32,000 nt of DNA, from positions 690,001 through 722,000 of the forward strand of contig NZ_CP195536.1 of assembly GCF_051307035.1 (NCBI RefSeq), read 5' to 3'. Shown piece after piece: positions 1-32,000 of the stretch (its first letter is position 1; each line of letters opens with the position of its first letter). A program made the position numbers and the translations under genes. Under the pieces are notes generated by a model, which ran no database searches, was not told the origin of the DNA, and saw only the letters and a program-made list of their open reading frames with translations. The DNA comes from Psychrobacter sp. DM4 (GTDB lineage: Bacteria > Pseudomonadota > Gammaproteobacteria > Pseudomonadales > Moraxellaceae).

Positions 1-234
1 ACGGACAACGGCGTACGTATTGTCGGAGCGGCTAATATCCCCTCGGAACTGGCAGCGCAGTCGTCAGATCTATACGCAAATAACTTAGTTAATTTTATAG
101 CGACGCTAATCAAAGAACCAGCTACAGATGATGTGTCATCTCAAGCACTGGCACTACACTTAGATATGGAAGATGAGATTCAGGGTGCTCTAGCAGTCAC
201 ACACGACGGTCAAGTTCGTCTTGCTAAGCGCTAA
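1..234 (+). CDS. pntAA: NAD(P) transhydrogenase alpha subunit part 1 (dI), C-terminal end; 5' end lies outside the window
   Basis: Frame 1 is open from base 1 to TAA at 232-234. The translation ...IVGAANIPSELAAQSSDLYANNLVNFIATL... resembles the conserved PntA dI C-terminal segment (E. coli ...SSQLYGTNLVNLL...). pntAB and pntB follow directly. Confidence 0.8.
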   Translation, partial: TDNGVRIVGAANIPSELAAQSSDLYANNLVNFIATLIKEPATDDVSSQALALHLDMEDEIQGALAVTHDGQVRLAKR

Positions 235-293
235 GTCTCGCCTGTCATACAACAGTGTGTTTACCAGTAATGAATAAATTTTAGGAGGATAAG

Positions 294-680
294 ATGATTG
301 CCACTATTTTAGCCGCAGCGCCAGCAGGTGCGGCAATGGCTAGCACACCATTTGTAGCGATTTTTACCGTATTTGTACTTGCTATTTTTGTTGGCTATTA
401 CGTCGTTTGGGGCGTTACCCCTGCGCTACATACGCCGCTTATGGCAGTGACTAACGCGCTGTCGAGTATCGTTATCGTTGGCGCTATGCTACAGACGGTT
501 ACTATCGACGGTTCTGTATTTACCGCAACTAGTATATTGGGCGCTTTTGCTGTATTTTTGGCCAGCGTAAATATTTTTGGTGGTTTTGCAGTTACTGAGC
601 GTATGCTCTCAATGTTCAAACCTAAACCCAAAAAAGTGGTCGTGACAACAGATACGACTGAGAGTGGGGGTAACGTATGA
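294..680 (+). CDS. pntAB: NAD(P) transhydrogenase alpha subunit part 2 (small membrane subunit)
   Basis: 128 aa hydrophobic protein with the conserved [30 protein letters not shown] core. AGGAGG lies 6 nt upstream of the ATG. Its stop overlaps the pntB start (ATGA at 677-680). Confidence 0.88.
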
Positions 681-2077
681 GTAACTTCTCAGCTATGATC
701 GCTGCCAATGCAGATTGGTTTTATCTTATCGGTGCTATCTTGTTTGTTTTGACTTTACGTGGTCTATCTAGCCCAAAGACAGCGATTCGTGGTAATCGTA
801 TGGGTATGGCGGCGATGGCTATCGCTGTAGTGACTACTTTTTTCTTAGCTGAAGGTCCTATCCTTTGGATGATCGTTGGTGCCATGGTGTTAGGCGCAGT
901 AGTGGGTCTATGGAAAGCCAGAACGGTTGCCATGACGCAAATGCCAGAAACCGTTGCTTTAATGCATTCATTCGTCGGCCTAGCAGCGGTGGCCATTGCT
1001 CTAGCTACGGTACTACACACGGAAGAAGCTTACAGTACAATTACGCGTCTAGAGCTATTCATCGGTTGCTTTATCGGGGCGATTACCTTTTCAGCGTCAT
1101 TCTTTGCCTTTGGTAAATTGGCGGCTAAGAGCTGGGCTAAGACTCTGGTTGGTGGCTGGGTAAAACCAGTCCAAGCAATATTATTCATCGCTATGGTAGG
1201 TTTTGGTGCGGTCTACTTTATGACCGACTCCTTACCTGCCTTTTATGCGATGACTGTCCTTGCTATCGTCTTTGGTTGGATGTGGATTGCACCTATTGGC
1301 GGCGGTGACATGCCAGTCGTTGTGTCGCTTTTGAACTCATTCTCTGGTTGGGCTGCTGCGGGTATTGGTTTTACCCTTGGCAACTCAATGCTTATCATCG
1401 CAGGCTCGCTCGTCGGGTCATCAGGTGCGATTTTATCTTACATTATGTGTAAAGCTATGAACCGCTCACTGCTTAATGTCTTGTTCGGCGGTATGGGAAC
1501 CACAGCAGTCGCAGCGGGCGATGATGATAGCGCGCCAAAAAAATACAAGTCAGGCTCAGCAGAAGACGCTGGGTTCTTGATGGCGAATGCTAGCGACGTG
1601 ATTATCGTACCGGGCTATGGCATGGCGCAAGGCCGTGCACAGAATGCGGTCAAAGAGCTATATGAGTTACTCAAAGAAGAAGGCGTTAACGTCCGTTTTG
1701 CGATTCATCCCGTCGCTGGTCGTATGCCAGGTCACATGAACGTCTTATTAGCAGAAGCTGACGTACCTTATGATGACATCATGGAGATGGACGAGATCAA
1801 CTCAGACTTTGCCAGTACTGATGTGGTACTCGTTATTGGTGCCAATGACGTGGTTAACCCGTCTGCCAAAGATGATCCAACGTCGCCTATCTTTGGTATG
1901 CCAATATTAGAGGTCACCAAAGCGCAAACCGTTATGGTCATCAAACGTTCGATGAATACTGGTTATGCAGGCTTAGATAATAGCTTGTTCTATATGGACA
2001 AAACTATGATGATCTTTGGTGATGCCAAGAAAATGGTTGAAGAGATGGTTCGTAGTATCAATGGTGCTGGTCATTAA
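677..2077 (+). CDS. pntB: NAD(P) transhydrogenase beta subunit
   Basis: 466 aa with a multi-TM N-terminal half and a C-terminal dIII NADP(H)-binding domain (...[20 protein letters not shown]...[18 protein letters not shown]...[10 protein letters not shown]...). ATGA translational coupling with pntAB. Confidence 0.95.
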
Positions 2078-2099
2078 TTCCTAAGACGTTTAACCTTCC

Positions 2100-2126
2100 A
2101 AAAAAGTCACTCAAGTGGCTTTTTTT
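2100..2126 (+). terminator. Rho-independent terminator of the pnt operon
   Basis: Stem AAGTCAC (2104-2110), loop TCAA, stem GTGGCTT (2115-2121, one G-U pair), followed by a T-run to 2126. Confidence 0.7.
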
Positions 2127-2186
2127 GCGTTAAGGTTGCCCGCATTTAGACAGACTTATTATCCAGACAGTAAAAGAGAGTTATTT

Positions 2187-2726
2187 ATGAACATGTTGCT
2201 ACGTTTTTTTATTATGACTAGCTTACTCAGACAGCAGCTCAAGCAACAGCCAGTGAGACAGAATCTCAGTGAAGAGAGACTAAAAATACCAGTCGTACGT
2301 CACTACCGAGTATTACCGCATGACTTAGGGTTTCGTGATCATCTGCCCAATTATCGCTTCTTATCGTTTATTGAGCTCAATGTCACTAAGTGGTTAAGGA
2401 CTTGCTGTCATCAAAAAGGTATCAAAACTCCAGAGTGGATTATCGCTATGCAGGAGATTATCTACCTAAAGCAAATCAAGTTTTTGGACAAAATGACTTT
2501 AAAAAGTACTTTGGCAGGTTGGGATCAGAAGTATGTGTATTTTGAACACCAATTCTTTGTAAAAGATCAACTCATGGCCGTTGGAATGACTAAGTTTGTG
2601 CTGGTAAGTACACAAGGTCAGCAAACGCCAGCCATATTAGACATGCAAGGGGAGCAGTTCACTGATGTTATTACCTCATGGAATAAACATCAAGTGGCGG
2701 TCAAATCAATGCCTAAAGGTCTTTGA
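2187..2726 (+). CDS. Hotdog-fold thioesterase-like family protein
   Basis: The pattern ...RVLPHDLGFRDHLPNYRFLSFIELNVTKWL...WIIAMQEIIYLKQIKFLDKMTLKSTLAGWDQKYVYFEHQFFVKD... matches the thioesterase-like (4HBT_2/FcoT-like) layout as I remember it. I moved the start to ATG 2187 (AGAGAG upstream) because the track start at 2115 lies inside the pnt terminator. Confidence 0.55.
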   Translation: MNMLLRFFIMTSLLRQQLKQQPVRQNLSEERLKIPVVRHYRVLPHDLGFRDHLPNYRFLSFIELNVTKWLRTCCHQKGIKTPEWIIAMQEIIYLKQIKFLDKMTLKSTLAGWDQKYVYFEHQFFVKDQLMAVGMTKFVLVSTQGQQTPAILDMQGEQFTDVITSWNKHQVAVKSMPKGL

Positions 2727-2847
2727 AAAATATTGCTACTGTGTAAGACTTGCATAAGAATGCAGCCTTTTAATGCTTATCTATACAGTAGACGATAAAC
2801 TTTGATAGGATGAGGCCACTTAGTTTTATAATAAATAAGGAATCACT

Positions 2848-3057
2848 ATGACCCCGCAAAAACTTAAATGGACAGACAGCTTAGATATCGCGATTGAGCT
2901 CTATGAGAAGTTCCCTGAGACGGATCCACAATATATCCGCTTTACCGATCTACATCGTTGGGTAACTGAATTAGAAGGCTTCGATGATGATCCACAAAAA
3001 TCTAACGAAGGCATCTTAGAAGCCATTCAAATGAATTGGATCGATGAAGCAGACTAG
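2848..3057 (+). CDS. iscX: Fe-S cluster assembly protein IscX
   Basis: 69 aa, near-colinear with E. coli IscX/YfhJ (LKWTDS..I...LY...P..DP..IRFTDLH.W...LE.FDDDP..SNE.ILEAI...W.DEA). AAGGA RBS. Confidence 0.9.
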
Positions 3058-3129
3058 ATCGACTTATAGAGTACAAGCAGTGCATTCATTAAAAAATGTT
3101 TCAATTCAATAAATATAATAGGCCGTATT

Positions 3130-3693
3130 ATGAGTTCACAAATCAAAGAGTTATCTGAAGCTATTGCTTGTAAAGGCATAAGTGCTCGTACCACTAACAA
3201 TGCTGAAATCAGTCACGATACTGCCAAATTAGGTCGATTATGGCAAAAGTTTTACCAAAACCATGTCAGCCATCTTAGCGATAACGAAGATATTTATGGG
3301 GTTTATCACAACTACGAGAGCGAGGATCTAGTTGGTGCATTTGATGTGGTCGCCAGTTGGGAGGTAAAGAGCGAGCCTGTAAAGAGAGAGGATGACAATG
3401 AGAATAGCCACGAAGATAATAGCAAAGACAATAACGTTCTAAGTCCTGAGAATATTCTTAGCGCCGCTCATGGTAGCGATGTGGTCACCATCACAATCCC
3501 TGAAGGCAAGTATCTAGTATTTACCGAAGAAGGTAGAATGCCTAACACCGTGATGAACGCGTGGGAGAAGGCTTGGGAGTACTTCCATAACCCAAATTGC
3601 GAGCATACTCGCACTTATAAGGTCGATTTTGAGCATTATATCGGTGGCAACTTGGAGTATGGGCAATTGGATCTGTATATTGGGATTGAGTAG
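3130..3693 (+). CDS. GyrI-like / AraC-effector-binding-domain family small-molecule binding protein
   Basis: The N-terminal ...LGRLWQKFYQ...IYGVYHNYES...FDVVASWEV and the C-terminal ...AWEKAWEYF......YKVDFEHY... are typical of GyrI-like/Cass2-type proteins. An acidic low-complexity insert (KREDDNENSHEDNSKDNN) lies between the halves. Confidence 0.5.
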   Translation: MSSQIKELSEAIACKGISARTTNNAEISHDTAKLGRLWQKFYQNHVSHLSDNEDIYGVYHNYESEDLVGAFDVVASWEVKSEPVKREDDNENSHEDNSKDNNVLSPENILSAAHGSDVVTITIPEGKYLVFTEEGRMPNTVMNAWEKAWEYFHNPNCEHTRTYKVDFEHYIGGNLEYGQLDLYIGIE

Positions 3694-3768
3694 GGTTTTA
3701 AAGTTTTACTCAATCTTTTAATCAGTTGTATGGTGTGGTTAGCGCAATCGCAACCCACTGATTGAGCC

Positions 3769-3809
3769 AAAAAAAAGCGCCGCTTATCTTGTAAGTGGCG
3801 CTTTTTTTG
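3769..3809. terminator. Bidirectional rho-independent terminator between the convergent GyrI-like gene and dapE
   Basis: A-run 3769-3776, stem AGCGCCGCTTA (3776-3786), loop TCTTG, stem TAAGTGGCGCT (3792-3802), T-run to 3808. Confidence 0.8.
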
Positions 3810-3828
3810 TATTCTAAATTAACCTATT

Positions 3829-5073
<1,245 letters not shown>

Positions 5074-5130
5074 TTACAAAAATGAGATAGGCAAAATTGC
5101 GGTGTAATAAGGATTATTTGGATAAAAACC

Positions 5131-5913
5131 TCAGACACTAACGAACGGAACTAGCGTGTCACGGCGCATCCAAGTCGCGATAGAATAGCGCTGGCGATAA
5201 GCGGTTTGTACTTGATGACGCAAATCGCTATGAAAGATAATTAAGCGATTAGCTACTGGCAAAATTACATTATGGACGCCGTGATGATCAACGATCTCTA
5301 ATGCGCCGCCATCATCCTTCTCCCAGTTGTCATTGAGATAAAATACCGCTGATAGCACCCGCTCATCGCGTCCCGTAGGATTATCACTGTGCCACTGATA
5401 GCCAAAACCAATAGGGTAGCAGGCATAATGCGCCTCGCTATGACGAATACCGGTATACAAGGTACGGTTTAAGACGCCAGCTAACTCATTGATGCTTTGT
5501 AGGTAGTAAAATCCTGCATAGAAGTCTTTATTAATCCAGCGGATTTTATCCCCGCGTATATGACTCAAGCGTACCCCCGCCGCCAGATGCGCATCCCGAT
5601 AATCGATAAAGCCACTTTCTGCTTGTAGGGCGAGTAGGGCTCTATCTTCAAATATCTTATCAATGATAATAAAACCCTCAAAGCTAAGCTTATCTAGCTC
5701 ATCATCAGTAAGCCTATGTTCCCAATCGACATGAAAGTGAGACGATAACAACGCATTTTGCTTCTGATCAACACTATGAGCTTCATTGCTAGTGTAATTG
5801 ATATCTGACTGATGCGGTAGTAGAGACAAATTATCGGCTGCTATACGCTCGTTAATGCGCAGCTGCTTTAGATCAGCATCTATTACTTCAATACTACTGC
5901 TAATCGTTGTCAT
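5131..5913 (-). CDS. 2OG-Fe(II) oxygenase superfamily protein (prolyl-4-hydroxylase-like fold)
   Basis: HxD...H facial triad candidates (WHSDNP ... IIFHSDLRHQV) plus a distal RYSIATW arginine, in the spacing of 2OG-dependent oxygenases. Confidence 0.65.
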   Translation of the reverse strand: MTTISSSIEVIDADLKQLRINERIAADNLSLLPHQSDINYTSNEAHSVDQKQNALLSSHFHVDWEHRLTDDELDKLSFEGFIIIDKIFEDRALLALQAESGFIDYRDAHLAAGVRLSHIRGDKIRWINKDFYAGFYYLQSINELAGVLNRTLYTGIRHSEAHYACYPIGFGYQWHSDNPTGRDERVLSAVFYLNDNWEKDDGGALEIVDHHGVHNVILPVANRLIIFHSDLRHQVQTAYRQRYSIATWMRRDTLVPFVSV

Positions 5914-6074
5914 TTTTTATCCCTGTAACAAGCATAATCAAACACGCATAGTCAAACAACTCCCTGACCTCTATCGTCGCCCACCATTCAATGACGAGTT
6001 ACCGAAACCTCGTTATCTTTTATGCTGTCTATGCTACCATAGATGCAATTTTTCTTATTTAAACTTTTGAGACT

Positions 6075-6959
6075 ATGAACTATAAACACGCCTACCACGC
6101 TGGTAACTTTGCCGATGTGGTCAAACACATCTTGCTCGTACAGCTGCTCAATCAATTAAGCCAAAAGAATAAGCCTTTTTATGTGCTAGATGCTTATGGT
6201 GGCCGCGGATTATATTCGCTTAGTAGCGAAGAGGCACGCAAGACGGGTGAGGCCAAAGGCGGTATTCAAGCTTTGCTAAAATCGGCCGATGTCGATATGG
6301 AAAAAGCACCAGCCGCTATCAAAGATTATATGGAAGGCATCAAGCAAGCGCGCTTCACTTACGATAGCAAAGTCTATCCAGGGTCGCCGTGGTGGATTGC
6401 TCATCATGTTGAAAAGAACCCTGAGGGCGGCGTACGCGGTGAAGCCTTTGAAGCTAAAGCGAGCGAGTATGATGCGCTAAATTATCAATTGCATAAGCTG
6501 CCAATCGGTATTCACCACCGTGATGCCTTTGAGGGAATACGTGCAGTCATTCCCCCTGTTGAGCGCCGTGGTCTGATCTTTTTGGATCCGCCTTATGAGC
6601 AAGAGCACAAAGACTTTACTCGTTTGATTGACTTACTAGTAGCTTCTTATAATAAGTGGCCACAAGGCACTTATGCATTATGGTTCCCCATCAAAAATAT
6701 TGAAGCCGTTGAGCTGTTTTATAAGAAACTAAAACGTACCGATATGAGACGTCAGCTGATTTGTGAGCTGAATGTTTACCCTAATGACGTTGCTGTTGGC
6801 CTCAATGGTACTGGTATGCTGATTATCAATCCGCCTTGGCAGTTTGATAATCAAGCTCGCGAGATATTACGCTTTTTACAGCCAGCACTCAAAGTCGCTG
6901 ATGCCCCTAACATGACTCCTGATAGCGCTACCAACGTGCGCTGGCTGGTTGGCGAATAA
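6075..6959 (+). CDS. rlmJ: 23S rRNA (adenine2030-N6)-methyltransferase
   Basis: The N-terminus MNYKHAYHAGNFADVVKH and the later ...FLDPPYE... motif are diagnostic of RlmJ (YhiR). Confidence 0.9.
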   Translation: MNYKHAYHAGNFADVVKHILLVQLLNQLSQKNKPFYVLDAYGGRGLYSLSSEEARKTGEAKGGIQALLKSADVDMEKAPAAIKDYMEGIKQARFTYDSKVYPGSPWWIAHHVEKNPEGGVRGEAFEAKASEYDALNYQLHKLPIGIHHRDAFEGIRAVIPPVERRGLIFLDPPYEQEHKDFTRLIDLLVASYNKWPQGTYALWFPIKNIEAVELFYKKLKRTDMRRQLICELNVYPNDVAVGLNGTGMLIINPPWQFDNQAREILRFLQPALKVADAPNMTPDSATNVRWLVGE

Positions 6960-6966
6960 AGGTAAA

Positions 6967-7842
6967 ATGATGAGTCTTGATAATAAATCTGACAAAACCA
7001 CTAATGACAGTGCGGCAACCCAGCCGCCCTATGTTGATGAGCATGAGTTTAATATCCGCTTAGCTGATAACGATGATTATGATGGGCTAACCTTTGAGGT
7101 GATAGAGACCGAAGTCGCTGAAGGGCAGCCAGTAGTCAGTCGTGGGGTTTACCTAGCGCCTAATTTAATCACTACTTTATCGCTGTTATCAGGATTTTAT
7201 TCAATCTTAGCCAGTACTAGTGGCGAGTTTTATAAAGCTGCATTAGCTATTTTCTTGTCCGCTATCTTAGATGGTGCTGACGGTCGTGTCGCACGTATGC
7301 TTAATGCACAAAGCCCATTCGGTGAACAGTACGATTCGCTAGCCGATATGCTCGCTTTTGGCGTTGCACCTGCTATTTTGGTCTACAGTTTTGCTCTGCA
7401 ACCGTTAGGTCGTATTGGTCTTGCTTGCGCTTTTCTGTTTACAGCATGTGGTGCGTTTCGTCTAGCACGATTCAACGTACAAGTCGGTATTGTTGACAAG
7501 AAATACTTCGTCGGTTTAGCCAGTCCGCTCGCCGCTATTTTGGTGACGGCTGCTGTTATGGTAGCCATTGACCATAACGAATGGGTTGGGTATTACGATA
7601 CGGCTGTTATGTTCTTGTTTGCAGGATGGGTGGTGATTTGTGGGTTACTCATGGTCAGCAATGTTAAGTACTATAGCTTTAAAGAGTTTGATAAGAAGAA
7701 AGTGCCTTTTGTGGCGTTAATTGTCGGAGTTTTAGTTATAGGTATTGTGTTATATGATATTCCAGTTGGGCTACTAGCTATTGGTATTATCTATGCGCTA
7801 TCTGGTATTGTGACTACGGTTAGAGCTAAGATGAAAAGTTAA
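6967..7842 (+). CDS. pssA: CDP-diacylglycerol--serine O-phosphatidyltransferase (CDP-alcohol phosphatidyltransferase type)
   Basis: Exact CDP-alcohol motif DG(x2)AR(x8)G(x3)D(x3)D in ...DGADGRVARMLNAQSPFGEQYDSLADML..., with multiple TM helices. The start is placed at ATG 6967; the track start at 6949 is TTG and overlaps the rlmJ end. Confidence 0.85.
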   Translation: MMSLDNKSDKTTNDSAATQPPYVDEHEFNIRLADNDDYDGLTFEVIETEVAEGQPVVSRGVYLAPNLITTLSLLSGFYSILASTSGEFYKAALAIFLSAILDGADGRVARMLNAQSPFGEQYDSLADMLAFGVAPAILVYSFALQPLGRIGLACAFLFTACGAFRLARFNVQVGIVDKKYFVGLASPLAAILVTAAVMVAIDHNEWVGYYDTAVMFLFAGWVVICGLLMVSNVKYYSFKEFDKKKVPFVALIVGVLVIGIVLYDIPVGLLAIGIIYALSGIVTTVRAKMKS

Positions 7843-7869
7843 AATTGATAGACCCTAATAGAGATCATG

Positions 7870-7909
7870 AAAAGGCCACCTTCTAAGATAATAGCTGGTG
7901 GCCTTTTTT
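7870..7909. terminator. Bidirectional rho-independent terminator between convergent pssA and the hybrid kinase gene
   Basis: AAAAGGCCACC (7870-7880), a 16-nt loop, GGTGGCCTTTT (7897-7907), with A/T runs on both sides. Confidence 0.8.
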
Positions 7910-7937
7910 AATAGTTAAACAGAGCACAATAAAGATA

Positions 7938-10052
7938 TTATTTCGCAAGTATTTGCTGTAATTGTTGGCGTAGATTTTTGGGGTCTATAGGTTTGTGCAA
8001 TACTAGTGGGTTGATTGCTTTGGTGGCCGTAAATAGCTGCGGTGACGTATCTGCGGTCAAGATAATGAATGGCGTTGCATTTGCAAGGTCACTGCTTTTT
8101 CGAATAGCAAGGATAATATCTTCACCCGTTACATTATTAGCCAAGCGAAAGTCAGTGATCACGATATCGGGTCTACGTGCAGCAAAAGCAGTTACCGCAT
8201 CCTCTAATGTCTTTACAGCAATAGGCTGACAGCCCCAAGAGCCAAGCAACAATTGCATTGATTTTAATACGGCATCATCATCATCAATGATTAACACAAC
8301 CTTTTGTTTGAGATGATCGATAGTCGTATTATTATCTAGATTCCCATCATTAATAGGCTGGCAAGTTGGGAGCACAATCGAGAACTGCGATCCGACACCA
8401 ATACTTGACTTGACGTCGAGCTCAGCTTTTAGCAGTTGCGTCATACCTTTGACGATAGCCAAACCCAGACCCAATCCTTGATCTGTCGTTTTGTTACGCT
8501 CTATCTGATAAAACGATTCAAATATCTGTTCCGTTTCATCAGCAGTCATGCCGCTTCCTGTATCCCAAACACTAACGCGACAATACGTTATCAAGATAGA
8601 TTGATTTACTATTGGAGATTTGCGTACGCCAACGACTATACCGCCCTCATTGGTATAGCGTATGGCATTACTAATGAGGTTTCTGAGGATAAGCGCGATC
8701 ATAGTAGGGTCAGTCATAACCCAAGTACCTTTGGGTGTATAGCGTAGGGATAAGCCTTTGTTATCAGCCTGAATCCCAAACTCATCGATCAGATTCTGAA
8801 TAATACTATCAAGATTGGTAGCAGTATACTGCGCGGTCATCTGACCGGACTCAATGTGCGCGTAATCTAATATCGTATTGAGCATCTCTCGACTAGAGTG
8901 GCTGGCAGATTTTGCATAGTCGACTATCTGCGATTGATGAAGATCAAGGTCAGTATCAGCCAATGCTTCGATGAATAGACTTAGCGCGTGGACAGGCTGA
9001 CGCAAATCGTGACTGGCTGATGCTAAGATTTTAGTCTTCGCTAGGCTTGCTTCTTCGACTTGGCGAGTTTTTATTTGCAGTTGAGCAATCAGACTCTCGT
9101 TTTCTATATAAACCAAAATCGCCTTCAAGGTATTAATAGAGGTATGGCGAGCAAAGAAAATATCAAAGAACAATAGCCCAATGACAGCAAAAGCTAAAAT
9201 GATGAGTCCAGTATCGGTCATATAGCTCAACAAAAAAATCCATACAAAAACACTAGGTAGAGCGTAGGCAATATAAACTCGCCAAAACGTTGCCAAACAT
9301 GAGATGCCACCACTTAACAGACCCAAATGCAGTCCTAGCAGGACTATTACTTGCGTTGAGTTTTGGATGTTAGTCGTAAAAGCTTTACCAATAGCCAGTG
9401 CCCATAGACAGGCAATGGCAAGTGCACAGACAAATAACACACTATAAGCGGCGTAGTTAGCTAGATAATGAGCATGACTCACAGAAGTCGCCGCACTTAG
9501 AACTGGCATTTGAGTATGGTCTGTTTCTATAGGCTTGTCAGGCGCATTAAGCTTATGAAATAAAGCTTTTATTTTTTCCCAGTGGCTCCAGCAAAAGGTA
9601 AGAATAATACTATGAAATACTATCCAAACAACGACTAAAGCATTTGTAGCAAGCAGCATCATTTCAGGCGTATGGAGCAGCATAACGGTAAAGACTATAA
9701 TACCCAAGATCATAGCCGACGAAAATAATATAGCAAAACTGATGAATATATTTTTTAAAAATTTAAGACTAAGACTCTCTACCCGCTTTAGTATTAGTTG
9801 AGTGATCTGCCACAATGACCCTAAAATAATCGCCTGATAGACTATCCAGAATATATTGAGTATCTTTTGATTGTTACTGAGATCGTAGGTGATGTACATC
9901 GTTGCCACAAAACAGAGTGCTGTAAAAAGCGTGCCTAACAATGCTAAGGGTAGATATCTATGAGCCAGTTTGGTCTGCTCTGCTAGTACTAGTTTGGGAT
10001 CATAGTGGTTTGGGATAAGGCTAGGTAGAGCCTCTATATCGTCTTTAAACAT
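7938..10052 (-). CDS. Hybrid sensor histidine kinase / response regulator with a multi-TM N-terminal sensor region
   Basis: About eight hydrophobic helices by eye in aa 30-300. H-box ASASHDLRQPVHAL, HATPase_c N/G boxes (NLISNAIRYT ... DTGSGM ... GLGLGLAIV) and a C-terminal receiver (VLIIDDDD ... ITDFRL ... LHKP). Confidence 0.88.
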   Translation of the reverse strand: MFKDDIEALPSLIPNHYDPKLVLAEQTKLAHRYLPLALLGTLFTALCFVATMYITYDLSNNQKILNIFWIVYQAIILGSLWQITQLILKRVESLSLKFLKNIFISFAILFSSAMILGIIVFTVMLLHTPEMMLLATNALVVVWIVFHSIILTFCWSHWEKIKALFHKLNAPDKPIETDHTQMPVLSAATSVSHAHYLANYAAYSVLFVCALAIACLWALAIGKAFTTNIQNSTQVIVLLGLHLGLLSGGISCLATFWRVYIAYALPSVFVWIFLLSYMTDTGLIILAFAVIGLLFFDIFFARHTSINTLKAILVYIENESLIAQLQIKTRQVEEASLAKTKILASASHDLRQPVHALSLFIEALADTDLDLHQSQIVDYAKSASHSSREMLNTILDYAHIESGQMTAQYTATNLDSIIQNLIDEFGIQADNKGLSLRYTPKGTWVMTDPTMIALILRNLISNAIRYTNEGGIVVGVRKSPIVNQSILITYCRVSVWDTGSGMTADETEQIFESFYQIERNKTTDQGLGLGLAIVKGMTQLLKAELDVKSSIGVGSQFSIVLPTCQPINDGNLDNNTTIDHLKQKVVLIIDDDDAVLKSMQLLLGSWGCQPIAVKTLEDAVTAFAARRPDIVITDFRLANNVTGEDIILAIRKSSDLANATPFIILTADTSPQLFTATKAINPLVLHKPIDPKNLRQQLQQILAK

Positions 10053-10122
10053 AATCTATGACCATACCTTTTCAAACTATAGAGGAGTATAAAAAATACT
10101 AATAAAGATGATAATGAGCCGA

Positions 10123-10758
10123 TTAGGTAAGATACCCTGCTTGCTGCGCTGCAATGATAATTTTGGTGCGATTATTGACTTCAAAATGCTTCATTAGTGT
10201 AACGGTATAATTGCGTACCGTATGCTCACTAAGAAATAGTTTGTCAGCGATATACTTATTACTATGACCTTCAGCCATAAGCCCTAACACCTCTAATAAT
10301 CGAATACTAAGCAGCGACTTGGCTTCTGTAACCGCTGGCAGGGGTATAGCGGTGACCTGACTACTCGTATTTGACACATGCAATTTTAGAAGCGATTGTA
10401 CCGTAGTGCAAATAACCGCAGGATCTGTATTTTTGTTCAAAAAACAACTGGCCCCTAATGCTAGTGCCTTGTTGATATCTTGATGGTTACTAAGTGCCGA
10501 TAGCAACATAATACGCGCTTGTGGCCATTTTTTTTGCAAAATACTCATGCCGTCAATGCCATTGAGTCCTGGCAGACAGATATCCAATAAGATCACATCT
10601 ACTTCTACATCTAGTTCAGTCACATCGCTAATTTTCTCAATTTCAGTAATATTTGCTTTTATTTTACTTTGTAAAATAAGACGTAACCCTGCGCGAAACA
10701 AAGCATGGTCATCTACTAGCAATAAACTTTTTTTGGCTACTTCTTCAGTCATATTCAA
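10123..10758 (-). CDS. LuxR/NarL/FixJ-family response regulator (receiver plus C-terminal HTH)
   Basis: Receiver (LLLVDDHALFRAGL ... ILLDICLPGLNG ... K) and a LuxR-type HTH (...LSIRLLEVLGLMAEGHSNKYIADKLFLSEHTVRNYTVTLMKHF...). The track start at 10758 is TTG; ATG at 10752 is an alternative. It lies upstream of, and is probably co-transcribed with, the hybrid kinase. Confidence 0.85.
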   Translation of the reverse strand: MNMTEEVAKKSLLLVDDHALFRAGLRLILQSKIKANITEIEKISDVTELDVEVDVILLDICLPGLNGIDGMSILQKKWPQARIMLLSALSNHQDINKALALGASCFLNKNTDPAVICTTVQSLLKLHVSNTSSQVTAIPLPAVTEAKSLLSIRLLEVLGLMAEGHSNKYIADKLFLSEHTVRNYTVTLMKHFEVNNRTKIIIAAQQAGYLT

Positions 10759-11117
10759 TCTATTCTCTTTTCGTTTTACTCACTCATCGTGTCACAACCG
10801 ATAAATCAAATGCTATGCCCTTTGACTCAAAAGAGCCTATACCGTCTGTCTTCATATTTGACCGTTCATACTTAATAGTATATTTGTACTATTACAAAAA
10901 CAGAGTATATGTCTTACACTAAAAGTACAAAATTACAAACAGTAACTTTAGCGACACAAGTTGCAAATCTAATTAAATTCTTATTTCTATCATCTAGTCG
11001 TCTTATCAAAAATACTTTATTTCAATAATTACCTGATTCTAAAGCTATTATTCTCTGTTGTCTCCCTAAATATTTGCTTGCGCTATTGATTACTCACTCA
11101 ATTACTAGGATATCCTT

Positions 11118-14100
11118 ATGCTAAACCATGTCTACCGCGTCATCTTCAACCGCTCAACGGGCTGCTATATGGCAGTGAGTGAAATCACTAAATCGGGCGG
11201 CAAGTCAAGTCGCTCAACTCAAGTAGGTACTGTTGGCGCTATCCCAGCAACTACTACAGACAAGTTATGGCGTCGCCAAGCGATAGCGGTGGCGATAAGT
11301 GGTGCGTTGGGTCTGACGTTAGGACTGACAGCAGTTGGTGCTCAGGCAGAGGTATGTCTTCTCAATGGTAACCCAACGGGTGGTAGCTCTGGAAATGGTG
11401 TTGAAGCTACAGCTTGTGGTTTTGGTAATATAGCCTCAAATCAGGCCAGCTCAGCAATAGGTTTTCAAAACCAAGCGTCAGGCGTTGCCAGCTCAGCGAT
11501 AGGCTCTTCAAACCAAGCGTCACAAAGATTTAGCTCGGCAATAGGCTTTCAGAACAATGCTTCAGCTTTTGCAGCTTCTGCAATTGGTCGTACTAATAAT
11601 GCCTCAGGTCAAGATAGCTCGGCGATAGGTAGTAGCAACACTGCTCAAGGTACAAATAGCTCAGCGATAGGTTTTAACAACACCGCTTTCGCTAATAACA
11701 GCATAGCTATTGGCTCAAACGCGACGGCTAATATTGCTAATAGTGTGGCTTTAGGAGAGCGCAGCGTTACTACGGTTAATGCAGGCGTGCAAGGATTTGG
11801 TGCTAATGGTAGAACCAATGCCACATGGCAATCTACCCTTGCAGCGGTTAGTGTCGGCAACACTAATAATAACCTAACTCGTCAAATTACAGGTGTGGCT
11901 GCAGGGACAGCGGATACCGATGCCGTCAATATTGCTCAGCTAAGACAAGTGGCTAACTCTGTGCAAAATGGTGCTGATGGTGCTGATGGTGCTGATGGTG
12001 CTCAAGGGATTCAGGGCGAGCGAGGCATTCAAGGTGAGCGAGGCATTCAAGGTGAGCGAGGCATTCAAGGTGAGCGAGGCATTCAAGGTGAGCGAGGCAT
12101 TCAAGGTGAGCGAGGGGTTACTGGTGCTCGGGGTGAGAGAGGTTTTCAAGGGGCAACTGGTGCTACTGGTGAACAAGGGGTAGCAGGTCAAGACGGTGTT
12201 AATGGTGCAATGGGTGATCAGGGTATCCAAGGCGAGCGAGGCGAACGAGGCCTTCAAGGACTACAGGGTGATGCTGGAGTAAATGGTACGAATGGCCAAG
12301 ATGGTGCAACGGGTGCCCAAGGTATTCAAGGTGAAACTGGCGCAACAGGTGTTCAAGGCGAACAGGGCTTGCAGGGCGTAGCAGGGGAAAATGGCGCAAT
12401 GGGCGCTCAAGGAGATCAGGGCATCCAAGGTGTAGCAGGTCAGGATGGCACTAATGGGATCAATGGTCAAGACGGTGCAACAGGCGCTCAAGGCGAACGA
12501 GGTATTCAGGGTGAAAGAGGCCTTCAAGGCGAACAAGGTGTTGCTGGAACTAACGGTATTGATGGTACAAATGGTCAGGACGGTGCAACGGGTGCCCAAG
12601 GTATTCAAGGTGAAACTGGCGCAACGGGCGCTCAAGGAAATCAGGGCATCCAAGGTATAGCAGGTACTGACGGAACTAACGGTCAGGACGGTACTAATGG
12701 CTTAAATGGTCAAGATGGTGCTCAAGGTGTTCAGGGCGAACAAGGTCTGCAAGGGGTTCAGGGTGAAACTGGTGCTCAAGGTCTTCAAGGTGAACAAGGC
12801 ATAGCAGGTCAGGATGGTACTGATGGCAATGATGGCGCTGATGGCTTAAACGGTCAAGACGGCATTAACGGTGTCGATGGCGCTCAAGGCGAGCAAGGTA
12901 TCCAAGGCGAACAAGGTCTTCAAGGTGAGCAGGGGATAGCAGGCACTGATGGTGTCGATGGTATTGACGGCTTAAATGGTCAAGACGGCATTAACGGTGT
13001 CGATGGTGCTCAGGGTGAGCAAGGTATCCAAGGCGAGCAGGGCATTCAAGGCGAGCAAGGTATCCAAGGCGAGCAAGGTATCCAAGGTGAACAAGGTTTG
13101 CAAGGCGAGCAGGGCATTCAAGGCGAGCAGGGCATTCAAGGCGAGCAGGGCATTCAAGGTGAACAAGGTTTGCAAGGCGTAGCAGGTCAAGACGGTGAAA
13201 AAGGTGACAAGGGTGATTCAGGAATTAGCGAAGAAGCTAGAGCTGAACTAGTAGAGCAGATTGAAGATAGTAAAGTTCAATTTGTAAGTATCAATAGCTT
13301 TGATGACGAAAACGAAGGCAACTCTAATGGTAACGGTGCGACAGCTGATGGTGCCATAGCCATTGGTGTCAATACCAAAGCAACGGGTACAAATAGCACT
13401 GCTGTAGGAACGGATAGCATAGTCACGGGTGATCAATCTACCAGCGTCGGCAAAGGCAACATCGTCTCAGGCGATCGCTCAGGCGCTTTCGGTGATCCTA
13501 ACATAGTTGGCGGTAGTGCTAACTACGCCGTCGGTAATGACAACACTATAGGCAACACCACGAGCAATTCAGTGGTCTTAGGTAGCAATGCCACCGTTGG
13601 GGCCACTTCTGCAACGACCGATACTAATGGCAATCCAGTCTTTGCTAATGCAACCGATGCCTCAAACTCAGTAGCTATTGGTGAGTCAGTCAATGTTCAG
13701 GCAACGGATGCCGTGGCTATTGGCTCTAACAGCAGCGCTACTAATAACAACTCGGTAGCCCTAGGAGCGAACTCTCAGACTAGTGCGGATAATACGGTAT
13801 CAGTAGGTAATGCAAACAACCAACGACGCATTACTAATGTTGCAGCTGGAGTTGATGCTAATGATGCGGTCAATGTTGGTCAGAGTCAAGCTGATGATAG
13901 TCAAACTTTAGATCTCGCTAACGACTATACCAATCAGCGTTTTGCAGCATTCGATCAGAACTTAGGCTTATTCAGAGGTGATATAGATTCACGCTTTAAA
14001 GAGCAGGATCAACGCATTGACAAAGTCGGAGCGATGAGTGCTGCTATCCAAAACATGGGTACCAGCGTCAGTGGCATGAATCAGCGCAATCGCGTAGGTC

Positions 14101-14243
14101 TAGGTATGGGTTTTCAAGGAAGCGAGCAGGCGGTAGCTATTGGTTATCAACGTGTCGTTTCTGATAATGCGTCAGTGACATTTAGTGGTGCTTTTAGTGA
14201 TAATGAGTCCTCTGCAGGTGTAGGCGTAGGTTTTGGTTGGTAA
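11118..14243 (+). CDS. Trimeric autotransporter adhesin 1 (ESPR signal, YadA-like head, neck, collagen-like stalk, second head, neck, YadA-type beta-barrel anchor)
   Basis: N-terminus MLNHVYRVIFNRSTGCYMAVSEITKSG resembles the extended signal peptide region of autotransporters, and signal cleavage is likely after AVGAQA. 14-residue head repeats (SSAIGxxNxASGxx). Neck motif RQITGVAAGTADTDAVNIAQL. 139 Gly-X-Y triplets. A second Hep/Hag-type head. RRITNVAAGVDANDAVNV. The C-terminal four-strand anchor ends ...GVGVGFGW. Confidence 0.9.
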   Translation: MLNHVYRVIFNRSTGCYMAVSEITKSGGKSSRSTQVGTVGAIPATTTDKLWRRQAIAVAISGALGLTLGLTAVGAQAEVCLLNGNPTGGSSGNGVEATACGFGNIASNQASSAIGFQNQASGVASSAIGSSNQASQRFSSAIGFQNNASAFAASAIGRTNNASGQDSSAIGSSNTAQGTNSSAIGFNNTAFANNSIAIGSNATANIANSVALGERSVTTVNAGVQGFGANGRTNATWQSTLAAVSVGNTNNNLTRQITGVAAGTADTDAVNIAQLRQVANSVQNGADGADGADGAQGIQGERGIQGERGIQGERGIQGERGIQGERGIQGERGVTGARGERGFQGATGATGEQGVAGQDGVNGAMGDQGIQGERGERGLQGLQGDAGVNGTNGQDGATGAQGIQGETGATGVQGEQGLQGVAGENGAMGAQGDQGIQGVAGQDGTNGINGQDGATGAQGERGIQGERGLQGEQGVAGTNGIDGTNGQDGATGAQGIQGETGATGAQGNQGIQGIAGTDGTNGQDGTNGLNGQDGAQGVQGEQGLQGVQGETGAQGLQGEQGIAGQDGTDGNDGADGLNGQDGINGVDGAQGEQGIQGEQGLQGEQGIAGTDGVDGIDGLNGQDGINGVDGAQGEQGIQGEQGIQGEQGIQGEQGIQGEQGLQGEQGIQGEQGIQGEQGIQGEQGLQGVAGQDGEKGDKGDSGISEEARAELVEQIEDSKVQFVSINSFDDENEGNSNGNGATADGAIAIGVNTKATGTNSTAVGTDSIVTGDQSTSVGKGNIVSGDRSGAFGDPNIVGGSANYAVGNDNTIGNTTSNSVVLGSNATVGATSATTDTNGNPVFANATDASNSVAIGESVNVQATDAVAIGSNSSATNNNSVALGANSQTSADNTVSVGNANNQRRITNVAAGVDANDAVNVGQSQADDSQTLDLANDYTNQRFAAFDQNLGLFRGDIDSRFKEQDQRIDKVGAMSAAIQNMGTSVSGMNQRNRVGLGMGFQGSEQAVAIGYQRVVSDNASVTFSGAFSDNESSAGVGVGFGW
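12015..12115 (+). repeat. Near-perfect 18-bp tandem array (GAGCGAGGCATTCAAGGT, about 5.5 copies) encoding (GERGIQ)n
   Basis: Read directly from the DNA at 12015-12115. The copies are identical at the nucleotide level, not only at the protein level. Confidence 0.9.
13014..13175 (+). repeat. Nine 18-bp units encoding GEQG(I/L)Q, with synonymous-codon variants
   Basis: GGTGAGCAAGGTATCCAA, GGCGAGCAGGGCATTCAA and GGTGAACAAGGTTTGCAA alternate across 13014-13175. Confidence 0.85.
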
Positions 14244-14288
14244 TAAATAACAGCAAGTGCACTTATACTCTCTAAATAAAGCGCTTAG

Positions 14289-14325
14289 GAGTTAGTTAGA
14301 TGGATATTAAGCATCTAACTAACTC
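14289..14325 (+). other. Perfect 14-bp inverted repeat (hairpin) in the spacer between the two adhesin genes
   Basis: GAGTTAGTTAGATG (14289-14302), a 9-nt loop GATATTAAG, then CATCTAACTAACTC (14312-14325). No T-run follows, so it is not a canonical intrinsic terminator. Confidence 0.6.
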
Positions 14326-14392
14326 AAGAAACATGCTACACAGACGGCTATAACTTAACGACTTATATTTATATAAACATTAGGACTCTCTT

Positions 14393-17300
14393 ATGCTAAA
14401 CCATGTCTATCGCGTCATCTTTAATCGTTCAACAGGCTGCTATGTCGCAGTGAGTGAAATCGCCAAATCTGGTGGCAAATCTAGCAAGTCTACGACGGGT
14501 ACCGTACCAGCCAGTACGACAGGCACAACGCTACGTCATCGTACCATCGCAGTGGCTATAGGCAGTATCTTGGGACTGACAATGATGAGCGCTCAGGCAG
14601 AGGTCTGTATACTTGATCCTGGTAACTCGACTAGCAGCAGCACCGCTACTGGTAATTCTGCTTTTGCTTGTGGTCTTGGCAACGAAGCCTCAGGTACCTT
14701 TAGCTCGGCGCTAGGTATTGGTAACACAGCCTCAAATTTTTCCAGCTCAGCGGTGGGTCGTGCAAACGAAGCCTCAGGTGACTTTAGCTCAGCGATCGGT
14801 AATTTTAATCAAGCTTCAGGTGGCTTTAGCTCAGCGATGGGTTATGAAAACACAGCTTCAGCTCGTAATAGCTCAGCGATGGGTCGTAGCAACATAGCCT
14901 CAGGTCTTTATAGCTCAGCAGTAGGTAGTTTCAGTGAAGCCTCAGAAGCAGGCGCTACTGCCGTTGGTAGTGGTAGTGCAAGTTCCTTTAAACAAGTTCC
15001 AGTAGCAGGCGCCGTCGTACAAGCCGACTTTACCGCTGCGACCACGCCCATACAGACAGATAGTCAGAATCGTCGTTTTAGAGATGACGGTAATGGTGGT
15101 CAGATCTTTGAGTTCGCAGATGCAGACTATGAAGCATTAGGCATAGGTGCAACCGCGAGTGGTATTCGCGCAACAGCGGTTGGCAATACCTCAGTCGCAA
15201 GCGCTCGCGATAGCATCGCGATGGGTACAGGATCAACAGCTAATATTGATAATAGTATTGCTTTAGGTAGCCAAAGCGTCACCACAGTCGATGCAGGCGT
15301 ACAAGGCTTTGGTGCGGACGCTAGAACCACACCAGTATGGCAATCAACCTTAGCGGCAGTGAGTGTAGGAGATACCAGTGATGCTGATCCTGCTAATTGG
15401 CAAACCCGTCAGATCACAGGTGTCGCCGCAGGGACGACTGATACTGATGCGGTCAATGTGGCTCAGCTAAAAGATCAAAAGATCCGTTATGTCAGTATCA
15501 ATTCAGATGCATCTGATGCAGCATCTAATCGCGATAATGATGGCGCGACGGGTGCCGGATCATTGGCTATTGGTATAAATAGTCAGACTTCAGGTAATGC
15601 TGGCTCAGCGATAGGCATAAGTAACAGAGCATCAAGTCAGTTCGGTGTAGCAGTAGGTTTCGGCAATCGAGTCAGTAGTACCGATAATAGTGGTAACTCA
15701 ATCGAAGAGGCCTCAGCGGTAGGTAACCAAAACAGAGCATTAGGTAATCAAGCGTCTGCTTTTGGTCATACCAACACAGCGGTAGGTGACGATAGCTCAG
15801 CCTTTGGTCAAGGTAATATATCAGGAGGTAATGACAGCTCAGCATTAGGTCGCAATAACATTGCCCGCGGCGTTGATAGCTCAGCAGTAGGTTCGCAGAA
15901 CTTTACGACCCTCGAAGCTGAAGACAGCTCAGCCCTCGGTAAAAGGAACCGAACAACAGCACTAGCGAGTTCAGCGATCGGCTACCGCAACGAAGCCTCA
16001 GGTATATTTAGTAGCGTAATGGGCAGTAGCAGTGTTGCCTCAGCTACGGGTGCGACAGCAGTTGGTAGTGGTAGAGAAGATGGCCTAGTAGCTATCGATG
16101 GCGCGATAGTTCAAGCAGAGTTTGCAGCAGCTACAACAGATATAGAAGTTGATGACGAAGGTCGACGCTTCAAATTAGACACTAATAATGATCCCATATT
16201 TGAGTTCGCAGCAGCAGATTATGAAGACTTAGGCATAGGCGCAACCGCGAGTGGTATTCGCGCAACAGCGGTTGGCAATACCTCAGTCGCCAGTGCTCGC
16301 GATAGCATAGCCATGGGTACAGGTTCTACTGCTGACATTCGCAACAGCATCGCTCTAGGCAGTCAAAGCGTCACCACAGTCGATGCAGGCGCACAAGGCT
16401 TTAGCGCTAATGGTAGAACCGATGCCACATGGCAATCGACCTTAGCGGCAGTGAGTGTTGGTAATATTAGTGATGCTGATCCTGCCAATTGGCAAACCCG
16501 TCAAATCACAGGCGTCGCCGCAGGGACGACTGATACTGATGCGGTCAATGTGGCACAGCTACAAAGAGTAGAGACGAACAGCTTCTCTCAAGCACAGAAC
16601 CTAGCCTCTGCCTTTGGTGGTAATGCCGCGTTCAACATGAACGGCACTTTCCAAGCACCGACCTATCGTATTAATAATACTAATTATAACGACGTAGGTT
16701 CAGCATTCACAGCCGTTGATGGAAGACTGACTGACTTGCAAGGACAAATTAATAACATTGAACTTACACCAGGCCCACAGGGTGAACAAGGCATTCAGGG
16801 TGAACAAGGCGAACAAGGAATCCAAGGTATCCAAGGTGTAGCAGGTCAAGATGGCGCTAATGGTGCAATGGGTGTTCAAGGTGAACAGGGCATTCAGGGT
16901 GAACAAGGCGAACAAGGTCTTCAAGGCGAGCAAGGTATAGCAGGCCAAGACGGCACTAACGGTACTAACGGCCTAAATGGTCAAGACGGTGCAACAGGTG
17001 CTCAAGGCGAACAAGGGATTCAAGGTGAGCAAGGCGAACGAGGCCTTCAAGGACTACAGGGCGATGCTGGAGTAAACGGTGCCGATGGTGCAATGGGTGT
17101 TCAAGGTGAACAGGGCATTCAGGGTGAACAAGGCGAACAAGGAATCCAAGGTGAACAAGGTGTAGCAGGTCAAGACGGTGTTAACGGTGCTGATGGCGCT
17201 CAAGGCATTCAAGGCATTCAAGGTGAACAAGGTCTTCAAGGCGAGCAAGGTATAGCAGGCCAAGACGGCACTAACGGTACTAACGGCCTAAATGGTCAAG

Positions 17301-18493
17301 ACGGTGCAACAGGTGCTCAAGGCGAACGAGGCCTTCAAGGACTACAGGGCGATGCTGGAGTAAACGGTGCCGATGGTGCAATGGGTGTTCAAGGCGAACA
17401 AGGAATCCAAGGTGAACAAGGTGTAGCAGGTCAAGACGGCACTAACGGTACTAACGGCCTAAATGGTCAAGACGGTGCAACAGGTGCTCAAGGTATTCAG
17501 GGCGAACAGGGCATTCAAGGTGAACAAGGCGAATCAGGTATTAGCGAAGAGGCCAGAGTTGAACTAGAAGCGCAGATAGAAGAGAGTGAGACTCGCTTCT
17601 TTAGCGTCAATACAAATGAAGAGAAAACCCAAGGCAATTTTAACAACAATGGTGCCACAGCTACAGGCGCAATCGCTATTGGTGTCAATACCAAAGCAAC
17701 GGGTACAAATAGTACTGCTATAGGAACGGACAGCATAGTCACTGGCGATCAATCTACCAGTGTCGGTAAAGGCAACATCGTCTCAGGTAACCGTTCAGGC
17801 GCTTTCGGTGATCCTAACATCGTCGGTGGTAATGCTAACTACGCGGTAGGTAATGACAACGTCATAGGCAACACCACCAGCAACTCAGTCGTCTTAGGTA
17901 GCAATGCAACCGTTGGTGCTACAGCCGCTACGGCAGATGCGCAAGGCAACCCAACCTTTACTAATGCAACCGATGCCTCAAACTCTGTTGCTATCGGTGA
18001 GTCAGTAAACGTTCAAGCAACCAATGCCGTGGCTATCGGCTCTAATAGTAGTGTAACTAATAACAACTCGGTAGCACTAGGAGCGAACTCACAGACCAGT
18101 GCGGATAATACGGTGTCTGTGGGTAGTACCAACAATCAACGCCGTATTACTAATGTCGCATCTGGCATTAACCCAAATGATGCGGTGAATGTCGCACAAC
18201 TTAACCAGTCTCGTGCAGATGCTTTTGGTTATACCGATAGCGCGGTTGATAGACTAGAAGACGAAACCTACTCAGCAGTAGCGGGCGCATTAGCCTTTGG
18301 CGCACTACGCTATCCTAACGTACCCGGTAAAGTCAGTGTTGGTCTCGGGGGCGGCACATGGGAAGGTGAGACAGGGTATGCCGTAGGTATTGGCTATACG
18401 ACACCAAATGGACAGATTTCGTTTAATAGCGCGTTTGGTGGTAGCGGTAGTCAAAATGGAGGTAACGTAGGTGTGAGTTATACCTTTGACTAA
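14393..18493 (+). CDS. Trimeric autotransporter adhesin 2 (ESPR, duplicated head-neck module, FGG-like motif, collagen-like stalk, proximal head, neck, YadA-type anchor)
   Basis: The ESPR MLNHVYRVIFNRSTGCYVAVSEIAKSG is almost identical to adhesin 1. Two head-neck modules each end in RQITGVAAGTTDTDAVNVAQL. Then ...SAFGGNAAFNMNGTFQAPTYRINNTNYNDVGSAF..., 85 Gly-X-Y triplets, a proximal head about 90 percent identical to adhesin 1, RRITNVASGINPNDAVNVAQL, and a C-terminal beta anchor ...GGNVGVSYTFD. Confidence 0.9.
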   Translation: MLNHVYRVIFNRSTGCYVAVSEIAKSGGKSSKSTTGTVPASTTGTTLRHRTIAVAIGSILGLTMMSAQAEVCILDPGNSTSSSTATGNSAFACGLGNEASGTFSSALGIGNTASNFSSSAVGRANEASGDFSSAIGNFNQASGGFSSAMGYENTASARNSSAMGRSNIASGLYSSAVGSFSEASEAGATAVGSGSASSFKQVPVAGAVVQADFTAATTPIQTDSQNRRFRDDGNGGQIFEFADADYEALGIGATASGIRATAVGNTSVASARDSIAMGTGSTANIDNSIALGSQSVTTVDAGVQGFGADARTTPVWQSTLAAVSVGDTSDADPANWQTRQITGVAAGTTDTDAVNVAQLKDQKIRYVSINSDASDAASNRDNDGATGAGSLAIGINSQTSGNAGSAIGISNRASSQFGVAVGFGNRVSSTDNSGNSIEEASAVGNQNRALGNQASAFGHTNTAVGDDSSAFGQGNISGGNDSSALGRNNIARGVDSSAVGSQNFTTLEAEDSSALGKRNRTTALASSAIGYRNEASGIFSSVMGSSSVASATGATAVGSGREDGLVAIDGAIVQAEFAAATTDIEVDDEGRRFKLDTNNDPIFEFAAADYEDLGIGATASGIRATAVGNTSVASARDSIAMGTGSTADIRNSIALGSQSVTTVDAGAQGFSANGRTDATWQSTLAAVSVGNISDADPANWQTRQITGVAAGTTDTDAVNVAQLQRVETNSFSQAQNLASAFGGNAAFNMNGTFQAPTYRINNTNYNDVGSAFTAVDGRLTDLQGQINNIELTPGPQGEQGIQGEQGEQGIQGIQGVAGQDGANGAMGVQGEQGIQGEQGEQGLQGEQGIAGQDGTNGTNGLNGQDGATGAQGEQGIQGEQGERGLQGLQGDAGVNGADGAMGVQGEQGIQGEQGEQGIQGEQGVAGQDGVNGADGAQGIQGIQGEQGLQGEQGIAGQDGTNGTNGLNGQDGATGAQGERGLQGLQGDAGVNGADGAMGVQGEQGIQGEQGVAGQDGTNGTNGLNGQDGATGAQGIQGEQGIQGEQGESGISEEARVELEAQIEESETRFFSVNTNEEKTQGNFNNNGATATGAIAIGVNTKATGTNSTAIGTDSIVTGDQSTSVGKGNIVSGNRSGAFGDPNIVGGNANYAVGNDNVIGNTTSNSVVLGSNATVGATAATADAQGNPTFTNATDASNSVAIGESVNVQATNAVAIGSNSSVTNNNSVALGANSQTSADNTVSVGSTNNQRRITNVASGINPNDAVNVAQLNQSRADAFGYTDSAVDRLEDETYSAVAGALAFGALRYPNVPGKVSVGLGGGTWEGETGYAVGIGYTTPNGQISFNSAFGGSGSQNGGNVGVSYTFD
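15122..16562 (+). repeat. In-frame 1092-bp (364-codon) duplication of the head-neck module in adhesin 2; best conserved cores are 15122-15470 and 16214-16562
   Basis: AACCGCGAGTGGTATTCGCGCAACAGCGGTTGGCAATACCTCAGTCGC occurs at 15151 and 16243, an offset of 1092. The protein segments ADYE(A/D)LGIGATASGIRATAVGNTSVASARDSIAMGTGST...TRQITGVAAGTTDTDAVNVAQL are near-identical. Confidence 0.85.
16772..17539 (+). repeat. Collagen-like Gly-X-Y tract of adhesin 2 (85 consecutive triplets, a single proline in the first triplet GPQ)
   Basis: Hand-parsed from GPQGEQGIQGEQ... to ...GIQGEQGESG. The frame was checked at 16772 and 17537. Confidence 0.9.
16910..17394 (+). repeat. Long perfect in-frame direct repeats inside the collagen tract: 103 bp at 16910-17012 = 17225-17327, and 74 bp at 17033-17106 = 17321-17394
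   Basis: Compared base by base and found identical. The offsets are 315 bp and 288 bp, both multiples of 9. The second copy lacks 27 bp (GEQGIQGEQ) that the first copy carries between two GGCGAAC repeats. Confidence 0.9.
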
Positions 18494-18522
18494 ATAGTAG
18501 TTTAGTTCGTGATACGAAACGC

Positions 18523-18556
18523 AAGTCTACTATCATTTGGTGGTAGGCTTGTTTTA
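18523..18556 (+). terminator. Probable rho-independent terminator of the adhesin genes
   Basis: AAGTCTACTA (18523-18532), an 8-nt loop, TGGTAGGCTT (18541-18550; 10 bp with two G-U pairs), followed by GTTTTAGTT. Confidence 0.55.
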
Positions 18557-18613
18557 GTTAGGAGAAATATAAATGTTTTTCTATAATGTTTAAAAATAAA
18601 TTCTAGATATCCC

Positions 18614-18641
18614 TTGACCCCTCCGTTAAACTACGTATAAT
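18614..18641 (+). promoter_or_regulatory. rrn promoter P1 (sigma70-type)
   Basis: TTGACC (18614-18619), a 16-nt spacer, TATAAT (18636-18641). An AT-rich UP-like tract lies upstream and a GC-rich discriminator (GCCACCC) downstream. Confidence 0.6.
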
Positions 18642-18770
18642 GCCACCCAGTCGAAAGGGAAGCTACTTAGACAAATGATTCATCATATTTTAAGCAAGCT
18701 ATTAGAATGACGTTTTAACCGACTTACCTAGTAAGCCAGATAAAAACCTCAAACTAAATTAAATAACCTC

Positions 18771-18798
18771 TTGACACCACAATTTAACCGTCTATAAT
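18771..18798 (+). promoter_or_regulatory. rrn promoter P2 (sigma70-type)
   Basis: TTGACA (18771-18776), a 16-nt spacer, TATAAT (18793-18798). An A/T-rich upstream tract (AAACTAAATTAAATAA) and a discriminator ACGCACC. Confidence 0.65.
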
Positions 18799-18889
18799 AC
18801 GCACCTCATCGAGACAAGCTAGCGGTTAAACACTAAGAACACCTAGTGATAGCGACCAGCGAATCGGATGAAACAAATTATAAAAGAGC

Positions 18890-18917
18890 TTGACAATATC
18901 AATCATTATGATAAGAT
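18890..18917 (+). promoter_or_regulatory. rrn promoter P3 (sigma70-type, weaker -10)
   Basis: TTGACA (18890-18895), a 16-nt spacer, TAAGAT (18912-18917), then the GC-rich AGTCGGCTCGC. Confidence 0.5.
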
Positions 18918-19246
18918 AGTCGGCTCGCTAGATAGCAAAGCCTGTAAGGGATTCGTTACTAGCAACCTTCAAATTGAAGGGATATACTTACCTACTGGAC
19001 GACAGAGGTGAGACACTATTTAAAAGCGAAACTAAAGAACAACTTGTGTGGATTTTTGCTGAGACAAGAATGCTAAAAATAAAGTTGACTATCTTCTCTT
19101 TTCGGAGGAGTTATTAACTATAAAAATTATCATTTAGTCAGCAGAAAAACTCAAAGTTAATTCATTACGAACATAATTTTTAGCGATTTTGCCAGATTAG
19201 ATGAGCCAAGTTTAGAAGCTTCTTTAAAGAGCTTCATAGCAAGATT

Positions 19247-20786
<1,540 letters not shown>

Positions 20787-20874
20787 TAGACAGCATTCAT
20801 CTTGGCAAGAATTCACAACAAGTTGTTCTTTAGTTTTAAGCTAGTTTATTAGCTTTGCCTTTACAGGCAGACAT

Positions 20875-20951
20875 AGGCCTGTAGCTCAGCTGGTTAGAGC
20901 ACCGTGTTGATAACGCGGGGGTCGGCAGTTCAAGTCTGCCCAGGCCTACCA
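20875..20951 (+). tRNA. tRNA-Ile (anticodon GAT)
   Basis: AGGCCTGTAGCTCAGCTGGTTAGAGCACCGTGTTGATAACGCGGGGGTCGGCAGTTCAAGTCTGCCCAGGCCTACCA. Cloverleaf with a 7-bp acceptor, anticodon loop TTGATAA, and an encoded CCA. Confidence 0.95.
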
Positions 20952-21080
20952 TTATTAAGCGGTAGTTAGAACAGTCGTTACATTGCATGAGCTAAAAGTA
21001 ATTAAAGCTTTTTGAAAATCCTATTTAAAGGATTTTCCTTGCGAAGCTAAAATTGCAGTGCAATTTTTACACGCTTCTCA

Positions 21081-21156
21081 GGGGCCATAGCTCAGTTGGT
21101 AGAGCGCCTGCCTTGCACGCAGGAGGTCAACGGTTCGACTCCGTTTGGCTCCACCA
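21081..21156 (+). tRNA. tRNA-Ala (anticodon TGC)
   Basis: GGGGCCATAGCTCAGTTGGTAGAGCGCCTGCCTTGCACGCAGGAGGTCAACGGTTCGACTCCGTTTGGCTCCACCA. The G3-U70 identity pair is present. Confidence 0.95.
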
Positions 21157-21471
21157 TTATAAACAGCGCGATTAGATAGAATATTATAGAGAGCATAAAC
21201 AGAATTAAGTAATCGTTGATGATTATTTACTTCTGTTTTATACAGAACCTGGAATCTGACGAAGATACAGGAACTATTTAAAAACATAGATATGAGTCTG
21301 GGTTAGGACTAACGTGTTCACGCGTTAATCTTAACCTTAATAGCTCACCTCTTAACGACATCAGTTGTTATCCCAGGGGTGAGTTATTAAAAAGTAATAA
21401 GAGAACTGAATCAAGCGTAAACATAGGTGATATCGTTATAATTGTGAGACAAAGACCCTTTGGGGTTGTAT

Positions 21472-24331
<2,860 letters not shown>

Positions 24332-24449
24332 ACAACACCCAAGTGGTTTGTATCAAGCAACTATTTCGATATCACCTATATCCTTGATTCAGGAATAGTG
24401 ATACTTAGTCAAAATAAGTAAAACAACACAGACTCATATCTAACCCCTT

Positions 24450-24566
24450 TGCTGACGACAATAGCACGATGGCACCACCTGATCCCTTCCCGAACTCAGA
24501 AGTGAAACATCGTAGCGCCAATGGTAGTGTGGCTCCGGCCATGTGAGAGTAGGTCATCGTCAGCGC
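24450..24566 (+). rRNA. rrf: 5S ribosomal RNA
   Basis: TGCTGACGACAATAGCACGATGGCACCACCTGATCCCTTCCCGAACTCAGAAGTGAAAC...GAGAGTAGGTCATCGTCAGCGC. Helix I closes 24451-24458 with 24557-24564. Confidence 0.93.
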
Positions 24567-24580
24567 TCTATTCTAAGAGA

Positions 24581-24612
24581 CCTCCTGTGACATAAGTCAC
24601 AGGGGGTTTTGC
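24581..24612 (+). terminator. rrn operon rho-independent terminator
   Basis: CCTCCTGTGAC (24581-24591), loop ATAA, GTCACAGGGGG (24596-24606), then TTTT. Confidence 0.85.
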
Positions 24613-24634
24613 TTTGGCTTGAGTTCTTGTATGT

Positions 24635-24660
24635 AAAAAAGAGCTGTTGTATACAGCTCT
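24635..24660 (-). terminator. Rho-independent terminator of the minus-strand two-gene cassette
   Basis: AGAGCTGT (24640-24647), loop TGTAT, ACAGCTCT (24653-24660). On the minus strand the stem is followed by TTTTTT (plus-strand A-run 24635-24640), 27 nt after the stop of the small ORF. Confidence 0.75.
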
Positions 24661-24686
24661 CTATAGATTTACTTATTTTATCTGCG

Positions 24687-25019
24687 TTATACCTGTGATT
24701 TCCATTCCTGATTAGACTCAAATATGTCTTGGTATACTGCTTCTTTGATAGAGGCAGAATTAAAACGACGTCTATCTTCACTAAGTCGTAACACACGAGG
24801 TAGACGACTAATTCCTAAATCTCCGTCTGCTAGCGCATAATGTCTATATTTATTGTTGATGATCTCGTTACATTCAAACTCTGGATACACCATACCTTTA
24901 TTCTGGTTTTTTGCCATGCGAACGATAAACATAAATAGATCTTCATTAACCGATTGTTCTGTTTCAATGATATCCTCTAACGAGTAGTTAGGTGTTTTAC
25001 CTACCTTAAGTTTTGCCAA
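24687..25019 (-). CDS. Hypothetical small protein (81-110 aa), distal gene of the orphan cassette
   Basis: ORF with a basic segment (RLPRVLRLSEDRRRF) and no family I can recognise. The track start at 25019 is TTG, lies only 3 nt after a GGAAG, and overlaps the upstream gene by 19 nt. ATG at 24932 (GAAGA 8 nt upstream) is an alternative start. Confidence 0.55.
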   Translation of the reverse strand: MAKLKVGKTPNYSLEDIIETEQSVNEDLFMFIVRMAKNQNKGMVYPEFECNEIINNKYRHYALADGDLGISRLPRVLRLSEDRRRFNSASIKEAVYQDIFESNQEWKSQV

Positions 25020-26428
25020 AAACTTCCATTCTCTTGAACCTCATTATAATTCGCTATACTGTCTTTAAAAGACTGAAGCTCTCCTAAAGATGTTTCGGTT
25101 TCTTCTAGTTTTTCTTTAACCGTAGTTAGTGGTATTTTGATATGATCAGAATACTCATCGATTCTTTGCTGCTCAGCATTTAATACCAAACGTAATTTGT
25201 CTAAGAGTTTACGCATAGCTATAAACTTAATAATCATGACTTCACCGCTATCAGAATACATCACTAGCGGTTGCAATCTAAAGTCCTGAATATTATCACT
25301 CATTTGTTTTGTTAATTGATCTAAGTGATAGAATAAATAATTTCTATCGTTTACATCATTTTCTGTGAGCTTAATTACATTAGGTAATTTTTGCAGTATC
25401 AATAGAGATAATTGTTTTTCGTACTTAATAAGACGATTTTTGATCACGACTTCAGGTTGGCTACCGTCTTGTTCTAGAGGCTCTTTGAGTAGTGGTCTTA
25501 AATAACAGTTATACAAACGCTTAATCTCATTGACGAACTTTAAAATAGTATCAGATACGCCTCTATCCAAAGTGTACAGCCTAGACATACAATAAGTTGC
25601 ATGTTCCATATATTTAGGATCGCTTATATGTTGTTTATCCAGTACGACGTGAGTCAAAAAAACAAACTGATGATGACCGCCTCCACTGCTATCCTCGTGC
25701 AAAAACCTTCTAAAAGAGTAGGGGTTTTTATCAACTTGGTCAGCAATACCAATTAAAAACCAATAGTGTTGCCCCTCAACGATAAAGAATTTTCTATCCA
25801 AAGCTTCTTTTTTTATAAAAGTAGGAAAATGAGTAAACTCTTGAAATTCTAAATCTGATGAGTCCCAACTTCTAAAATCTCTACCTTGAACCTGCTGTTT
25901 GATGAAGACCTCTTTGAAGTAAGACTTTACGATATCACTATTTAGCTGACGCAGACCTGAATGTATGGTTAACTCTATAGTGTCAATCCACGCTGCCAGA
26001 TCATACAAAAATGCTATGCGTATTCGGTGGCGGTTTTTTTGATCGAGCAAAGAACCCTGAACGTCCAAGTTATCTAAGTGACCTAATAAGGCTTCTACTT
26101 TATCAGCTAATGCTATAGCGTTATGGACCTTGTTATCAGAGTCAGTCACTTTGAGCATATGTGAAGCTATAGAAATAAGGTCCTTATTATTAGTTTGAAT
26201 ACTAGCAAGAGTAAAACTCAGAGTTTCAGGGCTCTGGTAAACTAGTTTTTTATCTGCGCTAATGGTTATACCGCGCGGCTTCAAAATGTTCTTGTAGACG
26301 CTGTACTGGCTTTTTTTGTGTAATTTGGGCAAGATTTTTTCGATAGAGTCATACCAATCAGAGCTAAGGGCTGGATCTATAGATTTAAGTTTATAGAGTT
26401 GATACTCTGATAGATCATGAATGTTCAT
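25001..26428 (-). CDS. Hypothetical protein (about 475 aa), proximal gene of the orphan cassette
   Basis: Long uninterrupted ORF in an AT-rich segment. I prefer ATG at 26428 (AAAGGA about 10 nt upstream) to the track TTG at 26482, which has no Shine-Dalgarno. No Walker A, no TM helices, no signal peptide. The C-terminal 70 aa are charged and heptad-like (LDKLRLVLNAEQQRIDEY...KEKLEETETSLGELQSF). It contains an RNYLFYH (Rx5H) motif. Confidence 0.7.
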   Translation of the reverse strand: MNIHDLSEYQLYKLKSIDPALSSDWYDSIEKILPKLHKKSQYSVYKNILKPRGITISADKKLVYQSPETLSFTLASIQTNNKDLISIASHMLKVTDSDNKVHNAIALADKVEALLGHLDNLDVQGSLLDQKNRHRIRIAFLYDLAAWIDTIELTIHSGLRQLNSDIVKSYFKEVFIKQQVQGRDFRSWDSSDLEFQEFTHFPTFIKKEALDRKFFIVEGQHYWFLIGIADQVDKNPYSFRRFLHEDSSGGGHHQFVFLTHVVLDKQHISDPKYMEHATYCMSRLYTLDRGVSDTILKFVNEIKRLYNCYLRPLLKEPLEQDGSQPEVVIKNRLIKYEKQLSLLILQKLPNVIKLTENDVNDRNYLFYHLDQLTKQMSDNIQDFRLQPLVMYSDSGEVMIIKFIAMRKLLDKLRLVLNAEQQRIDEYSDHIKIPLTTVKEKLEETETSLGELQSFKDSIANYNEVQENGSFWQNLR

Positions 26429-26606
26429 GAGGGTAAAGTCCTTTACAAATTTGGTCAAGTCTATGACATACTCAGTGAGCAATTGTAATGCACAAATGTC
26501 ACAGTATAAAGTCCCAATGACTAATTATTAGAATATAAGAGCTTTACTAAAACAAATCCTAAATTGTCAAAACAGGTTAGATAATTCATATAAAAGGCAG
26601 AACGAT

Positions 26607-27020
26607 ATGAGTACATCAAAGGTTAATTATCAAGGATCATTGCGTACTAGCGCAGTACATTTGCAATCTAGTAATGAGATTATCACAGATGCGCCAACAG
26701 ACAACCAAGGAAAAGGCGAGGCATTTTCGCCAACGGATTTATTAGCAACTAGTTTGGCCAGTTGTATGCTGACAATCATTGGCATAAAAGCGGCTGAGAT
26801 GAATATCGATATTACGGGTACTACTGCTGAGGTAACTAAAGTCATGGCAGTCGATCCTAGGCGTGTGAGTGAGATACATGTTGCTATGAGTTTTTTGCAA
26901 AAGTTAGATAAAAAAACTCAAACCATATTTTATAACACGGCGCTAACCTGCCCTGTAGCAAGAAGCCTTCATCCTGATATCGTTCAAAACGTTACGTTTA
27001 CTTATACAGACGAGAGTTGA
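26607..27020 (+). CDS. OsmC/Ohr-family peroxiredoxin-like protein
   Basis: 137 aa with the ...GKGEAFSPTDLLATSLASCMLTIIG... and ...ALTCPVARSL... paired Cys motifs typical of OsmC-like proteins. Confidence 0.8.
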   Translation: MSTSKVNYQGSLRTSAVHLQSSNEIITDAPTDNQGKGEAFSPTDLLATSLASCMLTIIGIKAAEMNIDITGTTAEVTKVMAVDPRRVSEIHVAMSFLQKLDKKTQTIFYNTALTCPVARSLHPDIVQNVTFTYTDES

Positions 27021-27021
27021 T

Positions 27022-27486
27022 ATGGCATCTAAAACGTTACTCATTGTCGCCCATGCCCCATCATTTAATACTCAAAAACTAGCACAAGCGGCCTACGAGG
27101 GCGCAAGCCATTCTGATATAGACATCAATGTGATTCTCAAATCGCCTCAAGATACGCACCCTGAAGACATACTAACCGCCGATGCAGTCTTGTTGGGAAC
27201 GACTGAGAATCTTGCTTATATGGCAGGACTAACCAAAGACTTCTTTGATCGTTGCTATTATTCAGTGTTAGAACAAAAACAAGGGCTGCCTTTTGCTTTG
27301 TACATTCGTGCTGGTCATGATGGCACAGGGACTACACTTGCCATAAAGGCAATTATCACAGGACTCCGATGGAACCAAATCCAAGACACGCTTGTTCTGA
27401 AAGGTGATTGGCAAGAGAGTTTTACTCATCAGGTAGAGGAGCTCGCCATGACTTTGGCTGCTGGAGTCGAGGCGGGTATTTATTAG
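27022..27486 (+). CDS. Flavodoxin-like fold / NAD(P)H-dependent FMN reductase-like protein
   Basis: 154 aa. The N-terminal beta-strand-loop LLIVAHAPSFNTQKLAQA and ...AVLLGTTENLAYMAGLTKDFFDR... are typical of flavodoxin-like oxidoreductases. The start lies 2 nt after the OsmC-like stop. Confidence 0.6.
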   Translation: MASKTLLIVAHAPSFNTQKLAQAAYEGASHSDIDINVILKSPQDTHPEDILTADAVLLGTTENLAYMAGLTKDFFDRCYYSVLEQKQGLPFALYIRAGHDGTGTTLAIKAIITGLRWNQIQDTLVLKGDWQESFTHQVEELAMTLAAGVEAGIY

Positions 27487-27558
27487 ATAAAGAAGAGTTT
27501 TATGATCCAAGAAAGATTTTGATACTTAGATCAAACCATGTAATTGGGATTAAGAAAT

Positions 27559-28182
27559 ATGACTGCTCCTCAACCTTTTTCGCAAGCTTGCGAAAACAAT
27601 AAAGATGCGATCTTGGAAGTTTTGCAACTAGAGCTACAAAGTTATGCACATGTATTGGAGATAGGCTCAGGAACGGGGCAGCATAGTGTATATTTTGCAC
27701 CAAATTTACCTCGTGTAACTTGGCAAACTAGCGATGTCACAGCTCATCATGACCACATAAATACTTGGCATAGCGCTTATCCTGCGCCTAATCTAAAAGC
27801 GCCATTAGCGTTTGATTTAACTTGCGACTCAATTCCGTTCAATAATAATAGTCATAGCTCTTACGATGCGGTATTTACAGCGAATACCTTTCACATTATA
27901 AGCTGGTCTTTAGTTCAAACCTTAATTGAGTTGGTCAGTGATACCCTACCTATTGATGGTAAGCTGATGATTTATGGCCCATTCAATGAAGAGGGCAGAT
28001 ATACAAGCGCAAGTAATCGACATTTTGATTTGTCACTAAGGCAACGTGATCCCGCTAGCGGTATCCGAAACAAAGAAGACGTTATCGCCTTAGCGCAAAA
28101 TCACGACTTAGTGTTGTCTAATCAATACGCTATGCCTGCAAATAATCAAATACTTGTCTTTCAAAAGCGAGCGCAGGTATAA
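27559..28182 (+). CDS. DUF938-family (SAM-methyltransferase-fold) protein
   Basis: ...ACENNKDAILEVL...VLEIGSGTGQHSVYFAPNLPRVTWQTSD...MIYGPF... matches the DUF938 pattern as I remember it. The start is placed at ATG 27559; the track start at 27544 is TTG. Confidence 0.7.
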   Translation: MTAPQPFSQACENNKDAILEVLQLELQSYAHVLEIGSGTGQHSVYFAPNLPRVTWQTSDVTAHHDHINTWHSAYPAPNLKAPLAFDLTCDSIPFNNNSHSSYDAVFTANTFHIISWSLVQTLIELVSDTLPIDGKLMIYGPFNEEGRYTSASNRHFDLSLRQRDPASGIRNKEDVIALAQNHDLVLSNQYAMPANNQILVFQKRAQV

Positions 28183-28198
28183 CCTATAGATATTACTA

Positions 28199-30985
28199 TT
28201 ACCCTGTATTTCGTAACCCTGCTGCAAGAGCATTGATGCTACGAATAAGCGGGTCTTCTACGTCCAGCCTGTCTTTATCTTCAGAGCTATCTGGTTGACG
28301 CAATCGTTTGAGCAGCTCAATTTGAATATAGTTAATAGGGTCTAGGTAAGCATTACGCCATTCTAAGGATGCCGCCAACTCCTGTTGATTAGACAATAAG
28401 GACTCTTGATTGAGCAAAGAGTTAAGACCAGAATGCGTCAGCTCATGTTCTTTGACCACATCATCCATAATGAGCTCGCGCAAGCTCTCATCATCACAGA
28501 GTAAGCTGTAAGCACGCGCAATAGTCATCTCAGATTTTGTAAATGCCATCTCTATGTTGCTAACAAAAACATTAAAAAATGGCCAGTTCGCATTCATCTC
28601 CTTCATCAACTCTTCGTCTCGTTTGACGCTATCCAAAGCACTACCAACGCCATACCAAGCGGGCAGGGTAAAGCGCGCTAGCGACCAGCCAAATACCCAA
28701 GGTATAGCGCGAATGGTAGATTTGCTAGGTAAGCCTTTTTTGCGGTGGGCAGGACGTGAGCCGATATTAAGCAGTGATATCTCTTGTACGGGCGTGGCCT
28801 CAGAATAAAAAGCATAAAACCCTTTGGTATTATCGGTCAACGCACGATACTGCGCTTCACCCGCATCAGCTAAGCGTGCAAATAAATTCTCATAATGCTC
28901 TAAGTTTGAGGGTTGCTCTAAAAACTTGGAAGAGCTGGCTTTGAGCGCACCTGTTATGCCCATAGTAAGCTGAAAGACAGCAGTGTCTGGATTGGCGTAT
29001 TTGGCGTATAGCACTTCGCCTTGTTCGGTGAATTTGATTTGACCATCTAATGTGCCTGTAGGCTGAGCTGCAATCGCCTGATGAGTTGAGCCCCCACCGC
29101 GGCTAATTGAACCACCGCGACCGTGAAATAGACGAGTATTGATACCGTATTCGTTAGCGATACGCGTAATCGTTTGCTGTGCGCTATATAACTGCCAAGC
29201 CGAGGTAATAATGCCGCCGTCTTTTGAGGAGTCAGAGTAACCGAGCATAATCTCTTGGGTGTTGTCTGATTGCTCTAAAAGTTGACGATACAAGGGGTTG
29301 TCCAAAACCGTAGGCAAAATCTTATCGATGTTTTTGAGGTCATCGATCGTCTCAAATAAAGGCGCGACCGGTAGTGCTGCAAACAGATGTCCCTCATCAT
29401 TGATACCAGATAATCCAGCAAAACGCATGAGTAGTAATACTTCTAAAATCTGACTGGCATTGTTGGTCATCGAAATGACATAGCTGCCAAAAGTATCAGC
29501 TCCGACCAGTTTGCGCAGCTTAGCCACTGACTGCATTAAATCAAGTTGCTCTCGGGTTTGTTCGCTCAAATTATCGATATATAGTAGCGGTGTCCCTGGG
29601 TTTTTGAGTAAGCGTGTCAGCCACTCTTGACGCTCAATCTCGCTAAGCTCCTGGTAATCAGGTAGGTTTGATGCGTGGGCAAAAATATCGGCAATAACCT
29701 CGCCGTGATAGCCTGAGTCTTGACGTATATCAAGCGCCGCTAGATGAAAGCCGCAGGTCTTTACAAGGCGTATCATATCAAGCACTGAGCCATCAGCATG
29801 CGCTTTGTCATGCTCATTGACACTACGACGAATCAGGCGTAGATCATCCAACAGACCTTGCGGCGTTAGATAAGCATCACCTGCCGCCTCGGTATTTGAA
29901 TCAGTATCCAAACCTTGGCTTTGGATATACTCATTGGTCGCTTTCACTTTGGCAAGAATGATTGATAGTAGCCTACGATACGGCTCATTATTGTAATCGT
30001 TAAGATTATAGGCAAATACCTTTTTATCAAGTTCACTGTAGTCTGAGATACGAGTATAGATATCTGGCGCAATATCAACGACGGTATCGCTGTGAATTAA
30101 CTCACGGCGCAATTGTTTGATTAGTACTTGATAATGACGCAGCACAGCATTGGCATGCATCAGTACTGCCATTTCAGTCGTCTCATGCGTGACAAACGGA
30201 TTGCCGTCTCTATCACCGCCTATCCAAGAGCCAAAACTAACAAAGGCCGGCAAGGGATAGTCAGTGAGCTCAGGATAAATATCGACTAAGGCGTTTTTTA
30301 TGTTGCGGTACACTTTGGGAATAGCGGTGAATAAACTGGCATTAAAATAGTGTAGACCGTTATTGATCTCATCATAAACGAGAGGTTTACGAGTACGCAC
30401 CTCATCTGATGACCATAACAGATCGATGGTTTCAGCGGTTTTTTGCTTGGCTTGCTCAAACGCTAGGCTATCCTCAGAGACATGATTGAGCGCATCACTA
30501 TGCTCATAGAGCGTCTGCAAAATGTTCATTGTCGTGCGTCTGCGCGCCTCAGTGGGGTGAGCGGTAAACACGGGGATAAATTTGAGCTGATCGATAAGCG
30601 CTTTGATTTGGTCAGGTGCGATATTGCGCTCACGGCATTCTAGTAGAGTGCGGCGAAAGGAACCCTCCCAGCTCTGATTGGACTCTGCACGCATAACTCG
30701 GCGCTGTTCACGTAGATGATTTTCTTCGGTTAAATTCGCCAAAAAAAAGTAAATTGAAAAAGCTCGAATGACATTTTTTAAGGTTTGATTGTCTAAGGAG
30801 GCAATGAGGTCAATCAGCTGCTGTTTGCTCTGCTCATTTGGTTCGCGGCGCTGTTGGATAAAGCCCTTACGCAGCGTCTCGATAGTATTTAATGTGTCTT
30901 TTCCTGATTGACGAGCTATCGCCTCTCCTAAAAATGACCCTAGTAACCTGACACGTGAGCGTAATATATCGTTTTGTAATAGCAT
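28199..30985 (-). CDS. ppc: Phosphoenolpyruvate carboxylase
   Basis: 928 aa with the hallmark motifs ...VFTAHPTE..., ...GYSDSSKDGG..., ...FHGRGGSISRGGG... and the C-terminal ...LRNTG. A strong AAGGAGGA RBS. Confidence 0.96.
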   Translation of the reverse strand: MLLQNDILRSRVRLLGSFLGEAIARQSGKDTLNTIETLRKGFIQQRREPNEQSKQQLIDLIASLDNQTLKNVIRAFSIYFFLANLTEENHLREQRRVMRAESNQSWEGSFRRTLLECRERNIAPDQIKALIDQLKFIPVFTAHPTEARRRTTMNILQTLYEHSDALNHVSEDSLAFEQAKQKTAETIDLLWSSDEVRTRKPLVYDEINNGLHYFNASLFTAIPKVYRNIKNALVDIYPELTDYPLPAFVSFGSWIGGDRDGNPFVTHETTEMAVLMHANAVLRHYQVLIKQLRRELIHSDTVVDIAPDIYTRISDYSELDKKVFAYNLNDYNNEPYRRLLSIILAKVKATNEYIQSQGLDTDSNTEAAGDAYLTPQGLLDDLRLIRRSVNEHDKAHADGSVLDMIRLVKTCGFHLAALDIRQDSGYHGEVIADIFAHASNLPDYQELSEIERQEWLTRLLKNPGTPLLYIDNLSEQTREQLDLMQSVAKLRKLVGADTFGSYVISMTNNASQILEVLLLMRFAGLSGINDEGHLFAALPVAPLFETIDDLKNIDKILPTVLDNPLYRQLLEQSDNTQEIMLGYSDSSKDGGIITSAWQLYSAQQTITRIANEYGINTRLFHGRGGSISRGGGSTHQAIAAQPTGTLDGQIKFTEQGEVLYAKYANPDTAVFQLTMGITGALKASSSKFLEQPSNLEHYENLFARLADAGEAQYRALTDNTKGFYAFYSEATPVQEISLLNIGSRPAHRKKGLPSKSTIRAIPWVFGWSLARFTLPAWYGVGSALDSVKRDEELMKEMNANWPFFNVFVSNIEMAFTKSEMTIARAYSLLCDDESLRELIMDDVVKEHELTHSGLNSLLNQESLLSNQQELAASLEWRNAYLDPINYIQIELLKRLRQPDSSEDKDRLDVEDPLIRSINALAAGLRNTG

Positions 30986-31026
30986 ATTGTCCTCCTTGTT
31001 AGCCTTTTCCTAAATTCTAAGTACAA

Positions 31027-31053
31027 CATGCCTCAGTCTAGAACTGAAGCATG
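31027..31053 (-). other. Hairpin between the hydrolase gene and ppc (weak terminator or ppc leader element)
   Basis: CATGCCTCAGT (31027-31037) pairs with ACTGAAGCATG (31043-31053). The single C/A mismatch on the plus strand becomes a G-U pair in the minus-strand transcript. There is no clear U-run after it. Confidence 0.3.
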
Positions 31054-31109
31054 CAAAATAAAAAAAGTAACGCTAATAGCTCCATACAGAGTTGTACAAT
31101 TAGACAAAT

Positions 31110-31919
31110 CTATTTATAGCTATTTTCTAAAAAGGTCAGATAACGATTCCAAGAGCGCTCATCTGCACGCGCATTGTATCTATCAGGATTGTTAAAGTCA
31201 GTAAAGGCATGAACCGCGCCGCTATAGGTAATCATCTCATGCGCGACGTTAGCTGTCTCCAACGTTTTGCCAAGCGCAGTGAAATCTTCTAAAGGAACGG
31301 CTTCATCTGCTGTGCCATGAAAGACTAAAATCTCACCGCTAGTGGTGTTGTAATTTTGACCTGCCGGAAGCTCAAGCCCGCCGTGAAAAGGTACAAAGGC
31401 TTTTTGCTCAAAGCCTGATCGTGCAAGCTCAAGCGCAACACTACCACCGAAACAGTATCCCATCGTGGTGCCATTTCGAACATTATTGCCTTGCTGTTGA
31501 CCGACAGTTAGGGCGCCGGCAAGTAAACGGCGCATTTTGGATCTATCCTCATACAGCTCGGCGGTGAGTCTTTTTTTGTCCGCCATTTCGGTAGGACGAA
31601 TACCTGCGCCAAACATATCAGCAGCTAGGACGTTATAGCCCTCGGCAGCTAGCATATCAGCACGTTTTTTCTCGTAGTCTGTAAGCCCGTCCCAGTCATG
31701 AATAAGTAAGATAAAAGGTGCGTTCGCTTGATCAGCTTTAGCGTAATAGCCTTGATAATCTTGATTGTCTACCGTATAGGCAATGTCCTTGGTTGTGATA
31801 GCAAACGCGCTTTGACTCATAGTCAATGCTAGTACGCTAAGTGCTGCGCTACCAACTAATGAGCGATAAGTGCCTTTTGACAAGCGCGCAGATAGGGGAG
31901 TGTTTGGCAGGAGTGACAT
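31110..31919 (-). CDS. Secreted dienelactone hydrolase family protein
   Basis: ATG at 31919 with an AAAGAGG RBS. Signal peptide MSLLPNTPLSARLSKGTYRSLVGSAALSVLALTMSQSAFA. DLH nucleophile elbow GYCFGG and ...VFHGTADE...H... The track ORF merely runs on to the window edge. Confidence 0.8.
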   Translation of the reverse strand: MSLLPNTPLSARLSKGTYRSLVGSAALSVLALTMSQSAFAITTKDIAYTVDNQDYQGYYAKADQANAPFILLIHDWDGLTDYEKKRADMLAAEGYNVLAADMFGAGIRPTEMADKKRLTAELYEDRSKMRRLLAGALTVGQQQGNNVRNGTTMGYCFGGSVALELARSGFEQKAFVPFHGGLELPAGQNYNTTSGEILVFHGTADEAVPLEDFTALGKTLETANVAHEMITYSGAVHAFTDFNNPDRYNARADERSWNRYLTFLENSYK

Positions 31920-32000
31920 AAAAAGCCTCTTTGAGTGGATGATTAAAGCGTGAGTACGCTCAATAGATAACTTATATCTTATAACTTCACATAAAATCAT

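What the first reader, a model, noticed from the sequence alone, without database searches (positions are those of the whole stretch)
11970..13223. Adhesin 1: 139 consecutive Gly-X-Y triplets with zero proline
I parsed every triplet from GAD GAD GAD GAQ GIQ GER ... to GEK GDK GDS. There is no interruption and no proline. The Y position is dominated by Q, D, N, T and R, and the X position by E, I, A, Q, L, V and T.

Known bacterial collagens lack hydroxyproline but usually keep a substantial proline content. A fully proline-free tract rich in Gln, Glu, Asp and Asn would be expected to be a marginally stable triple helix unless it is clamped at both ends. Here it is clamped by TAA modules, in what looks like a cold-adapted genus. 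It could be a natural model for proline-independent, end-clamped triple-helix stability.
Basis: partly seen in the sequence, partly recalled or inferred. Interest (0 to 1): 0.8.

Follow-up and report, generated by a model that had tools for sequence, protein, structure and literature searches.

The report
Proline-free collagen stalk in Psychrobacter adhesin
A surface adhesin of a cold-loving Psychrobacter bacterium carries an unbroken 140-triplet collagen-type repeat with no proline; the repeat is real and conserved in relatives, but collagen-bearing adhesins of this class and proline-free bacterial collagens are both already known.

Summary
ORF 11118-14243 (+) is an intact trimeric autotransporter adhesin (TAA). 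Residues 285-704 (nt 11970-13229) are 140 uninterrupted Gly-X-Y triplets (139 up to GDS, plus GIS), with no Pro and no Gly at X or Y. The genus is Psychrobacter.

All 11 related Psychrobacter loci keep an uninterrupted tract at the same position, between trimeric modules. Tract length ranges from 35 to 111 triplets and proline from 0.01 to 0.29 per triplet. The periodicity is therefore conserved, and the proline-free, Gln-rich type is a lineage variant shared with the window's second adhesin, P. submarinus and strain DM8.

X/Y usage follows triple-helix rules: Glu, Ile, Leu and Val occur only at X, and Arg and Lys only at Y.

Collagen-bearing TAAs are published (Glaesserella parasuis VtaA). 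Proline-free collagen-like regions are also published (Burkholderia Bucl; Bucl8 (GAS)19 shows triple-helix CD). Pneumococcal PclA-type proteins have proline-free runs of 103-121 triplets.

A rough host-guest score puts the tract at 32, no lower than its proline-bearing orthologues (27-31) but well below VtaA (39).

The most likely role is a thin triple-helical stalk of about 120 nm with variable length. It is a new member of a known kind and of moderate interest.

The parts
11118..14243 (+). Adhesin 1: an intact trimeric autotransporter adhesin gene (1041 aa)
   Evidence: ORF list. Pfam hits to ESPR, YadA_head, YadA_stalk and Collagen. YadA_anchor was found when the C-terminus was scanned alone.
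11124..11255 (+). ESPR extended signal peptide (aa 3-46)
   Evidence: PF13018, E = 9e-16.
11385..11879 (+). N-terminal YadA-like head (approx. aa 90-254; SAIG-type repeats)
   Evidence: PF05658 repeats. PDB sequence matches to the YadA head 1p9h, CbpF 9u93 and AtaA 3wp8. The boundaries are approximate.
11880..11969 (+). Neck and 12-residue coiled-coil start (RQITGVAAGTADTDAVNIAQLRQVANSVQN). It runs directly into the Gly-X-Y tract and acts as the N-terminal clamp.
   Evidence: PF05662 covers aa 256-295. Motif position. The FGG domain present in adhesin 2 and the orthologues is absent here.
11970..13229 (+). Collagen-like tract: 140 uninterrupted Gly-X-Y triplets, 0 Pro, 32 triplet types
   Evidence: PF01391 scores 234 bits.
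11968..12002 (+). Perfect 9-nt repeat, 3.9 copies, encoding (GAD)3 at the start of the tract
   Evidence: TRF reports 100% matches.
12005..12115 (+). 18-nt repeat, 6.2 copies, encoding (GIQGER)6. Five copies are identical in DNA, which indicates a recent slippage expansion.
13010..13186 (+). (GIQGEQ)n block. The protein repeat is nearly perfect but the DNA copies are only 82-83% alike, differing at synonymous sites.
13230..13295 (+). C-terminal clamp: a short amphipathic helix (EEARAELVEQIEDSKVQ) leading into the FVSIN entry of the second head. The junction GDKGDSGISEEAxxELExxIED..F(F/V)S(V/I)N is conserved in all orthologues.
   Evidence: That this is a helix or coiled coil is inferred from the sequence pattern only.
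13296..13820 (+). Second YadA-like head
   Evidence: PF05658. PDB matches to BpaC 7o23 and SadA 2yo0.
13821..14057 (+). Second neck (QRRITNVAAGVDANDAVNV) and the coiled-coil stalk leading to the anchor
   Evidence: PF05662 second stretch. Motif positions.
14082..14240 (+). YadA-type beta-barrel membrane anchor, which imposes trimerisation
   Evidence: PF03895, 42.4 bits, E = 7e-11, on the last 100 aa.
14393..18493 (+). Adhesin 2: the paralogous TAA (1366 aa)
   Evidence: Pfam hits to ESPR, heads, stalks, Collagen and anchor.
16580..16771 (+). Adhesin 2: FGG-type insert plus a canonical heptad coiled coil (…AVDGRLTDLQGQINNIELTP) immediately before its collagen tract
   Evidence: Sequence matches to SadA 2yo2/2yny and AtaA 3wpa/3wpr. 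Hydrophobic spacing is 4-3-4-3.
16772..17545 (+). Adhesin 2 collagen-like tract: 86 triplets of the same Gln-rich type, with one Pro in the first triplet (GPQ)
11940..12653 (-). Two antisense ORFs (11940-12257 and 12261-12653) inside the tract. They are most likely by-products of the repetitive GGN-rich coding strand and not genes.
   Evidence: ORF list. They overlap a coding sequence with strong Pfam support. No further test was made.

Best explanation
The tract is the collagen-like, triple-helical stalk segment of a Psychrobacter trimeric autotransporter adhesin.

Three identical chains are held together and in parallel by the C-terminal beta-barrel anchor, two necks and the short helices that abut the tract on both sides. 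The 140 Gly-X-Y triplets can therefore wind into one triple helix. At 0.286 nm per residue (textbook geometry) it would be about 120 nm long. It would project the N-terminal YadA-like head far from the second head and the cell surface, using about half as many residues per nanometre as a coiled-coil stalk.

Stability without proline would come from three sources (inferred). First, favourable non-imino residues: Glu at X, and Gln and Arg at Y. Second, the end clamps, which remove the entropy cost of chain association and set the register. Third, sheer length. Blocks rich in Gly-X-Asp/Asn, predicted to be weak, alternate with strong GIQ/GEQ/GER blocks and may act as flexible spots.

Passengers of this class are thought to emerge and fold from the C-terminus (general knowledge). 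The C-terminal head and helix would then nucleate the triple helix, which would zip towards the N-terminus. With no prolines, zipping would need no cis-trans isomerisation (inferred).

Tract length changes by slippage and recombination in 9-nt units, so stalk length varies between strains and paralogues.

Shown here: the sequence anatomy, the domain identities, conservation of the periodicity and the junctions, and the variation in length and proline content. Inferred: triple-helix formation, its stability, the order of folding and the spacer function.
For: - All TAA modules are present and the gene is intact.
- There are 140 triplets without interruption, no Gly at X or Y, and 32 triplet types.
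- X/Y asymmetry is strong (chi-square 173, P = 5e-30). Glu 33:0, Ile 29:0, Leu 12:0 and Val 14:0 occur at X only. Arg 0:12 and Lys 0:2 occur at Y only. Gln is 11:63. Acidic residues at X and basic residues at Y is the pattern reported for animal and phage collagens (PMC3368898).
- All 11 Psychrobacter loci, and the metagenome relatives P0001, P0002 and P0121, have an uninterrupted tract at the same place with conserved junction sequences. Length and composition differ.
- Identical protein triplets are encoded by 4-7 synonymous DNA versions, so the protein periodicity is under selection.
- All internal repeat spacings are multiples of 9 nt.
- L002 and L003 differ by whole triplets: one extra GIQ and three extra GDQ.
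- The N-flank is homologous to solved trimeric FGG/coiled-coil fragments of SadA and AtaA.
- Precedents exist. The VtaA TAAs carry collagen repeats that contribute to collagen binding (PMC6755704). The proline-free (GAS)19 of trimeric Bucl8 gives triple-helix CD (PMC7682875).
- The host-guest score of 32 is comparable to the 33 C quoted for GAS (PMC7682875).
Against: - There are no structural or biophysical data for this protein or any Psychrobacter relative, and no trimer modelling tool was available here.
- The host-guest values were recalled from memory (Persikov et al. 2000) and combined additively. The same arithmetic gives 29.4 for GAS, against 33.0 quoted in PMC7682875, so absolute numbers are unreliable.
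- About 31% of triplets score below 30, and rolling six-triplet minima reach about 23. Parts of the tract may be unfolded at moderate temperature.
- In adhesin 1 the N-terminal clamp is only a neck plus about 12 helical residues.
- Several orthologous tracts come from draft assemblies that break or carry Ns in the repeat (L004, L005, L009), so some lengths are uncertain.
Confidence: 0.75

Rival explanations
1. The tract is only partly or transiently triple-helical. The Gln/Glu/Arg-rich blocks fold, while the Asp/Asn-rich blocks stay open. The segment would then act as a flexible, jointed tether, or as an unfolded entropic spacer above about 20-25 C, and not as a rigid rod.
For: The predicted stability alternates along the tract, with rolling six-triplet scores from 39 down to 23, and 31% of triplets score below 30. 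The Bucl8 (GAS)19 CD peak was shallow and was read as a mixture of helix and coil (PMC7682875).
Against: Both ends are held in register by trimeric modules, and a long tract is cooperative. The Asp/Asn-rich motif (GxNGQDG…) is the most conserved part across the genus, and orthologues consisting mostly of it are kept uninterrupted. That argues for a structural constraint there as well.
Confidence: 0.17
2. The Gly-X-Y tract adopts a non-collagen fold built from polyproline-II or polyglycine-II strands, such as the bundles of snow-flea antifreeze protein. It could then serve as an ice- or surface-binding face in a cold-adapted bacterium.
For: The genus is cold-adapted. The surface would be rich in Thr, Asn, Asp and Gln. 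That such bundles exist in Gly-rich proteins is general knowledge and was not tested here.
Against: Those folds need Gly at more than one position per triplet, and here 0 of 280 X/Y positions are Gly. The chains are parallel, and trimeric modules flank the tract on both sides. X/Y preferences match collagen rules. The same module in other genera is Pro-rich classical GPx.
Confidence: 0.03
3. The repeat is a neutral, slippage-driven low-complexity expansion, or an assembly artefact, with no structural role.
For: Perfect DNA repeats exist: (GAD)3 and five identical 18-nt units. Short-read assemblies of relatives break in this region (L004/L005/L009).
Against: Most of the tract is not a perfect DNA repeat. 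Identical triplets use many synonymous versions, and there are 32 triplet types. The module and its junctions are conserved in 11 species, including complete or megabase-scale assemblies (L003, L010, L011). Not one Gly is lost in about 800 triplets across relatives.
Confidence: 0.03

Closest known systems
VtaA virulence-associated trimeric autotransporters of Glaesserella (Haemophilus) parasuis
   Same: Both are type Vc adhesins with an ESPR signal, YadA-like head repeats, necks and a long central collagen-repeat region (PMC6755704). P0095 has 154 uninterrupted triplets. Deleting the VtaA2 collagen region reduced binding to collagen.
   Different: VtaA tracts are classical Pro-rich GPx/GxP, with 0.60 Pro per triplet and a host-guest score of 39.0, against 0 Pro and 32.0 here. 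No similarity beyond generic TAA and collagen modules was seen. The host is a pig pathogen, not an environmental psychrotroph.
Burkholderia collagen-like proteins, especially Bucl8
   Same: Both have proline-free Gly-X-Y tracts on a Gram-negative surface, attached to an obligate outer-membrane trimer. Repeat number varies between strains. Bucl8 (GAS)19 gave triple-helix CD at 25 C (PMC4565658, PMC7682875).
   Different: Bucl tracts are short (4-63 triplets), built from one or two triplet types, and anchored at one end only to an efflux-channel protein. The tract here has 140 triplets of 32 types, sits inside a TAA and is held at both ends.
Pneumococcal collagen-like protein PclA and related database proteins
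   Same: Both contain long runs free of proline: P0010 and P0045 have 103-121 triplets, and P0003 has 162.
   Different: PclA is a Gram-positive, LPXTG-anchored protein. Its runs are charge-rich (GAKGEKGDRGERGLT, with many KGE/KGD/RGE pairs) and not Gln/Ile-rich. Whole PclA proteins still contain some Pro elsewhere.
Prophage collagen-like tail-fibre proteins of E. coli O157 (EPclA)
   Same: A collagen domain is flanked by a trimeric coiled coil on one side and a trimerising domain on the other. It was shown to be a trimeric rod that melts at 42 C independently of the coiled coil (PMC3368898).
   Different: EPclA is a phage fibre, not an autotransporter. [quoted passage not shown]
Coiled-coil stalk TAAs with FGG inserts (SadA, AtaA)
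   Same: The neck, the FGG insert and the coiled coil before the tract in adhesin 2 and the orthologues match solved SadA and AtaA fragments.
   Different: In SadA and AtaA the stalk continues as a coiled coil. Here it switches to Gly-X-Y.

Membership tests
Trimeric autotransporter adhesin (type Vc secretion) | N-terminal (extended) signal peptide | tested here: met
   PF13018 ESPR, aa 3-46, E = 9e-16.
Trimeric autotransporter adhesin (type Vc secretion) | C-terminal YadA-type beta-barrel anchor (four strands per chain) | tested here: met
   PF03895 scores 42.4 bits against a cut-off of 22.7 on the last 100 aa. It was missed in the whole-protein scan.
Trimeric autotransporter adhesin (type Vc secretion) | Passenger built from head, neck and stalk modules | tested here: met
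   PF05658 has 6 stretches and PF05662 has 2. PDB sequence matches to YadA, SadA, AtaA, BpaC and UspA1.
Trimeric autotransporter adhesin (type Vc secretion) | Forms a surface-exposed homotrimer | not testable with these tools
   Needs expression and biochemistry.
Bacterial collagen-like protein (triple-helix repeat, PF01391) | Uninterrupted (Gly-X-Y)n | tested here: met
   140 triplets with no interruption and no Gly at X or Y. PF01391 scores 234 bits.
Bacterial collagen-like protein (triple-helix repeat, PF01391) | Adjacent trimerisation or registration module | tested here: met
   A neck lies directly before the tract. A conserved helix plus head lies directly after it. The whole protein is anchored as a TAA. 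This rests on homology, not on an assay.
Bacterial collagen-like protein (triple-helix repeat, PF01391) | Position-specific residue preferences of triple helices (acidic at X, basic at Y) | tested here: met
   Glu 33:0, Arg 0:12, Lys 0:2 (X:Y), P = 5e-30. The rule is stated in PMC3368898.
Bacterial collagen-like protein (triple-helix repeat, PF01391) | Actual triple-helix formation (CD maximum near 220 nm, cooperative melting, protease resistance) | not testable with these tools
   No trimer modelling or experiment was available. The host-guest estimate is only indicative.
VtaA-type collagen-bearing TAA | TAA with a central collagen-repeat region | tested here: met
   (P0095); PMC6755704.
VtaA-type collagen-bearing TAA | Orthology to VtaA passengers (specific similarity outside generic modules) | tested here: inconclusive
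   P0095 matched mainly through the collagen region (40% identity over 39% of the query). No dedicated comparison of the non-collagen parts was made.
Polyglycine-II / PPII bundle proteins (snow-flea AFP type) | Gly at more than one position of most triplets, allowing tight antiparallel packing | tested here: not met
   0 Gly at 280 X/Y positions. The defining feature itself is from general knowledge.

The most novel reading that the evidence does not exclude
Loss of proline in this lineage may be adaptive, not merely tolerated. A proline-free triple helix needs no prolyl cis-trans isomerisation, which is the slow and strongly temperature-dependent step of collagen zipping. It could therefore fold quickly from the C-terminal clamp towards the N-terminus on the outside of the cell, where no isomerase or ATP is available, and in the cold. 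That would speed or drive export of a 120-nm passenger. The genus would then offer a natural series, from 0.29 to 0 Pro per triplet, in one conserved scaffold for testing imino-acid-independent triple-helix folding.
Probability: 0.12. Interest if true: 0.6.

Novelty: new member of a known kind. Interest (0 to 1): 0.35.

Why it matters
If the tract folds as proposed, it would be one of the longest natural triple helices entirely free of imino acids and made of heterogeneous sequence. It is held in register at both ends, and close relatives carry graded proline content in the same scaffold. That makes it a convenient natural system for asking how far Gln, Glu and Arg chemistry and end-clamping can replace proline, and a possible source of designs for recombinant collagen materials.

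For microbiology, it shows that collagen stalks in trimeric autotransporters are not confined to the pig pathogen Glaesserella. They are a conserved, length-variable module in environmental Psychrobacter, and related junctions occur in Xanthomonadales-type adhesins.

It does not reveal a new kind of system.

Tried and rejected
- An exact-sequence look-up of adhesin 1 found nothing on record, so the source strain was not identified. The closest locus is P. submarinus KMM 225.
- PDB sequence searches with the tract returned only animal collagens and a Pro-containing model sequence (8zxl, GAPGAPGSQGAPGLQ repeats). No solved proline-free relative was found.
- I tried to obtain the host-guest tables and the composition and Tm data for Gln-rich bacterial collagens. 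Persikov 2005, Xu 2010 (PMC2818787) and Yu 2014 (PMC4096566) are not held. Two literature searches gave nothing usable. The table values are therefore from memory.
- The second homologue search, using the C-terminal 339 aa, returned almost only proteins shorter than 600 aa. It added few full-length orthologues, but it did reveal Pro-rich GXY inserts in other TAAs.
- Structure prediction was not run. The tool folds single chains only, which says nothing about a triple helix.
- Cold adaptation as the cause of proline loss was rejected, because other Psychrobacter species keep proline.
- The promoter and terminator scan gave only a terminator-like site after adhesin 2 (18521-18552) and rRNA-type promoters further downstream. 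Nothing specific to the tract was found.
Full report
**1. The observation**

The ORF at 11118-14243 (+) encodes 1041 aa. Residues 285-704 (nt 11970-13229) are 140 consecutive Gly-X-Y triplets. There is no proline and no glycine at any X or Y position.

- X: E33, I29, A24, V14, L12, Q11, T9.
- Y: Q63, D24, N15, R12, T11, A9.

Pfam Collagen scores 234 bits. In-phase glycine over 140 triplets cannot arise by chance (about 10^-128 at the flanks' Gly frequency).

The zero-proline count needs one qualification. It is improbable against the other proteins of the window (3.5% Pro, P about 4e-5). The adhesin's own non-collagen parts are already very proline-poor (4 of 621 residues), and at that rate zero in 280 positions has P about 0.16.

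**2. What the gene is**

The protein has every module of a trimeric autotransporter adhesin (TAA):
- ESPR signal peptide (E = 9e-16).
- YadA-like head repeats.
- Two neck/stalk matches.
- A YadA-type membrane anchor, found when the C-terminal 100 aa are scanned alone (42.4 bits against a cut-off of 22.7).

The non-collagen parts match solved fragments of YadA, SadA, AtaA, BpaC and UspA1.

The order of modules in adhesin 1 is:

| Module | Residues |
|---|---|
| Signal peptide | 3-46 |
| Head 1 | about 90-254 |
| Neck and short coiled-coil start | 255-284 |
| Collagen tract | 285-704 |
| Short helix (first residue overlaps the final GIS triplet) | 703-726 |
| Head 2 | about 727-901 |
| Neck | 902-924 |
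| Coiled coil | 927-980 |
| Anchor | about 989-1041 |

A second TAA follows 150 nt downstream (14393-18493, 1366 aa). It has an 86-triplet tract of the same Gln-rich type, with a single Pro in its first triplet.

The wider context is as follows:
- Upstream and divergent lie a LuxR-type response regulator and a hybrid histidine kinase.
- Downstream is a complete rRNA operon.
- The two antisense ORFs inside the tract are most likely by-products of the repetitive coding strand.

**3. Relatives**

A scan of one genome per species with the C-terminal 339 aa returned 11 Psychrobacter loci, so the genus is Psychrobacter. Every one has an uninterrupted Gly-X-Y tract immediately upstream of the same junction, G(D/E)KGDSGISEEAxxELExxIED..FFSVN.

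Tract features vary widely:
- Length runs from 35 to 111 triplets. Two contigs start inside the tract, and one has Ns in it.
- Proline runs from 1 to 14 residues, or 0.01-0.29 per triplet.
- The metagenome relatives P0001, P0002 and P0121 behave the same way.

On the N-terminal side, adhesin 2 and all the orthologues share a domain homologous to the FGG inserts of SadA and AtaA. It is followed by a canonical heptad coiled coil (…AVDGRLTDLQGQINNIELTP) that ends two residues before the first Gly. Adhesin 1 has lost this. Its neck helix (AVNIAQLRQVANSVQN) runs straight into (GAD)3, which is a perfect 9-nt repeat. That is why adhesin 1 has zero prolines and not one: in the Pro-poor relatives the single remaining Pro sits in the conserved first triplet (GPQ/GPK), just after the TP that ends the preceding coiled coil.

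Two compositional types exist in the genus:
- Most species use GPQ/GPA triplets mixed with GxD/GxN/GKD.
- The window's two adhesins, P. submarinus KMM 225 and strain DM8 use GEQ/GIQ/GLQ/GER/GVA in place of the GPx triplets, and keep the GQDGxNG motif.

The proline-free state is a lineage variant inside a conserved module.

**4. Evidence that the periodicity is constrained at the protein level**

- X and Y are used very differently (chi-square 173, P = 5e-30). Glu, Ile, Leu, Val and Phe occur only at X. Arg, Lys, Met and Ser occur only at Y. Gln, Asp and Asn occur mostly at Y. Acidic residues at X and basic residues at Y is the pattern described for animal and phage collagens (PMC3368898).
- Identical triplets are written in several synonymous ways. 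GIQ occurs 20 times in 6 DNA versions and GEQ 17 times in 7. The (GIQGEQ)n block is nearly perfect in protein but only 82-83% identical in DNA.
- There are also young repeats: five identical 18-nt units encoding GIQGER, and the (GAD)3 unit.
- All internal repeat spacings are multiples of 9 nt.
- P. submarinus and strain DM8 differ by whole triplets, one extra GIQ and three extra GDQ.

Length therefore evolves by triplet-unit slippage and recombination without ever breaking the Gly register.

**5. Locus dynamics**

The P. submarinus locus is syntenic: kinase, regulator, one TAA, rRNA operon. The regulator protein is 99.5% identical and the kinase protein 97% identical to the window's, while flanking genes are only 80-87% identical in DNA.

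Its single TAA matches the first 180 nt of adhesin 1 (97.8%) and the middle of adhesin 2 (93.7%). The locus is a mosaic. The one-gene and two-gene states differ by recombination between paralogues.

Short stretches of the two window tracts reach 86-96% DNA identity. That is consistent with sequence exchange between them.

**6. Stability estimate**

I used Gly-X-Hyp and Gly-Pro-Y melting values recalled from Persikov et al. 2000. The papers holding the tables were not available, so the numbers are indicative only.

| Tract | Mean score |
|---|---|
| Adhesin 1 | 32.0 |
| Adhesin 2 | 31.7 |
| P. submarinus / DM8 | 33.3 |
| Pro-bearing Psychrobacter tracts | 26.8-31.3 |
| PclA-type runs | 35 |
| VtaA (P0095) | 39.0 |

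Replacing GPx by GEQ/GIQ/GER does not make the tract the weak member of its family. Gln and Arg at Y are good, while the Asp and Asn that dominate Y in the relatives are poor.

Within adhesin 1, strong blocks (rolling six-triplet means of 35-39) alternate with weak Asp/Asn-rich blocks (23-28).

As a check on the method, the same arithmetic gives 29.4 for GAS, whereas PMC7682875 quotes 33.0. The absolute scale is therefore uncertain by several degrees.

**7. Comparison with what is known**

- Collagen repeats inside TAAs are published for the VtaA family of Glaesserella parasuis. Removing the collagen region of VtaA2 reduced binding to collagen (PMC6755704). VtaA tracts are Pro-rich, at 0.60 Pro per triplet.
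- Proline-free collagen-like regions are also published. Burkholderia Bucl proteins 'lack Pro residues' (PMC4565658).
- The (GAS)19 region of the trimeric outer-membrane protein Bucl8 gave a triple-helix CD signal at 25 C that was lost at 50 C (PMC7682875).
- Among the database hits, pneumococcal PclA-type proteins have proline-free runs of 103-121 triplets, and a metagenome protein (P0003) has 162.
- Reviews give about 19% Pro at X for bacterial collagens overall (PMC8968730).
- A collagen domain flanked by a trimeric coiled coil and a trimerising domain has been characterised in E. coli prophage EPclA (PMC3368898).
- Nothing was found in the literature on Psychrobacter TAAs with collagen.
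- Short Pro-rich Gly-X-Y inserts after the same FGG/coiled-coil junction also occur in Xanthomonadales-type TAAs (P0156, P0182, P0185). The module is therefore more widespread than the literature suggests.

**8. Most likely mechanism**

The tract most likely forms a parallel homotrimeric collagen triple helix used as stalk. At 0.286 nm per residue (textbook value), 420 residues give about 120 nm, and the 86 triplets of adhesin 2 give about 74 nm. A coiled coil of the same length in residues would reach about half as far.

The anchor, the necks and the flanking helices fix chain stoichiometry and register. Because the passenger is thought to emerge C-terminus first, the conserved C-terminal junction is the probable nucleation site.

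Stability would rest on Glu at X, Gln and Arg at Y, tract length, end clamping and the low growth temperature. Length variation would tune how far head 1 is presented.

These steps are inferred. Only the anatomy and its conservation are shown.

The rivals considered are:
- A partly open, jointed tether (0.17).
- A non-collagen PPII-bundle fold (0.03; contradicted by the absence of Gly at X and Y).
- Neutral slippage or an assembly artefact (0.03; contradicted by conservation and synonymous diversity).

**9. Verdict**

The claim of special novelty is weakened by published precedents for both components, and by the finding that the tract is not predicted to be weaker than its proline-bearing relatives.

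It is a new member of a known kind: a Psychrobacter collagen-stalk TAA at the proline-free extreme of a natural series. It is useful as an experimental system. Interest is 0.35.

Noticed in passing
window 7938-10758 (-): A hybrid histidine kinase (HisKA, HATPase_c and receiver domains) and a LuxR/GerE-type response regulator lie divergently upstream of the adhesin pair. They are syntenic in P. submarinus, where the proteins are 97% and 99.5% identical, although neighbouring genes are only 80-87% identical in DNA. They are candidate regulators of the adhesins and a sign of recombination at this locus.
   Followed up: partly
window 11118-18493 versus L002 7376-10954: The window has two tandem TAA genes, while P. 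submarinus KMM 225 has one. That single gene matches the first 180 nt of adhesin 1 (97.8%) and the middle of adhesin 2 (93.7%). This looks like a deletion or duplication by recombination between paralogues.
   Followed up: partly
window 19247-24565: A complete rRNA operon (16S, tRNA-Ile GAT, tRNA-Ala TGC, 23S, 5S) lies directly downstream of adhesin 2. Strong consensus promoters are at 18614-18641 and 18771-18798. Several orthologous contigs end here, which limits what draft genomes show of the locus.
   Followed up: yes
window 13230-13295, and the same junction in L001-L011: In the helix after the collagen tract, hydrophobic residues fall at every fourth position (I-A-L-I). This differs from the 4-3-4-3 heptad pattern seen in the coiled coil before the tract in adhesin 2 and the orthologues. 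It may mark a special collagen-to-helix transition.
   Followed up: no
proteins P0156, P0182, P0183, P0185: TAAs of other, apparently Xanthomonadales-type origin carry short Pro-rich Gly-X-Y runs (6-34 triplets). In P0156, P0182 and P0185 the run directly follows the same '…vgaAfsAvD..lt.l' FGG/coiled-coil junction. Collagen inserts in TAA stalks therefore seem more widespread than the VtaA literature implies.
   Followed up: partly
protein P0003: A 1270-aa metagenome protein has 162 consecutive proline-free triplets (GNQ/GIQ/GVQ/GAQ/GAT), and 180 in total. It has no other Pfam domain and its type is unknown.
   Followed up: no
window 25001-26482 (-): A 492-aa ORF has no significant Pfam family. 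The only hit is a weak sub-threshold coiled-coil-type match.
   Followed up: no
window 14393-18493: Adhesin 2 contains an internal duplication of a whole head-neck unit. The segment '…GATAVGSGS…QTRQITGVAAGTTDTDAVNVAQL' occurs twice. The anchors of the two adhesins are of different types: …GVGVGFGW in adhesin 1 and …GVSYTFD in adhesin 2.
   Followed up: no

What the first reader, a model, noticed from the sequence alone, without database searches (positions are those of the whole stretch)
16772..17539. Adhesin 2: 85 uninterrupted Gly-X-Y triplets entered through an FGG-like connector
This is a second collagen-like tract (GPQ GEQ GIQ ... GEQ GES) with only one proline. It is built from the same triplet vocabulary and shares DNA modules with adhesin 1. 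For example, GGCGAACGAGGCCTTCAAGGACTACAGGG(T/C)GATGCTGGAGTAAA occurs at about 12238 in adhesin 1 and at 17033 and 17321 in adhesin 2.

Unlike adhesin 1, the tract is preceded by ...SAFGGNAAFNMNGTFQAPTYRINNTNYNDVGSAFTAVDGRLTDLQGQINNIELTP. This resembles the FGG-type TAA connector followed by a short coiled coil. The two paralogues therefore use different N-terminal entry junctions into the triple helix but the same exit junction (G(D/E)SGISEEAR). That makes them a natural comparison for how the helix is nucleated.
Basis: partly seen in the sequence, partly recalled or inferred. Interest (0 to 1): 0.7.

Follow-up and report, generated by a model that had tools for sequence, protein, structure and literature searches.

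The report
Proline-free collagen stalk in Psychrobacter adhesin
A surface adhesin gene of a cold-adapted Psychrobacter bacterium has an unbroken 86-triplet collagen-like segment with almost no proline between standard adhesin domains; collagen repeats are already known in this adhesin class, but this one offers a tidy natural model for how a triple helix forms without proline.

Summary
They lie inside an intact 1366-aa trimeric autotransporter adhesin, A2 (14393-18493), which has an ESPR signal, two duplicated head-neck modules, a third head and a YadA anchor.

The connector before the tract is a true FGG domain. Its profile matches the crystallised AtaA FGG_5 (E 2e-17) and the SadA FGG (E 1e-10). 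About 3.5 canonical heptads and an invariant LTPGP follow it.

The exit, G(D/E)SGIS-EEA..EL...IE.S...F.S.N, is shared with the tandem paralogue A1 (140 triplets, no proline) and with every Psychrobacter homologue whose exit could be read. In those genomes the tract varies from 29 to 111 triplets and is never interrupted. FGG entry is the rule; A1 has lost it.

The shared DNA modules exceed what a shared triplet vocabulary would give.

My reading is a length-variable, acidic triple-helical spacer. It is probably registered from the conserved C-terminal junction, because these adhesins emerge C-terminus first. Triple-helix formation itself is untested.

Collagen repeats in trimeric autotransporters are already known (Glaesserella parasuis VtaA), so this is a new variant of a known kind.

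The parts
14393..18493 (+). Gene A2: an intact trimeric autotransporter adhesin of 1366 aa. It is the syntenic orthologue of the single TAA at this locus in P. submarinus and Psychrobacter sp. DM8.
   Evidence: ORF. Pfam finds ESPR, YadA_head (9 stretches), YadA_stalk (3 stretches), Collagen and YadA_anchor. Synteny.
14393..14599 (+). Extended signal peptide (ESPR) and signal sequence, ending at ...MSAQA|EV.
   Evidence: Pfam ESPR at E 2e-14, aa 3-41. The AQAEV motif is at aa 67-71. The cleavage site is inferred.
14600..16573 (+). Two duplicated head-neck modules (YadA-like head repeats, then ...WQSTLAAVSVG...TRQITGVAAGTTDTDAVNVAQL neck). They are 67% identical to each other.
   Evidence: The necks are at 15404-15481 and from 16496.
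16574..16717 (+). Short coil and FGG connector (QRVETNSFSQAQNLASAFGGNAAFNMNGTFQAPTYRINNTNYNDVGSAFTAV).
   Evidence: phmmer against PDB: SadA 2YO2 at 7e-10 and AtaA 3WPA at 4e-9. The profile of 7 connectors gives 3WPA at 2.3e-17, 2YO2 at 9.8e-11, 3WPR at 1.1e-9 and 2YNY at 1.3e-9.
16718..16771 (+). Entry coiled coil and linker, DGRLTDLQGQINNIELTP. With the preceding V..F..V it gives about 3.5 canonical heptads (V-F-V-L-L-I-I in d/a positions). ELTP follows, and LTPGP is invariant in the homologues.
   Evidence: Sequence. Conservation string VG.A..AVDG.LTDLQ.QI..I.LTPGP.. The heptad register was assigned by eye (inference).
16772..17545 (+). Collagen-like tract of 86 uninterrupted Gly-X-Y triplets with 1 Pro (in the first triplet, GPQ). 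It is rich in GEQ, GIQ, GQD, GLQ and GTN and has a net charge of -33 per chain.
   Evidence: Internal exact DNA repeats reach 103 nt.
17033..17076 (+). Shared DNA module, copy 1 in A2 (encodes GERGLQGLQGDAGVN).
17321..17364 (+). Shared DNA module, copy 2 in A2. It lies inside a 77-nt exact internal repeat (17030-17106 = 17318-17394).
17528..17611 (+). Exit junction: the last two triplets GES-GIS run straight into EEARVELEAQIEESETRFFSVN, a short coil that leads into the next head.
   Evidence: Conservation string G.SGISE.A..EL...IE.S...F.S.N over 8 distinct homologues, including A1.
17612..18208 (+). C-terminal YadA-like head and neck (RRITNVASGINPNDAVNVAQLNQ).
   Evidence: Pfam YadA_head and YadA_stalk. 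PDB matches to the BpaC head 7O23 at 9.5e-13 and the AtaA C-terminal head 3WP8 at 5e-11.
18209..18493 (+). Short stalk and YadA-type membrane anchor, with the stop codon.
   Evidence: Pfam YadA_anchor at E 3.2e-11, aa 1307-1365.
11118..14243 (+). Paralogue A1 (1041 aa), an extra TAA gene compared with P. submarinus and DM8. Its neck coil runs directly into 140 triplets (11970-13229, no Pro). It has the same exit junction (13212-13295) and a different anchor type.
   Evidence: P0002/L001 is A1-like at the N-terminus (88% DNA identity) but keeps the FGG connector.
12240..12283 (+). The shared DNA module in A1.

Best explanation
A2 is a type Vc (trimeric autotransporter) surface adhesin of a Psychrobacter species. 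Part of its stalk is a collagen-type triple helix instead of the usual coiled coil.

The three chains are held in register by trimeric modules on both sides of the tract. On the N-terminal side these are neck, coil, FGG connector, about 3.5 heptads of coiled coil and the linker LTP. On the C-terminal side the tract runs without a linker (GES-GIS-EEAR...) into a short coil that enters a YadA-like head, followed by neck, stalk and outer-membrane anchor.

The 86 triplets would form a thin rod of about 74 nm (about 120 nm for A1). This rod pushes the two N-terminal head modules away from the cell using roughly half as many residues per nanometre as a coiled coil. The repetitive DNA lets the length change by recombination.

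Passengers of this secretion type emerge and fold from the C-terminus outward. The conserved exit junction and the head behind it therefore most likely trimerise first and nucleate the helix, which then zips C to N. With almost no proline there is no slow prolyl isomerisation step.

Shown here: the gene structure, the domain identities, the FGG homology, the uninterrupted periodicity, the junction conservation and the length variation. Inferred: triple-helix formation, the dimensions, the direction of nucleation and the adhesive function.
For: Identity of the protein:
- The TAA is complete, with ESPR, heads, necks and anchor.
- The FGG connector matches crystallised FGG domains. PMC4910087 states that 3WPA contains FGG_5 with the Leu-Gly-Gly-Gly loop.

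Evidence that the tract is a selected triple helix:
- There are 86 triplets here and 815 triplets over 14 tracts with no break in the Gly periodicity, while X and Y residues and triplet number change freely between 29 and 140.
- Position use is strongly asymmetric. E, I, L and V occur only at X. N, M, R and S occur only at Y. Q is 45 at Y against 8 at X. A structureless linker would not need this.
- The tract is always bracketed by obligate trimer modules.

Evidence on the junctions:
- The exit junction is near-invariant in every homologue whose exit could be read, including A1. The FGG entry is absent from A1.
- The single proline belongs to the invariant LTPGP junction, not to the tract proper.

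Evidence for recombination and length change:
- Internal exact repeats reach 103 nt (shuffle maximum 38), and A1 and A2 share modules.
- The related strains L002 and L003 differ, with 107 and 111 triplets.

Precedents:
- VtaA autotransporters carry central collagen repeats, and a VtaA10 collagen fragment runs as an SDS-resistant multimer.
- The E. coli prophage protein EPclA has a coiled coil, a collagen domain and a C-terminal trimeriser. It folds as a trimer, and its C-terminal domain re-nucleates the helix (PMC3368898).
Against: - No experiment or multimer model shows a triple helix.
- Imino acids are essentially absent (1 Pro among 172 X and Y positions). Only E and D carry charge, so K/R-D/E pairs, a known stabiliser of bacterial collagens, are nearly missing (2 Arg, 0 Lys).
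- D and N fill 24 of the 86 Y positions. From my memory of published host-guest peptide data, these are poor Y-position residues.
- At -33 per chain, electrostatic repulsion could lower stability at low salt.
- The direction of nucleation rests on general knowledge of type Vc secretion, not on data for this protein.
- The register of the exit coil (hydrophobic spacing 4-4-4-3-4-3) was assigned by eye over only about 23 residues.
Confidence: 0.7

Rival explanations
1. The tract is a flexible, highly acidic, largely unstructured or only marginally helical tether, not a stable triple helix. Its Gly-X-Y periodicity is a by-product of amplifying 9-nt DNA units.
For: The tract has almost no proline, almost no basic residues and a net charge of -33. 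It is built from recently amplified DNA units, with TRF periods of 9, 18, 27 and 99 and exact repeats up to 103 nt.
Against: Amplification alone does not explain 815 triplets in 14 diverged tracts without one frame-breaking or Gly-replacing change, or the strict X/Y sorting of residues. The tract is clamped at both ends by trimeric modules, which gives a very high local chain concentration. The host grows in the cold, so only modest stability is needed.
Confidence: 0.13
2. The tract is mainly a binding or mimicry surface rather than a spacer. It could bind collagen or collagen receptors of an animal host, as proposed for the collagen domains of VtaA2.
For: Deleting the VtaA2 collagen domains reduced attachment to collagen (PMC6755704). 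A1 carries GIQGER seven times, and A2 has GEQGER and GAQGER. From memory, these have the G-x-x-G-E-R form of integrin-binding collagen motifs.
Against: Tract sequence and length are poorly conserved between species, and only the periodicity and the junctions are kept. Most homologues lack GER triplets. Psychrobacter is mostly environmental or marine. The two roles are not mutually exclusive.
Confidence: 0.1
3. One reading: the N-terminal entry junction (FGG plus coil in A2, neck coil in A1) nucleates the helix, which then folds N to C.
For: Trimeric modules lie immediately N-terminal of the tract in both paralogues. In Streptococcus Scl2 an N-terminal domain nucleates the helix (cited in PMC3368898). 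The entry LTPGP is invariant where the FGG is present.
Against: By established knowledge of type Vc secretion, the N-terminal modules reach the surface last. A1 has lost the FGG and coil and keeps only about 1.5 heptads before 140 triplets, yet it retains the exit junction. P0003, which lacks the exit coil, has only 8 triplets left.
Confidence: 0.2

Closest known systems
VtaA virulence-associated trimeric autotransporters of Glaesserella (Haemophilus) parasuis
   Same: These are trimeric autotransporters with ESPR, YadA heads and anchor. They carry centrally located collagen triple-helix repeats (PF01391) whose number varies between paralogues and strains (PMC6755704, PMC6211672, PMC2820231).
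   Different: The VtaA repeats are proline-rich. An example is the insertion AGPTGPQGPAGPTGSQDP. As described, they lie between the passenger heads and the anchor, whereas here a further head follows the tract. The host is a pig pathogen. Sequence relatedness, and whether VtaA uses an FGG entry, were not tested here.
FGG connectors of SadA (Salmonella; PDB 2YO2, 2YNY) and AtaA (Acinetobacter sp. Tol 5; PDB 3WPA, 3WPR)
   Same: They share the motif (L/F)GG(G/N)a.f...G.f.aPtY.i....YnnVG.A..a.d inserted in a coiled-coil stalk, with profile E-values of 2e-17 to 1e-9.
   Different: In those proteins the coil after the FGG continues as coiled-coil stalk or a neck. Here it ends after about 3.5 heptads in LTP and a collagen tract. 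Only 1 of the 150 best FGG-bearing representative proteins shows that continuation.
EPclA, the collagen-like tail-fibre protein of E. coli O157 prophages
   Same: It has a trimeric coiled coil, then a collagen domain, then a C-terminal trimerising domain. It has been shown to be a trimer with separate melting of helix and coil, and its C-terminal domain re-nucleates the helix (PMC3368898).
   Different: It is a phage fibre, not an outer-membrane autotransporter. Its X positions are 48% Pro and it has many K/R-D/E pairs, whereas A2 has 1 Pro and 2 Arg.
Streptococcal Scl1/Scl2 and Legionella Lcl collagen-like adhesins
   Same: They are bacterial surface proteins in which a hydroxyproline-free Gly-X-Y rod projects a globular domain. 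NCBIfam similarity is limited to the collagen part.
   Different: Scores are far below the family cut-offs (141 against 325 bits for SclB). Those proteins use LPXTG or other anchoring, have no autotransporter domains, and are stabilised by charge pairs and proline.

Membership tests
Trimeric autotransporter adhesin (type Vc secretion) | N-terminal signal peptide, often of the extended ESPR type | tested here: met
   Pfam ESPR at E 2e-14 for A2 and 9e-16 for A1.
Trimeric autotransporter adhesin (type Vc secretion) | Passenger built from YadA-like head repeats and neck/stalk modules | tested here: met
   YadA_head at E 6.6e-40 (9 stretches) and YadA_stalk at 1.2e-20 (3 stretches). PDB matches to the BpaC and AtaA heads.
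Trimeric autotransporter adhesin (type Vc secretion) | C-terminal YadA-type membrane anchor | tested here: met
   A2: YadA_anchor at E 3.2e-11, aa 1307-1365. For A1, Pfam gave no hit at E <= 0.1, but its C-terminus is closely similar to P0001 and P0002, which carry a precomputed PF03895 hit.
Trimeric autotransporter adhesin (type Vc secretion) | Forms surface-exposed homotrimers that mediate adhesion | not testable with these tools
   Needs expression, surface labelling and adhesion assays.
FGG connector (daTAA domain dictionary) | Sequence motif: (L/F)GG(G) loop, then G.f.aP.Y.i and YnnVG.A | tested here: met
   A2 reads AFGGNAAFNMNGTFQAPTYRINNTNYNDVGSAF. Relatives read ALGGGAQF....
FGG connector (daTAA domain dictionary) | Significant profile similarity to FGG domains of known structure | tested here: met
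   3WPA at 2.3e-17, with the best stretch (chain residues 328-395) spanning the NYLGGGAGY loop. 2YO2 at 9.8e-11, 3WPR at 1.1e-9 and 2YNY at 1.3e-9. 3WPA contains FGG_5.
FGG connector (daTAA domain dictionary) | Inserted between coiled-coil segments | tested here: inconclusive
   Heptad-compatible hydrophobic spacing on both sides was assigned by eye. No coiled-coil predictor was available.
FGG connector (daTAA domain dictionary) | Three-dimensional FGG fold in the trimer | not tested
   Only single-chain prediction is offered. No model was built.
Collagen-like triple helix (Pfam PF01391; bacterial collagen-like proteins) | Uninterrupted Gly at every third residue over many triplets | tested here: met
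   86 triplets in A2, 140 in A1 and 815 over 14 homologous tracts without a break. PF01391 at E 1.8e-42.
Collagen-like triple helix (Pfam PF01391; bacterial collagen-like proteins) | Position-specific use of X and Y | tested here: met
   E, I, L and V occur only at X. N, M, R and S occur only at Y. Q is 45 at Y against 8 at X.
Collagen-like triple helix (Pfam PF01391; bacterial collagen-like proteins) | Substantial imino-acid content, or many K/R-D/E charge pairs, as stabilisers | tested here: not met
   1 Pro, 2 Arg and 0 Lys in 86 triplets. Published position tables give 22-48% Pro at X for viral, Gram-positive, prophage and human collagens.
Collagen-like triple helix (Pfam PF01391; bacterial collagen-like proteins) | Adjacent trimerisation domain | tested here: met
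   TAA coil and FGG before the tract, and a coil, head and anchor after it. That these modules are trimeric follows from family knowledge.
Collagen-like triple helix (Pfam PF01391; bacterial collagen-like proteins) | Experimentally triple-helical (CD, protease resistance, EM) | not testable with these tools
   Needs the protein.
VtaA-type collagen-repeat autotransporters | A TAA with PF01391 repeats inside the passenger | tested here: met
   compared with the published VtaA architecture.
VtaA-type collagen-repeat autotransporters | Common descent with, or sequence similarity to, VtaA outside the generic TAA modules | not tested
Scl1/Scl2 (NCBIfam NF038329, NF038330) | Score above the family cut-off, and an LPXTG anchor | tested here: not met
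   141 bits against a cut-off of 325, and 126 against 400. The C-terminus is a YadA anchor.

The most novel reading that the evidence does not exclude
These two paralogues are natural, essentially imino-acid-free collagen triple helices (0 Pro in 140 triplets and 1 Pro in 86). They would be stabilised by Glu at X and Gln at Y rather than by proline or charge pairs. They would fold on the cell surface from a conserved C-terminal coil that abuts the helix with no linker and has an unusual 4-4-4-3 hydrophobic spacing. That spacing suggests a right-handed coil meeting the right-handed collagen supercoil. If so, the pair gives a genetically tractable system, with and without an N-terminal FGG clamp, for studying proline-independent nucleation and zippering and the cold adaptation of collagen.
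Probability: 0.35. Interest if true: 0.65.

Novelty: new variant of a known kind. Interest (0 to 1): 0.45.

Why it matters
Trimeric autotransporter stalks have been analysed structurally almost entirely as coiled coils. Collagen repeats in them have been noted in VtaA, but the literature I could search holds no structure or biophysics for them.

This locus offers defined junctions at both ends of the helix: FGG-coil-LTP|GP at the entry and GxS-GIS|EEA-coil at the exit. It also offers a natural deletion of the entry (A1), a natural length series from 29 to 140 triplets across species, and a composition close to the lower limit for imino acids.

That combination makes three questions directly testable:
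- How is an in-register trimer joined to a staggered triple helix?
- From which end is the helix nucleated during C-to-N secretion?
- How much stability can Glu/Gln triplets provide without proline? This also bears on recombinant collagen design.

For genome annotation, the tract is a practical warning. Short-read assemblies of relatives break inside it.

Tried and rejected
- An exact look-up of A2 in the contig collection found nothing on record.
- A second word-indexed protein search with the entry junction plus 12 triplets returned almost only short collagen fragments. The one useful hit was P0129, another lineage with neck, FGG and collagen.
- The exhaustive profile search with the junction found 1666 FGG-bearing representatives. 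Its top 150 are dominated by giant multi-FGG adhesins, and only one (Psychrobacter-type) has a collagen tract. It therefore shows the junction is uncommon but cannot give its true distribution.
- Two literature leads were rejected as closest relatives. The Burkholderia 'collagen-like domain' adhesins are lipoproteins with a Col_mid_reg domain, and Ralstonia RcpA/B are small non-autotransporter proteins without contiguous GXY runs.
- A recent global survey of trimeric autotransporters mentions neither collagen nor FGG.
- That the shared A1/A2 DNA modules come only from common triplet vocabulary was rejected by shuffles. The 30-nt exact match alone is not exceptional.
- Recent gene conversion between A1 and A2 over the exit and head was rejected. 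DNA identity there is only about 71%.
I draw no stability estimate from it.
- A link to the nearby 2OG-Fe(II) oxygenase (possible prolyl hydroxylase) was considered and set aside. The tract has no Y-position proline, and the enzyme shows no signal peptide.
- No structure prediction was run, because only single chains can be modelled and both the FGG and the triple helix are obligate trimers.

Full report
**Observation**

Translating 16772-17539 gives 85 Gly-X-Y triplets plus one Gly. In the full ORF 14393-18493 the run is 86 triplets (aa 794-1051, nt 16772-17545). It contains one proline and has a net charge of -33. X is mostly E, I, A, V, L and Q. Y is mostly Q, N, D and A. Pfam's Collagen model matches at E 1.8e-42.

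The quoted 44-nt module is at 12240-12283 in the upstream gene and at 17033-17076 and 17321-17364 here.

I tested whether the shared modules follow simply from a shared triplet vocabulary by shuffling both tracts in 9-nt units.
- The longest match with at most one mismatch is 45 nt. Shuffles give 26.6 +/- 3.1, and 1 of 300 reaches 45.
- There are 10 distinct exact matches of 20 nt or more, all in frame. Shuffles give 2.3 +/- 1.5, and 0 of 300 reach 10.
- The 30-nt exact core is, on its own, within the shuffle range.
- Inside A2 the repeats are much longer: 103, 77 and 62 nt exact, against a shuffle maximum of 38. They form a mosaic of re-used modules rather than a simple tandem array.

**What the gene is**

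A2 (1366 aa) has an ESPR signal, nine YadA-head repeat matches, three neck (YadA_stalk) matches, the collagen tract and a YadA membrane anchor. The order of parts is:
1. signal peptide
2. two head-neck modules that are 67% identical duplicates
3. short coil
4. FGG connector
5. coil
6. 86 triplets
7. short coil
8. a third head, similar to the crystallised BpaC head and AtaA C-terminal head
9. neck
10. anchor

The upstream gene A1 (11118-14243, 1041 aa) is a paralogue with 140 triplets and no proline.

The window comes from a Psychrobacter species. G+C is 44.9%. The 16S gene downstream is 98.05% identical to that of Psychrobacter sp. DM8. Ten Psychrobacter genomes carry a homologous adhesin, and wherever enough flank was recovered it lies at the same locus, between the same upstream genes and, where the downstream flank was recovered, the rRNA operon.

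**The connector**

The stretch before the tract aligns to SadA fragments 2YO2 (E 7e-10) and 2YNY, and to AtaA 3WPA (E 4e-9), across the whole motif. A profile of seven Psychrobacter-type connectors improves this to:
- 2.3e-17 for 3WPA, where the best stretch spans the NYLGGGAGY...FTAPSYTVGDSKYNNVGGAIDAL segment
- 9.8e-11 for 2YO2
- 1.1e-9 for 3WPR
- 1.3e-9 for 2YNY

A paper on AtaA states that 3WPA contains FGG_5 with a leucine followed by an exposed tri-glycine loop (PMC4910087).

After the FGG, the hydrophobic residues V-F-V-L-L-I-I fall at alternating 3 and 4 spacing, which gives about 3.5 canonical heptads by my reading. ELTP follows, and then the first Gly.

**Comparison across relatives**

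In every homologue whose entry could be read, the order is FGG...DLQxQIxxIxLTP | GPx..., tract...G(D/E)SGIS | E.A..EL...IE.S...F.S.N. The tract has 29, 35, 36, 36, 47, 54, 55, 107 or 111 triplets. Tracts cut by contig ends or by an N-run are left out of this list.

Four points follow.
- The FGG entry is the common state, and A1's direct entry from a neck coil is the exception. A metagenomic protein (P0002/L001) is 88% identical in DNA to A1 at its N-terminus and has A1's anchor type, yet it still has the FGG. A1 has most likely lost it.
- A2's single proline is part of the invariant LTPGP junction. The body of the tract is proline-free.
- The exit junction is kept in every homologue whose exit could be read, including A1. 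One relative that lacks it (P0003) retains only eight triplets.
- Across 14 tracts and 815 triplets there is no interruption of the Gly periodicity, although composition changes greatly. Other species use GDK, GPQ, GPA, GTN and GVD, with 3-14 prolines.

A2 is the syntenic orthologue of the single adhesin in P. submarinus and DM8, and A1 is an additional gene. A1 and A2 are only about 71% identical in DNA across the exit and head, so the short shared modules are isolated patches.

**Mechanism**

The periodicity, the strict sorting of residues between X and Y and the trimeric modules clamping both ends point to a collagen-type triple helix used as stalk.

Using the textbook rise of about 0.29 nm per residue (my own knowledge), the tract would span about 74 nm in A2 and about 120 nm in A1. 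That is roughly twice the length per residue of a coiled coil. The between-species range is then about 25-95 nm.

I therefore read the tract as an economical spacer of variable length that presents the N-terminal heads. The repetitive DNA provides the means of changing length. Two related strains differ by four triplets.

It is established knowledge for type Vc autotransporters that the passenger emerges C-terminus first. Together with the conservation pattern, this makes the exit junction and the following head the likely registration and nucleation site, with C-to-N zippering. Near-absence of proline would remove slow cis-trans isomerisation.

The exit coil shows hydrophobic spacing I-A-L-I-S-F-V at 4-4-4-3-4-3. 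This is not a canonical heptad pattern. It resembles the 15-residue right-handed repeats known in YadA stalks (my own knowledge). This is a speculative detail.

All of the mechanism is inference. No tool here can show a triple helix.

**Doubts**

Stability is the main doubt. The tract has no imino acids and almost no basic residues (2 Arg, 0 Lys), D or N fills 24 of the 86 Y positions, and the charge is high and negative.

Published position tables give 22-48% Pro at X for viral, Gram-positive, prophage and human collagens (PMC3368898), so this tract is an outlier. From memory of host-guest peptide studies, Glu is the best non-imino residue at X and Gln is among the better ones at Y, which fits the dominant GEQ triplet. 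My rough score from remembered values did not discriminate, and I do not rely on it.

A cold, saline habitat lowers the stability needed and screens charge.

**What is already known**

Collagen repeats inside trimeric autotransporters were described for the VtaA family of Glaesserella parasuis.
- All 13 Nagasaki VtaA proteins have 2-8 PF01391 domains (PMC6211672).
- A VtaA10 collagen fragment migrates as a multimer in SDS (PMC2820231).
- Deleting the VtaA2 collagen domains lowers collagen attachment.

Those repeats are proline-rich.

Other lineages in the protein database also combine YadA domains with PF01391. Examples are P0032, a Negativicoccus protein cluster (P0055), P0051 and P0105. Two of the proteins retrieved, P0032 and P0129, place the tract after an FGG connector. 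Among the 150 best FGG-bearing representatives, only one continues into collagen.

I found no paper on collagen-like autotransporters in Psychrobacter and none on the structure of any such junction.

**Verdict**

It is not a new kind of system. It is a proline-free, FGG-entered variant of the known collagen-repeat autotransporters. It comes with a useful natural comparison: with and without the entry clamp, with a length series, and with an invariant exit.

Interest is moderate, at 0.45.

Noticed in passing
window 5131-5913 (- strand): A 260-aa 2OG-Fe(II) oxygenase (Pfam 2OG-FeII_Oxy_3, E 2e-20). From memory, this superfamily includes prolyl-4-hydroxylase-like enzymes. I see no signal peptide. 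It lies about 5 kb upstream of the two collagen-like adhesins and is syntenic in other Psychrobacter loci. A link to the tracts looks unlikely here because there is no Y-position Pro, but relatives have 3-14 prolines.
   Followed up: partly
window 7938-10052 and 10123-10758 (- strand): A hybrid sensor histidine kinase/response regulator and a LuxR-type response regulator lie divergently, immediately upstream of A1. They are conserved next to the adhesin in P. submarinus (91% DNA identity) and are candidate regulators of the adhesins.
   Followed up: no
window 11118-14243: A1 is an extra adhesin gene compared with P. submarinus and Psychrobacter sp. DM8, which have a single TAA between the two-component system and the rRNA operon. 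A1 has a different anchor type (ending ...GVGVGFGW) from A2 (ending ...VSYTFD). Both anchor types occur at this locus in other species, so the locus swaps modules.
   Followed up: partly
window 11968-12002 and 12005-12115: A1's tract opens with perfect 9-nt repeats (GADGADGAD) and then about six copies of an 18-nt unit (GIQGER). These look like recent slippage products at the point where the FGG connector is missing.
   Followed up: no
window 14289-14325: A perfect 14-bp inverted repeat (GAGTTAGTTAGATG ... CATCTAACTAACTC, 9-nt loop) lies in the 149-nt A1-A2 intergenic region. It could be a terminator or a regulatory hairpin without a T-run. A stronger terminator-like hairpin follows A2 at 18521-18552.
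   Followed up: no
window 14600-15481 vs 15482-16573: The two N-terminal head-neck modules of A2 are a 67%-identical internal duplication. Each carries an insert of about 60 aa in the head (…VQA(D/E)F(T/A)AATT…RRF…IFEF(A)…ADYE…LGIGATASG) that matched no Pfam family.
   Followed up: partly
loci L005, L006 (contig ends) and L009 (N-run): Draft assemblies of P. proteolyticus, Psychrobacter sp. Pi2-1 and P. nivimaris break or are gapped inside the collagen tract. Tract lengths from short-read assemblies are therefore unreliable.
   Followed up: no
proteins P0032, P0055 and P0105 (other lineages, including Negativicoccus): In these autotransporters the collagen tracts are bracketed by a GKSAY(E/D)I(A/W)K..G..G(T/K)E.(E/D)(W/F)…SLKG motif. 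As far as I recall, this motif occurs in phage tail-fibre collagen-like proteins. It suggests exchange of collagen cassettes between phage fibres and adhesins.
   Followed up: no
protein P0011 (1955 aa, PF01391 + PF13884): A phage-fibre-like protein uses the same proline-poor G(I/L/V/E)Q triplet vocabulary as A1 and A2 (44% identity over the tract). The vocabulary is therefore not unique to Psychrobacter adhesins.
   Followed up: no
window 11940-12257 and 12261-12653 (- strand): ORFs of 105 and 130 aa lie antisense to A1's collagen tract. They are most likely artefacts of the repetitive codon structure and not genes.
   Followed up: no
window 19247-24565: A complete rRNA operon (16S, two tRNAs, 23S, 5S) starts about 750 nt downstream of A2. 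This position is conserved in the relatives whose downstream flank was recovered. Strong promoter-like sites lie at 18614-18641 and 18771-18798.
   Followed up: partly
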